Below, piece by piece: positions 1-61,359 of a stretch of DNA of 61,359 nt. The position numbers were made by a program, and so were the translations under genes. This DNA comes from Candidatus Bipolaricaulia bacterium (lineage in GTDB: Bacteria; Bipolaricaulota; Bipolaricaulia; RBG-16-55-9; DRXL01): contig JBKBIX010000001.1 in NCBI GenBank assembly GCA_046293845.1, positions 1 through 61,359 of the forward strand, given 5' to 3'. Below the pieces are notes generated by a model. It did not search any database. It saw only the letters and a list, made by a program, of their open reading frames with translations, and was not told the DNA's origin. Position 1 is the first letter of the stretch. Each line of letters starts with the position of its first letter.

Positions 1-1023
1 GTCGCTCTAGAGAATATCTCTCTGGACGTGGGCCACGGGGAACTAATGGCGCTTGTCGGCCCCAGCGGCTGCGGGAAGACGACAATTCTCAGAGTAATTG
101 CGGGCTTTGAGACCCCGGACTCTGGGGAGATTCTCTTTGACGGCCAGAGCGTGCTGAACCTGCCCCCGGAGCGACGCAGGGTCGGGCTGGTCTTTCAGCA
201 CTATGCGCTCTTCCCACACATGAACGTCTTTGAGAATATCGCGTACGGGCTGAAGTTTGCCCCCTCACCCCTCGAGAGGGCCAAACGTGTGCGCGACCTG
301 CTCGACCTTGTTGGGCTTACGGGGCTGGAGCAGCGCATGCCGTCGGAGCTTTCAGCGGGGCAGCAGCAGCGGGCCGCGCTCGCGCGGGCCCTCGCTCCCA
401 ATCCCAGAGTGCTCCTGCTCGATGAGCCTCTCAGCGCTCTCGACGCGAAGTTGCGCGAGCACCTCCGCCTCGAGATCAAGAAGATCCAAAGAGCACTGAA
501 AATCACGACGCTCTATGTCACCCACGACCAAGAAGAAGCGCTAGCTGTCGCTGACAGGGTCGCTGTTATGAGCATTGCCCATGTCGAACAAGTCGGGACT
601 CCTGAAGCAGTCTATAACGCTCCCGCTACGGAGTTCGTGGCGCGGTTTATCGGTCGGGGGAATCTCATGACGGGCCAGATCGTGCAGCGCGATGGGGAAA
701 GCCTCATACTTTCCGTGGGAGATAGTATGATTCGCGCTCACAGTACTCACGGTGAGGTCGGGCAATCCGTAAGGGTTCTCGTACGCCCCGAAAGAATACG
801 GCTCAACCAATCTGCAGAGAATATACTTATGGGAAGGATTGCAGGAGTAGAGTTCGCTGGAGATGCCCTGTGGCTTCATGTCGAAGCCGCCGGCACCACG
901 CTCATCGTGAAGGCCAACGCGCTCGGTAACACATGGCACGAGGGCGACGCCGTGCACCTGGGGTTTTCAGCTGCAGATCTCTATATCGTGCCTAGCGATC
1001 GAAGATCGCCATCCACACCGTAA
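1..1023 (+). CDS. ABC importer ATP-binding protein (PotA/FbpC/CysA-like, C-terminal TOBE-like domain); 5' end lies outside the window
   Basis: Walker A GPSGCGKTT, signature LSAGQQQR, Walker B LLLDEPLSALD, H-loop VTHD. The frame stays open back to base 1. Confidence 0.9.
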   Translation, partial: VALENISLDVGHGELMALVGPSGCGKTTILRVIAGFETPDSGEILFDGQSVLNLPPERRRVGLVFQHYALFPHMNVFENIAYGLKFAPSPLERAKRVRDLLDLVGLTGLEQRMPSELSAGQQQRAALARALAPNPRVLLLDEPLSALDAKLREHLRLEIKKIQRALKITTLYVTHDQEEALAVADRVAVMSIAHVEQVGTPEAVYNAPATEFVARFIGRGNLMTGQIVQRDGESLILSVGDSMIRAHSTHGEVGQSVRVLVRPERIRLNQSAENILMGRIAGVEFAGDALWLHVEAAGTTLIVKANALGNTWHEGDAVHLGFSAADLYIVPSDRRSPSTP

Positions 1024-1630
1024 CAAGCACTGTCACGGCGATAAAGACCCACACGTTCAGAAACCACACAGCCGCGACGACGCTGTAGATGAACCCGCGG
1101 CGGCCAAGAGTGTAGCCGTCGCTGCCGCGCATGAATAAATCTGTGAGATATTGAGAGGGCTCGGTGCCTTCCATCGCGGCCAGGGCCTTGGGCGGCGCAC
1201 TGATGAGCACGGTCAAGAGATTGAAGTATCGTAAGGCCGTCAAAAAGCTGAAGAACGAGACAGCCAGAGTGAAGATAATCGTCCAGATGGGGTAATCTTG
1301 AGGGCGCAGTCCACGGCTGGGCAGCTGGGGCAGCTCGACGATAGCCTCCCAGACCCCGCTGAAGCTGATGATGAACCCCAGCAGGAGCACGCTCGCCGAG
1401 GCGAGAAACGTCACGGACATAATAATATTGCGCAACTGATGCACTACTAACAACTGATCCCCTTGTTCGATGGCGTGCATGAGAGCTTCAGTGACAGCTT
1501 GGCGCATCCGGCCCTTGCGCGTCGCATACGATCTCCGACGGGACAGATAAAAATAGACAAAGTGATACCCGTAAAAGCAGCCGAAGAACGTGAGGAGGGC
1601 AATGATCGTCTCACTGGAGAGGGCTTGCAT
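992..1630 (-). CDS. Integral membrane protein, DUF599-like
   Basis: 212 aa with about 4 hydrophobic helices. Its 3' end overlaps the convergent ABC ATPase gene. The family call comes from remembered sequence character only. Confidence 0.45.
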   Translation of the reverse strand: MQALSSETIIALLTFFGCFYGYHFVYFYLSRRRSYATRKGRMRQAVTEALMHAIEQGDQLLVVHQLRNIIMSVTFLASASVLLLGFIISFSGVWEAIVELPQLPSRGLRPQDYPIWTIIFTLAVSFFSFLTALRYFNLLTVLISAPPKALAAMEGTEPSQYLTDLFMRGSDGYTLGRRGFIYSVVAAVWFLNVWVFIAVTVLVTVWMAIFDR

Positions 1631-1698
1631 AGCAATAATATTTATACAGAGTGCTCAAGGATTTGGCAAGCGCTAGGCTGCAAACGGCACAGACGGTC

Positions 1699-1727
1699 TT
1701 GACAGACTTCGAGAGCGAAAGTAAAAT
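1699..1727 (+). promoter_or_regulatory. Sigma-70-type promoter upstream of lon (TTGACA-17-TAAAAT)
   Basis: TTGACA at 1699-1704, a 17-nt spacer, TAAAAT at 1722-1727, about 64 nt before the lon start. Confidence 0.5.
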
Positions 1728-1790
1728 GAATATAGTCTTGGGGAAAGACTATTTGATGAATTTCTCGATTGCTGTGAAGCTGAAAGGCAG

Positions 1791-4175
1791 GTGCCCTTCT
1801 TGGATTCTTCCATAGTAGCCCCGGCGGGGTTCGATCTGACGGAGCCGGACAGAGCGAACTTCCCCGAGGTCATCGCGATATTGCCCCTGAAGAACACCGT
1901 GGTCTTCCCGAACTCCGTCCTGCCGCTCACGGTGGGGCGCGAGAGCTCGGTCAAGCTCATTGAAGAGACGTTAGCGGGCACGAAGATCATGGGGGTGCTG
2001 ACGCAGCGCGACCCTAACGTCGAACACCCCACACCCAATGATGTCTATTATGTGGGCACGATTTGCAAGATCGTCCGGGTGATCAAGACGCCCAATAATG
2101 CCCTGCTCTTGTGGGTACAGGGGCTGAGCCGCTTTGCCGTCGAGGTGTTCACGCAAGAGACGCCGTATTTGATGGCCAAGGTGCAGCTTTTGGATTCTAT
2201 TCTTGAAGAGGACATCGAGACGGAAGCGCTCAGCAAACAAGTCACGGCGCTCTTCCAAAAGATGCTCTCGCTCATGCCCACCCCCCAACTGGAGATTCAC
2301 ACGATGGCCTCGAATCTCAGTGATCCGGGGCACTTGGCAGATTTTATCGCAGCAAATCTGGATATTGAAGTGGAAGCGAAGCAGAGAGTTTTAGAGACAC
2401 TGAACGTGAAAGAGCGCTTGACTGTAGTCTTGCGGTTGCTCGAGGAAGAGAACGAGATCTTGGAGGTCGGCTCGCGCATCCACACCCGCGTCCAGGAGGA
2501 GATCGGACGATCTACGCGCGAGAGAATTCTGCGCGAGCAGATGGAAGCTATTAAGAAAGAACTCGGGGAAGAAGAAGGCCCGGAGATCGAGGAGTTGCGC
2601 CGCAAGATCAAGCAAGCAAAAATGCCCAAAGATGCCGAGAAGGAAGCCCTGCGCGAGCTGGAACGCTTAGCTCAAATGCACCCTAGCTCGGCGGAGTACA
2701 CGGTCTCGCGCACGTATTTGGATTGGATGATCGCGTTGCCGTGGTCCAAGACCACTAAAGATATGCTCGACATTGCCCGGGCCCGGCAGATCCTTGACGA
2801 AGACCACTATGACTTAGAAAAAGTGAAGGAGCGCGTCTTAGAGTATCTCGCGGTGCTGAAGCTCAAGCGCGACATGAAGGGTCCCATTCTCTGTTTAGTC
2901 GGGCCGCCTGGGGTGGGGAAGACGTCTCTGGGGCGCTCGATTGCTCGTGCGTTAGGGAGAAAATTCGTGCGCATCTCGCTTGGTGGGGTGCGCGATGAAG
3001 CGGAAATCCGCGGGCATCGCCGCACGTATGTCGGAGCGCTGCCTGGACGCATTATCCAAGGGCTGCGCCGCGCGGGCTCCAAGAACCCGGTCTTCATGCT
3101 CGACGAGGTCGATAAGATGAGCAGCGACTTCCGCGGCGACCCCGCCTCTGCGCTCTTAGAGGTGCTCGACCCGGAACAGAATAATAACTTCACCGATCAC
3201 TATCTCGATCTGCCGTTTGATCTGTCTCGGGTGCTTTTCATCACGACGGCCAACGTCTTGTATGCTATCCCCAGCCCCTTACTAGATCGGATGGAGGTGT
3301 TGGAACTGCCGGGGTACTCTGAAGACGAGAAGGTCCAGATTGCGCAACGATATCTGATTCCCAAGCAGATCAAGGCTCATGGGCTGCGGGCGCATCACAT
3401 TGAGTTCAGCGATGGTGCGCTCCGCCAGATCATTCGCGAGTATACGCACGAGGCGGGGGTGCGCAATCTCGAGCGTGAGATCGGCGCGATCTGCCGCAAG
3501 GTTGCCGTGCAAGTCGCGGAGAAGAAAGACCGATCCAAACGCTTCATCGAGCCGGGTGATCTCAGCAAATTGCTCGGCCCACCGAGATATTTCTCTGAGG
3601 TCTCCGAGCGCCTGACGAAGTCTGGAGTAGCGATTGGCATGGTGGTCACCCAAGTCGGCGGGGATATTGTGTTCATCGAAGCGACCAAGATGAAGGGCAA
3701 AGGGGAGCTGAAGTTGACTGGCCAGCTCGGCGAGGTGATGAAAGAATCCGCCCAAGCGGCGCTCAGCTATATCCGTGCCAACGCGGAGAGCTTGGGGATT
3801 GACGCAGAGCTCTTTGCGACCCATGATATACACATTCACGTGCCGGAGGGGGCTATCCCGAAAGATGGGCCTTCGGCAGGGGTTACCCTCGTGACGGCCT
3901 TGGTCTCGCTCTTGACCGATACGCCCGTGCAGGGCGACTTGGCTATGACCGGCGAGATCACCTTGCGCGGGAAGGTCCTGCCCGTTGGAGGCATCCGTGA
4001 GAAGGTGTTAGCCGCCCATCGCACCGGCATCAAGACTGTGATATTGCCGAAACGCAATGAGAAAGATTTAGAGGAGCTCCCGCAGAACGTCAAAGAGGCG
4101 TTGCGGTTTGAGTTCGTCGAGGAGATCTCAGAGGTATTGGAGAGAGCCCTGCCCCGCTATGCTGCCGTCTCATAA
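1791..4175 (+). CDS. lon: ATP-dependent Lon protease
   Basis: 794 aa with a Lon N-terminal domain, AAA+ Walker A GPPGVGKTS, and protease motif PKDGPSAGV (catalytic Ser). Confidence 0.95.
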   Translation: MPFLDSSIVAPAGFDLTEPDRANFPEVIAILPLKNTVVFPNSVLPLTVGRESSVKLIEETLAGTKIMGVLTQRDPNVEHPTPNDVYYVGTICKIVRVIKTPNNALLLWVQGLSRFAVEVFTQETPYLMAKVQLLDSILEEDIETEALSKQVTALFQKMLSLMPTPQLEIHTMASNLSDPGHLADFIAANLDIEVEAKQRVLETLNVKERLTVVLRLLEEENEILEVGSRIHTRVQEEIGRSTRERILREQMEAIKKELGEEEGPEIEELRRKIKQAKMPKDAEKEALRELERLAQMHPSSAEYTVSRTYLDWMIALPWSKTTKDMLDIARARQILDEDHYDLEKVKERVLEYLAVLKLKRDMKGPILCLVGPPGVGKTSLGRSIARALGRKFVRISLGGVRDEAEIRGHRRTYVGALPGRIIQGLRRAGSKNPVFMLDEVDKMSSDFRGDPASALLEVLDPEQNNNFTDHYLDLPFDLSRVLFITTANVLYAIPSPLLDRMEVLELPGYSEDEKVQIAQRYLIPKQIKAHGLRAHHIEFSDGALRQIIREYTHEAGVRNLEREIGAICRKVAVQVAEKKDRSKRFIEPGDLSKLLGPPRYFSEVSERLTKSGVAIGMVVTQVGGDIVFIEATKMKGKGELKLTGQLGEVMKESAQAALSYIRANAESLGIDAELFATHDIHIHVPEGAIPKDGPSAGVTLVTALVSLLTDTPVQGDLAMTGEITLRGKVLPVGGIREKVLAAHRTGIKTVILPKRNEKDLEELPQNVKEALRFEFVEEISEVLERALPRYAAVS

Positions 4176-5055
4176 GAAAAAAGCGAAGCGCGTTCTCGTC
4201 GTTGCGCCCCATCCCGATGATGAAGTCTTAGCTGCGGGGGGCGCAATCCAAGAGCATTTACGCAAGGGGCACGTTGTCACGATTCTGTTGGTCACGTGCG
4301 GGGATGGGCAGCGGCGCGGGCTCTTCCTCCCGCCGAGGCACTTTCGCCGCTTAGGGGAGCGTCGCTATAGTGAATCTCTCAAGGCCCTGGGATTGCTTGG
4401 AGTGACAGAGCGGCGCGTGATCGCGTTGGGGTATCCTGATCGCGGGCTAGCGCATCTTTGGGCTGACGGATACCAGCCCTATACGTCGCGCTACACGAAA
4501 GTCTCTGCCGTGCCATACGAGTGGGCGTATCGTCCGGGAGCGCCCTACACGCGCGAGTCCATTCTGCACGACTTTAGAGAAATCCTGCACACGGAGCGCC
4601 CGGAGATTATCTATCTGCCACACCCCAAAGATCGTCATGGGGACCATCAGGCAGTCTCTCTCTTTGTCCTTCACGCTCTGCGAGAGGACCGGCTCCACCC
4701 GCACCTGAGACACTATTTGATTCATCATGGGGCCTGGCCCGTGCCCGTGGGAAAGCATCCGTATAAGCCCTTGTTGCCCCCGCGGTCCTTGCGCCAGAGC
4801 TCAGGGTGGGTGCTTCAGGAGCTGCGAGCAGAGCAGATCGAGCGCAAGTGCCAAGCGATCAGCTGCTATCGCACCCAGATGCAATATATCGAGGACCATC
4901 TGTTCAGTTTTGCGCGCCGTAATGAACTGTTCGATCTCAACCCGACTGTAGAGCCTCTTATAGCGCAGGGGGAGCGGCGTCCGGCTCGTCTTCCAAGGCT
5001 GCTAGCTGGTCTTCGTCGAGTCCAAAATGATGTCCTATCTCGTGCATCACTGTGA
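4159..5055 (+). CDS. PIG-L/LmbE family N-acetylglucosaminyl deacetylase
   Basis: VVAPHPDDEVLAAGGAI and HPKDRHGDH motifs. ATG 4159 is preferred over 4108 because it minimises overlap with lon. Confidence 0.8.
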   Translation: MLPSHKKKAKRVLVVAPHPDDEVLAAGGAIQEHLRKGHVVTILLVTCGDGQRRGLFLPPRHFRRLGERRYSESLKALGLLGVTERRVIALGYPDRGLAHLWADGYQPYTSRYTKVSAVPYEWAYRPGAPYTRESILHDFREILHTERPEIIYLPHPKDRHGDHQAVSLFVLHALREDRLHPHLRHYLIHHGAWPVPVGKHPYKPLLPPRSLRQSSGWVLQELRAEQIERKCQAISCYRTQMQYIEDHLFSFARRNELFDLNPTVEPLIAQGERRPARLPRLLAGLRRVQNDVLSRASL

Positions 5056-5335
5056 TCCGCACCTGACGGCGGATCTCGTCATCGTTTCCGTGGGCGAGCG
5101 CTTCGATGTTCTTCTGAAAGATATAGATCATATCGGGTTGGATCTGCTCTGAGAACACGGAGCGTTCAGTCAAGGGGACGCCGTGATAGAGCCCGAGCAG
5201 GGTGTCATCAGGGGGATCGGGGTGGTCCTTGATGACGATCATGACGTTCTGCAGGCGCTCTTTGAAAAACGCGGGCAGGCTCTCTACTGCTTGCCACACG
5301 AGCTCCTCGAATCGTGCGCGGGTCACCCTGCTCAC
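4958..5335 (-). CDS. Small zinc metallopeptidase family protein (HExxH; DUF1025-like)
   Basis: 125 aa with motif MHEIGHHFG. Convergent with the PIG-L ORF and overlaps it. Confidence 0.7.
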   Translation of the reverse strand: MSRVTRARFEELVWQAVESLPAFFKERLQNVMIVIKDHPDPPDDTLLGLYHGVPLTERSVFSEQIQPDMIYIFQKNIEALAHGNDDEIRRQVRITVMHEIGHHFGLDEDQLAALEDEPDAAPPAL

Positions 5336-5416
5336 CTTCTCTTGTGCTATCTAGAGTATATAGAGGTTCGGCGTATTTGACAAAATGGCTCAATCGGTGA
5401 TAAAACTAGAGCGCGT

Positions 5417-6037
5417 ATGAGATCACTCAGGGGTGTAGTCCTCTGTGCAGTGTTTTGTCTGTTGTGGGCTCCAATGGTATCGGCGCAGCCTCAGCAGCCG
5501 AGCGAGTTCTTTATAGAGGAGTTTACGTTCGGGCTGCTTGGTGGCTTAGTGGGTGGGCCGACTGTGGAGTTGGTCTACGTCAGCACTCTCTGTCGCGAGG
5601 TCTCCGCTCAAGACACGAAGCTGCAGGAGCTCTGTCAAGGGTTGGGCTTCATGGTCATGCAGATCGCCGTCTATGGGATCACGCTGCCCTTCGGAACAAG
5701 CTTCGGTATTATCGTTGCTGGCTCCTTGCGCGGTATCGTGAGCACTCCGCCGGATTGGATCTTCACGTATATCTTCGCTATGGCGGGTTCGTTGACAGGA
5801 TGGCTGAACGCTGCGGGTGTCTTGCAGGTCATGGACTTCTTGATCGCTGAGTTGGGATGGAGCCTCAGCAAAAAAGACAAGGACATTATTTATACTGTCA
5901 CACGCATAGTATTGCCTATCCTCTATGCGTCGTTCTTGGGGACGATGGAGTTCAATATCCGCATTCAACCGCAGAGTTTCGTGCCTCAGCTTGCTGCTTC
6001 CTCGTGGAGGGTGCCACTCTTTACGTGGCGCTTCTAG
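5417..6037 (+). CDS. Hypothetical membrane protein with N-terminal signal sequence
   Basis: 206 aa with signal-like MRSLRGVVLCAVFCLLWAPMVSAQ followed by several hydrophobic helices. A TTGACA-17-ATAAAA promoter-like site lies at 5377-5405. Confidence 0.5.
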   Translation: MRSLRGVVLCAVFCLLWAPMVSAQPQQPSEFFIEEFTFGLLGGLVGGPTVELVYVSTLCREVSAQDTKLQELCQGLGFMVMQIAVYGITLPFGTSFGIIVAGSLRGIVSTPPDWIFTYIFAMAGSLTGWLNAAGVLQVMDFLIAELGWSLSKKDKDIIYTVTRIVLPILYASFLGTMEFNIRIQPQSFVPQLAASSWRVPLFTWRF

Positions 6038-6530
6038 ATTGTTTTGTTGAGAGTTTCTCGGCCAGGGCCCGCTCCACGCATTGCGGGACAAAGCGCGACA
6101 CATCCCCGCCGTAGCTCTTGACTTGGCGCACGATGCTCGAACTGATAAACGAGAAATCCCGGCTGGTCATCAAATAGACGCTCTCGAAGTCAGGATCTAA
6201 GTCTCGGTTGGTCAGTGATAGCTGAAACTCGTACTCGAAGTCGGTGCTGGCGCGCAGGCCGCGCACGACCGCGTGGACGCCAAGCTGGCGTGCCAGATGC
6301 ACTAGAAGCCCATCGTGAGCGATGACGGTGATCTCGTTATTAAGTCCGACTTCGCGGAGGGCTTCGATCACTAAGCGATGGCGCTCCTCGAGTGTGAAGA
6401 GCATGGGCTTGGTGGGGTTGCGCATCACGGCGACGATCAGCTCGTCGAAGATCTTTTTCGCCCTTCGGATGATATCGATGTGTCCATACGTAATGGGGTC
6501 GAAGCTACCGGGGTAGAGTGCCTTGGTCAT
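6021..6530 (-). CDS. coaD: Phosphopantetheine adenylyltransferase
   Basis: YPGSFDPITYGHIDII N-terminal nucleotidyltransferase motif; 169 aa. Confidence 0.95.
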   Translation of the reverse strand: MTKALYPGSFDPITYGHIDIIRRAKKIFDELIVAVMRNPTKPMLFTLEERHRLVIEALREVGLNNEITVIAHDGLLVHLARQLGVHAVVRGLRASTDFEYEFQLSLTNRDLDPDFESVYLMTSRDFSFISSSIVRQVKSYGGDVSRFVPQCVERALAEKLSTKQSRSAT

Positions 6531-6562
6531 ACGAAAATCTTAGCATATTCTCGAAGAGAAAG

Positions 6563-7117
6563 TCAAAACTCCGTCCCCAGCCGCGCCTTGATCCCTCGAT
6601 CAAACGGATGCTTGATCTTGCGCACTTCAGTCACTAAGTCGGCGATCTCCTCGATCTCCAGCAGTCTCTTGTGGCTGCCCGTGAGCACACACTCGGTCTT
6701 CGGCGCTTTGCCCTTGACAACTTCAATCAAAGCTTCAGACGAGATCACGCCCATCTGCACGGCATAGAGACATTCGTCAACGATGACCATATCGTACTCT
6801 CCTGAAGAGAGCGCCCGCGCCGTCGCTTCGAGAGCTTTGCGCCCAGCTTCGATGTGCCCTTCTGTGGGCTTCCCAATCAACCATTCGGGCATCCCGTAGC
6901 GCTCAAACGAAAAATTCTCAAAGCGCTTGAGGGCTTTCAGTTCGCCGTACTCTTCAAACGCCTCGACGCCTGTGATCCCGCCCTTCAAGAACTGAATCAA
7001 GTGCACGCGAAAGCCCCGCCCCAGCGCGCGCAACGCCATCCCTAGCGCTGCCGTCGTCTTGCCCTTGCCATCCCCCCACCACATCTGCACTAAGCCCATC
7101 TCGCTTTTGAGCTCCAT
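6563..7117 (-). CDS. cobO: Cob(I)yrinic acid a,c-diamide adenosyltransferase (CobO/BtuR type)
   Basis: P-loop GDGKGKTTAA, and a C-terminal KHPFDRGIKARLG motif typical of CobA/CobO. Confidence 0.9.
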   Translation of the reverse strand: MELKSEMGLVQMWWGDGKGKTTAALGMALRALGRGFRVHLIQFLKGGITGVEAFEEYGELKALKRFENFSFERYGMPEWLIGKPTEGHIEAGRKALEATARALSSGEYDMVIVDECLYAVQMGVISSEALIEVVKGKAPKTECVLTGSHKRLLEIEEIADLVTEVRKIKHPFDRGIKARLGTEF

Positions 7118-7127
7118 AGTTCCTCCT

Positions 7128-8036
7128 CTAGAATCGCATCATCGTCCCCGCGGGCGCCAGCCCAGAGAAGATCCCCGGGTGAACGATCTCCCCTAAGATC
7201 TCTAAGCCCGTCACGATCCGCGGTCCCGGCCTGTTGAAATACGCCGACGCCTCGACTATGAAGACTTGGTTCTCTTTCACAGCTGTCAGCTCCTCCCAGC
7301 CCTCAAGCCCTGTTAAGAGATCGAGCTCTCTAAGGGTGCGCTCGATGGAAAACCCGCAGGGCATCAACACAATAATGTCCGGGTTGTAGTTGAGGATCTC
7401 TTCCCAATCGGCATAGCGGGAGGGCTGGCCGACCTCACCCAGCCAATCCTCGCCCCCGGCGTATTCGACCATCTGCGGCACCCAGTGCCCCGCAATCATG
7501 AGGGGCTCAAGCCACTCGATGCAGCAGACCTTCGGACGATCCGCAACATCTTCTGTCTGTGCGCGCACGCGCTCGATACGCTGCTGGAGCTGCGCCACAA
7601 GCTGCCGCGCGCGCTCCTCTGTGCCGGATACCTCCCCAACCATCAAGACAGTATCGAGGATATCTTCGAGGGTATGCGGCTCCAGCGAGACGATCTGGGG
7701 CTGCCCGCGCAAGAGCTTGACGGCTTGTCGCACATCATCGAACGAGGGCGCGCAGACCTCGCACAGCTCCTGCGTCAAGATCAGATCGGGGTTGAGTTTC
7801 TGTAACAGCTCAGCGTCAATATGATAGACGCTCAAGCCACTATGGAGTCTCTCACGCACGATCTGATCGATCTCGGCGCTGGGCATATCAGAGTGCACGA
7901 CCGCTTGGCTGAGCTTAGGTTTTTTCAAGACTTCAGGGGGCCAGTCGCAGTCGTGCGAGACCCCAACTAATCTGTCCCCCAAGCCCAGCTCGTAAACGAT
8001 CTCAGTTGCGCTTGGCAGTAACGAGATGATCCTCAT
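7128..8036 (-). CDS. BtuF-like cobalamin/iron-complex binding protein with no signal peptide
   Basis: N-terminus MRIISLLPSATEIVYELGLGDRLVGVSHDCDWP resembles the class III periplasmic-binding fold. No hydrophobic leader is present. There is an ATGA start/stop overlap with the upstream ATPase gene. Confidence 0.75.
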   Translation of the reverse strand: MRIISLLPSATEIVYELGLGDRLVGVSHDCDWPPEVLKKPKLSQAVVHSDMPSAEIDQIVRERLHSGLSVYHIDAELLQKLNPDLILTQELCEVCAPSFDDVRQAVKLLRGQPQIVSLEPHTLEDILDTVLMVGEVSGTEERARQLVAQLQQRIERVRAQTEDVADRPKVCCIEWLEPLMIAGHWVPQMVEYAGGEDWLGEVGQPSRYADWEEILNYNPDIIVLMPCGFSIERTLRELDLLTGLEGWEELTAVKENQVFIVEASAYFNRPGPRIVTGLEILGEIVHPGIFSGLAPAGTMMRF

Positions 8037-8824
8037 AAATTTTTCACCTGAGGGAGAGGGGAAGAGGGTGAGGGGACGATATATTTCTCCCCTGTGCCGT
8101 CCACGATGCGCACGCGCGCCCGAAATGCTTGCCCAATCAGCTCTTCCGTGAGCACGCGCTCCGGCTCACCCAGAGCGATAACGTGCCCTTCACTGAGCAG
8201 AGCAATGCGATCTGTGTAGTGCAGCGCCAAGTTAAGATCGTGCAGCGAGACGAGCACCGTCAAATCTCCCTGTGCGAGGGAGCGAATCAGTTCCATGATC
8301 TCGATCTGATAGTTCAAATCGAGATGGGCTGTGGGCTCATCTAACAGCAAGACTTTCGGCTCTTGAGCCAGAGCCAACGCCAGCCAGACGCGCTGGCGCT
8401 CCCCGCTACTCAGACTGTGAATCGCTCTATCAGCAAACTCTAGGGTGTGCGTCAGTGCAAGTGCGCGGGTGACGATCTCGCGATCTTGCGCAGAGAGTCT
8501 TTGCCAGCGCTGCCGATGCGGCAGCCGCCCTAGCTCCACAATCTCTCTCACTGTAAAATCAAATGAGCACGAGATCTCTTGCTCAAGGGCTGCTAGCTCG
8601 CGCGCCAGCTCCTTGGGAGCAAGCTCGCTCAGCCGCCGACAATCGAGATAGATCGCCCCAGCGTGCGGGGGCAGTCTTCCTGAAATCGCGCGCAAGAGCG
8701 TCGTCTTGCCGGAGCCGTTGGGCCCCACAAGCCCGAAGACCTCCCCAGGCACGATCTCTAAGCTCAGATCGCGCAGCACCACGCGCCCGTCATACCCAAG
8801 CTGTACGTTCTCTAAACGAATCAT
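8033..8824 (-). CDS. ABC transporter ATP-binding protein (FecE/BtuD/HmuV type)
   Basis: GPNGSGKTT, LSSGERQR, LLLDEPTAHLD. The last ~13 codons (PSPSSPLPQVKNL) are encoded by a REP-like half element. Confidence 0.9.
   Translation of the reverse strand: MIRLENVQLGYDGRVVLRDLSLEIVPGEVFGLVGPNGSGKTTLLRAISGRLPPHAGAIYLDCRRLSELAPKELARELAALEQEISCSFDFTVREIVELGRLPHRQRWQRLSAQDREIVTRALALTHTLEFADRAIHSLSSGERQRVWLALALAQEPKVLLLDEPTAHLDLNYQIEIMELIRSLAQGDLTVLVSLHDLNLALHYTDRIALLSEGHVIALGEPERVLTEELIGQAFRARVRIVDGTGEKYIVPSPSSPLPQVKNL
8047..8075. repeat. REP-like element, half copy (GAGGGAGAGGGG..GGGTGAGGGG)
   Basis: Matches the right arm of the elements at 9825, 37409 and 60160. Lies inside the 3' end of the ABC ATPase ORF. 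Confidence 0.6.
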
Positions 8825-9831
8825 AGCGAGGCCCCTAGCTGCGCCCGACGACGCAACAAGAAGAGAAAGAACGGCGCGCCCAACAACGCTGTAATAATGC
8901 CGATGGGCAGCTCCGCTGGGGCGAGCACCGTGCGCGCCACAGCATCACAGAGCGTCAACAGCACAGCTCCCCCTAGCGCCGCTGCGGGCAAGAGCAATCT
9001 ATGATCCGGCCCCACGATCAATCTCAAGATATGGGGCACGATCAGCCCCACAAACCCAATCGTCCCTGAGACAGCCACAGCTACAGCCGTGAGCAGCGTC
9101 ATGAAGAAGAGCAAGATCTTTCGCAAGTGTCTCGGCTCGATGCCCAGGTGCGCCGCCATCTCCTCGCCGAGCGCCAGCGCGTTTAAGTCTCGAGCAAAGA
9201 GCAGCAGTATGATCCCAGCCCCAAGCATCGTGCCCAGCAGTCCAAAGACATAAACCCATTGAGCGCCACCAAGCCCCCCTAAGATCCAAAAGATCAAGCG
9301 TCGCGCGTCCTGAGAAGCCCCTGAGTAGAAGAGCAGAAAGCTCGTCACAGCCGAAAAGAGCGCTGCGAGCGCTACCCCAGACAGAATGAGCGCGTAATTA
9401 TCGAGCTGAGTCCAGCGCGTCTGCGCGATGCGATAGACAATCGCGACGGCGAGCACACCTCCAAGAAACGCCCCTAGGGGCACAGCTCCCCAATAGATAT
9501 CTAAACGGAGCGCAATGACGAGCGCTGCTCCGGCCGTGGCGCCGCTGGCAATCCCCAATAGATACGGATCGGCTAAGGGGTTGCGAAAGAGCCCTTGCAT
9601 CACGGCCCCACAGAGCGCCAGCGCCCCGCCAACGAGTGCTGCGAGGAGCACTCGAGGAAGGCGAATCTGCATGAGAATGAAGCGATGCGTCGGATCAGAA
9701 TCAAAGATGGAGATAGGCACCGCCCCAAGCGCTATGCCCACTGCTAAAGCCCCTACGAGCAAGATACTGAAGCTGCTGAGGGCCACTGGGCCCTTCCACT
9801 GTTCCATGATGCACATTCCCGTGGCCCTCAC
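8821..9831 (-). CDS. FecCD/BtuC family ABC transporter permease
   Basis: 336 aa with about 9-10 TM helices and FecCD-like glycine-rich helices. Start/stop overlap with the ATPase gene. Confidence 0.9.
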   Translation of the reverse strand: MRATGMCIMEQWKGPVALSSFSILLVGALAVGIALGAVPISIFDSDPTHRFILMQIRLPRVLLAALVGGALALCGAVMQGLFRNPLADPYLLGIASGATAGAALVIALRLDIYWGAVPLGAFLGGVLAVAIVYRIAQTRWTQLDNYALILSGVALAALFSAVTSFLLFYSGASQDARRLIFWILGGLGGAQWVYVFGLLGTMLGAGIILLLFARDLNALALGEEMAAHLGIEPRHLRKILLFFMTLLTAVAVAVSGTIGFVGLIVPHILRLIVGPDHRLLLPAAALGGAVLLTLCDAVARTVLAPAELPIGIITALLGAPFFLFLLRRRAQLGASL

Positions 9832-9892
9832 CCCGCCCTGACGGGCACCCCTCTCCCGTAGTCACCTACGGGAGAGGGGTCAGGGGTGAGGG
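9825..9892. repeat. REP-like nested palindromic element (full copy)
   Basis: The outer arms CCCTCACCCC (9825-9834) and GGGGTGAGGG (9883-9892) are complementary. So are the inner arms CCCCTCTCCCGTAG (9848-9861) and CTACGGGAGAGGGG (9866-9879). Intergenic, between the SBP and permease genes. Confidence 0.75.
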
Positions 9893-9902
9893 CCGAATAT
9901 TC

Positions 9903-10793
9903 CTAACGATCCGGATGCAACAGATCAGCAACAGCCTTGATCGTCTGGGCGATGCGCGAGCTGACCCACTGCGACGCCTTGATCCCGTAGACCTTACCCT
10001 CACGCACCGCCTTCACTTGCTGCAAGACCCGATGCTGCGTGATGAGCGGGATCAGCAACGGATCAGTAAAAATCACGCTGGGATCGCGCTTGACGATCTC
10101 CTCAAAGCTTACTTGCTTATAATCAGCGACGTCAGGGAATACGTTGATGCCCCCGGCGCGCAATACGATCTCGTTCTCCGGGGTGCCGCGCCCGGCAGCA
10201 AACGGCGGCTGCTCCCCGCTGGGATAGAGAATGGCCACCGTCGGCTTGAATCTGTCTAGTACAGTCCCTTCTATGGTCACGATCTCTTCAGCGATCTTCC
10301 CAATCAGAGTGTCGGCTCTTTTCGTGTCGCCTTCGATGACTAAATTCACTGAGCGAATCGTTCTAAAGATCTCCGTGACGCTGTCAATCGCGCCGCTGCC
10401 AACTTTACCGAGCGAGACGACGATCAGCCCCGCGCGCTCGAGCGTGTCGCGCACGGCGCCGATCGCCCCGAAGACAACGTCGGGTTTCAGTGAGATGATA
10501 ATCTCAGTATTGGGGTTGAAGATCGGCCCGACGCGCGGAATATTCGCGACTTCGGGGGGATTGTCTGCCGACTCGCTCACGCCGACAATACGGGAGAGCG
10601 CGCCTAAGTCAATGAGAATCTCCGTATACAGCGGCGTCCCAGCGACAACAATCCTCTCGGGGCGCTTAGGGATCGTGATCTCTTTCCCGCGGTCGTCGGT
10701 AACTTTGACGGGGTAATCCGCTAACGACGGTACCACCAGCCCGACGAACAACAGCGCCACCAATCCGACCAGCTTCCAGCGTGTCCAGCGCAT
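9903..10793 (-). CDS. Secreted ABC transporter substrate-binding protein (FecB/BtuF class)
   Basis: Signal peptide MRWTRWKLVGLVALLFVGLVVPSLA. Class III binding-protein-like sequence, first gene of the importer cluster. Confidence 0.8.
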   Translation of the reverse strand: MRWTRWKLVGLVALLFVGLVVPSLADYPVKVTDDRGKEITIPKRPERIVVAGTPLYTEILIDLGALSRIVGVSESADNPPEVANIPRVGPIFNPNTEIIISLKPDVVFGAIGAVRDTLERAGLIVVSLGKVGSGAIDSVTEIFRTIRSVNLVIEGDTKRADTLIGKIAEEIVTIEGTVLDRFKPTVAILYPSGEQPPFAAGRGTPENEIVLRAGGINVFPDVADYKQVSFEEIVKRDPSVIFTDPLLIPLITQHRVLQQVKAVREGKVYGIKASQWVSSRIAQTIKAVADLLHPDR

Positions 10794-10817
10794 AGGTCTC
10801 CTCCTCTGAGATTTAGA

Positions 10818-11402
10818 TTAGAGATTCGATGCCAAAGCCCACAGGACGGCCCACAGCCCGCGCGCCACTGCCCCCTTGGTCGGCCCGAAGACTATAACGA
10901 TCAGATCGCCGTTATTGAGGGTTGGGAACGCGCGTTCGAGTATCTCGCTGTCGGCCGGATTTTGCGCCGCGAGCGCTTCATGCCCCTCGATGAAGCAGAG
11001 AGCGCCCTTACGCTTAGTGAGAAGGAGCGTGGCGGTCGCGCCCTCACGCACGGCAACGTCGCGATAGAGCCACGCGGAAAAGCCATCAGCCCCTCCGCGT
11101 ATATGCGCCATCCGCGCGCATCTGTCGAGCATCAGATTCTGAAGCTGGACATCGCGGACGTCGGCTATCGGGCTGAGTTTCTTTGCGAGAAACTGCCGCC
11201 CGCGCGCCGTGAGCGCTGTGCCCAGTTTAGAGAACGAGACGAATTTCTGAGCTTCAAGCTTCTTGAGCTCCGTGCGCACGACGCTCTCGGTCAGTCCCGT
11301 CCGCTCCACGAGCGTGCGCCGCCCCACTGGGGCGTCTCGCAGCTCATAGAGCAGCTGATACGCGATGTGCTCGCGCAAGGGCGCAACGACGTGGGATGCC
11401 AT
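10818..11402 (-). CDS. Putative winged-helix regulator-like protein (DUF4443-like C-terminal domain)
   Basis: The N-terminal segment RRTLVERTGLTESVVRTELKKLEAQKFV looks like a wHTH. Lies 24 nt upstream of the importer SBP gene. The family assignment is tentative. Confidence 0.4.
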   Translation of the reverse strand: MASHVVAPLREHIAYQLLYELRDAPVGRRTLVERTGLTESVVRTELKKLEAQKFVSFSKLGTALTARGRQFLAKKLSPIADVRDVQLQNLMLDRCARMAHIRGGADGFSAWLYRDVAVREGATATLLLTKRKGALCFIEGHEALAAQNPADSEILERAFPTLNNGDLIVIVFGPTKGAVARGLWAVLWALASNL

Positions 11403-11420
11403 CTCCCACCTCCCAAACCC

Positions 11421-11501
11421 ATTTTACACACCCCCAGAGTGATGTGCAAGATTGCGCTTCTGATGAGATCATTTGACAAAGCGCGAGGGCATGGGTATAG
11501 T
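11421..11501. promoter_or_regulatory. Back-to-back divergent promoters
   Basis: Minus strand: TTGCAC (11449-11444), 17-nt spacer, TAAAAT (11426-11421). Plus strand: TTGACA (11473-11478), 17-nt spacer, TATAGT (11496-11501). Confidence 0.45.
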
Positions 11502-11531
11502 AATAAGTTACGCTTGGGAGGGTGACAGGTA

Positions 11532-12032
11532 ATGAGAAACACAACTCGCCGCGAGATCCTCGCTGAAGACACGGGAAGTCCCTACTATGAGCTGCGCAAG
11601 TACCCCGAGCCGACCGTCTGCTCAAGCTGTAATTTGGTTTATCACAAGGGGCGCTGGACAAACGGACTAGCAGCTCCCCCAGGGGCGAATCGCGAGCTGT
11701 GTCCGGCGTGCAAGCGCGTGCAGGATCGCAACCCTGGCGGCGTCGTCTATTTGGACGGCTCCTATCTCCACGCGCACCGCGACGAGATCCTGAACACCGC
11801 GAAGAACCAGGAGAAGCTCGCCCGCGAGCAGCGCCCTCTTCAGAGAATCATGTGGATCAAACCGAACGAGAACGGTTTGGAGATCGCTACGACCAATTTT
11901 CACCTAGCCCGCCGCATCGGCGAGGCGATCCATCAAGCCCACAAGGGCAATTTAGACATTAAATACTCCGAGGGAGATCGGTTCGCCCGCATCTACTGGC
12001 ACCGCGACGACCAGCCAAAACCTAAAAAATAA
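11532..12032 (+). CDS. Zinc-ribbon protein, NMD3-like/BCAM0308-like hypothetical
   Basis: 166 aa with CSSC...CPAC cysteine pairs. GGGAGGGTGA RBS before the ATG. Confidence 0.4.
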   Translation: MRNTTRREILAEDTGSPYYELRKYPEPTVCSSCNLVYHKGRWTNGLAAPPGANRELCPACKRVQDRNPGGVVYLDGSYLHAHRDEILNTAKNQEKLAREQRPLQRIMWIKPNENGLEIATTNFHLARRIGEAIHQAHKGNLDIKYSEGDRFARIYWHRDDQPKPKK

Positions 12033-12664
12033 TGTCTCTCGGTGATGAGAGCCTGCGCGCTCTCTTAGAGAAGCTTTCGGCGGCGACGCCCACGCCGGGC
12101 GGAGGCAGCGCTGCGGCTTTGGTGGGGAGTATTGCAGCGTCTCTGGTGGCGATGGTCGCGGGATTAACTATCGGGAAGAAAGCCTATCAGTCCGTCGAGC
12201 AGGAGATGCGCAGCGTGCTCTCTGAAGCGATTAGGCTCCGCGATGAGCTTTTAGAATGCGCAGAGCGCGACAGCGTCGCGTTCAATGCCGTGATGGCCGC
12301 GTACAAGCTCCCTAAAGAGACGGAAGCGGCTCGCGCTGAGAGAGAACAGACGATTCAATCCGCGCTCAAAGGCGCGACGGAAGCCCCCTATCAGACGGCG
12401 CTGCGGTGCTCTCGCATCTTAGAGCTTGCGGAGATCGTCGTCACGAGGGGGAACAAGAGCGCACTCAGCGATGGAGGCGCAGCAGCTGTTCTTGCTGAGG
12501 GCGCTTTACAAGCAGCACTGCTCAATATCGCGATCAACCTCTCGGCGATCTTCGACGAATCTTTTAAGAGAGAGTATATGCGTGAGCGTGAGCGGCTTGC
12601 CCAGCAGGCGCACGAGAAGCGAGCGACGATCTTGAAAAAAGTTGCGGAGCGCCTTGGGGGCTAG
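12032..12664 (+). CDS. Cyclodeaminase/cyclohydrolase family protein (FTCD C-terminal-like)
   Basis: The PTPGGGSAAALVGSIAASLVAMV motif is typical of formiminotetrahydrofolate cyclodeaminase-like proteins. Confidence 0.8.
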   Translation: MSLGDESLRALLEKLSAATPTPGGGSAAALVGSIAASLVAMVAGLTIGKKAYQSVEQEMRSVLSEAIRLRDELLECAERDSVAFNAVMAAYKLPKETEAARAEREQTIQSALKGATEAPYQTALRCSRILELAEIVVTRGNKSALSDGGAAAVLAEGALQAALLNIAINLSAIFDESFKREYMRERERLAQQAHEKRATILKKVAERLGG

Positions 12665-12703
12665 ACGGCTAAGGGGTCTGACCAGAAAAACATCATCGTG
12701 AGC

Positions 12704-12732
12704 TTGCCCAGCTAGACTGCTCGCATTATACT
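12704..12732 (+). promoter_or_regulatory. Promoter TTGCCC-17-TATACT placed for a (near-)leaderless transcript
   Basis: The -10 box ends 6 nt before the ATG at 12739, and no Shine-Dalgarno sequence is present. Confidence 0.35.
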
Positions 12733-12738
12733 AATGAG

Positions 12739-13521
12739 ATGAAAGACTTGAAAACCATCGCCATCGAAGCGGCCCATCAGGCAGGAAAGCTCTTGCGCCA
12801 AAACTTTCGCCATAGCCATCGCTTCGAACTCAAAAGCGGGTTCCGTGACTTAGTTACGGAGTTCGACCGCCGCGCCGAAGAGATCATCGTCTCTCTTATC
12901 AGAAAACATTGCCCCGACCACTCCATTCTCACCGAAGAAGGCTCAGTGCACCCCACAGACACGTCTCCCTATCAGTGGATCATCGACCCCATCGACGGCA
13001 CAACCAACTTCGCCCATGGCTTCCCGTTCTTCGCGATCTCCATCGCGCTCTATCATAAAGATGACGCGCTCGTGGGCGTCGTGTATAATCCCATCCATGA
13101 CGAGCTGTTCGTCGGCGAAGCTGGCCAGGGAGCGCATCTCAACGGCCAGCCCATCAGGGTCTCGCAGACCGAGACTCTGCATGAGAGCTTGGTCATGACC
13201 GGCTTCCCCTACGACGAACGCTTGATCCCACAGCACTTAGCATGGTGGGAGCGCTTTGCGAGAAAGACGCAGACGCTGCGACGGCTCGGCTCGTCAGCTT
13301 TGGCGCTCTCGTACTTGGCTGCAGGGCGCGCTGACGGCTACTGGGAGTTGGACTTAAAGCCGTGGGACATGGCGGCAGCGGTACTCATCGTGCGCGAGGC
13401 CGGCGGAAAAGTCACGGACTTGCGCGGCAATGCGCTCAATCTCTACGGTGGTGAAGTCTTAGCGACCAACGGGAGGATTCACGACACGATGATAGAGATC
13501 TTACAGGGCGAGCGTGAATGA
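12739..13521 (+). CDS. suhB: Inositol monophosphatase family protein
   Basis: [12 protein letters not shown] and other IMPase motifs; 260 aa. Confidence 0.85.
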
Positions 13522-14843
13522 CCATGGAGCAGACGTATATCGAAGATATTGCCCAGAAAGTCGGGCAAGAGGTCTTGATCTGCGGCTGGCTCTATAACCG
13601 TCGCGAGTCTGGGAAGATTCAGTTTCTGCTCATTCGCGACGGCACAGGGGTCATCCAGGCTGTCGTCACCAAAGCCGACGGGGAAGCCTTTGAGAAAGCC
13701 CTCAAACTTACCCAAGAGTCGTCGTTAAAAGTGCGGGGCACGGTACGGGAGGACCCGCGCGCCCCCGGCGGGTACGAACTCCAAATTAAAGACATAGAGA
13801 TAGTCCAGCGAGTCGAGGAGAAGTACCCCATTGACTTGAAGGAGCACGGGCCGGGGTTTCTGTTAGACCATCGGCACTTGTGGATTCGCTCGCCACGGCA
13901 AGCAGCGATTCTGAGAGTGCGCCACGAAGTAATGCGAGCGATTCGGGATTTCTTCGACGAGCGGGGCTTTATCGCGACCGAGTCGCCCATTCTCACCCCC
14001 TCAGCGTGTGAGGGCACGACCACGCTCTTTGAAGTCAATTATTTCGACGAGAAGGCGTATCTATCGCAGAGTGGGCAGCTCTACTTAGAAGCGACGGCGA
14101 TGGCACTGGGCAAAGTCTACTGGATCGGCCCAGCCTTCAGGGCTGAAAAATCCAAGACCCGCAAGCACTTAACAGAGTTTTGGATGGCCGAGGCGGAAGT
14201 CGCGTTCTTCGAGCACGAGCAGAATCTCAAACTGCAAGAAGAGCTTGTCAAATATGTGATCGGGCGCTGTCTGCAGAGGCGCGCCCGCGAACTCAAAGAG
14301 CTCGGACGCCAGACGGCTGCGTTAGAGAGGGTCATTGAGGAGCCGTTCGCGCGCATCACCTATGCTGAATCCCTAGAGATCGTTAACGATCTGTTGAAGG
14401 AGAAGATCGCCTCTGGAGAAGTCGAGAAGCTCACGTGGGGGGACGATTTCGGCGCGCCGCACGAAGAAGCCCTGGGGCAGCACTTTGGGCGACCCATCTT
14501 CGTCGAGTTCTTCCCCGCGAAGATGAAAGCGTTTTATATGGAGCCCAAGCCCGATAACCCCGAGCTCGTTCTGGCAGCAGATTTGATCGCTCCTGAAGGC
14601 TACGGTGAAATTATCGGGGGCAGCCAGCGCATTTCAGATATTCATCTCTTACGGCAGCGCTTGAAGGACTTTGGGCTGCCTGAGGAGCCATATCAATGGT
14701 ACATTGATTTGCGAAAATACGGGGGCGTGCCGCATTCGGGCTTTGGCTTGGGTATTGAACGTCTCACCACGTGGATTGCGGGGATCGAGCACCTGCGCGA
14801 GACGATCCCGTTCCCGAGAATGATCTATCGGCTCAAACCATAA
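13518..14843 (+). CDS. asnS: Asparagine--tRNA ligase
   Basis: Class IIb aaRS with an OB-fold N-terminus, [27 protein letters not shown] and GFGLGIERL motifs; 441 aa. Confidence 0.85.
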
Positions 14844-14848
14844 GACAA

Positions 14849-14883
14849 AACGGGGAGCGAGTTTTACGCTCTCGCTCCCCGTT
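14849..14883. terminator. Intrinsic terminator hairpin between the convergent asnS and hup genes
   Basis: 13-bp stem AACGGGGAGCGAG / CTCGCTCCCCGTT with a 9-nt loop. On the minus strand it is followed by TTTTGTC, which fits the hup transcript. No U-tract follows on the plus strand. Confidence 0.6.
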
Positions 14884-14898
14884 ATCATCATAGCGATA

Positions 14899-15219
14899 TT
14901 ATTTTCGGACTTCGAGCTTGCCCCCCGCCTCCACCACGCGCAGGCTGCGCGCGAGCTTCTCGCGAAGCCCTTTGCCCGGCTTGAACGTCGGCACGACCTT
15001 GCGCGGCACGCGGATCCGCTCGCGCGTCTGCGGATTGATCCGATTCGACTCGCGTCGTGCGCGCGGCTCGAACTTGCCAAACCCCGTCAACTGCACTGGC
15101 TCGTTCTTGCTCAGCGTCTCCGTGATCAACCCGAAGACCGCATCTACGGTCTGGCGGGCGCTGCGCTTGGTGAGACTGAGCCGACCGGCCAACTTCTCAA
15201 TGAATTCGTTGCGGTTCAC
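14899..15219 (-). CDS. hup: HU/IHF family DNA-binding protein
   Basis: Motifs MNRNEFIEKLA...VQLTGFGKF...NPQT..I.VP, typical of HU; 106 aa with a basic C-terminal tail. Confidence 0.85.
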   Translation of the reverse strand: MNRNEFIEKLAGRLSLTKRSARQTVDAVFGLITETLSKNEPVQLTGFGKFEPRARRESNRINPQTRERIRVPRKVVPTFKPGKGLREKLARSLRVVEAGGKLEVRK

Positions 15220-15383
15220 TCATTTCACCCCCTCTCCGTTAAGATATTGTCGGGCATTCTAGCCCTCTACCATCTCCCCTGACTGCAAAGAAAAAGCCTT
15301 GCCACCTTGAAAATCTCTTTTTCGAAACTTATTTTAGCACATGCGTGCGAGAAAGTCAAGATTAAGACTGAAACGCAGAGCGT

Positions 15384-15412
15384 TTGACAGTGACCGATCT
15401 GTCTGCTATACT
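15384..15412 (+). promoter_or_regulatory. Promoter of the rpsF-ssb-rpsR operon (TTGACA-17-TATACT)
   Basis: TTGACA at 15384-15389, a 17-nt spacer, TATACT at 15407-15412. Confidence 0.55.
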
Positions 15413-15437
15413 CAAACACCTGCAGAGCATTATCGAG

Positions 15438-15743
15438 ATGGAGGAGCTAGTGGCAACTCAACGTGCATACGAAGTATTATATATAGTTCGGCCGGACTTA
15501 GAGAAGGCCCAGCTGGAGCAAGCGGTCACGAAGTTTCAGAAGGCCGTGAACGAAAGCGGTGGCCAGGTCGTCACCATTGACGAATGGGGCATGCGCCTGC
15601 TAGCCTATCAGGTGAAGAAGTTCGACAAGGGCTACTATGTGCTCATGGAGTTCACGGGGACGCCTGAACACGTGAAGAAGCTCGAAGAGCGGTTTAAGCT
15701 CGACGAGAACATCCTGCGCTATCAAATCGTCCGTCAAGAGTGA
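15438..15743 (+). CDS. rpsF: 30S ribosomal protein S6
   Basis: RAYEVLYIVRPDL matches the S6 N-terminus. The start is uncertain (ATG 15438 or GTG 15450). The TTG at 15384 in the ORF track is the -35 box. Confidence 0.85.
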   Translation: MEELVATQRAYEVLYIVRPDLEKAQLEQAVTKFQKAVNESGGQVVTIDEWGMRLLAYQVKKFDKGYYVLMEFTGTPEHVKKLEERFKLDENILRYQIVRQE

Positions 15744-15748
15744 CAGCG

Positions 15749-16168
15749 ATGCCAAGCTTGAACCATGTTGTGCTGATCGGCAATCTGACTGACGACCCGG
15801 AGCTGCGCTACACCCAGAACGGTATGGCACGCGCGCGGTTCTCTATCGCTGTCAATCGGCGCTGGCGCGACCGCGACGGCAACCTCCAAGAAGAGACGAC
15901 GTTCGTGCCCATTGTCGTGTGGGGGCAGCAAGCTGAGAACTGCGTGAACTTCTTGAGCAAAGGGAGCACGGTGGCGGTTGAGGGGCGCTTGCGCATTGAC
16001 ACCTATCAGACTGAAGAGGGAGAGCGACGCAAGGTCACCGAAGTCGTGGCGCGCACCGTGCAGTTCTTAGATAGTCGTCGCGGTGAGGGCGAGCCCCCTG
16101 CTCCGCCGGACAAATCCGATGAAACCAAAGAGATCCCCCAAGAAGGAGAGGAAGAAGTTCCGTTTTAG
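15749..16168 (+). CDS. ssb: Single-stranded DNA-binding protein
   Basis: LNHVVLIGNLTDDPELRYT OB-fold start and an acidic C-terminal tip EEEVPF. Confidence 0.9.
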   Translation: MPSLNHVVLIGNLTDDPELRYTQNGMARARFSIAVNRRWRDRDGNLQEETTFVPIVVWGQQAENCVNFLSKGSTVAVEGRLRIDTYQTEEGERRKVTEVVARTVQFLDSRRGEGEPPAPPDKSDETKEIPQEGEEEVPF

Positions 16169-16174
16169 CGAGCT

Positions 16175-16441
16175 ATGAGAATGGCGAAGAGAGATACGAT
16201 GGAGAACAAGGGCCGGATGCAGCGCGGCAAGTTGAAGGGCCGCGACGAGTGTAAGCTGTGTGAGCACGATGTAGTGCTCACCTACAAGCAGCCGGATGAG
16301 CTCAAGAGATTCATGAACAAGCTTGGCAAGATTCTGCCGCGCCGCGCATCGCGGCTGTGCGCCAAGCACCAGCGCCAGCTGGCCCGCCAAGTCAAGCGCG
16401 CCCGCAAGATGGCGCTCCTCCCCTACGAAGTCGAACAGTAA
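16175..16441 (+). CDS. rpsR: 30S ribosomal protein S18
   Basis: Y.D...L..F....GKILPRR.S.LC.KHQR.L...VKRAR..ALLPY pattern. Confidence 0.9.
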   Translation: MRMAKRDTMENKGRMQRGKLKGRDECKLCEHDVVLTYKQPDELKRFMNKLGKILPRRASRLCAKHQRQLARQVKRARKMALLPYEVEQ

Positions 16442-16488
16442 GTTGACCAGAGCGTCCCAGCTCGGTTTAATAGAGTCGGTGGTCGACA

Positions 16489-19134
<2,646 letters not shown>

Positions 19135-19138
<4 letters not shown>

Positions 19139-22100
19139 GCCCATTTGTGCACTTGCACGTGCATTCGGAGTACAGTCTACTCGACGCGATGTGTCGCATC
19201 GAGGAACTCGTGAAAAAGTGCGTGGAGCAGAAGATGCCCGCGCTCGCTCTTACTGATCACGGCAACCTCTGCGGGGCGATCGAGTTCTATAAACACGCTA
19301 CAGAACACGGGATCAAGCCCATTCTTGGATGCGAACTCTACGTCGCCCCTAAGAGCCGTCACACAAAATCAAAAGAAGACGGGACAAAATATTATCACTT
19401 AACGGTGCTCGCCCGAAACGAGACGGGCTATCGCAATTTAGTGAAGCTCACAAGCTTAGGCTATCTTGAGGGGTTCTATTACAAACCCAGAGTGGACAAA
19501 GAGCTGTTGCGGCGCTACAGTCAGGGGCTTATTATCCTATCGGGCTGTCGCAGCAGCGAGATCTGTCGGCTCTTGGGCCAGAACAGATTTGAGAGTGCTC
19601 TTGGGGTCGCGCAGGAGTTCCGCGCGATAGTTGGCCCCGAGAATTTTTATATCGAGCTTCAGAATCACGGCCAGCCCGAAGACGAAGCACGCAACGAACA
19701 GTTAGTTGAGCTCGCCCGTCGCTTGGACGCGCCCATCGTCGCGACCAACGACGTGCACTATATCTCCCGCGAGGACCGTGAGGCTCACGACGTCTTATTG
19801 AATATCCAGGGCGAGAAGACCCTCGCCGACGAGGATCGTCGCTCGTATGAGGGCGAGGAGTATTACCTTAAGAGTTTCGAAGAGCTTGCGCCGCTCTTTG
19901 CCCGCTGGCCTCAGGCTCTCGAGAACACCGTGCGCATCGCGGAGCAGTGCGATGTGAAATTAGACTTTTCTAAAGCCCATCTGCCGACATTTGAACTGCT
20001 CTCTGGGTATAAAGACGTCAACGACTATCTGCGTGCGTTGGTGTATGAGGGCGCGCGGGCGCGCTTTGGCGAGCTGACTGCAGAGATCACAGACCGCCTT
20101 GAATACGAACTCGACGTGATTGCTCAGATGGGTTATTCTGGGTATTTTTTGATCGTTCAAGACTTCGTGAAGTTTGCAAAAAGCCAAAATATTCCGGTGG
20201 GACCGGGGCGCGGCTCAGCCGCCGGCAGCTTGGTCTGTTATTGCTTGGGCATTACCGACGTTGATCCCCTCAAATATGGACTGATCTTTGAGCGGTTCTT
20301 AAACCCGGCGCGCGTCAGCCTCCCCGATATTGATATTGATTTCTGTATGCGCCGCCGCGATGAGGTCATTCAGTATGTCGAACAAAAATATGGGCGCGAG
20401 CGGGTCGCCCAAATCGCGACGTTCGACAAGATGAAAGCGCGCAGCGTGGTGCGCGACGTCGCCCGCGTGATGGGCTTTGCCTACTCTGAAGCCGACAAGA
20501 TCGCCAAGCTCATCCCCTTCGGGGCGACGCTCGACGAAGCGCTCGAGGGCGTGAGCGAATTGCGCCGACGCTACGAGACAGACCCGCAAGTGCGAAAACT
20601 CTTAAACGTCGCGCGCAAGCTCGAAGGGCTTGCCCGTAATGCCGCGACTCACGCAGCAGGTGTCGTCATTACCCCCGGAGAAGTGACAGATTTTGCGCCG
20701 CTTCTGCGCATCAGCGACGGCTCCGTGCGCACCCAGTACAACATGAAGGACTTAGAAACGATTGGCCTGCTCAAGATAGACTTTCTGGGACTGCGCAATT
20801 TGACCGCGATTGCCGACACGATCAAATTCGTCAAAAAGCTCACAGGCGAAGAGATCGTTCTTCAGAAGATCCCCTTGGACGATCCTGATGTCTATGCGAT
20901 GTTGCAGCAGGGGCGCACGACGGGCGTCTTTCAGCTTGAGGGCTCCGGGGTCACGGCACTGCTCACGAGGTTGGAGCCCACGGAGTTTCGCGATCTCATC
21001 GCGATCTTAGCGCTGTATCGTCCTGGCCCGCTGGAGAGCGGTATGGCCAACGATTATATTGAGCGCAAGCATGGACGCCAGCCGGTGACCTATCCCCATC
21101 CCGATCTCGAAGCGGTGCTCAAAGAGACCTACGGGCTGCCGATCTATCAAGATCAGTTATTGCTGATGGCGCGCACGCTCGCGGGGTTCAGCCTCGCTGA
21201 AGCAGATATCCTGCGCGTTGCCGTAGGCAAGAAGAAGAAAGACGTGATGGAGAGGATGCGCGCGCGCTTCGTCGAAGGGTGTGTGCAGAACGGGATCGCC
21301 CGCGCTAAGGCTGAAGAACTCTTCGCCGATATCGAAAAATTTGCGCGCTACGGGTTCGTCAAGGCCCACTCGACAGCCTATGCCCTGATCTCCTATTGGA
21401 CAGCCTATCTCAAAGTGAAATACCCCACGTGCTACTTAGCAGCGCTCCTGACGAGCGTCGCGGGGAACACTGAAAAAATCGCTGAGTATATCCAAGAGTG
21501 TCGCGAGCTGGGTATAACCGTGCTGCCCCCGGATATTAACGAGAGCGACGCGGACTTTACGCCGCTGCCGAACAAGCACATTCGCTTTGGGCTGGGCGCG
21601 ATCAAGAACGTGGGCACTGCGACCGTGCACGCGATTTTAGAAGCCCGCAAGCAGGGCGGGCCGTTCCGTAGCTTCGCTGATTTCTGCCGTCGCGTTCCCA
21701 GTGACGCTCTCAATCGCGAGGTGCTAGAAAGCCTTATAAAGTGTGGAGCATTGGATCGCTTCGGCACGCGCAAGGGATTGCTGTCCCAGATCGAAGCTGG
21801 GCTGGCACTTGCGGCGCAAGCGCATCAAGAGCGCAGGAGCGGCCAGAAGTCGTTCTTCGATCACGAGGAGACGGAGTTTTCTCTCGGTCGCCCATCTGAC
21901 GGGCACGAAGAATTTGCGAAATCGGAGCTGTTGCGGTTCGAGAAGGAGCTGCTCGGGCTCTATGTGAGCGGGCACCCATTAGAGCATTTGAAGGAGCGTC
22001 TGGCACTGCTGTGCACGTGCGATCTGCGGGAGGTGCAAGATCAGCCTGAGGGAAGGGAGCTTCAGTTGGGCGGGCGGATTGATTCCTTGCGGGTGATCAC

Positions 22101-22563
22101 GACAAATTCTGGGAAGCGCATGGCATTTGTGCGCCTCGAAGACCTCGCCGGGCAAGTCGAAGTCACCGTCTTCCCCGAATCTTATGAGCACGCCAAGCGA
22201 TTGCTCAAAGAAGATCAGATCGTGTGGCTACGCGGGCGAGCCGAAAGGCGCACCGAACGCTCCAACGGTGTCCAAGTTATTGCTGAAGAACTCTTGTCTC
22301 TTGAAGAGGCAGAGCGCACGGTGCAGCTCTATCTCAATCTAGACCCAGAGCAGGTCACGGAGTCATTTGTGCATAGACTGAAGGAATCTTTGGGGGCGTC
22401 GCCTGGGGCGTCGCCGGTCTACGTGCGGCTGTCGGGCGATGAGCCCATGACAGTCCGATTAGGGATGAGCGTGGGGCTGACCAAAACCCTGCTGACACAA
22501 CTTGAAGCACTCGTAGGTGATGCAACCAAGATTCAGCGGGTGACGCGCAAGGGAGGCCGATAG
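19135..22563 (+). CDS. dnaE: DNA polymerase III alpha subunit
   Basis: 1142 aa with PHP domain start FVHLHVHSEYSLLD, palm/fingers motifs and an OB fold. No intein-sized insertion. Confidence 0.95.
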
Positions 22564-22566
22564 CCT

Positions 22567-23886
22567 ATGACAGCACTGATACGCTTAGGGCGCTGGCTCC
22601 ATCCGGGGATCGGCGTCAAGCGATGGTTGGCACTTGTGATTGTCTCGCTCGGTCTGTTCATCTTGGGGCTTTTTATACTGTTGGGGCAGAATCTTGTGCG
22701 GACGGTGTATAATATCTTTGCGCCGTCGGCGCTCTCGACACTCGTTTTAGCGTTGGGCTTGATTGTGCTTGGAGCGGCAGGTGTGCTTGTGGGGGTGCAG
22801 CGGATCAGTCGCTCGATTGTGCGGGCCATCGCCGCGCCGGCCGAAGGGCGCATGGGCGAGATCCTCTTCGAAAAGAAGCTCTTAAGCCGTGGGCCGCGCA
22901 TCGTCGCTATCGGCGGCGGTACGGGGTTGTCTTCGCTGCTGCGCGGGCTGAAACAGCTCACGGCTAACGTCACCGCTGTCGTCACAGTCATGGACGACGG
23001 TGGCAGCTCAGGACGGCTCCGCCAAGAGTTGCATATCTTACCCCCGGGAGATATTCGGAACTGTCTCATCGCGCTTGCTGAAGACGAGTCTCAGATCTCC
23101 CAGCTCTTTAACCATCGCTTTCAAGGGGGGACTCTGCAAGGACATTCTTTAGGAAACCTTGTGATTGCGGGGCTCCAAGAGATGACGGGCAGCTTTGATC
23201 GTGCTATCGAAGAGATGAGCACGCTGCTCAACACGCGCGGGCAGGTCCTGCCGGCGACGCTGGAGCATGCAGAGCTCGTCGCGGAACTTGAGGATGGTCG
23301 GATCGTGCACGGGGAGAGTCGTATCCCCAAGGCGGGCGGACGGGTTCGCCGGATGAGGCTCTCGCGGTCGGATGTGCCCGCTTACCCCAAAGCTCTAGAA
23401 GAGATTCAGCACGCTGATCTCATCATCCTCGGGCCGGGCAGTCTCTTCACAAGCGTTATTCCCAACTTGCTCGTCGAGGGGATTCGCGAAGCGATTGAAC
23501 GCTCTCCCGCGAAAAAATTCTATATTATGAACCTCATGACCCAGCCTGGCGAGACCACAGGGTTTACTGCCAAGGACCATCTCAAAGCGTTGGGCGAATA
23601 TCTCGATGTGCGGTCCTTGGATTTTGTCGTGTTGAACAGGCAGCCGGTGCCCAAGGAGCTCCTCGCCCAGTATGCCCAAGAGGACTCTATCCCCGTAGCT
23701 GATGATTTGACCGAGCCGAATGAGTGGGGTATTAAAGTTATTCGTGCGGATCTGTTGGAGATCATGACGCTGCCGCGCTGGCCGTCCGATGCCCAAGCGC
23801 CGACGGTCAAGCACAATCCGAGAGGACTTGCTCGAGTGATCGCCAAGAGCGTGCCCGATCTCTTTCAATCGTGGCTGCGTTGGTGA
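22567..23886 (+). CDS. yvcK: YvcK/CofD-family (UPF0052) gluconeogenesis-factor-like protein with an N-terminal membrane anchor
   Basis: IVAIGGGTGLSSLLRGLK and VTVMDDGGSSGRLR motifs, preceded by about 90 aa of TM segments. Confidence 0.8.
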   Translation: MTALIRLGRWLHPGIGVKRWLALVIVSLGLFILGLFILLGQNLVRTVYNIFAPSALSTLVLALGLIVLGAAGVLVGVQRISRSIVRAIAAPAEGRMGEILFEKKLLSRGPRIVAIGGGTGLSSLLRGLKQLTANVTAVVTVMDDGGSSGRLRQELHILPPGDIRNCLIALAEDESQISQLFNHRFQGGTLQGHSLGNLVIAGLQEMTGSFDRAIEEMSTLLNTRGQVLPATLEHAELVAELEDGRIVHGESRIPKAGGRVRRMRLSRSDVPAYPKALEEIQHADLIILGPGSLFTSVIPNLLVEGIREAIERSPAKKFYIMNLMTQPGETTGFTAKDHLKALGEYLDVRSLDFVVLNRQPVPKELLAQYAQEDSIPVADDLTEPNEWGIKVIRADLLEIMTLPRWPSDAQAPTVKHNPRGLARVIAKSVPDLFQSWLRW

Positions 23887-23913
23887 ATATGAAAACTCGA
23901 GAGGAGGAGAGCT

Positions 23914-25074
23914 ATGAGACGCTATCGGTTGCGCATTCCTGGACCGATTGATCTTGAGCCCGAAGTCTTATCGTTCATGAGCGCGCCGCTCATTGCCCAC
24001 TACGGGCGTGACTGGGTCGAACTCTACAATGAAACAGTAACGCTGTTGAAGCAAGTCTGGCAGACAAAAGAAGCGAGCGTCTTTCTCATGCCGGGGCCGG
24101 GGAGCGTCGGCATGGAAGCCGCGATTGCGAGCCTGTCCGGCGATACCCATAAGCTGCTCGTGTTGACCAACGGGTTCTTTGGAGATCGCTGGGTGACGAT
24201 AGCACGGGCGTATTCGTCGCGAGTCTTGGTGTTAGAAGGGGAGTGGGGCCGGGCTTTTGACACGGACGCAGTCGAACAGACCCTCAAGCGCGACAGAGAT
24301 ATTCGCGTTGTCATTATGGTGCACGGCGAGACATCTACAGGGGTGCTCAACCCTGTGAAGGAGCTTGGGGCGATCTGCGACAAGTATGGGGCGGTGCTCG
24401 TCTGCGACATGGTGGCGACCCTTGGAGGAACAGAGATCGCGTTTGACGACTGGCGCATTGGGATTGGGGTGAGTGCCACCCAGAAGGGCCTCGAATGTCC
24501 TCCGGGTCTGGTCCCAGTCGCTGTGAGCCCTCACGCGTGGGCGCTGATCGAGCGCAGCAAGGGGCCGGGATGGTTTGTGAATTTGCGCACCTGGCAGCAA
24601 TTCGCGCGCGAATGGGCCGACTGGCACCCTCATCCGGTCACGATGCCCACAGGCTTGACCCAAGCCTTGCGCTTCAGCCTCAAAAATATCTTAGACGAAG
24701 GGCTTTCGCACCGCTGGGCGCGACATTGGGAGATCGCTACTTTAGTGCGATCTGCTCTGAAGAATCTCGGGTTTGAGCTCTTTGTCTCTGACGACCGTGA
24801 AGCGATGAACACGGTCACAGCAGCCAAAGGCCATCCGCAGCTCCCCGCGGTCGCGTTGATGCGTGCCTTGAAAGAGAAGCATCAGATTCTCATCGGCGGC
24901 GGGCTGGAGAGATTGGCAGGGCAGATCTTTCGCATCGGACACATGGGGCCAACGGCAACCCGTGACGCCATGGTGCCAACGCTGCTTGCTATCGAAGACG
25001 TCCTGCGGTCTTCGGGTGTAGCCGTCGAGCCGGGGCAGAGCCTACGGGGTCAGCACCTTGCGCAGACCCGCTAG
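23914..25074 (+). CDS. Class V aminotransferase (alanine-glyoxylate / serine-pyruvate type)
   Basis: 386 aa with PLP-fold motifs, including SATQKGL (Schiff-base Lys context). Confidence 0.8.
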   Translation: MRRYRLRIPGPIDLEPEVLSFMSAPLIAHYGRDWVELYNETVTLLKQVWQTKEASVFLMPGPGSVGMEAAIASLSGDTHKLLVLTNGFFGDRWVTIARAYSSRVLVLEGEWGRAFDTDAVEQTLKRDRDIRVVIMVHGETSTGVLNPVKELGAICDKYGAVLVCDMVATLGGTEIAFDDWRIGIGVSATQKGLECPPGLVPVAVSPHAWALIERSKGPGWFVNLRTWQQFAREWADWHPHPVTMPTGLTQALRFSLKNILDEGLSHRWARHWEIATLVRSALKNLGFELFVSDDREAMNTVTAAKGHPQLPAVALMRALKEKHQILIGGGLERLAGQIFRIGHMGPTATRDAMVPTLLAIEDVLRSSGVAVEPGQSLRGQHLAQTR

Positions 25075-26135
25075 GGAACAGTGACGATGGCCTCTTTTAT
25101 GTTGTTGTCCTCGTTACACTCAGCTATGTGATTCTTGTCGTCCACGACGGTCGTCAGAATATAACTTCCCGCTGTGATCAGATATGTGGTACTTGCTTGT
25201 TCGCCTGCCCCTGGGGCCAAGGGGGATGTCCTCGCTTCGCCAATGAGTTGCCCGTTCAGATAGAACGCCGTCGTTGACGGCACAGGCGCGGTGGCGGTGC
25301 CAATGTTCTCTACATAGACGCGGGGTTTGAGCAACCATGTGTAGGGGGAGATCTGAGAAGTTTCAGCGTAGAGATGACGAATAGTCAGGTCGGGGCAGCC
25401 CGTTGGGGTCGTGGCCACAACATAGATCGCGTGGGCAAGAACTCGTGACGCGCGACAGCGTAGCTTGATAAGCGTTGGATCGGCGCTGGGGGGAGACAAG
25501 AGCTGAGCGCCTTCGATCTCCCAGCGCGCGAAGCGATATCCCTTGCCCTCTCCAGAGACTTGAGCGCTGGCTTGCAACAAGACGTCGGTGAGGGTGTCGA
25601 AGCTGCGCACGAAGGGCGTAGCGCCGCCCCCGTCACCCAGTATATCGAAAGGACGCACATCAACGAACGTCCCGTGGAGGTACTCCCCTAAGCTCTCTTG
25701 AGCATCGATAGCAATATCGCAAAAATCTGCTGGCTGGGAACGATACACAGCTTGCACGCGCGCGTTTGCTGTGAAGGGAACCTGCCCGGCGCGCAGGCGC
25801 AATTGCTGTGGGGCTTTTGAATAGGGTTCGCCATTAAAATCCCAACGGTCGAAGTAATGGAGCATTTGCTGGGCACCACAGTTGTCGAGCTGTCTATAGA
25901 CGGCTTGTAGGATGACTACATCGCCGAGGGAAACCGAAAGAGTGACCGGACGGCCGGAGTAAATGCGCCCATTGATTAACAAGACGGCGTTCTCACACGT
26001 TGCGCTGATCTCTAATTCTAGTTTTGCTTGGCCTGGCACTGTGAAGGCGTGTCCGCTCCAAAGCACCAACCCTATAAGAAGACCCCATTTGGCCGATCCA
26101 CCTACCCTTTGGACAGGGTTCATCATTGACATCAC
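25071..26135 (-). CDS. Secreted hypothetical protein with C-terminal CARDB-like domain
   Basis: Signal-like N-terminus. The C-terminus CPDLTI...VENIGTATAP...ECNEDNN resembles a CARDB fold. Confidence 0.5.
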   Translation of the reverse strand: MMSMMNPVQRVGGSAKWGLLIGLVLWSGHAFTVPGQAKLELEISATCENAVLLINGRIYSGRPVTLSVSLGDVVILQAVYRQLDNCGAQQMLHYFDRWDFNGEPYSKAPQQLRLRAGQVPFTANARVQAVYRSQPADFCDIAIDAQESLGEYLHGTFVDVRPFDILGDGGGATPFVRSFDTLTDVLLQASAQVSGEGKGYRFARWEIEGAQLLSPPSADPTLIKLRCRASRVLAHAIYVVATTPTGCPDLTIRHLYAETSQISPYTWLLKPRVYVENIGTATAPVPSTTAFYLNGQLIGEARTSPLAPGAGEQASTTYLITAGSYILTTVVDDKNHIAECNEDNNIKEAIVTVP

Positions 26136-26179
26136 CCCTCTTCACGGTGTTGCTATTATAACGCATAAAGGCGAGAAAG

Positions 26180-26602
26180 TTAAATATCCAGCACGCACTC
26201 GATTTGGACTCTCTCGGGCTGCTGGAGCACGCGCAGATTATTATACGTCACGGCCTTGACGTCTATGCGCGGATCATGTCGTGAGCGATCCAAGGGTTCG
26301 CCAGCAATCTCGCCTGTCAGCGCAACCCCCTGCTCGTGAGGAGTAACCGCGATGCGAAACTCCGAAAAGACACACCCCGTGCGGTCACGCTCCAATATTA
26401 ATCTATTGAGCCAGTCGGCTAAGAGCAGCTCGAGCGACTCTGCGCTCAGCCCGACAGAGATAGTGCGCTGTGGGCGCACAGATTTTGTATTGACCATCAA
26501 TTCGAAGAGGGCGCGGGCGGCTTCGCTAAACGCTTCTGACAGGCTCTTCCCCCACGCGCGAATCCCGACTTCTGCCGTGACCTCAAAGTACTCGAACGGC
26601 AT
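26180..26602 (-). CDS. Archease
   Basis: Begins MPFEYFEVTAEVGIRAWGKSLSEAFSEAARAL and has an archease-like C-terminus; 140 aa. Confidence 0.8.
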   Translation of the reverse strand: MPFEYFEVTAEVGIRAWGKSLSEAFSEAARALFELMVNTKSVRPQRTISVGLSAESLELLLADWLNRLILERDRTGCVFSEFRIAVTPHEQGVALTGEIAGEPLDRSRHDPRIDVKAVTYNNLRVLQQPERVQIECVLDI

Positions 26603-27158
26603 TTTGCAACTCCCACGTCGCCACGGGAGTATAGATCGCCCCGCTCGGCGATAAGCGGCTCTCCATCAGCGTCAGATGCGTGATCGGTGCTCGGCACGCA
26701 AACGGAGCGATCCGCGAGATGATCGTCACGAACTGCCCCAGGTGCGCTGTATGCTCGGCCTTGACCCGCCCGACGGTCACGTGCGGCGCGAAGTGCCGCT
26801 CCGCTTCAAAGCCCATCTTCGTCAGCTCTCTCTCTAAATATGCGTGGAGATCGAGGAGAGCTTGAGGTGCTTGCTGGGAGCCAATCCACAGGACTCGTGG
26901 GCGGCGCGTATCGGGGAACGCTCCCACCCTGTCAAACGTGATCTCAGACTTTGGAAACCTTTCGGCGACCTGCGCTCCGAGGGCCTTGAGCGCTTCGACT
27001 TGTGAGGACTCAACCTCCCCGAGGAACTTTACAGTGATGTGGAAATTCTCCGGGCGCACCCAGCTCACACGGGCTTCTGCTTTGCGTAAGGGCTGCGCAA
27101 TGCGATCGAGCTCGGCGCGCACCGCGTGAGGAAGTTCAAAGCAATAAAAGAGGCGCAT
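26583..27158 (-). CDS. thpR: RNA 2',3'-cyclic phosphodiesterase (2H phosphoesterase, ThpR/LigT)
   Basis: Two HxT/S motifs (HITVKF and HVTVGR); 191 aa. Overlaps the archease start by 20 nt. Confidence 0.8.
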   Translation of the reverse strand: MRLFYCFELPHAVRAELDRIAQPLRKAEARVSWVRPENFHITVKFLGEVESSQVEALKALGAQVAERFPKSEITFDRVGAFPDTRRPRVLWIGSQQAPQALLDLHAYLERELTKMGFEAERHFAPHVTVGRVKAEHTAHLGQFVTIISRIAPFACRAPITHLTLMESRLSPSGAIYTPVATWELQNAVRVL

Positions 27159-27163
27159 GAGCG

Positions 27164-27625
27164 TTAGAGCAGCAACTCAGCTGCAGGCCCCTCGACGAGA
27201 TTCTCACAGTAGTGACACCGCATGACCAGAGGGCCTCGACTCTCTACCGTCAGGTAGGGGACGACTCGCTCAGTGCTGTTCGTGATGCAATTGCGATTGG
27301 GGCAGCGAATAATGCCGATCAACTCTTCTGGAAGCTCCACGTGAATTTTCTCCGTAACTTTCATGTCTTTGATGATATTGACTGTCGCTTGGGGAGCGAC
27401 GATGGCGATCTTTTTCACGGTCTCGGCTTCCAAGGCGCGATTCTCCACTTTGACCATATCTTTCAAGCCCAAGCGATTGCTCCGGACGTTCATCGCCACG
27501 ATAACCGTATCAGAACAACCGCGCTCGATCCCTAAGATCTTCAAGACCGCTGGAGCCATCCCCGCGGTGATGTGATCAATCACGGTGCCGTTCTTGATTT
27601 TTGAGACTTTCAGTTCTCCGTTCAT
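27164..27625 (-). CDS. pyrI: Aspartate carbamoyltransferase regulatory subunit
   Basis: KVSKIKNGTVIDHI, and a C-terminal zinc cluster CPNRNC...CHYC. Confidence 0.9.
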   Translation of the reverse strand: MNGELKVSKIKNGTVIDHITAGMAPAVLKILGIERGCSDTVIVAMNVRSNRLGLKDMVKVENRALEAETVKKIAIVAPQATVNIIKDMKVTEKIHVELPEELIGIIRCPNRNCITNSTERVVPYLTVESRGPLVMRCHYCENLVEGPAAELLL

Positions 27626-27630
27626 AGCCG

Positions 27631-28560
<930 letters not shown>

Positions 28561-28626
28561 CTATCTCTAAGGCTTTATTATAACTATGTCAACGGAGCAG
28601 GGCAAATCGGCACGATCGGTAACGTC

Positions 28627-28645
28627 CCCACTACCATCGGCGCGG
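28627..28645. repeat. 19-bp direct repeat, left copy (CCCACTACCATCGGCGCGG), identical to a segment of the 5S rRNA gene
   Basis: Exact match to 29427-29445. The sequence flanking this copy has no 5S similarity. Confidence 0.8.
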
Positions 28646-28657
28646 TGTCTCTAGCAC

Positions 28658-28686
28658 TTGATCACGTGCATATGATCGTGTATAAA
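28658..28686 (+). promoter_or_regulatory. Putative promoter/operator of the toxin-antitoxin cassette
   Basis: TTGATC-17-TATAAA. The spacer holds the repeats TGATCACGTG / TGATCGTG and the CACGTG palindrome, which could be an RHH operator. Confidence 0.4.
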
Positions 28687-28724
28687 TGAATTCACTACAT
28701 ATTGATAAAGAGAAGGAGGGTGCT

Positions 28725-28973
28725 ATGGCATCCCGAATTGTCAATATGACCGTTCCTGAAGAGCTTTTGAAGGAGGTGGACGCAGTCGCCCGGGCAGAAG
28801 GCCGAACGCGCTCCGAACTGTTTCGCGAAGCCGTCCGCCGCTATGTGCAAGAACGGTGCACGAAGGATGCTTCTCGATTGCTCTTGCGCCTAGCAGCTCT
28901 TGCAGTACAGGGGCCTAATATATCAGCATCGGATTTGGATCGCGTTCTCTATGGGCGGGGGCGCACGAGATGA
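28725..28973 (+). CDS. CopG/RHH-family antitoxin
   Basis: GAAGGAGGG RBS before ATG 28725. The N-terminal ribbon-helix-helix pattern is IVNMTVPEELLKEVDAVARAEGRTRSELFREAVRRYV. There is a 4-nt overlap with the toxin ORF. Confidence 0.75.
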   Translation: MASRIVNMTVPEELLKEVDAVARAEGRTRSELFREAVRRYVQERCTKDASRLLLRLAALAVQGPNISASDLDRVLYGRGRTR

Positions 28974-29363
28974 GCTATGCGGTCTTGGTGGATACCAGCG
29001 CGTTTCATGCGTTGCAGAACGCCGGGGATGCGCGTGAGCATGAACCTGCTAAGGCCATAGCGAAGCAATTACAAGCCGAGGGAGCCACACTGGTCACCAC
29101 GGACTACATCCTAGATGAGACGTATACTCTCTTGCGTTCCATCTTGGGGCACAAAGCGGCTGTGGCATTTGGGCGGGAGATCCAGCGTGGCGGGATCGAG
29201 ATCGTACAAGTTGACCCGTCCATACGATATTTTTGAAAGATATGCCGATAAAGACTTTTCGTTCACAGACTGTACAAGCTTTGCGGTGATGGAGCGCGGG
29301 AAGATCAAAGTCGCTTTCACATTTGACCGCCACTTCCAGCAATACGGGCTAAAGACTTTGCCA
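28970..29363 (+). pseudogene. vapC: PIN-domain (VapC-like) toxin, disrupted by a +1 frameshift near 29222
   Basis: The N-terminal part is MSYAVLVDTSAF...TTDYILDETYTLL, in the frame that stops at 29236. The C-terminal PIN motifs DIFERYADKDFSFTDCTSFAVMERGKIKVAFTFDRHF continue in the +1 frame. That frame has no stop until 29594, inside the rDNA. Confidence 0.65.
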
Positions 29364-29390
29364 ACACAGTTGAGGAGGAAAAGAAAAGAA

Positions 29391-29509
29391 CCCAGGCAGC
29401 GACCTACTCTTGCGGGCCCTCACGAGCCCACTACCATCGGCGCGGGCGGGCTTAACGGCCGTGTTCGGGATGGGAACGGGTGTTTCCCCGCCGCTATTGG
29501 GCCACCTGG
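29391..29509 (-). rRNA. rrf: 5S ribosomal RNA
   Basis: The reverse complement reads CCAGGTGGCC..CCCGTTCCCATCCCGAACACGGCCGTTAAGCC..GCGCCGATGGTAGTGGG..GCTGCCTGGG, with canonical 5S motifs and a terminal helix. Confidence 0.9.
29427..29445. repeat. 19-bp direct repeat, right copy (inside the 5S rRNA gene)
   Basis: Identical to 28627-28645, exactly 800 bp away. Confidence 0.8.
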
Positions 29510-29516
29510 AATCTCT

Positions 29517-29571
29517 TGTAGGGGCACCCCTCTGTGGGTGCCCTGGGCAGACACAGGGGTCTGCCCCTACA
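29517..29571. repeat. Compound palindrome in the 23S-5S spacer
   Basis: The outer arms TGTAGGGGCA and TGCCCCTACA enclose two small hairpins, GGGCACCC..GGGTGCCC and GGGCAGAC..GTCTGCCC. Confidence 0.6.
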
Positions 29572-29586
29572 ATCTTTCGATCCCTC

Positions 29587-29603
29587 AAAAGTGAATAGAG
29601 TGC
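29587..29603 (-). other. 3' half of the pre-23S processing stem
   Basis: AAAAGTGAATAGAGTGC is the exact reverse complement of 33376-33392. This is an RNase III-type stem flanking the mature 23S. Confidence 0.6.
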
Positions 29604-30030
29604 GTCGCGCAAACGACGGAGCGATTAGGACCGCTCGGCTGAGCGCATTGCTGCGCGTACACCTGCGGCCTATCAACCTGGTGTTCTCCCAGGGCTCTCA
29701 GAGGCCTCATCTTGGGGTGGGCTTCACGCTTAGATGCCTTCAGCGTTTATCCCGTCCGGACCTAGCTACCCAGCGGTGCCCTTGGCAGGACAGCTGGTAC
29801 ACCAGAGGTCCAGCCCTCCCGGTCCTCTCGTACTAGGGAGAGCGCCCCTCAAGCCTCTTGCGCTCGCGGCGGATATGGACCGACCTGTCTTGCGACGGTC
29901 TGAACCCAGCTCACGTAACTCTTTAACCGGCGAACAGACGGACCCTTGGGACCTGCTTCAGCCCCAGGATGAGTTGAGCCGACATCGAGGTGCCGAACAC
30001 CGCCGTCGATGTGTACTCTCGGGCGGTACT

Positions 30031-30061
<31 letters not shown>

Positions 30062-30556
30062 ATGATCGATGGCCCTTCCACACAGAGCCACCGGGTCACT
30101 TGGGCCTGCTTTCGCACCTGTTCCCCCTGTCGGGGTCACAGTCAAGCCGGCTTGTGCCCATGCACTCCCCGCCGGATCGCCAACCCGGCTGAGCCGACCT
30201 TTGCGCGCCTCCGTTACTCTTTGGGAGGCAACCGCCCCAGTTAAACTGTCCACCTAGCACGGTCCCCCGGCTGCTGTACAGCCGTAGGTTAGAGTCGCAA
30301 CGCTCGAAGGGTGGTATTTCAAGGACGCCTCCATCCCCGCTAGCGCGGAGACTTCTCCGGCTCCCACCTATCCTACACAACAAGCGTCGAGACCCAATGC
30401 CAAGTTCCAGTAAAGCTCCACGGGGTCTTTCCGTCCTGCCGCGAGTCACCGGCGTTTTCACCGGTGCTTCAATTTCACCGAGCCCATGGTCAAGACAGCG
30501 CTGGGATAGTTATACCATTCATGCGCGTCGGAACTTACCCGACAAGGAATTTCGCT

Positions 30557-31256
30557 CAGGCTGTTACTTTGGTGACCTTGCTGTTAGGCAAGGCGGTCTG
30601 ACGCGAGTCAGACTCTGCACGTCGCCGTGCAGCTCGGACTGTATCTTCGTCTTCTGAGTAGATTGTCTCTATTCAGAAGAGCCCGGCGTACAGTCTCTGA
30701 GGATGCTGAAGATCTCCGACTGTTCATCTGCTGAATGATCTGCCTGATCTCTGCTAGTCCTTCGTTCGTGAGATGCTTTCGCTCTTTCATGAGCTCCAGC
30801 ACTTGGACGAATTTCCCGAATTCTTCAGCTTTAGCTGTTCGCAGCTTGTTATGCTGGAAGAATGGAACTATTTTTGTCTGTAAATCTTCCAACGAACGGA
30901 CGCAGTAGCGATACAAGTTTTCCGTGTGATTGTCGTATCGCCGATTGACGTAGATGCGTCCGCAGCCGAAGAACTCTTGTAGGACTCGCAGAGCCTGTAG
31001 GCTGCGCTCTCCTTGAGTTACGACGAACTCAGGGAAAACTTGCCATCCACTGCTCGTCGACGGATTCTTAAGAATGCTTACAGAAAAGCATCCTTCACCA
31101 TCGACGAACCCAGTGATCCAGCCCTCGATCTTCAGCCTTTCCTGCTGGTTGTCTGCACCCATCGCATTTTCACCTTCGTAATTGTAGCTGAAGGTAGCGT
31201 GGGATACTAACCAGAGTTTCCAGCATATAGCCGGGTTTTACTAAGGCTTGCGTAAA
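30557..31256 (-). mobile_element. Group I intron in 23S rRNA (E. coli ~1931 site) carrying a homing-endonuclease ORF
   Basis: The flanking exons join to CCGTCCTAAGGT|AGCGAAATTCCTTGTCGGGTAAGTTCCGAC, matching the universal sequence. The intron segment GCCTTAG can pair with exon CTAAGGT, with a G-U at the splice site. The intron ends in G. Confidence 0.8.
30608..31162 (-). CDS. Single-motif LAGLIDADG homing endonuclease (I-CreI/I-CpaI-like), intron-encoded
   Basis: 184 aa with the motif WITGFVDGEGCFSV. The AAGGTGA RBS lies 7 nt before the ATG. GC content is lower than in the flanking rDNA. Confidence 0.85.
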   Translation of the reverse strand: MGADNQQERLKIEGWITGFVDGEGCFSVSILKNPSTSSGWQVFPEFVVTQGERSLQALRVLQEFFGCGRIYVNRRYDNHTENLYRYCVRSLEDLQTKIVPFFQHNKLRTAKAEEFGKFVQVLELMKERKHLTNEGLAEIRQIIQQMNSRRSSASSETVRRALLNRDNLLRRRRYSPSCTATCRV

Positions 31257-33375
31257 ACCTTAGGACGGTTATAGTTACCGCCGGCCTTCGCTAGGGCTTC
31301 AGTTTGGGGCGTAAACCCCTCCCCTTAACCTTCCAGCAGTGGCCAGGTCTCACACCCTATACGTCCTCTTTCGAGTTAGCAGGGTGCTGTGTTTTTGATA
31401 AACAGTCTCCCCAGCCTGCTCTCTGCGGCCCCCTCGGACATCGCTGCCCTACACGGGGCCTCCCTTCTTGCGAACGTACGGGAGCATTTTGCCGAGTTCC
31501 TTGACCATGGTTCTCTCGCCCACCTGAGCATACTCTGCCCGCCTACCTGTGTCGGATTGCGGTACGGGCTCTGTGCGGCTCCCTAGAGGCTTTTCTCGGC
31601 ACCTGATCGCTCTTCCTTCGGTCCCGTAGGACCTCCGTCTCGGCTCGACTTAACCCGGCTGCGGATTTGCCTACAGCCGGACGCCTCGCCTGTGACACGG
31701 GCACATCCGTCCGCCCGCTGAAGCGACCTGATGCACTTCCCCTTGGTCACCGCCGCACAGAGGGGCCGGAATATTAACCGGCTCTCCATCGCCTACCCCT
31801 TGCGGGTTGAGCTTAGGGCCGCCTAACCCTGGGTGGATGAGCCTTCCCCAGGAACCCTGAGGCATACGGTGGGTGAGTTTCTCGCTCACCTCGCGCTACT
31901 CATTCCTGCATTCTCTCTTCCGCTTCGTCCGCCGTGGCTTGCGCCACGACTTCGGCCTAAGGCGGAATGCTCCTCTACCGCCAGGCTTCGCCTGGACCAT
32001 ACATCGTGCCGCCTGAAGGCGGCACGGCGCACAGTCCAGACGGAGTCTGGCCCGTGGCTTCGGCGCCGAGCTTAACTCCCGCTGAATCTTGGGCGCACTC
32101 TCGCTCGACTGGTGAGCTATTACGCACTCTTTAAAGGATGGCTGCTTCTAAGCCAACCTCCCAGCTGTCTGAGCAAAAGCACATCCTTCCTGACTTAGCT
32201 CGGTCTTTGGGGCCTTAGCCGACGATCTGGGCCGTTTCCCCCTCGACGATAAAGGTTATCCCCTACCGTCTGACTCCCGGCAGGTACGCCGTGGTATTCG
32301 GAGTTTGGTTGGAATTGGGTTGCCCCGCATCCATCCAGTGGCTCTACCCCCACGGCTTAACTGCCGAGGCTAGTCCCAAAACTATTTCGAGGAGAACAAG
32401 CTATCACCGAGGCCCGTCTGGCTTTTCACCGCTACCCACGACTCATCCCAGAACTATTCCACGTTCACGGGTTCGGCCCTCCACGTGGTGTTACCCACGC
32501 TTCAGCCTGGTCATGGGTAGATCGCCCGGCTTCGTGCCTACCGCACGTGACTGATCGCCCTGTTCGGACTCGCTTTCGCTGCGGCTGCGCCCCACTGACG
32601 AGGCTTAGCCTGTGCCACGCACGGTAGCTCGCAGGATCATACTGCAAAAGGCATGCCGTCAGGCCGCCGGCTCTGTCGTTGGGCATCTTGCGACGCCCAG
32701 GACAAAGGGTCGGCGGGACCCTCCGACTGTCTGTGAGCGGATGGTTTCAGGTTCTGTTTCACTCCCCTTCCGGGGTTCTTTTCACCTTTCCCTTGCGGTA
32801 CTAGTCCACTATCGGTCAGCTGGTAGTATTTAGCCTTGGAAGGTGGTCCTCCCAGCTTCACGCCGTAACACGGGTACGACGCTACTTAGGAACGGCCCAC
32901 AGTCGCTTGTCCTTTCGCCTACGGGACTATCACCCTCTCTGGTCGCTCTTTCCAGTGACTTTACTAGCTGTTCGGCTAGGACTCACGAATCTGTATGATG
33001 GGCCGCCCTGCAACCCCCTTCTATAGAGATAGAAGGGTTTAGGCTGTTCCGCGTTCGCTCGCCGCTACTGACGGAATCTCCAAAGCCATCTCCCCTGCCC
33101 TCTTACTAAGAGTGCAGAAGAGATAGCTTTGTATCTTTTGATTTCTTTTCCTCGGGGTACTGAGATGCTTCACTTCCCCCGGTTCGCCTCTCTCCCTTAT
33201 GGATTGGGGGAGAGATACCGCACCTTCCGTGCGGTGGGTTTACCCCATTCGGAGATCCGCGGATCAACGCCTGCTCGACGGCTCCCCGCGGCTTATCGCA
33301 GTCTGCCACGTCCTTCATCGCCTCCAGCTGCCAAGGCATCCACCATCCGCCCGTACTGAGTTTGCGCGATGTGAT

Positions 33376-33392
33376 GCACTCTATTCACTTTT
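33376..33392 (-). other. 5' half of the pre-23S processing stem
   Basis: GCACTCTATTCACTTTT is complementary to 29587-29603. Confidence 0.6.
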
Positions 33393-33437
33393 CAAGGATC
33401 GAAACGAACGCCCATGTCCCGAGCGTGGGGTGCACGT

Positions 33438-33466
33438 ATTATAACACGGAGGGGAGAGATTGTCAA
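33438..33466 (-). promoter_or_regulatory. Consensus sigma-70 promoter of the 23S-5S operon
   Basis: The minus strand reads TTGACA (33466-33461), a 17-nt spacer, TATAAT (33443-33438), about 65 nt upstream of the mature 23S 5' end. Confidence 0.6.
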
Positions 33467-33516
33467 GGCGATGCACGGCATCGCCACTCCTCTGATCTGA
33501 AGCGCTCTTTACGCGA

Positions 33517-33903
33517 CTAGCTCCCAGAAGAACTGTTGTGAGGATCACCGTCCTCGTCAAGTCGCACTGGGGCGTCTCCCCACAGCCCTTCTAAATCATA
33601 GAAGCGTCGCAGCTCCTTCTGAAAGATATGCACAATGACGTCCCCGTAGTCTAACACGATCCAATTTTTGGACTCCCACCCCTCAGAACGCACCACTTGG
33701 TGGGGGAGCTTCTCTAAAATATTGTCGGCGATCGCTTTGACGTGCTTGGGGTTGTCCCCGTGCGTAATAACAAAGAAGTCTGTGGGGATGGAAAACCCGC
33801 GCATGTCTAAAATCACGGTCTCCTCGCCCTTCTTCTCCGCGATGAGCGCGAGGAGCTCCCGCAGGGTCTTCTCCGTATCGAGTTCGAGAGCTGGAAGCTT
33901 CAT
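33517..33903 (-). CDS. rsfS: Ribosome silencing factor
   Basis: Motifs FVITHGDNPKHVKAIADNI, WIVLDYGDVIVHIF and R.FYDLE.LW. Confidence 0.9.
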   Translation of the reverse strand: MKLPALELDTEKTLRELLALIAEKKGEETVILDMRGFSIPTDFFVITHGDNPKHVKAIADNILEKLPHQVVRSEGWESKNWIVLDYGDVIVHIFQKELRRFYDLEGLWGDAPVRLDEDGDPHNSSSGS

Positions 33904-33909
33904 TATTAT

Positions 33910-35157
33910 TTATTTTTCAGATACTTGAAAGTCCTGTCCCAAGATGATGATCGCATCGGCTCCGTCACCAGTGACCCCCTTAGCCGCTAACCCCTTCATC
34001 GTTGCAGAAAGCTCTTCCGGCTTCACGACTTTAAAGAGACTGCGCAGGCTCCGCTCCCGCAACAGCTCGATCTTCTTAGGATCGCTCGTTATATCTATAA
34101 TATAGCTTTGTGCGTAGTCGAATCGGTCTGCGTTGCCCGTGTAGACTATCGAAAAACCCTCGGTGCGCAGCAGTTCGCTGACACGACGCGCTACCCCTGT
34201 CATCCCGGAGCCGTTTAATACTTTGACGCGCACCTCGTCGGCAGTGACGACATCGAGTCCGCGCAGCATCTTATTGACTAATTGTGCTGTGCGCACGGGA
34301 TCCGGCTCGAGGTAGCAGCCGCCCTCTTTGGCGGACTTGCAGACGGACTCCCCCGGGATCTGCTTGATCTGGACTTGCTCGGGGCGCAGATTCTGTAATC
34401 TCTCCGCCAAGCGATACAGCGAGACCGGCGCTAAATTCGTCTCGATATATTGCTGCGCTGTCGTGATCATCTGCTGGAGATTCTTGAGAGACTTGTCGCG
34501 CATCCCCTGGCGCAGCAGGGCCTCCAAGAGCTGCTTCTGGCGCTGCAACCGGCCTAAATCCCCCGTGGCGGTATCTCTATAGCGTATATACCCCAGCGCC
34601 ATCTTCCCGTTGAGCTTTTGTGTTCCAGCGGCGATGTCAATGGGGGGCTTCGTCTTGTCGTCCTTGAGCGGCTTTTCGACGGTCAGGGTCACGCCGCCCA
34701 TGAGATCGACGAGCTTTTCGAAGCCGTCGTAATTGATCACGATATAGTAGTTGATCTCTAGGCCCAAGAAAGTGGAGATGACTCTCCGCGCGAGCTCCGC
34801 GCCGCCGAACGCATACGCTGCGTTGACTTTTTCTACGCGCCCGTCGGGGAATTTCACGTGGGTGTCGCGGGGGATTGCTAAGAGCCGGACATCGCCCTCA
34901 CGCAGGCTCGCCACGAAGATCGTATCACTGCGTTGCGCTGTGGCGTTGGGCACATAGTCCAACCCCAAGACTAACACATGGACACGCTCAGCCAGGGGAG
35001 GGGCAGCAACCCGGCTCTTGTACCACCAGTAGCCCGCCGTACTGACAGCGATAGAAACAACTAAGAGAAAGCTCAGAGCAAGAATGCGACGTCGCTGTTC
35101 TACTTGTCTTCTTCGACTGCGGATCACATTCACCTCATCAGCGTAAGAGTAGCGCAA
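33910..35157 (-). CDS. LCP (LytR-CpsA-Psr) family protein with C-terminal LytR_C domain
   Basis: N-terminal TM helix and LCP core motifs (LVLGLD, RSDTIFVASL, AIPRDT). The C-terminal segment VKVLNGSGMTGVARRV matches LytR_C. Confidence 0.85.
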   Translation of the reverse strand: MRYSYADEVNVIRSRRRQVEQRRRILALSFLLVVSIAVSTAGYWWYKSRVAAPPLAERVHVLVLGLDYVPNATAQRSDTIFVASLREGDVRLLAIPRDTHVKFPDGRVEKVNAAYAFGGAELARRVISTFLGLEINYYIVINYDGFEKLVDLMGGVTLTVEKPLKDDKTKPPIDIAAGTQKLNGKMALGYIRYRDTATGDLGRLQRQKQLLEALLRQGMRDKSLKNLQQMITTAQQYIETNLAPVSLYRLAERLQNLRPEQVQIKQIPGESVCKSAKEGGCYLEPDPVRTAQLVNKMLRGLDVVTADEVRVKVLNGSGMTGVARRVSELLRTEGFSIVYTGNADRFDYAQSYIIDITSDPKKIELLRERSLRSLFKVVKPEELSATMKGLAAKGVTGDGADAIIILGQDFQVSEK

Positions 35158-35341
35158 GTCACGTTCAAAGTCAACCCCCCTTCCTAGAAATTTGTCCTGA
35201 CAAGGGGGGGAACTTTGTCCCGCGCAGAGAATATATATTTCAGTAAGCTAAGCAGTAAGCTCGGGACGCCCAAGGTTCCTCGCAGTCTGCTATAATATAT
35301 AGTAGTGGGGCTACAAGCCCTACAACAGGAGGTGACAGGCA

Positions 35342-37408
35342 GTGGAAAGCATCGTGCGCGAGATCACGCGAGAACTCAGAGAGTCCCAAGTCCGTGATAA
35401 GTATCGTCCCATTCCGTTCGACGAGTATCTCAGGATGGTCTTCGAGGATCCGCGCTTGGTGCGCAATGCGTACCAGCGTCTCTATGATATGATCCTCAGC
35501 CACGGCACACATATCGCCAAGGTTCACGATAAAGAAGTCATTCGGTATAACTTCTTCGACGACCCCTTCAACAAGGGCGAGGACGCGATCTACGGCATTG
35601 ACGAAGCCCTCAAGAATTTAGTAGATACGCTCAACGCTGCGGCCAAGGGGCTTGGGCCTGACCGCCGTGTGATACTGTTGCACGGGCCGGTGGCCACCAG
35701 CAAGTCTACGATTGGGCGGCTCTTCCGCCGCGGGCTAGAAGAGTATTCGAAGACCGACGACGGGCGGCTCTACACGTTCGAATGGGACGTCTCCGACTTC
35801 GACGACGAGCCGATAGACGTTGTCCCCTGCCCGATCTTCGAGGAGCCTCTGCGGCTCATTCCGCCCGAGCCACGCCAAAAGATCCTCACTGAGATCAACC
35901 GTATCTTCAAAGAGAAGTACCACGGGGAGTACGAGCTGCGCGTCGAGGGCGATCTCTGCCCCAAGTGTCGCTTCTATTTTAATCGCTTCATGCGCTTCTA
36001 TGAAGACGATTTAGAGAAAGTCCTCAAACACGTCACCGTGCGCAGGCTCATCTTGAGCGAGAAGGACCGCCGGGGCATCGCCACGTTCGAGCCCAAAGAC
36101 AAGAAGAACCAAGACGAAGAGGAGCTGACCGGCGGCATGAATTGGCGGCTTGTCCAAGTCTACGGCAGCGACTCTGATCCACGAGCGTTTAATTACGATG
36201 GGGAGCTGTGTGTCGCCAACCGTGGGATCTTTGACGGGGAAGAGTTGCTCAAGCTCCAAGAAGAGTTTCTCTATGACTTCTTGCACGCCACCCAAGAGCA
36301 CGTGATCAAGCCCAAGAAGAACCCGCGCATTGACATTGACACAGTTATTCTGGGGCGCACCAACAACCCCGAATATAAACGGGTCAAGAGCAACGAGAAG
36401 ATGGAGGCGTTCAACGACCGCACGCGCAAGATCGATATCCCTTATGTCTTGCGCAAGTCCGACGAAGAGCGCATCTACAGAAAATTCTTCGGCAAGAACC
36501 GTGTGTGGGGCAAGCACATCGCGCCGCATACGTTAGAGATGGCAGCGCTCTGGGCGGTGCTCACACGATTAGAAGAACCAAACGCGGACATCTCGCTCCT
36601 GCAAAAAGCCAAAATCTATGACGGGGAGTCCATCCCTAATCGCACCGTGGACATCAAGAAGATCATGGAGGAGGCCAAGGGCGAAGAGGGCTTCTTCGGC
36701 GTCAGTCCACGCTACGTGATCGATATGATCAGTAAAGCGTTGGTGAACGACGTCGAGGGATGTATCAATCCCTATCGCGTGCTGGCGACGCTGGAGGACA
36801 ATCTCCCACATCATTCCGGCATCGACGAGAACCGTATCGAAGAGTACAAAGAGTACATTGAGCAAGTCAAGGAAGAGCTGTCGGCGATCTGTCAAGAGGA
36901 AGTCCGGCGCGTCATCAGTCATGACCCCGATGAGCTGCGCCAGGTCGGGCAGAAGTATTTAGATCACGTCATGGCCTACCTCAATGACGAAAAAGTCGAG
37001 GATCGCTATACGGGGGAGGAGATGGAGCCGGACGAAGAATTTATGAGATCTATTGAGAAGCAGATCGGGATCACAGAAGCCCAGAAGGACGACTTCAGAC
37101 AGGAGATTTCCAACTGGATCAGCGAGCGTGCCCGCAAGGGCGAGCCATTCAACCCTGAACAGAACGACCGCTTAAGAAGGGCTTTGGAGAAGAAGCTCTG
37201 GGAGGACAAGAAGCACAATATTAACTTCACGGCGATGGTCAGCGACAAGACGACCGACCCGGAGCACAAGCGGCGCAAGGCCGAGTGGATCGAGCGTCTC
37301 AAGAGCGAGTACGGCTACTGCGACGTCTGCGCGGAGAACGTGATTGACTACGCGGGCGCGGAGGTCGCTCGCGAAGAGCTTGAAGCTCGCGAGAGCCGCA
37401 TGCCGTAA
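35342..37408 (+). CDS. prkA: PrkA family serine protein kinase (AAA+-like N-terminal domain)
   Basis: 688 aa with Walker A-like LHGPVATSKST and PrkA-type C-terminal domains. AGGAGGTGA RBS before GTG 35342. Confidence 0.9.
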   Translation: MESIVREITRELRESQVRDKYRPIPFDEYLRMVFEDPRLVRNAYQRLYDMILSHGTHIAKVHDKEVIRYNFFDDPFNKGEDAIYGIDEALKNLVDTLNAAAKGLGPDRRVILLHGPVATSKSTIGRLFRRGLEEYSKTDDGRLYTFEWDVSDFDDEPIDVVPCPIFEEPLRLIPPEPRQKILTEINRIFKEKYHGEYELRVEGDLCPKCRFYFNRFMRFYEDDLEKVLKHVTVRRLILSEKDRRGIATFEPKDKKNQDEEELTGGMNWRLVQVYGSDSDPRAFNYDGELCVANRGIFDGEELLKLQEEFLYDFLHATQEHVIKPKKNPRIDIDTVILGRTNNPEYKRVKSNEKMEAFNDRTRKIDIPYVLRKSDEERIYRKFFGKNRVWGKHIAPHTLEMAALWAVLTRLEEPNADISLLQKAKIYDGESIPNRTVDIKKIMEEAKGEEGFFGVSPRYVIDMISKALVNDVEGCINPYRVLATLEDNLPHHSGIDENRIEEYKEYIEQVKEELSAICQEEVRRVISHDPDELRQVGQKYLDHVMAYLNDEKVEDRYTGEEMEPDEEFMRSIEKQIGITEAQKDDFRQEISNWISERARKGEPFNPEQNDRLRRALEKKLWEDKKHNINFTAMVSDKTTDPEHKRRKAEWIERLKSEYGYCDVCAENVIDYAGAEVAREELEARESRMP

Positions 37409-37462
37409 CCTCCCTCCCCATTCCCCTCTCCCCTCCGAGGGAGAGGGGCAAGGGGTGAGGGA
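37409..37462. repeat. REP-like palindromic element between prkA and yeaH
   Basis: CCCCTCTCCCCTCCGAGGGAGAGGGGCAAGGGGTGAGGG, nearly identical to the core of the 60160 copy. Confidence 0.75.
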
Positions 37463-37475
37463 GTAGAGCCCGGGA

Positions 37476-38603
37476 GTGATATTAAGTATGCCCAAGCGCA
37501 TCTTGAAGGACTTAGAGCGCTTTAAGAGAATTGTGCGCGGGGAGATCCGCAAGAACCTCAAGGAGCTTATTGAGACCGGCTCGATTGTTGGGCAGAAGGG
37601 CGGAGATATCGTCAGAGTCCCCCTGAAGTCTATTCGCATCCCGCAATTTCGCTATGACCCACACGAGCAGGGGGGTATCGGCGTGGGCGAGGGCGAGATC
37701 GGCGAGCCGATTCAGTTCGATCCCACGCACAGTGGAGACGGCCAAGCAGGCTACGGGCCGGGGCCGCACTTCCGCGAGGTCGAGATCGAAGTCCGCGAGC
37801 TTGCTGAAATCTTGGGCGAAGAGCTGGAGCTGCCCAAGATCGAGCCCAAGGGCCATAAACACGTGCTCAGCGGGAGCGAAGAGTATGAAGACGTCTCGAC
37901 CGTCGGCCCTGAAGCCTTGCTCATGAAGCGCCGGGCCTTTCGGCGGGGGCTGCTGCGCCAGATGCTCATGGGCGCGCCCCTGCGCCCCTCTGATACTGTT
38001 ATCGTTACCCCAATCAAGGAAGACATGCGCTATCTCTACGGCGTTCCCACAGAATCCCCGGAAGCTAATTGCGCCATACTCTTTATGAGGGACGCTTCGG
38101 GGTCTATGTCTGGGGAAAAGACCGAGATCATCCGCCAAGAGAATTGGTGGATCGATCTATGGTTGCGCACCAACTATAAGAACGTGGACAGGGTCTATAT
38201 CTTGCACGACTACGAAGCCCAAGAAGTGAACGAAGATGACTTTTATAGCTTAAGCACCGGTGGGGGCACGCGCATTAGCTCGGCCTATGAGCTGTGCAAC
38301 CGTATTATTGATCGGCGCTACCCCCCAGAGCACTGGAATATCTATGCGTTTCACTTCAGCGATGGGGAGAACTGGATCGGCGACACAGAGAACGCGTGTG
38401 TCCCAATCTTGCGCGATCACCTGCTCCCCAAGGTCAACCTCTTCTGCTATGGGCAAGTAACATTAGGGCGGCGCTCGCCCGGGCTGCACCTTATCAAACT
38501 CAAAGAGCGCCTCGAAGAGCATGACCGTCTGGTCACGTCGATCATCTCGGATCGCGAAGATATTTTACAGTCCATCAAAGAGTTCTTGGGCAAGGGACGG
38601 TAG
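37476..38603 (+). CDS. yeaH: YeaH/YhbH family protein (DUF444, vWA-like)
   Basis: 375 aa with a conserved C-terminal vWA-like region MRDASGSMSGEK...GGGT. The start could be GTG 37476 or ATG 37488. Confidence 0.85.
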   Translation: MILSMPKRILKDLERFKRIVRGEIRKNLKELIETGSIVGQKGGDIVRVPLKSIRIPQFRYDPHEQGGIGVGEGEIGEPIQFDPTHSGDGQAGYGPGPHFREVEIEVRELAEILGEELELPKIEPKGHKHVLSGSEEYEDVSTVGPEALLMKRRAFRRGLLRQMLMGAPLRPSDTVIVTPIKEDMRYLYGVPTESPEANCAILFMRDASGSMSGEKTEIIRQENWWIDLWLRTNYKNVDRVYILHDYEAQEVNEDDFYSLSTGGGTRISSAYELCNRIIDRRYPPEHWNIYAFHFSDGENWIGDTENACVPILRDHLLPKVNLFCYGQVTLGRRSPGLHLIKLKERLEEHDRLVTSIISDREDILQSIKEFLGKGR

Positions 38604-38606
38604 AGC

Positions 38607-41435
38607 ATGATCGGAGCAAAGAAGATCCGTGAGCTTGAGAAACTGCGCGCTGAGGCACGGCGCTTGGTCGAGTCAGTCGGGCTTGACCCCTGGCCGGTGA
38701 TCTTTGGGATTGTAGACCACGACCAGCTCAACGAATACTCTGCCTATGACGGGTTTCCCGAACGCTTCCCCCACTGGTCGTTCGGCATGAGCTATGACTA
38801 TTTCAGAAAGCGTTCGGCGTATTCGGGCTGGTGGACCTATGAGCTGGTGCTGAACACCAACCCGGCTATTGCGTACCTGCGCGAGAGCAACTCCCCTGTA
38901 GAGAACAAAGGGGTGATGATTCACGTCTACGCCCATGTGGACTTCTTCAAGCACAATCGCTGGTTTTCTAAAACCCCTCAAGATATGATTAAAATTATGC
39001 ACACCCACGCCGAACGCATCGAAGAGTATATGAACAAATACGGCATCACTGAAGTCGAATCTTTCATAGACAAGGCGCTCTCGTTGCAGTACGAGATCGA
39101 TCAGTATGCGCCGTTCATCAAGCGTTCGTGGAATCGGGCAGATGTTGAAGAGGATGAGCGCGAGCGGGAGCCAGCGCGCATCCCGGTCAAGCGGGACTAT
39201 ATGGATCGCTTCGTCAATCCTCCGCAATGGCTGGAGGAGCGTCGCGCGAGATTGAAGCAGGCCCGTGAGAAGGCCCGCAAGCTCCGCGATGAAGCCGATT
39301 TAGTCAAACCCCAGAAAGATCTCTTGGGCTTCTTAATGAAGCACGGGCACTTAGAGAACTGGCAAAAAGATATCTTGGCGATGATTCGCGAGGAGTCGTA
39401 CTACTTTGTCCCGCAGATCCAAACGAAGGTCATGAATGAAGGATGGGCCTGCGTCGTCGCGGGCACGCTCGTGTTCACCAACCATGGGCTCGTTCCCATC
39501 GAAGAGATCGTGACAGAGCACAAGACACTGTGGGTCAGTGACGGGGAGCGCTTGAGGAAGATCTATGACTGGGCACGGTTCCCCAATCGGGAGATCATCA
39601 AGCTGCGCACACGGCGCGGCTTAGTGCTCGCTGGCTCGGTTACCCATCAAATTCTCATGGCCGATGGGACGTGGAAGTGCCTTGATGAGGTGAAGATCGG
39701 TGAGAAGATACGGCTGGGAGCAGGCTTGGGCACCTGGGCTCCTCGCTATCTATCCCTGCACTGGACTCCTTCCCAGCGCCTGACCATGCGAGACGTAGCA
39801 GAGCGAGCGGGTGTCTCCGTAGACACAGTGATCCGCTACCGCCGTGGCTGGGCCGTCCGCAACCCTACAGCAATAGCAGCAGTCCTGGCGTTGTATGAAG
39901 AGTCCATAACTGCTGCGGTGCAACAGCATCGCTCCCCCATCCGCGTCCCACCGGTCTTGAATGAAGACCTTGCTGCGTTTTTGGGATATATAGTTGGAGA
40001 TGGGCACATGAGCCGGGTCAAGCGTGTCGTCGGCTTTACCAGCGGGGACTTCGAGCAAGCACAGCGATTCAAGGAATTGGGCCAACGACTCTTCGGCCTA
40101 GCTGGGCGGCTCCAGCGCGATGGTGGGCGCTGGCGAGTCTTGTTCTACTCGCTCAATCTCGTAGATTTTCTGGAATATCTTGGGGTGAAAGTCGGTCGCT
40201 CAGCCCCAGTGAAGGAGATCCCCCCTCTGATCTTGCGCTCCCCCGCCTCGGTCGTCGCAGCGTTTGTGCGCGCCTATTTCGATTGCGATGCCCATGCTGG
40301 CCCTCAAGGGATCATCCTCTCGACCACAAGCGAGTCTTTAGCTCACGTCACTCAACTGATCTTGCTCAACTTTGGGGTGCTATCGCGCCAACGTCGCCAG
40401 AGAGACGGCACCTGGCATCTCCATATTGCAGGGCGCTCAGCGATGGCCTTTCAGGAAAGAATTGGTTTCGGTTTGGAGCGCAAGCGCCAGGCACTCTCGG
40501 ATTATCTCAATGCTCACCGGTTCTTCAAACGAGAGGTCTGGGAAGATGAGATCGTCGCTCTCGAGCGAGGCTACGCCGATGTCTATGACATCTCCGTAGA
40601 AGGTTCTCACAAGTATGCCGCTGCTGGCTTGATCAACCATAACAGCTACTGGCAATCGAAGCTCATGGCCGAGTTCGCCAAGCCCGATGAGTTCATAGAT
40701 CACGCGGACATGATGAGCAAGGTCTTAGCAGGGGGTGCGCTCAACCCCTACGCCCTAGGCAAGCTCATCTGGGAAGACATTAAAGAGCGGTGGGACAAGG
40801 GGCGCTTCGGGCGCGACTGGGAACTGTGTAAAGACCCGCAAAAGAAGAAGAGATGGGACACCAAAGCTCATCTTGGGACAGAAAAAATCTTCGAAGTCCG
40901 GCGCACTTATAATGACGTCACGTTCTTGGCGGAGTTCTTCACAGAAGAGCTGTTTGAAAAGCTCAAACTCTTCGCGTATGAGTATATCCCCGAGACGGGG
41001 GCATATCATATCACGTCGCGGGATTTTGCCGACGTCAAGAAGAAGTTGCTCTTCCAGCACACCAATCTTGGGCGCCCCGTGATCAAGATCGCCACAGGCA
41101 ACTATGGCAACAGGGGCGAACTCTTGCTCTTGCACATGTATAATGGCGTGGGCTTGCACCTGGAGGAAGCCAAAGAAGTCCTCAAGAATATATATTCTAT
41201 GTGGGGCCGGCCGGTCAATCTCAAGACGATCATCAAGAGAAAAGTGAAAGACCCTGACCCCACGCGCAATCGCATCCATCCGGAGCGCCCGCTGACATCT
41301 GTCTATGAGGAGCAAGGGGTCTTGTTGCGCTACGACGGGGAGAGCCTGCGCGAGCTGGCCCTCAGCCCCGACGAAGTGAAAGACATCCGTCTGGAAGAAG
41401 ACTACAGTACGATCCCCAGGGAGTGGATCGGCTAA
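38607..41435 (+). CDS. spoVR: SpoVR family protein containing a 398-aa intein (extein 544 aa)
   Basis: SpoVR-like N- and C-terminal regions. The conserved QTKVMNEGWA / SYWQSKLM motif is interrupted by an insertion that begins with C and ends in HN. Confidence 0.9.
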   Translation: MIGAKKIRELEKLRAEARRLVESVGLDPWPVIFGIVDHDQLNEYSAYDGFPERFPHWSFGMSYDYFRKRSAYSGWWTYELVLNTNPAIAYLRESNSPVENKGVMIHVYAHVDFFKHNRWFSKTPQDMIKIMHTHAERIEEYMNKYGITEVESFIDKALSLQYEIDQYAPFIKRSWNRADVEEDEREREPARIPVKRDYMDRFVNPPQWLEERRARLKQAREKARKLRDEADLVKPQKDLLGFLMKHGHLENWQKDILAMIREESYYFVPQIQTKVMNEGWACVVAGTLVFTNHGLVPIEEIVTEHKTLWVSDGERLRKIYDWARFPNREIIKLRTRRGLVLAGSVTHQILMADGTWKCLDEVKIGEKIRLGAGLGTWAPRYLSLHWTPSQRLTMRDVAERAGVSVDTVIRYRRGWAVRNPTAIAAVLALYEESITAAVQQHRSPIRVPPVLNEDLAAFLGYIVGDGHMSRVKRVVGFTSGDFEQAQRFKELGQRLFGLAGRLQRDGGRWRVLFYSLNLVDFLEYLGVKVGRSAPVKEIPPLILRSPASVVAAFVRAYFDCDAHAGPQGIILSTTSESLAHVTQLILLNFGVLSRQRRQRDGTWHLHIAGRSAMAFQERIGFGLERKRQALSDYLNAHRFFKREVWEDEIVALERGYADVYDISVEGSHKYAAAGLINHNSYWQSKLMAEFAKPDEFIDHADMMSKVLAGGALNPYALGKLIWEDIKERWDKGRFGRDWELCKDPQKKKRWDTKAHLGTEKIFEVRRTYNDVTFLAEFFTEELFEKLKLFAYEYIPETGAYHITSRDFADVKKKLLFQHTNLGRPVIKIATGNYGNRGELLLLHMYNGVGLHLEEAKEVLKNIYSMWGRPVNLKTIIKRKVKDPDPTRNRIHPERPLTSVYEEQGVLLRYDGESLRELALSPDEVKDIRLEEDYSTIPREWIG
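39450..40643 (+). mobile_element. Intein with LAGLIDADG homing-endonuclease domain in SpoVR
   Basis: Block A CVVAGTLVF, block B GSVTHQIL, LAGLIDADG motifs LAAFLGYIVGDGHM and VAAFVRAYFDCDAH, block F VYDISVEGSHKYAA, block G GLINHN, followed by +1 Ser. Confidence 0.9.
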
Positions 41436-42538
41436 CCGTGCGCCGCGCGCTCTTTGTCTTAAAGCTCGTTATCTTTATAGTCTTGGCGCTCTCGCTCGTC
41501 TTGCTCTATTTGCAAGGGCGGGTCGCAGTCGTCCAAGAGGAACACTATCTCTTGGGTACGTATTTTAGAATAAAAGCCCAGAGCCGCTCCCACGACCAAG
41601 CGCAGCGCGCCGTGCGTGAAGCCTTTGCGGAAGTGAGAAGACTCTCCGAGGAGTTCAGCCGGACCGGCTCAGGATCGTTAGGGGAGCTCAATCGTCGCGG
41701 GTGCTGCGCACCTGTACCCCTCTCCGACGACGTGCTCACCGTCTTAGAAGCAGCGCAAAAGTATCGCATACTGAGCGAGGGCGCGTTCGACCCAACAATC
41801 GGGAAGATCGTCGATCTGTGGGGGTTCACGCAAGACTGGGATCGTGCGGGCATGGGGCGTATCCCCTCTCGCGAAGAGCTTGAGCCGCTGGTGAAGGAGC
41901 CGCGCCAGATCTCTCTCGACATGGCGACAAAGACAGCGCGGCTCTCCAGCGCCAATGTCGAGATAGATCTTGGGGGCATTGCCAAGGGGTATATCGTTGA
42001 CAAAGCTACGGAGATTCTCAAAAGATACGAGCTGGACAGCGCGCTCGTCGACGCTGGCGGGAATATTCGGGTCTTCAATGATCGTCCGAGAAAAGTCTTA
42101 TGGTGGGAGGATCGGCGGCCATTTCGCATTGGGGTGCAGCATCCTCGTGATGAGTCGAAGATTCTAGAGATTTTAGAGATTTGGGGGGATCGCGCCCTGG
42201 CAACATCGGGGGATTATCAGCGCTGCTTTTTCGCGGACGCTCTGAAAAATATATTCCCGTGTCGCTACGCGGACGAACCCGATAAGATTCGCTATCATCA
42301 CATCATTGATCCCAAGACAGGGCAGCCAGCACGGGGCTTGATCAGCGTGACGATTTTAGCACCGACGGCGATGGAGGCCGACGCGCTCAGCACGGCGGTC
42401 TTTGTGCTGGGTGAGCAAAAAGGACTTGCGCTTGTCGAGAGTTTGCTCAACGTCGAGTGTATTCTCGTGACGGAGGATAGGCGCATCATAGTGTCGTCGG
42501 GGTTGAAAGATCTAGACTTTCCGGTGCAGTTACCATGA
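41423..42538 (+). CDS. apbE: FAD:protein FMN transferase
   Basis: ApbE motifs AFDPTIG, IDLGGIAKGY, TSGDYQR and HIIDPKTG. Confidence 0.85.
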   Translation: MDRLTVRRALFVLKLVIFIVLALSLVLLYLQGRVAVVQEEHYLLGTYFRIKAQSRSHDQAQRAVREAFAEVRRLSEEFSRTGSGSLGELNRRGCCAPVPLSDDVLTVLEAAQKYRILSEGAFDPTIGKIVDLWGFTQDWDRAGMGRIPSREELEPLVKEPRQISLDMATKTARLSSANVEIDLGGIAKGYIVDKATEILKRYELDSALVDAGGNIRVFNDRPRKVLWWEDRRPFRIGVQHPRDESKILEILEIWGDRALATSGDYQRCFFADALKNIFPCRYADEPDKIRYHHIIDPKTGQPARGLISVTILAPTAMEADALSTAVFVLGEQKGLALVESLLNVECILVTEDRRIIVSSGLKDLDFPVQLP

Positions 42539-42927
42539 GCGAACTCCTGCGTACCGTGAATCGCTATTTGACAAGGGGCGACTATCTCGTGATTGCTCTC
42601 GTTCTGGTGGGAGCTGCGGCGACAATCCCCCTGCTGCACCGGAGCGCTGAAGCGTCTGGGCGCTGGGCTATAGTGCGCTTGGACGGACAGGTCGTCCATC
42701 AGCTCTCGCTCGCGCAAGATCAAGAAGTGACGGTCACCGGCCCTGCGGGCGAGACGGTGATTCAAGTGCAGGGCGGGCGTGTGCGGGTGCTGCGCTCCCC
42801 CGGAGCCCAAGAGATCTGTATGCGCCAGGGCTGGATCCACAAGCCCGGCCAAGCTCTAATCTGTCTACCCAATCACGTCACCATAGAAATCCCTGGAGAT
42901 TCAGGAATTGACGCGATCTCACGATGA
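42535..42927 (+). CDS. NusG domain II-containing membrane protein (DUF1312)
   Basis: 130 aa with an N-terminal TM helix, then a beta-rich domain ending in CLPNHVTIEI. Confidence 0.7.
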   Translation: MSELLRTVNRYLTRGDYLVIALVLVGAAATIPLLHRSAEASGRWAIVRLDGQVVHQLSLAQDQEVTVTGPAGETVIQVQGGRVRVLRSPGAQEICMRQGWIHKPGQALICLPNHVTIEIPGDSGIDAISR

Positions 42928-43472
42928 CTCCCTATACGCGCAGCACGCTCCCAGAAGTTTGGCTCTTGAAGCGCATTCTCTTCGCGGCGCTCTTAGCGTT
43001 GGGGATCGTGCTCTACGTGCTCGAAGGGTTCTTCCCGCCGTTGGTGCCGGTGCCGGGAGCTAAGCTGGGGCTCTCGAATATATTAGTGCTCTTCACGATG
43101 CTCTTTCTCAGCTACGGCGCGGGGATCTTTCTGGCGATTGCCCGCAGTATCTTGGGGAGTTTCATCGCGGGGACGCTCTTTGCGCCGGGGGCACTGCTGA
43201 GCCTTGCTGGAGGGGGAGTCAGCGCCCTCGTCGTGGCGTTCAGCCTGAAAAGACTGCGCCCGCCGCTGGGACTTGTGGGCGTCAGCATCTTAGGCGCGAT
43301 TGCTCACAACGTCACGCAGCTTGTCGTGGCGTATTTTCTCTTCGTGCAGATCAATGGGCTGTTTTATTATCTGCCGTTCATGCTGATATTAGGGTTGATC
43401 AGCGGGCTGATCACGGGGCTGATCGCTGTCTATCTCTTTGAGCGCTTGGGACGCGAGCTGGGGTTGTCTTAA
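42924..43472 (+). CDS. Gx transporter family protein
   Basis: 182 aa with about 5 TM helices and the motif GAKLGLSNILVLF. Translationally coupled to the two upstream genes. Confidence 0.65.
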   Translation: MTPYTRSTLPEVWLLKRILFAALLALGIVLYVLEGFFPPLVPVPGAKLGLSNILVLFTMLFLSYGAGIFLAIARSILGSFIAGTLFAPGALLSLAGGGVSALVVAFSLKRLRPPLGLVGVSILGAIAHNVTQLVVAYFLFVQINGLFYYLPFMLILGLISGLITGLIAVYLFERLGRELGLS

Positions 43473-43509
43473 TTACCCCTCGTGATGGGACCCCCGTCCT
43501 TGGGCTTCA

Positions 43510-43794
43510 ATGGATAAGCAACTACCCTTAATTTTGACCATGGGCAGATCTGTACTCGTTCTGCTTATCGCTGGGCTGGCCATCTGGTACATCTGGCAAG
43601 GCTGGCAGATCACGGATCTGTCAAGCAAAGTGATCGCGAGTCGCTTGGAGCGCGACGAACTGCTCGCCCAGCGAGATCGTCTGAAACTCGAGGTCATCCG
43701 AGTCTGGTCTTTAGAAAACATCGAGCGCATCGCCACAGAACGCTTAGGCATGAAGAAAGTGACCCCTAAGACTCTGAAACTTCCACCGCCATGA
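43510..43794 (+). CDS. ftsL: Cell division protein FtsL
   Basis: 94 aa with a single TM helix plus a coiled coil. Lies immediately upstream of the division PBP and overlaps it. Confidence 0.6.
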   Translation: MDKQLPLILTMGRSVLVLLIAGLAIWYIWQGWQITDLSSKVIASRLERDELLAQRDRLKLEVIRVWSLENIERIATERLGMKKVTPKTLKLPPP

Positions 43795-45473
43795 ACCGAC
43801 GGCTCACTGTAGCGTTTGTTTGTCTGATAGGCTTCTTCGTGATCGTCGCTGGTCGGCTCGTGCAGTTACAGATCGTTGAAGCTGACCAGTGGAGAGAATT
43901 AGCGCGGCGCTTCCAAGAGGGCACGGTGACGATCCCCGCGCTGCGCGGGCGCATCTACGACCGAAACGGCGTTCTTCTCGCTGAAGACGTCCGTGCCGTC
44001 TCCATCGCTATAGATAACTATAATATGACCCGCCCCGATCTGCTCGAAGGGCTCCTTGTCGCTCACTTAAAAATGCCGAGGGCGACGGTGCGCGAGAAGC
44101 TCTATCGCCCGAGCTATTTCACATGGATTGCCCGCGCAATCTCTCCTGAACAAGCCGAGGCTTTAGAGAAAGCCGCCCGCGACGCCGGCGCTCGAGGGCT
44201 TATCTTCTTAGAAGACCGGAAACGCCAGTATCCTCATGGGGATTTGGCGTCCAACGTCATCGGTTTTACGGGGATTGACGGCCACGGCTTGGAGGGCATC
44301 GAACTCGCGTTTGACGCGGAACTTCAGGGCACAGAATCCATCTGGAGCTTCGTGCGCATGGCCGACGGCACCCAGATCGAGCGCCGCCAGATCCAAGCCG
44401 GCAGACCCGGACGCGATCTCGTGCTTACTCTCGACAGTCGTATTCAGTATATTGCTGAAGGCGCGATCTCTCGCGGCGTGCAAAAATATAGGGCCAAGGC
44501 GGGCATCGCCCTCGTGCTCGACCCGTGGACGGGAGAAGTTCTCGCTATGGCCCAAGATAAACGATACGATCTCAATAGTTTTCAGTCGTCGCGCCCTGAG
44601 CAGAGACAGAATCTCGCGGTCGTGTACGCATTTGAGCCGGGGTCGTCGTTCAAAGTCTTTACGATGCTCGCGGCGCTGGAGTATAACGTTATCGCGTTGG
44701 ACGAACGCATCTCCGGGAGTGCGACCTATCAGATCGCCCATCACACTTTCAGAAACGCCGATGGCCGCGAGTACGGCATGGTCACCCCCACAGACGTCAT
44801 CAAGAACTCTATTAACACCGCGATGATTCGCATTGCTCAGCGCATTGGGGAAGAACGGCTCTACGAGGCTTTAAGAAAATATGGGTTTGGGCAGAAGACG
44901 GGGATCGAGCTGCCCGGCGAAGTGTCGGGCTATCTGCCCCCTGTGCACTCGTGGTCGGCGCTGGAGATCGGCTCGATCGCGATTGGGCAGTCCATCTCGG
45001 TGACGGCAATTCAGTTGGCATCACGAGTCGCGATGATCGCCAGCGGGTGCAGGCTTGTGCAGCCCCATATTGTGCAAGCTTCGCTTCATCGTACTGCTGC
45101 AGGCGGCAGAACGGCGTACAGTCCAGATGAAGCCCGGCGCAGCGTGTCCGAAGCGAGCTGTCGCCAGCTGACCGAGATGATGGTCGAGACGGTGCGCTCC
45201 GGTACGGGGGTCTTGGCCCAGATCGAGGGATACCCTATCGCGGCCAAAACGGGCACAGCGCAAAAAGCCATACCCGGCCAAGGGTATGTGAAGGGCAAGT
45301 ATGTCGCGTCGTTTGAGGGATTTTTCCCCGCAGACGCGCCGAAGTATCTGATCTTAATAGTTCTAGACGAGCCCGGCGGGCGAGAGTACTACGGCAGCGA
45401 GGTCGCCGCACCGATCTTCAAGGAGATCGCCCAGCAGCTTATCGCTCTAGATCGCATTCCCCCTACAGAGTGA
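43791..45473 (+). CDS. ftsI: Penicillin-binding protein 2 / FtsI-type transpeptidase
   Basis: SxxK (GSSFK), SxN (NSINT) and KTG (AKTGTA) motifs, plus an N-terminal TM helix and a PBP dimerisation domain. Confidence 0.85.
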   Translation: MNRRLTVAFVCLIGFFVIVAGRLVQLQIVEADQWRELARRFQEGTVTIPALRGRIYDRNGVLLAEDVRAVSIAIDNYNMTRPDLLEGLLVAHLKMPRATVREKLYRPSYFTWIARAISPEQAEALEKAARDAGARGLIFLEDRKRQYPHGDLASNVIGFTGIDGHGLEGIELAFDAELQGTESIWSFVRMADGTQIERRQIQAGRPGRDLVLTLDSRIQYIAEGAISRGVQKYRAKAGIALVLDPWTGEVLAMAQDKRYDLNSFQSSRPEQRQNLAVVYAFEPGSSFKVFTMLAALEYNVIALDERISGSATYQIAHHTFRNADGREYGMVTPTDVIKNSINTAMIRIAQRIGEERLYEALRKYGFGQKTGIELPGEVSGYLPPVHSWSALEIGSIAIGQSISVTAIQLASRVAMIASGCRLVQPHIVQASLHRTAAGGRTAYSPDEARRSVSEASCRQLTEMMVETVRSGTGVLAQIEGYPIAAKTGTAQKAIPGQGYVKGKYVASFEGFFPADAPKYLILIVLDEPGGREYYGSEVAAPIFKEIAQQLIALDRIPPTE

Positions 45474-46257
45474 AAACCGCGCTCATGCGGTCACGGGGAG
45501 CTACCGCGACCGTCACTTCCGTCCCGTTGAGGTGCTCTTGGACGGTCTGCAACGCCAGCGTCGGACGGTTATTGTTCTTGCTCAGATGCATCAAGACGGC
45601 GGTGCGCAGTCGCCCCTTGTGGGAGAGATAGCGCAATGTTTGGCCGGCAGCGTCATTGGAGAGATGCCCAAAGTCGCTCAAGATCCGCTGCTTGAGGTCT
45701 TGCGGATACCAGCCGTTGAGGAGCATCTCGATATCGTGATTGGCCTCGAGCATCACGAGATCGCATCGCGAAAGCTTTTGTCGGATCTCATCCGTCACGG
45801 TTCCCAAGTCCGTTGCTACGGCAATGCGCTTGTTGATGCCAGCAAAGAGAGATTCTTCTTCGATGAGAAAGCCACACGGCTCGGCAGCATCGTGCGGAAT
45901 ACGAAAGGGTTCGATACAGAGATCGCGAATCTGGAAACTCTGTTCTGGCTTGAACGAGAGCAGTTTTTCTCCGCCAGTCAGGAGCGGCTCTACGAACGGC
46001 GCGGTGCCCTCGCTCGCGTAGATCGGGCATTGAAGAGCGCGCGCAGCCCTGCCCACCTCTTGAATGTGATCGGTGTGCTCGTGGGTGATGAGGATCGCAT
46101 CAATGCGCGGCAGCAGCCCCAGAACTTTTTCTAGCCTTTGCAGAATCTGACGTTTCGAGATGCCCGCGTCTATGAGCAGCCGTGTCTGCTCAGACACTAG
46201 AAGAGTGCAATTGCCGCTGCTGCCGCTTGCTAACGAGACGACGCGCATAGGGATCAC
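45463..46257 (-). CDS. MBL-fold metallo-hydrolase
   Basis: ITHEHTDH metal-binding motif; 264 aa. Confidence 0.8.
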   Translation of the reverse strand: MIPMRVVSLASGSSGNCTLLVSEQTRLLIDAGISKRQILQRLEKVLGLLPRIDAILITHEHTDHIQEVGRAARALQCPIYASEGTAPFVEPLLTGGEKLLSFKPEQSFQIRDLCIEPFRIPHDAAEPCGFLIEEESLFAGINKRIAVATDLGTVTDEIRQKLSRCDLVMLEANHDIEMLLNGWYPQDLKQRILSDFGHLSNDAAGQTLRYLSHKGRLRTAVLMHLSKNNNRPTLALQTVQEHLNGTEVTVAVAPRDRMSAVFTL

Positions 46258-46260
46258 TTA

Positions 46261-47529
46261 TTACGCATAGAGCCCGCGGGCACGGGCTGCTGTGGCTACC
46301 CGGTCTAATGCAACACAATAGGCGGCCGTGCGCAAGTTCGTGTCCTCGCGCTCGCAAGCTGCTTGCACTGCTCGATACGCCCGGCTCATAAACTGATAGA
46401 GGAGCTTGTCTACACGCTCTGCGCTCCAGCTATAAGCCTCATAGCTTTGGACCCACTCGAAGTAGCTGACGATCATCCCGCCAGCATTAGCTAAGATATC
46501 CGGCACGACGAGAATATTGCGCTCGTGCAGAATCTTATCGGCTTCGAGGGTCGTCGGCCCGTTGGCGATCTCTACAATAGCTTGAGCTCTCACCGAGCCC
46601 GCGTTCTCTTCCGTCAATTGATTTTCAATCGCTGCGGGGACCAAAAGATCGCAGCGCAGGGTGAGCAAGTCTGTGTTGGAGATGTTTTCCGTGCCGGGGA
46701 AGTTGCGGACGCTCCCTGTGCTGCGCTTGTGCTCAATCAGTGGGAGAATATCCAGACCACTCTCAGCGAAGACGCCTCCGGAGGAGTCGCTCACGGCGAT
46801 CACCCGTGCGCCGGCTTCGGAGATAAATCGCGCGAAGCTTGTCCCTGCATGACCAAAGCCTTGAATCGCGACCGTCGCCCCTGCAATGGGAATGTCGAGG
46901 GATTTGAGCACTTCTAGGGCTATAAAAAACGCACCGCGCCCGCTGGCTAGCTCTCGCCCCACAGAGCCTCCTAAGAGGAACGGCTTCCCTGTGACCGCTG
47001 TAGGCATGAAGCGCCCGTGCGCGTGCATGCTGAGCGTGTCGAGCATCCACGCCATCTCCCGCTCGCTCGTGTACAGATCGGGTTCGGGGATATCTCGCTC
47101 CGGGCCGAGCAGAGGGGCGATCTCCGCTGTATAGCGTCGTGTGAGGCGCTCCAGCTCCCCCACAGAGAGCGCTTTGGGGTCGCATTTGACGCCGCCCTTG
47201 GCCCCGCTGAACGGTACGCCCACGAGCGCTGCCTCCCACATCGCTAAGATCGCTAATGCTTCGATCTCTTCGAGTGTGATGTCGGGGTGATAGCGCACCC
47301 CGCCCTTGCACGGCCCCAGTACAGGGTGACACTGCACACGGTAGCCCTCAAAACTGATAGTGCGCCCGTCATCCTTGGGCACTGGGAAGTGCACGATCAA
47401 CTTGCGCTTGGGATAGCGCAAGAGCTCTCGTAGAGACGTCTCTAAGCCCAGCCGCGCTGCGGCCTCATCGAAGAAGTGCTGGGCCGTCTGGAGCAGTTGA
47501 GCTTCGGAGCGTCGCTGGATCTCACGCAT
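46261..47529 (-). CDS. gdhA: Glutamate dehydrogenase (Glu/Leu/Phe/Val dehydrogenase family)
   Basis: GPCKGGVRYH catalytic-lysine motif and Rossmann motif IQGFGHAG. Confidence 0.9.
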   Translation of the reverse strand: MREIQRRSEAQLLQTAQHFFDEAAARLGLETSLRELLRYPKRKLIVHFPVPKDDGRTISFEGYRVQCHPVLGPCKGGVRYHPDITLEEIEALAILAMWEAALVGVPFSGAKGGVKCDPKALSVGELERLTRRYTAEIAPLLGPERDIPEPDLYTSEREMAWMLDTLSMHAHGRFMPTAVTGKPFLLGGSVGRELASGRGAFFIALEVLKSLDIPIAGATVAIQGFGHAGTSFARFISEAGARVIAVSDSSGGVFAESGLDILPLIEHKRSTGSVRNFPGTENISNTDLLTLRCDLLVPAAIENQLTEENAGSVRAQAIVEIANGPTTLEADKILHERNILVVPDILANAGGMIVSYFEWVQSYEAYSWSAERVDKLLYQFMSRAYRAVQAACEREDTNLRTAAYCVALDRVATAARARGLYA

Positions 47530-47532
47530 ACG

Positions 47533-48093
47533 TTAGAGCGCGTATACCCACCACAGCAAACCGACCAACGTCTTGGCATCGTGAAACTGTCCCGAGCGCA
47601 TCATCTCGTGCACTTGAGCGCGCGTATAAAAACACACCTCGATCTGCTCGTCTTCGGCAGCGTGGCTCTTCAGAGCAGGCTGGACGTCCTGCGCGAGATA
47701 GAGCCACATCTTTTCTGTGCAGAAGCCCGGCGCGGTGTAGAACGTCTGAATGTGCTTCCAGCGGCGCGCCGTCAGCCCGGTCTCTTCGAGAAGTTCGCGC
47801 TGCGCGCATGCGAGCGGCTCTTCGTTGGGCTCAAGTGTCCCCGCAGGAATCTCTAACAAGAACTGTTCGGCAGCTTTGCGAAACTGCCGGACGAGCGCGA
47901 CCCGCTGTTCGTCGCCTTCCCCCTGAAGAGCAACGATAGCGACAGCGCCGGGGTGCTCGACGATCTCGCGGGTCGTGTGTTGCCCCCCTTCGAGGGCGAC
48001 CTCGTCTACCCGCACTTTTAAGAGTCTTCCAGCAAAGACTTGCTGCGAAGCAATCGTTCTCTCACGCACGGTCTTCTCCCTCGTCGCTCTCAT
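47533..48093 (-). CDS. NUDIX hydrolase (ADP-ribose pyrophosphatase-like)
   Basis: Nudix box GTLEPNEEPLACAQRELLEETG. The internal ATG at 48093 is chosen as the start; the upstream extension overlaps the S1 gene. Confidence 0.8.
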   Translation of the reverse strand: MRATREKTVRERTIASQQVFAGRLLKVRVDEVALEGGQHTTREIVEHPGAVAIVALQGEGDEQRVALVRQFRKAAEQFLLEIPAGTLEPNEEPLACAQRELLEETGLTARRWKHIQTFYTAPGFCTEKMWLYLAQDVQPALKSHAAEDEQIEVCFYTRAQVHEMMRSGQFHDAKTLVGLLWWVYAL

Positions 48094-48610
48094 CTTCAGT
48101 TTCTGGGCCTTCCGTAAGAGAAGCAGCTGGGGCATTTTCTGCGAGCTGCTGCCAATCGGGAGCGTAGAAGCGCATCCGCCACTGCTGATGGCGCTCCAGC
48201 TCGCTCTTCTCACGCTTCATGCTAGCGATCCATGCCGCGAGCGACTCCCGTGCCGGCCGCCGCTCCCGCCGCGCAATGAGCTCTTTGACCGACTCGTCCA
48301 GCACGGCGAGGCGCTCGTCGAGCGCCTTCTTCACTTGCGTCACTTCGTTGTGGAAGAGCGCCGCATCGTGATCCTCCCGCGAGACCCTTTTCAGCGAGAG
48401 ATTGTATTTCCCCTCTTCGTTGCGCCCGATGACCTTCACGACAACTTTCTGCCCCACCGTCAGATACTGTGAGATGTCGCGCACGTATTCTGTAGAGATC
48501 TCCGAGATGTGAATCATCCCTTGATCACCTGTGACCAGGCGGACGAACGCCCCGTAGGGCTTGATCGCCGTGACTTCGCCGACAACGGCTTCATCATGTT
48601 GCAGCTCCAT
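48062..48610 (-). CDS. S1 RNA-binding domain protein
   Basis: S1 OB-fold segment GEVTAIKPYGAFVRL...GMIHISEIS. AGGAGGGCG RBS before ATG 48610. Confidence 0.75.
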   Translation of the reverse strand: MELQHDEAVVGEVTAIKPYGAFVRLVTGDQGMIHISEISTEYVRDISQYLTVGQKVVVKVIGRNEEGKYNLSLKRVSREDHDAALFHNEVTQVKKALDERLAVLDESVKELIARRERRPARESLAAWIASMKREKSELERHQQWRMRFYAPDWQQLAENAPAASLTEGPETEDESDEGEDRA

Positions 48611-48659
48611 ACGCCCTCCTTTCTGTTTCCTCAACCATCTTTCTACAGTACAGGTTTGT

Positions 48660-49562
48660 CTAGGTCTGCGCAACCCTATTAGCTATGATCGTCGCGATCA
48701 CTTCCCTCAAGGTGTGCGGGCGAAAGCCGAACTCGTCCTCGATGACCGTCAAGCTCGACGCAATATGATCCCGTGAGAGGAAGTGCCCCGGCACGAAAGG
48801 CGTCTTTACCCCAAGACGTTCCAACCAACGCACGCAGAATCGCGTCGCTCGCCGGGGAAGATAAATCACACGCTTCTCTATCTGTAAAGCTTCTAAAACG
48901 GTGCGGACGATCTGGTCATACGAGAGGATCTCTGGGCCGCCAAGAGCCAGAATTCTCGTATCATATCGGTCGGTTGAGATCGCCCTCAGAATGCATTGCA
49001 CAAGGTCGTGCACAGAGATCGGCTGAAATCTTGTGTTCCCAGAGCCGACGATGGGCACGACCGGCCATCTCTGCGCCATCCGAAGAATACCCCCCAAGAA
49101 CGGGTCACCCGGCCCGACGATCACCGAGCCACGCAAGATCGTATAGCACAGGGAACTCTGCCGAATACTCTGTTCGGCACACCACACAGAGTGCGCATAG
49201 GGCCAGCGCGGTCTAGGAGCCGCTGTCACCGTGCTCAGATAGAGAATCTTTTTCACTTGCTGGGCTTGGGCAGCGTGGACGAGCCGCGCCGTCCCGTCGG
49301 CGTTAGTGCGTCGGATCAAGGAGGGCATACCCTGATGCTGTGACGCCAAGTGTATAATAAGCTCAGCCCCCCCTAGAGAGCCTCCCCACGTGTGGGGATC
49401 GAGCAAGTCCCCTAGAACGATCTCACACCCCAATGCTCGTAAGAGTTTTGCTTTTTCAGCTGAGCGCACCAGACACCGGAGATGATGGCCGTCGCGCAGC
49501 AGCGCGGGCACAAGATGCCGCCCCACAAAGCCCGTCGCCCCTGTGAGAAAGATCTTGGCCAT
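48660..49562 (-). CDS. NAD(P)-binding SDR/epimerase family protein
   Basis: Rossmann motif FLTGATGFVGRHL; 300 aa. Confidence 0.75.
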   Translation of the reverse strand: MAKIFLTGATGFVGRHLVPALLRDGHHLRCLVRSAEKAKLLRALGCEIVLGDLLDPHTWGGSLGGAELIIHLASQHQGMPSLIRRTNADGTARLVHAAQAQQVKKILYLSTVTAAPRPRWPYAHSVWCAEQSIRQSSLCYTILRGSVIVGPGDPFLGGILRMAQRWPVVPIVGSGNTRFQPISVHDLVQCILRAISTDRYDTRILALGGPEILSYDQIVRTVLEALQIEKRVIYLPRRATRFCVRWLERLGVKTPFVPGHFLSRDHIASSLTVIEDEFGFRPHTLREVIATIIANRVAQT

Positions 49563-49632
49563 AGCGCAGCTATTATACCCTCACTTGAATCAGTCAACCC
49601 CGACAGACTATAATGCTTTTGGTGATCCCTCT

Positions 49633-50190
49633 ATGGTGGACAGACATATCGTTGAACTCAAAGCGCGGATGGACAAGACCATTCAGGTCTTCGAGCACGA
49701 GCTCGTGAAACTGCGTACCGGGCGCGCTAACCCCGCGATGGTCGAGGACGTCAAAGTAGACTACTACGGCACGCACACGCCGCTCAAGCACCTAGCGCGC
49801 ATCACCGCTCCAGAGCCGGATCTGATCGTCATTCACCCCTTCGACAAGACCCAAGTCCATGCGATAGAGAAAGCTATTCAAGCAGCAAATCTGGGGTTCA
49901 ACCCCACGGTGGACGGCGAGCTGATCCGCATCAAAATCCCACGGCTGACAGAGGAGCGCCGCAAGGAGCTCTCAAAGATCATTCACGACAAGGCCGAGGA
50001 GTCCAAGGTCGCCCTACGCAATATCCGACGGGAGATCAAAGAGCAGCTTGACAAAGAGAAAAAGGACGGGAAGATCTCCGAGGACGACCACGACCGCCTG
50101 ATGAAAGAGCTTGATAAAGTGACTCACGAATACACAGCGAAGATAGACCAGACCGCACAAGCCAAGGAGAAGCAGCTGCTGACCGTTTGA
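49633..50190 (+). CDS. frr: Ribosome recycling factor
   Basis: LRTGRANPAMVEDVKVDYYG and ERRKEL motifs; 185 aa from ATG 49633. Confidence 0.9.
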   Translation: MVDRHIVELKARMDKTIQVFEHELVKLRTGRANPAMVEDVKVDYYGTHTPLKHLARITAPEPDLIVIHPFDKTQVHAIEKAIQAANLGFNPTVDGELIRIKIPRLTEERRKELSKIIHDKAEESKVALRNIRREIKEQLDKEKKDGKISEDDHDRLMKELDKVTHEYTAKIDQTAQAKEKQLLTV

Positions 50191-50215
50191 CAAGGGGAGC
50201 TGAAGAGGGTACAAT
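50187..50215 (+). promoter_or_regulatory. Promoter of the V/A-ATPase operon (TTGACA-17-TACAAT)
   Basis: TTGACA at 50187-50192 overlaps the frr stop codon. TACAAT lies at 50210-50215, leaving a leader of about 155 nt before ATG 50375. Confidence 0.5.
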
Positions 50216-50374
50216 ATATAAAACGCTGCTGTATACTCTCAAGAAGAGAGGTTTTTCGTTTACCGTGGAGACGTCAAGCAAAGGTGAAGAGATCGCCCCG
50301 CCTCTTCGTGCGGGGCAGTCTGCCCCGGTCTGTCAACTCTCTCCGTCTATTCCCCTTAGAGAAAGGAATTGCTT

Positions 50375-50686
50375 ATGGTAGACGTTTTGGAGCGCATTCG
50401 GGAGGCTGAAGCACAAGCGGAGCAGATCAAAGCCGAGGCGCGGCGTCAAGCTGAGGAAATCCTCGCGCACGCCCGTCAAGCAGCGAGCGCTCTTCTAGAA
50501 GAGACCAAGCGCGCCGCCCGCGAGGAAGGAGCCAAACTGATCGCCGCTGAGGAGGCCAAGGCCCTCAAAGAGGCCGAAGAGATCCGACGTCGCGGCGCGC
50601 AGCAGGCTGAGCACATTCAGAAAGAAGCTGCAGCAAGACTTCCAGCCGCGGCGGAGCGTGTCTTCAAACACGTGGTGATGCGCTAG
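50375..50686 (+). CDS. V/A-type ATPase small peripheral-stalk subunit (G/H-like)
   Basis: About 103 aa, all-helical and rich in A/E/R/K. First gene of the operon, as in the Thermus atpG position. Confidence 0.65.
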   Translation: MVDVLERIREAEAQAEQIKAEARRQAEEILAHARQAASALLEETKRAAREEGAKLIAAEEAKALKEAEEIRRRGAQQAEHIQKEAAARLPAAAERVFKHVVMR

Positions 50687-50687
50687 T

Positions 50688-52904
50688 ATGAGCTTAGCGA
50701 AAATGCAGAAGGTCCGGCTCATCGGCCACGAGACCGAGCGCGATCGTGTGCTGACGACCCTGCAAGAGCTGGGCGTGCTGCAGATCTCTGATCTTACGAA
50801 TAAGAACGAGCAGTCATGGCACGGCTTCCGCCCCAAGACCCCCACAGCCAACGATATCGAGGCCAAGCTCGCCGACTTGCGCTATACGTTAGAGTTTCTC
50901 GCGCGCTACGACACCGAAAAGAAGGGGTTTATCCAGAGCTTCTTCAACCTCAAAGACCTGATTCGCCCAGAGGAGATCGCCGAGCTTGCCCGCACATATG
51001 ACTATCGTGCTGTCTGCCAGCAAGCACGACAGCTCGATCAAGAGAGCCTTGAGCTGCGCTCAGAGCGCGCCCAGCTTGAAACACGGCGCGCTGAGCTGCT
51101 GCCGTGGCGCGATCTCCCTATCCCTCTGGAGCAGCTGCGCTCCACGCGGACGACGGCTCTCGTGCTGGGGCGCCTCCCCACCGAGAGCCTGAGCGAGCTT
51201 CAGCACGCGATCCAAAGCCAGCTCCCCGACCTCGCGCTGCTCCAGGTAGCCAGCGCAGACGAGACCTCCAGCTATCTGTACGCTTTTGTTCTCAAAGACT
51301 CAGAAGAAGCGCTGGTGAAGATGCTCGCTGATCATGGGGGGGAGCGCCTGCCTGAGCTCCCTAAAGATGCGCGTGGGCTTCCCAAAGAGATTTTAGATCA
51401 GATCGAGCGTCGCTTGGGCGAGATCGACGCGCGCCAGCAGCAGATCGCGCAAAAAGCGACGGCGCTTCTCAGCGAAAAGCCCAAGCTCCAAGCGCTCTAT
51501 GATTATCTGTATAACGAATATCTCAAGGCTCAAGCCCAAGCGCGGCTGCTAGGGAGTTCCCAGACGTTCGTGCTGGAAGGCTGGGTGAGAGCGAGCGATC
51601 TTGAACGCTTAGCCCAAGCCCTACAGAACAACAGCGAAGCCGTCTATCTGGAGCGCATCGACCCTGATCCTGGAGAAGTCCCCCCGGTCGCTTTAGAAAA
51701 CAGAAGGCTCTTCCAGCCCGCAGAGTTTCTCATTAAGCTCTTTGGGCTCCCCAATCAGAAGGAGCTCGACCCGACGCCGTTTGTGCTCCCGTTCTTTGCG
51801 ATCTTCTTTGGGATCGCGCTGACGGACGCGGGCTATGGGCTTGCCCTCATTCTGATCTTCGCGTATCTGAAGCGGCGCTATCGCCACAAGCGGGGCTTCC
51901 AGCCCTTTGCCAATCTCATTATCTTGGGAGGCGTCTCCGCGGTGATCGCTGGGGCGCTCACCGGGGGCTGGTTCGGCTCGGACTTGAAGGAGATCATCAC
52001 CGTGCTGCGAGATCGCGTGATGCTCTTCAACGTGGGGACGCAGCAGGGGCTGATCGCATTCCTGTTGTTCTCGCTGGGGCTGGGATTCCTACACGTGCTG
52101 CTGGGGAATCTACTAGAAATCTACGATAAGATGCGCACAGGTCGGGTATGGGAGGCCCTGTGGAGCGATGGCTCATGGGTGCTCTTCATTACTGGGATAG
52201 GGATTGCTGCGGGTGCCGGCGTGCCCGCAATCATGCCCAAGGAGCTGAACGCGCCCGGCCTCCCCAGCGCTTGGATGCCCGTAGGAGCGACGTTAGCCCT
52301 CTTGGGGGCGTTGTTGGTGGCCTGCTTTGGGCGCGTGGAGAACCCTCACGATCTCTCAGAGCAAGCGCCGTGGTTGGTGCTGGCCCTTGGGCTTTTCTTA
52401 TGGCTGCAGAAGCCGCTTGCTGGAGTCCCCCTCGGGGAGATCGTTGCTGCCCTAGGAGGGATCGGCATCTTAGCTCTGAGTCAGCGGGGGATGAGCTTAG
52501 GAGCCAAGGTGCGCGCTGCGCTCGGTCGGATCGGCGCGGGGCTCTTTAAGCTCTATGGGGTCTCTGGGCTATTAGGAGACGTTCTGTCGTACTCGCGTAT
52601 TATGGCTCTAGGAATCTCTACAGGGCTCATCGCTGATGCCGTGAATAAGCTGGCCAAGATGCTCCTAGGCATCCCCGCCGTGGGTATCGTGATCTTCATC
52701 GCCTTTGTTGTTTTTGGGCAAATCTTCAGCCTATTGATTAATACGCTCTCGGCGTTTGTGCACAGTGCGCGGTTGCACTATGTCGAGTTCTTCACGAAGT
52801 TCTACGAGGCAGGCGGCGCGACGTTCCAGCCGTTTGCGCGGGAGTCGGTCTATTACGAAATCCAAAAGAGCGAGGAGCTCTCACCATCACACAAAGGAGG
52901 CTAA
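50688..52904 (+). CDS. atpI: V/A-type ATPase subunit I (a)
   Basis: 738 aa with a soluble N-terminal half and a polytopic C-terminal half containing the conserved segment SYSRIMALG (essential Arg context). Confidence 0.9.
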   Translation: MSLAKMQKVRLIGHETERDRVLTTLQELGVLQISDLTNKNEQSWHGFRPKTPTANDIEAKLADLRYTLEFLARYDTEKKGFIQSFFNLKDLIRPEEIAELARTYDYRAVCQQARQLDQESLELRSERAQLETRRAELLPWRDLPIPLEQLRSTRTTALVLGRLPTESLSELQHAIQSQLPDLALLQVASADETSSYLYAFVLKDSEEALVKMLADHGGERLPELPKDARGLPKEILDQIERRLGEIDARQQQIAQKATALLSEKPKLQALYDYLYNEYLKAQAQARLLGSSQTFVLEGWVRASDLERLAQALQNNSEAVYLERIDPDPGEVPPVALENRRLFQPAEFLIKLFGLPNQKELDPTPFVLPFFAIFFGIALTDAGYGLALILIFAYLKRRYRHKRGFQPFANLIILGGVSAVIAGALTGGWFGSDLKEIITVLRDRVMLFNVGTQQGLIAFLLFSLGLGFLHVLLGNLLEIYDKMRTGRVWEALWSDGSWVLFITGIGIAAGAGVPAIMPKELNAPGLPSAWMPVGATLALLGALLVACFGRVENPHDLSEQAPWLVLALGLFLWLQKPLAGVPLGEIVAALGGIGILALSQRGMSLGAKVRAALGRIGAGLFKLYGVSGLLGDVLSYSRIMALGISTGLIADAVNKLAKMLLGIPAVGIVIFIAFVVFGQIFSLLINTLSAFVHSARLHYVEFFTKFYEAGGATFQPFARESVYYEIQKSEELSPSHKGG

Positions 52905-53402
<498 letters not shown>

Positions 53403-53403
53403 C

Positions 53404-54009
53404 ATGAGCGCAGAGAAGATCATCGAAAAAATTCTCAGTGATGCGCGTGCCGAGGCGCAGCGCGTGCTAGAGGGCGCACACTCTCAAGCTGCTCAGATCC
53501 GTGAGCAGGCCCAGCGTGAAGCCCAACAGCAGCGCGAGAGCATCTTAGCTCAAGCCCGGCAAGAAGCGCAGAGTCGGCGTCGGGCACAGCTTGCCGCGGC
53601 AACAGCCGCAGCGCGCAACGCCGTGCTTTCTGCCAAGCGCGCTCTCTTAGAGAGAGCTTTCCAGCAAGCAGCAGAAAGAATCGCAGCTATGCCCGTCAGT
53701 GACTATAAGAATTGGCTGCTACGGCTCATCGTGCAAGCTGCCGAGACTGGGGAAGAAGAAGTGATCCTCTCCCCAGCAGATAGACAGACCCTGGGGGAGG
53801 GTTTTATCAGGGAAGCGAACGCCCAGCTGGCCAGGCACGGCAAGAAGGGCGCTCTCAAGCTCTCTGCGGAGACGCGCGACATCGGGCGCGGGTTTGTGCT
53901 CAAGAGCACAAACAGCGAGACCAATGTGACGGTAGCAACGCTGCTGCGCCGCGCCCACGATGAACTCGAAATCGAAGTAGCCCAGATGCTCTTTGGGGGA
54001 GGAACTTAA
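53404..54009 (+). CDS. atpE: V/A-type ATPase subunit E
   Basis: 201 aa with a long N-terminal helix and a globular C-terminus; operon position fits. Confidence 0.8.
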   Translation: MSAEKIIEKILSDARAEAQRVLEGAHSQAAQIREQAQREAQQQRESILAQARQEAQSRRRAQLAAATAAARNAVLSAKRALLERAFQQAAERIAAMPVSDYKNWLLRLIVQAAETGEEEVILSPADRQTLGEGFIREANAQLARHGKKGALKLSAETRDIGRGFVLKSTNSETNVTVATLLRRAHDELEIEVAQMLFGGGT

Positions 54010-54039
54010 CCCCCTAGGGAAGAGGGAAAGGAATAAGTC

Positions 54040-55062
54040 GTGGCTGTTGAGTTATTGGAGATGCGATTTGAGCAAGAAGGGGCATATGCATTCGCGACGG
54101 GGCGCATTCGCGCCCTCGAGGCAAAACTCTTGAATCGTGCACACTATCAGCGCCTGCTCGACGCCCCTGATGCTATAGAAGCCTGGCGGGCATTAGCCGA
54201 GCTGGGCTATTCAGCAGCCGCCGAAAGAAAGCTCGAAGAATACGAAGACGTCTTAACAGACGAGCTGCGCGAGGTGTATACACTCTTGACAGCTCTGTCG
54301 CCCGCTCCGGAGCGCACGGCGTGGCTTCAGCGCCGATATGATTTCCATCACGTGAAAGTTTATCTCAAAGCGAAGCTTTTAGGGGAAGACCCAACAGAGG
54401 GCGTGCTGGACGGCGTAGGGACTGTCCCGCCAAAACTCATAGAAGCTTCGGTCAACACTGGTGTGTGGAGCGTGCTGCCCCTTGAGCTGGCCGATGCAGG
54501 CCAGCGCGCCCTGCGCGCCTACGAGAGCACGCGCCAAGCCCAGCTCATAGATATAGTTGTCGATCAAGGGCTTTTCGGATATTTGCAGGGCGCCACGGCG
54601 GGGCACCCCTTCGCCGAGACGTTAGTCGCTATCTGGGCGGATTTGCTCAATCTCAAGTCATTGGTGCGCGCTAAGCTCATGGGCAAAGATCGGGCGTTTG
54701 TCAGCCGGGTGCTCGTGCCGGGAGGGTCGCTCGAAGATGCCCGACTCCTCGCGCTGATGGATGCGGGTGTGGAGGCGTGGGCCGATGAGCTCCGCCATAC
54801 CCCATATGCTCAGGTGCTCAGTCGAGGCCTGGCTGCTTTAGGAGAGAAGAGATCTCTGGCGCTCTTCGAGAGATTGAGCGATGACTTCGTGATGGAATTT
54901 CTCAGGCGGGCCAAGCTCGCGCTCTACGGCGCCGAGCCGTTAAGCGCCTATGTGCTCGCCAAGGAGACCGAGCTGAAAAATATAAGAATTATTATAGTAG
55001 GCAAGCTCAACGGCGTCGCGAAAGAGACCATCGAGGAGCATCTGAGGGAGCCGTATGTCTAA
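54040..55062 (+). CDS. atpC: V/A-type ATPase subunit C (d)
   Basis: 340 aa, helical, with the motif KNIRIIIVGK near the C-terminus; operon position fits. Confidence 0.8.
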   Translation: MAVELLEMRFEQEGAYAFATGRIRALEAKLLNRAHYQRLLDAPDAIEAWRALAELGYSAAAERKLEEYEDVLTDELREVYTLLTALSPAPERTAWLQRRYDFHHVKVYLKAKLLGEDPTEGVLDGVGTVPPKLIEASVNTGVWSVLPLELADAGQRALRAYESTRQAQLIDIVVDQGLFGYLQGATAGHPFAETLVAIWADLLNLKSLVRAKLMGKDRAFVSRVLVPGGSLEDARLLALMDAGVEAWADELRHTPYAQVLSRGLAALGEKRSLALFERLSDDFVMEFLRRAKLALYGAEPLSAYVLAKETELKNIRIIIVGKLNGVAKETIEEHLREPYV

Positions 55063-55378
55063 GGTCGCGATTGTGGGCAAGAAGGACGTTTACTTGGGCT
55101 TCAAAGCCCTGGGGGTGACGGTGCGCGATGCGCGCACGCCACAGGCAGCAGAAGCAGCCGTGCTCGACTTGGTCTCCCAGGGGTTTTCGATTATATTTCT
55201 CTCGGAGAGCTTAGCACAGGAGCTGGGCGCATTGCTCGACAGGTTCAGCAGGCAATCTACGCCAGCGATCGTGATGATCCCTGATAATATGGGGAGCCTA
55301 GGGATCGCTCGTGAGCGCATCCGAAAACTCGTAGAGCGGGCTGTTGGGATTGATATCCTCTCACGTGGAGAACGATAA
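55055..55378 (+). CDS. atpF: V/A-type ATPase subunit F
   Basis: 107 aa beginning KVAIVGKKDVYLGFKALGV, typical of subunit F. Confidence 0.85.
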   Translation: MSKVAIVGKKDVYLGFKALGVTVRDARTPQAAEAAVLDLVSQGFSIIFLSESLAQELGALLDRFSRQSTPAIVMIPDNMGSLGIARERIRKLVERAVGIDILSRGER

Positions 55379-55396
55379 ATTTACGGAGGGCTGTCT

Positions 55397-58793
<3,397 letters not shown>

Positions 58794-58813
<20 letters not shown>

Positions 58814-60209
58814 CATTGCGGAGATCTCCGGCCCCATTATGATCGTCGAAGGGGTGAGTGGGGCCAAGTACGAAGAGCTCGTGGAGATCGAGCTGGCTGG
58901 GGGAGAGATCCGTCGCGGGCGCGTCCTCGAAGTAGATCGAGACAAAGCCGTCATTCAGCTCTTCGAGGCTGCGCAGGGGTTGAATCTGCGGCAGAGCCGC
59001 GTGCGCTTCTTAGGGAAGGTGATGGAGCTGGGCGTCTCGGAAGACTTATTGGGCAGGGTCTTCGACGGCGCGGGCCGCCCCATTGACGGCGGGCCGCAGA
59101 TCATCCCAGAGAAAAAACTGCCCATCTCCGGCGAACCGCTCAACCCCTACTCGCGCGACTACCCCAACGAATTTATTCAGACGGGGATCTCTGTCATTGA
59201 TGGCTTGAATACGTTGGTGCGCGGCCAGAAGCTCCCGATCTTTTCGGGAGCGGGGCTGCCGCATAATCAAATAGCAGCCCAGATTGCCCGCCAAGCCAAA
59301 GTCTTGGGCACGGAAGAGGAGTTCGCTGTGGTCTTTGGCGCGATGGGCATCACGTTTGAAGAAGCGAATTTCTTTATTACAGATTTGCGCAAGACCGGGG
59401 CGCTGGAGCGCGCCGTGATGTTCATAAACTTAGCCGACGACCCCGTGATCGAGCGCATCACGACGCCGAGATTAGTGCTGACGTGCGCCGAGTACCTAGC
59501 GTTTGAACGCGACTTGCATGTGCTCGTAATCCTGACAGATATGACAAATTACGCCGAGGCGTTGCGCGAGGTCTCGGCAGCACGAAAAGAAGTCCCTGGC
59601 CGGCGCGGCTACCCTGGGTATATGTACACCGACTTAAGTACTATTTACGAGCGCGCGGGGCGCATCAAGGGCAAGAAGGGGTCTATTACCCAGATGCCCA
59701 TCTTGACCATGCCCCAAGACGACAAGACCCATCCCATCCCAGACTTGACGGGCTATATCACTGAGGGGCAGCTCTTTTTGTCACGAGAGCTGCACCGCAA
59801 GGGCATCTACCCGCCGTTCGATGTGCTGCCGTGTCTGTCGCGTCTGAAAGACAAGGGGATTGGGCCGGGCAAGACCCGCGAAGACCACGCGGGCGTGCTC
59901 AATCAGTTATATGCAGCGTATGCGCGCGGGGTGGACGTGCGCGAGATGGCCGCGATCTTAGGCGAAGCCGCACTGAGCAAGATCGATAGAGTCTATATGA
60001 AATTCGCGGACGAGTTTGAGCGCCGATTTATCCAACAGGGCGAGTACGAAGATCGCACTATTATTGAGACGCTCACGATTGGCTGGGAGTTACTCAGTAT
60101 GTTGCCGCGCGGGGAGCTCAAGCGCGTGCGCGACGAGTTTATCGAGAAATATTTGCCGACCCTCACCCCTCAGTCCCCTCTCCCCTCTGAGGGAGAGGGG
60201 CAGGGGTGA
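58794..60209 (+). CDS. atpB: V/A-type ATPase subunit B
   Basis: 471 aa beginning [17 protein letters not shown], with conserved B-subunit core motifs. The last ~16 codons and the stop lie inside a REP-like element. Confidence 0.92.
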
Positions 60210-60258
60210 GGGGGTGCTGGGGGAGTCTCCCCTTCCCTTCAGGGAAGGGGCCAGGGGG
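60160..60258. repeat. REP-like element (full copy) plus an adjacent related hairpin
   Basis: 60160-60212 reads CCCTCACCCCTCAGTCCCCTCTCCCCTCTGAGGGAGAGGGGCAGGGGTGAGGG. A second hairpin, CCCCTTCCCTTCAGGGAAGGGG, lies at 60229-60250. Confidence 0.75.
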
Positions 60259-60284
60259 TTAGGTCAGAAAGCGAGTGAGCGCCT

Positions 60285-60917
60285 ATGGCGGTCGCGCAAC
60301 GAGTTAACGCAACTCGGATGGAGCTGCTCAAGCAGAAGAAGCGCTTGGCGATGGCCAGGCGCGGGCACAAGTTATTGAAGCAGAAGCGCGACGAGCTGAT
60401 GCACCGATTCTTACAGTTGGTCGAGGAGACGCGGGGCCTGCGCGAGCGCGTCGAAGAAAAATTAGCCCAGGGCTTTCGCAGCTTCTTGCTTGCCCGCGCG
60501 GAGATGTCCAAAGAAGTGATGGAAGAATCTCTCATGACCGGCGCGAGCAGCAACGGGGCGTTGAAGATGGAGATGGAGTCAGTGATGAGCGTGTGGGTGC
60601 CGCGCTTTGCGCTCAGCGACACACGCGATATCTATTCGTATGGCTTTATCGCGACGTCAGCAGAGTTGGACACGGCGCTGACGCTCTTCAAAGAAGCGCT
60701 CCCAGAGATGATCAAGCTTGCGGAGATCGAGAAGTCTTTGGAGCTTTTAGCTGAGGAGATCGAGACGACGCGGCGGCGCGTGAACGCGCTGGAGAGGGTG
60801 CTGATCCCTCAATTAGAAGAGAACATTCGTCGAATCTCGATGGCGCTGGACGAGATGGAGCGCAGCACGAGAGCCTCGCTGATGAGAATTAAAGAGATTA
60901 TCCGCGGGGAAGCTTAA
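60285..60917 (+). CDS. atpD: V/A-type ATPase subunit D
   Basis: 210 aa with the motifs RVNATRMELLKQKKRL and TRRRVNALE, typical of the central-stalk D subunit. Confidence 0.88.
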   Translation: MAVAQRVNATRMELLKQKKRLAMARRGHKLLKQKRDELMHRFLQLVEETRGLRERVEEKLAQGFRSFLLARAEMSKEVMEESLMTGASSNGALKMEMESVMSVWVPRFALSDTRDIYSYGFIATSAELDTALTLFKEALPEMIKLAEIEKSLELLAEEIETTRRRVNALERVLIPQLEENIRRISMALDEMERSTRASLMRIKEIIRGEA

Positions 60918-60945
60918 ACTCTGATTGCTGACAGCTGATCGTTGC

Positions 60946-61359
60946 TTACTTTCTGAACCCCGGCGGCCAGGGGTAGTCCGCAGGGCAGAGGTCGCCCTTG
61001 AGATTCCCGCTCAACTCGTTATTCCCTCCGAAAACCCTAATGAAGGCACTCTCTTTGCCAAGGGCAAGCTCTGGATGAAGAAAAGACGTTGAGCACTCCT
61101 TCTTGAGGATCATAACCCCGTACTCTTTGTTTTGAGTGATCTTGTTCCCACCCATCCAGAGCCAGCTACCTGCTGCATCTTCAGAAGTGGCACTGAGTAT
61201 AACCCCCACACCATTCTCAGAGATATCATTGTCATCGAGAGCGCCCATATACCGAGGGCCATATTCAGATGAGCGTAGATCAATCCCCCAGAAGCGGTTC
61301 TTGCGCACCGTGCTTTGGGCTAGGTACAAGCTATCACCCATGAAACCACTCTCATTTTC
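60946..61359 (-). CDS. Right-handed beta-helix repeat (NosD/pectate-lyase-like) protein, C-terminal part; 5' end outside the window
   Basis: Repetitive GN.I..N-type segments (ISENGVGVIL, GGNKITQNKEYGVMIL, GGNNELSGN). The frame remains open past the ATG at 61341 to the window edge. Confidence 0.45.
   Translation of the reverse strand, partial: ENESGFMGDSLYLAQSTVRKNRFWGIDLRSSEYGPRYMGALDDNDISENGVGVILSATSEDAAGSWLWMGGNKITQNKEYGVMILKKECSTSFLHPELALGKESAFIRVFGGNNELSGNLKGDLCPADYPWPPGFRK

Follow-up and report, generated by a model that had tools for sequence, protein, structure and literature searches.

What is the block of DNA that interrupts the 23S rRNA gene of a Candidatus Bipolaricaulia genome: a mobile intron, a passive remnant of one, or an artefact of assembly? 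The window, meaning the whole 61,359-nt stretch analysed here (contig JBKBIX010000001.1 of assembly GCA_046293845.1), had been read in a first-pass annotation as containing a group I intron with its own LAGLIDADG endonuclease gene. The evidence assembled below makes it very probable that the 700-nt block in this Bipolaricaulia 23S gene belongs to the L1931 lineage of mobile group I introns and carries a homing-endonuclease gene. All features described here lie on the minus strand of the window.

The insertion site and its occupancy

The 23S gene, including the intron, occupies 29605..33367, where Rfam finds a complete bacterial LSU rRNA (RF02541, model positions 1-2925, 2503.6 bits) and where the sequence aligns to E. 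coli rrl; a 5S rRNA gene lies 3' of it at 29391..29509 (RF00001, 95.4 bits). The LSU match contains one block of about 703 unaligned nucleotides, at the place given in the first-pass annotation. By direct reading, exon 1 (33367..31257) terminates in ...CCGTCCTAAGGT at 31257, exon 2 (30556..29605) restarts with AGCGAAATTCC at 30556, and the 700 nt between them (31256..30557) end in G30557. The size of the block, its place in an otherwise full-length gene and its terminal G are all as originally described. Separate from the intron, the gene has other small expansions of 39-55 nt at E. coli positions ~227, 284, 539 and 1183.

The T preceding the insert is nucleotide 1932 of the E. coli rrl copy used for alignment. 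That copy numbers one position higher than the standard, and the numbering was corrected by the pseudouridine positions. The established pseudouridines of E. coli 23S rRNA are at 1911, 1915 and 1917, and the GUAACUAUAAC uridines of the copy fall at 1912, 1916 and 1918; this offset of +1 places the insertion, in canonical numbering, exactly between U1931 and A1932, which sharpens the earlier estimate of a site near U1931.

The family to which the intron belongs is specific for this site. There are 4391 homologues of the open reading frame (ORF) at E<=1e-10, and among 80 loci with ORF relatives, from many phyla, at least 61 contain inserts of 675-844 nt at exactly GGT|AGCG, arguing that the insertion in the window is not due to chance. 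The intron cores of these relatives align with the window core. CPR bacteria are documented to carry LAGLIDADG_1 insertions at position 1931 in abundance (PMC11270868); the CPR relatives seen here are 51-63% identical to the window protein, and many have an extra 5' block that is absent in the window. The view that bacterial rRNA introns are rare, which the first reading expressed, is therefore outdated.

Closer to the window, occupancy is variable. A close relative (L196) has an empty L1931 site, with 23S exons 89% and 97% identical to those of the window, and another locus (L107) is also without an intron at L1931. An intron-less allele with the exact exon sequence of the window was not found in metagenome contigs; a looser pattern recovered at least 120 intron-less junctions from such contigs, one of them from a close relative. 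In a third genome, L081 (GCA_964580975.1), the site holds a 684-nt intron with an endonuclease 90% identical to that of the window, within the same gene order, PrkA-LytR-RsfS-23S. This last genome bears on a possible artefact. The window is a contig of a metagenome-assembled genome (MAG), and rRNA regions misassemble readily, so that the intron or the whole rRNA operon might have come from some other organism in the metagenome. Such a chimera is exceedingly improbable, given that the independent assembly L081 has the same gene order and an intron at the same site; in addition, the exact ORF product, which is not called in the NCBI annotation of the contig, is recorded from an independent Logan contig (its only record).

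A group I core split by an open reading frame

The first-pass annotation had proposed an Infernal scan as a check on its reading. The LSU model and the site were borne out by the scan, and the R and S elements of the group I model (RF00028) aligned, yet the score for the intron (28.8 bits; E=3.5e-5 in a 1-kb search) lies under the gathering score of 50. Introns of this kind have been accepted at E<=1e-4 (PMC11270868). RF00028 aligns well at J6/7-P7-P3' (R), P8, J8/7-P7' (S) and P9. Its placement of P3, P4 and P6 within the ORF, at ~30729..30875, contains several non-canonical pairs and was rejected; a P3 strand at 31235..31230 and a P4 strand at 31225..31220 are preferred because they pair perfectly with the 3' half of the core and covary in relatives. 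In this arrangement P1 to P6(5') lie upstream of or within the first 13 codons of the ORF and P6(3') to P9 lie in its last ~35 codons, so that P1, P3, P4 and P5, in the 5' half, are separated by over 400 nt from the 3' half downstream. This split explains the sub-threshold score, since the model cannot span the gap.

The fold was analysed by covariation in 18 related mini-introns, from which the P6 loop (the ORF) had been removed before alignment; these replaced a full-length MAFFT alignment of 56 introns, which the ORF and 5' extensions had made unusable. With the proposed pairing, 87% of cells are paired, compared to 34-44% when the partners are slid, and double changes occur in 43 of the 71 pairs; none of the measures was equalled in any of 500 shuffles. 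RNAalifold independently finds P1, P3, P4, P5, P5a, P6, P8 and P9.

P1 (31241..31263) is formed between the exon sequence CUAAGGU (31263..31257) and the internal guide GCCUUAG (31247..31241; intron nt 10-16), and ends in a U-G pair at the splice site. It is paired in 100% of the 18 sequences, all of which have the U-G, with compensatory changes in three pairs, confirming the wobble-containing helix noted at first reading; RNAalifold extends it by two further pairs internal to the intron. A weak candidate for P10, found by sequence inspection, is the trinucleotide CGC (31250..31252), which could form only 3 bp with GCG of the 3' exon (30555..30553); relatives have GCU or GUU at this place, immediately 5' of the P1 guide.

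P3 pairs CCCGGC (31230..31235) with GCCGGG within the ORF (30682..30687), and is 100% paired with compensatory changes in five of six pairs. P4 pairs UGCUGG (31220..31225), in the P element, with CCAGCA (31143..31148), in the Q element, which also encodes ORF residues N5-Q6-Q7; this helix is paired throughout, almost without variation. The P5 domain (31152..31215), supported by covariation and RNAalifold, begins with P5 itself (UCUG, 31215..31212, with CAGA, 31155..31152; 100% paired) and continues into P5a (CCCACGC, 31203..31197, with GCGaUGGG, 31165..31158). The 3' strand of P5a includes the start codon, and the helix is 99% paired, with compensatory changes in six of seven pairs. A putative P5b (CCUUC, 31194..31190, with GAAGG, 31177..31173), drawn from the window sequence by itself, is separated from P5a by an A-rich UGAAAAU segment.

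The two strands of P6 lie at opposite ends of the ORF. The 5' strand (31127..31142) consists of GGA (31142..31140) and GCUGAAGAUC (31136..31127), which are codons E8-I12, and the 3' strand (30701..30714) of GAUCUUCAGC (30714..30705) and UCC (30703..30701), which are codons ~R150-S154; the proximal three pairs are 100% paired and the distal helix 82%, with compensatory changes in nine of ten pairs. P7 joins GACUGU (30690..30695), in the R element CCUCAGAGACUGUACGCC, to ACAGUC (30637..30642), in the S element GAAGAUACAGUCC, and is 93% paired. The P8 hairpin (30650..30680) pairs UCUUCUGA with UCAGAAGA in a perfect 8 bp around a 15-nt loop; RNAalifold recovers it throughout the 18 sequences, supported by numerous compensatory changes, and the lower values obtained by manual column mapping for P8 (52% paired) and P9a (44%) reflect columns out of register in most relatives. 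The P9 region (30576..30632) opens with P9, CUGCACG-GCGA-CGUGCAG (30632..30615), which is 100% paired, shows compensatory changes in six of seven pairs and has an invariant GCGA loop. The hairpins P9a, GUCUGAC-UCGC-GUCAGAC (30613..30596), and P9b, CCUUGC-CUAACA-GCAAGG (30593..30576), fall where the alignment is unreliable and are proposed from the window alone.

Two other pairings were considered and discarded. UCAGCA (30709..30704) is not the P4 3' strand, as relatives differ there and the segment belongs to the P6 3' strand, and pairing UCUGAG of the 5' region with CUCAGA of the R element would break group I topology, CUCAGA being J6/7-P7.

The core is present in canonical order, with the P3/P7 pseudoknot, the P4-P6 domain, P8 and P9. 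The conserved elements are P (AUGCUGG), Q (AACCAGCAGG), R and S, which we take to match the classical consensus. G30557 is the omega-G, and a terminal G is likewise present in 15 of the 18 aligned relatives. With helices P1 and P3 to P10 all placeable, the fold backed by covariation, and R and S in agreement with RF00028, the original assignment to group I stands.

Might the intron nevertheless stay in the mature rRNA? The helix 69/71 region lies at the ribosomal subunit interface, and 700 nt retained between helices 69 and 71 would occupy that interface. Across phyla, compensatory changes maintain every helix of the catalytic core, and neither the U-G wobble nor the terminal G has been lost, a pattern to be expected only where selection acts on the RNA structure. 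As far as titles cited in PMC11270868 go, there is precedent on both sides: Thermotoga 23S introns are reported to be actively self-splicing, and Everett et al. (1999) reported "An unspliced group I intron in 23S rRNA...", the Simkania intron which, by the table in PMC1995217, is also at L1931. Retention of the window intron, as reported for Simkania, is nonetheless very unlikely. Still less credible is an intervening sequence that RNase III excises without ligation, leaving a fragmented 23S rRNA. Bacterial 23S genes do contain such sequences, but the insertions consistent with known examples are short and located at 23IS2 and 23IS4, apart from group I sites (PMC11270868), and a 700-nt insert at position 1931 with an ORF and a complete group I core does not fit this class.

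The endonuclease gene and its relatives

The ORF (30608..31162; insert positions 95-649) has 184 codons plus a stop and encodes a homing endonuclease with one LAGLIDADG_1 domain, the motif WITGFVDGEG being at residues 15-24. Pfam PF00961 matches residues 16-121 in a single copy (E=5.2e-21; 75.9 bits against a cut-off of 23.1), and an AF2 model with pTM 0.67, in which the first helix is modelled poorly, matches both I-TnaI and members of the I-OnuI family in Foldseek with a probability of 1.00 and an rmsd of 1.6-2.5 A. The model suggests a folded domain of about residues 12-150; residues 1-11 and 151-184 have pLDDT below 50, and both of the ends that overlap the ribozyme are predicted to be disordered. 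A Shine-Dalgarno-like AAGGUGA (31170..31176) lies 7 nt 5' of the AUG, overlapping the P5b 3' strand, and from its sequence probably acts as the ribosome-binding site. The stop codon precedes the 3' splice site by 51 nt, leaving 94+51 = 145 nt of non-coding intron. In these respects (a single-motif protein of 184 residues, its own AAGGUGA, and both of these distances) the first-pass annotation was accurate; its description of the intron as unusually compact was not, since published bacterial L1931 introns are 654-700 nt long (PMC1995217).

L1931 introns with single-motif LAGLIDADG genes are known in Thermotoga, Simkania, Synechococcus and organelles (PMC1995217) and in CPR bacteria (PMC11270868). 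The genes in bacterial examples encode 143-167 aa (Haugen et al. 2007, PMC1995217), as in Simkania (654 nt/143 aa), Synechococcus C1 and C9 (675 and 666 nt; 162 and 167 aa) and introns listed at 698-700 nt/162 aa. The window intron has the same site, the same size class (700 nt) and a single-motif LAGLIDADG_1 gene; like them, it lacks P2 and has an extended P5, and its ORF reaches from a peripheral loop into the core, an extension of ORFs already described in that work. It differs in its 184-codon ORF, in a P6 that is 9 nt shorter, in its UCGC P9a loop, and in its host, a MAG from the Bipolaricaulia (Acetothermia/OP1 lineage), which is not among the hosts in PMC1995217 or PMC11270868. What is new here is this host, together with these small details of the lineage.

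Among proteins of known structure, the best fold match is I-TnaI (PDB 5gkk; 41% identity over 129 columns, rmsd 2.0 A, target-normalised TM 0.75; sequence match E=3.2e-29), a single-domain protein similar in length to that of the window and, judging from its name and length, presumably the L1931 enzyme of Thermotoga neapolitana. The best PDB sequence matches, as low as E=4e-46, are to I-OnuI, I-LtrI and I-SmaMI, with each half of which the window protein aligns; these are two-domain monomers from fungal mitochondrial genes, whereas the one-domain window protein would have to dimerise. I-ShaI, encoded at positions 83-604 of a 691-nt 23S insertion in Ca. Shapirobacteria, cleaves its own insertion site and forms homodimers (PMC11270868). 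By description it resembles the window protein in insert size and in having one LAGLIDADG_1 domain, and the order of the site list in that paper suggests that its site, 23IS7, is position 1931.

A different concern is that the ribozyme splices while the endonuclease is inactive or decaying, in which case the intron would be a vertically inherited passenger late in its homing cycle. Close relatives do not agree in either the frame or the length of the C-terminal tail. In J8/7 the window has a CGA codon (30647..30649) where 11 of 17 relatives have UGA; relatives with an in-frame UGA there terminate at that point (e.g. L001, L005, L010), and the window ORF continues for 13 codons to a TGA (30610..30608) in P9a, which accounts for its length of 184 codons. 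The part of the ORF in P6(3') has a 3-codon deletion, the source of the shorter P6; like the UCGC loop of P9a, which replaces the GAAA-type loop of the family, it is found only in the closest relatives. Two further loci (L079 and L080) have ORFs cut to 132 and 128 codons, and the presence of the same intron in the syntenic L081 suggests vertical descent. Decay is nevertheless unlikely, though of the alternatives it deserves the most weight. The variable tail is outside the folded domain, across the whole of which the ORF is unbroken; G18, F19, D21, G22, E23 and G24 are invariant among 16 relatives, and all of the family-invariant residues, GFVDGEG included, are retained in the window. A simple passenger is also hard to reconcile with the difference in site occupancy between close relatives, L196 being empty.

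Proposed splicing and homing, and codons within the ribozyme

The favoured interpretation, a mobile intron with an intact endonuclease gene, leads to the following scheme. The intron would be transcribed within the 23S-5S precursor and would fold as a P2-less group I ribozyme, with P1 presenting the U1931-G wobble, P3/P7 forming the core pseudoknot, P4-P6 with its extended P5 domain serving as scaffold, and P9 closed by the invariant GCGA loop. An external guanosine would attack the 5' splice site, and G30557 would then enter the G site. Ligation would yield the exon junction CCUAAGGU-AGCGAAAU (in longer form ...CCGUCCUAAGGU-AGCGAAAUUCC...) and restore the helix 69-71 junction of 23S rRNA. Splicing and homing are both deductions here; in homing, an endonuclease homodimer would cut an intron-less 23S gene across CCUAAGGU|AGCGAAAUU, within the 60-bp target sequence GGCGGTAACTATAACCGTCCTAAGGT-AGCGAAATTCCTTGTCGGGTAAGTTCC, and repair would copy the intron in.

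The first-pass annotation had reasoned that the tail of the protein must overlap the ribozyme core. This is true, with the amendment that the beginning of the ORF is shared with the ribozyme as well as its end. P5a contains the start codon, codons 5-8 form the P4 3' strand (Q) and codons 8-13 the P6 5' strand; the structured part of the protein is, according to the model, encoded wholly in the P6 loop, and the first 11-13 and last ~35 residues are no more than a translation of the ribozyme core. Third codon positions are more conserved in the codons that overlap the core (0.77 and 0.75) than in the middle of the ORF (0.53); the 11 nt of CAGCAGGAAAG show no variation, and in the R element UCCUCAGA and ACU are invariant as well.

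This layout can be read, tentatively, as a built-in switch between two functions of one RNA, in a lineage where homing is ongoing. The Shine-Dalgarno falls in the 3' strand of P5b and the start codon in that of P5a, so the folded ribozyme would hide the translation start; conversely, the core would be unfolded by any ribosome translating the ORF, because codons 5-13 lie in P4 and P6 and the last ~35 codons in P6', P7, P3', P8 and P9. If such a switch exists, the templates for the endonuclease would be limited to excised intron RNA and to precursor that is unfolded or misfolded, and the dosage of the homing enzyme would be inversely coupled to splicing efficiency in the rRNA precursor. Occupancy of sites ~1917, 1931 and ~2263 varies among close Bipolaricaulia relatives, and this, together with the switch layout if it is real, would point to ongoing homing in an uncultivated lineage.

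The intron family is well described and widespread, and the present find, sound and ordinary, leaves the understanding of intron biology unchanged. For annotation, it indicates that rRNA introns with split cores can be detected by the exon junction plus the R and S elements. For the family, it provides a covariation-backed secondary structure where the standard Rfam model scores below threshold, and a clean example of one sequence serving as both ribozyme core and codons, in which the overlapped ends are predicted disordered tails with conserved third positions. It also adds the Bipolaricaulia to the known hosts of L1931 rRNA introns.

The insertion site and its rRNA locus

The 23S gene is a complete bacterial LSU rRNA on the reverse strand (29605..33367; Rfam, 2503.6 bits, model positions 1-2925), and its Rfam alignment contains one unaligned block of about 703 nt, between ...GUCCUA and AGCGAAAUUCC. 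When the strand is read directly, the 5' exon terminates in ...CCGTCCTAAGGT at 31257, the insert runs from 31256 to 30557 (700 nt, with G as its last nucleotide), and the 3' exon restarts with AGCGAAATTCCTTGTCGGG at 30556. Alignment to an annotated E. coli rrl copy makes the T preceding the insert nucleotide 1932. However, the three uridines of GUAACUAUAAC lie at 1912, 1916 and 1918 in that same copy, whereas the established E. coli 23S pseudouridines are at 1911, 1915 and 1917. The compared copy is thus numbered one too high, and in canonical numbering the insert lies between U1931 and A1932 (L1931). The first-pass annotation was therefore right to describe a 700-nt block splitting the gene near U1931.

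A 5S gene lies downstream (29391..29509, reverse strand; Rfam), but an Rfam scan found no 16S gene in the 61-kb window, and there are no tRNA genes anywhere in it. The 23S-5S pair is flanked by rsfS directly upstream (33903..33517) and pyrB/pyrI downstream (28551..27164); with no 16S or tRNA gene in the contig, the rRNA genes of this genome are thus unlinked. A trio of genes for PrkA kinase, DUF444 and a SpoVR-family protein adjoins the locus (35342-41435); the SpoVR-family product is 942 aa, presumably long for that family. Compared with E. coli, the window 23S also has four expansions of 39-55 nt (window ~33137, 33025, 32720 and 32023, matching E. coli ~227, 284, 539 and 1183), which are unrelated to the L1931 intron.

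Ribozyme architecture and covariation

The Rfam group I model scored the intron at 28.8 bits (gathering score 50; E=3.5e-5 in a 1-kb search), with convincing alignment of the R element (CCUCAGAGACUGUACGCC), P8, the S element (GAAGAUACAGUCC) and P9. Its placement of P3-P6 within the ORF was forced, and was replaced by an architecture drawn from comparison with relatives. In this architecture (all on the reverse strand), P1 pairs exon CUAAGGU (31263..31257) with GCCUUAG (31247..31241), with the splice site marked by a U-G pair. P3 (CCCGGC, 31235..31230, with GCCGGG, 30687..30682) follows immediately, with no P2. P4 pairs UGCUGG (31225..31220) with CCAGCA (31148..31143), the 3' strand being the Q element, and P5 pairs UCUG (31215..31212) with CAGA (31155..31152). 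P5a (CCCACGC, 31203..31197, with GCGaUGGG, 31165..31158) holds the ORF start codon in its 3' strand, and P5b (CCUUC, 31194..31190, with GAAGG, 31177..31173) overlaps the Shine-Dalgarno-like sequence and is followed by an A-rich segment. P6, formed by GGA plus GCUGAAGAUC (31142..31127) and GAUCUUCAGC plus UCC (30714..30701), closes a coding loop of about 410 nt. Next come P7 (GACUGU, 30695..30690, with ACAGUC, 30642..30637) and P8 (UCUUCUGA, 30680..30673, with UCAGAAGA, 30657..30650; loop of 15 nt), then P9 (30632..30615, GCGA loop), P9a (30613..30596), P9b (30593..30576) and omega-G (30557). To judge from the sequence, a P10 of 3 bp between CGC (31252..31250) and exon GCG is possible.

The window structure was projected onto an alignment of 18 mini-introns (the window intron and 17 relatives, with the P6 loop removed), and standard pairs were counted. 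These occupied 87% of cells, versus 34-44% after the partners were shifted by 1-3 columns; both sides had changed in 43 of 71 pairs, and none of 500 shuffles matched any measure. Pairing was 99-100% in P1, P3, P4, P5, P5a, the base of P6 and P9, and compensatory changes affected 5 of 6 pairs in P3, 6/7 in P5a, 9/10 in distal P6 and 6/7 in P9. The low scores of P8 and P9a arose solely from a register error in the column mapping. RNAalifold, blind to the projected model, recovered P1 (two pairs longer), P3, P4, P5, P5a, P6, P8 and P9, with compensatory changes in 42 of 62 pairs. The placement of the core helices, their covariation and this recovery uphold the original reading of the block as a group I intron.

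An endonuclease frame entwined with the ribozyme

The intron ORF (31162..30608, reverse strand) is 184 codons long, with AAGGTGA 7 nt ahead of its start. As first proposed, its product is a single-motif LAGLIDADG protein, in which Pfam detects a single LAGLIDADG_1 domain (E=5.2e-21). Each half of I-OnuI-family enzymes can be aligned with it (E down to 4e-46), as can the single-domain proteins 5gkk, I-Vdi141I-like 3e54 and I-CeuI; motif residues G18, F19, D21, G22, E23 and G24 are unchanged in 16 relatives. An AlphaFold model (pTM 0.67) is confident over residues ~12-150, with I-TnaI (5gkk) as its top structural match (41% identity, rmsd 2.0 A). An exact-sequence look-up found the product recorded only from an independent Logan contig, indicating that the ORF was not called in the NCBI annotation; the PrkA, DnaE and SpoVR proteins of the contig carry accessions MFN42177xx, and by exact-sequence matching the window makes up the entire 61,359-bp contig of a MAG named Candidatus Bipolaricaulia bacterium. 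A frame of 11 codons (AUG CGA UGG ... UGA), beginning at an out-of-frame AUG (31165-31167) 5 nt before the endonuclease start codon, runs across P5a', P4' and P6 and is probably meaningless.

The protein tail had been expected to overlap the ribozyme core, and it does: codons from ~149 on form P6', J6/7, P7, P3', P8, J8/7, P7', P9 and part of P9a. It is not the only overlap, since codons 1-13 form P5a', P5', P4' and P6. At third codon positions, the commonest nucleotide among the 18 sequences averages 0.77 and 0.75 in frequency over the two overlaps, against 0.53 in the central ORF, where amino-acid conservation is similar; runs such as CAGCAGGAAAG and UCCUCAGA do not vary at any codon position. 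The ribozyme-overlapping protein ends are the parts predicted to be disordered (pLDDT <50 for residues 1-11 and 151-184). Past SSETVRRA, the C-terminal tails of relatives vary in frame and length, so they are not under selection as protein. The J8/7 triplet is UGA in 11 of 17 relatives, and those with it in frame terminate there (e.g., loci L001, L005 and L010); in the window it is CGA (30649..30647), and the ORF continues for 13 codons to a TGA at 30610..30608. A 3-codon deletion in P6(3') is common to the window and its closest relatives.

Distribution and place in the L1931 family

The ORF has 4391 protein homologues at E<=1e-10. Contigs with one genome per species yielded 150 stretches encoding a relative, of which 80 were kept, and at least 61 of these have an insert of 675-844 nt exactly at GGT|AGCG. 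The hosts include Acidobacteriota, Planctomycetota, Actinomycetota, Bipolaricaulota, Omnitrophota, Gemmatimonadota, Proteobacteria-type MAGs and many CPR lineages. The initial description of such introns as rare thus does not survive the metagenomic era. In about one third of L1931 relatives, mostly CPR (L017, L022-L024, L030, L032, L033, L040 and others), the splice site and P3 are separated by an additional 5' block within the first ~60-150 nt of the intron, consisting of a long hairpin and then GGACUAGGAC; a few of these introns (L017, L023) have a 3' end other than G.

Occupancy is patchy among close relatives. Homing introns follow a cycle of gain and loss, and we infer that this patchiness is what the cycle predicts. 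L081 (GCA_964580975.1), syntenic with the window (PrkA-LytR-RsfS-23S), has a 684-nt L1931 intron whose endonuclease is 90% identical to that of the window; it also has a 917-nt insert with a LAGLIDADG_2 ORF near E. coli 2263 (~6900-7850), which is absent from the window 23S. In locus L107 (exon identity 77-85%) the L1931 site is intron-less. Two other loci, L079 and L080, have ORFs shortened to 132 and 128 codons with the ribozyme core intact; their homing-endonuclease genes appear to be in decay. The site is also empty in the metagenome contig L196 (23S exons 89% and 97% identical), which has a different group I intron of ~740 nt (3975-4722; 176-aa LAGLIDADG_1 ORF) about 14 nt upstream of L1931; judging by its P1, in which exon GUAACUAU pairs with guide GUAGUUAC, that intron follows U1917. 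Whichever boundary is chosen, it lacks a terminal G (...GAGACA|AACGG), which recalls a Coxiella intron without omega-G that is named in the title of a reference of PMC11270868.

Published bacterial L1931 introns are of similar size: 654 nt (143 aa) in Simkania, 675 and 666 nt (162 and 167 aa) in Synechococcus C1 and C9, and 698-700 nt (162 aa) in three Thermotoga species (Haugen et al. 2007; PMC1995217). The window intron is therefore not unusually compact. LAGLIDADG_1 insertions are abundant at position 1931 of CPR 23S genes, and I-ShaI, encoded at positions 83-604 of a 691-nt insert at 23IS7 (position 1931, going by the order of the site list), was shown to cleave its own insertion site and to dimerise (PMC11270868). 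Titles cited in that paper describe Thermotoga 23S introns as self-splicing and the Simkania intron as unspliced. Neither PMC1995217 nor PMC11270868 mentions Bipolaricaulota or Acetothermia.

In site, ORF and core structure, both the observation and the interpretation of the first-pass annotation hold overall. Conserved structure and characterised homologues suggest that the window intron would splice and home. The L1931 group I intron/LAGLIDADG family has a typical member here, in a new host lineage, and the range of L1931 introns thereby gains the Bipolaricaulia.
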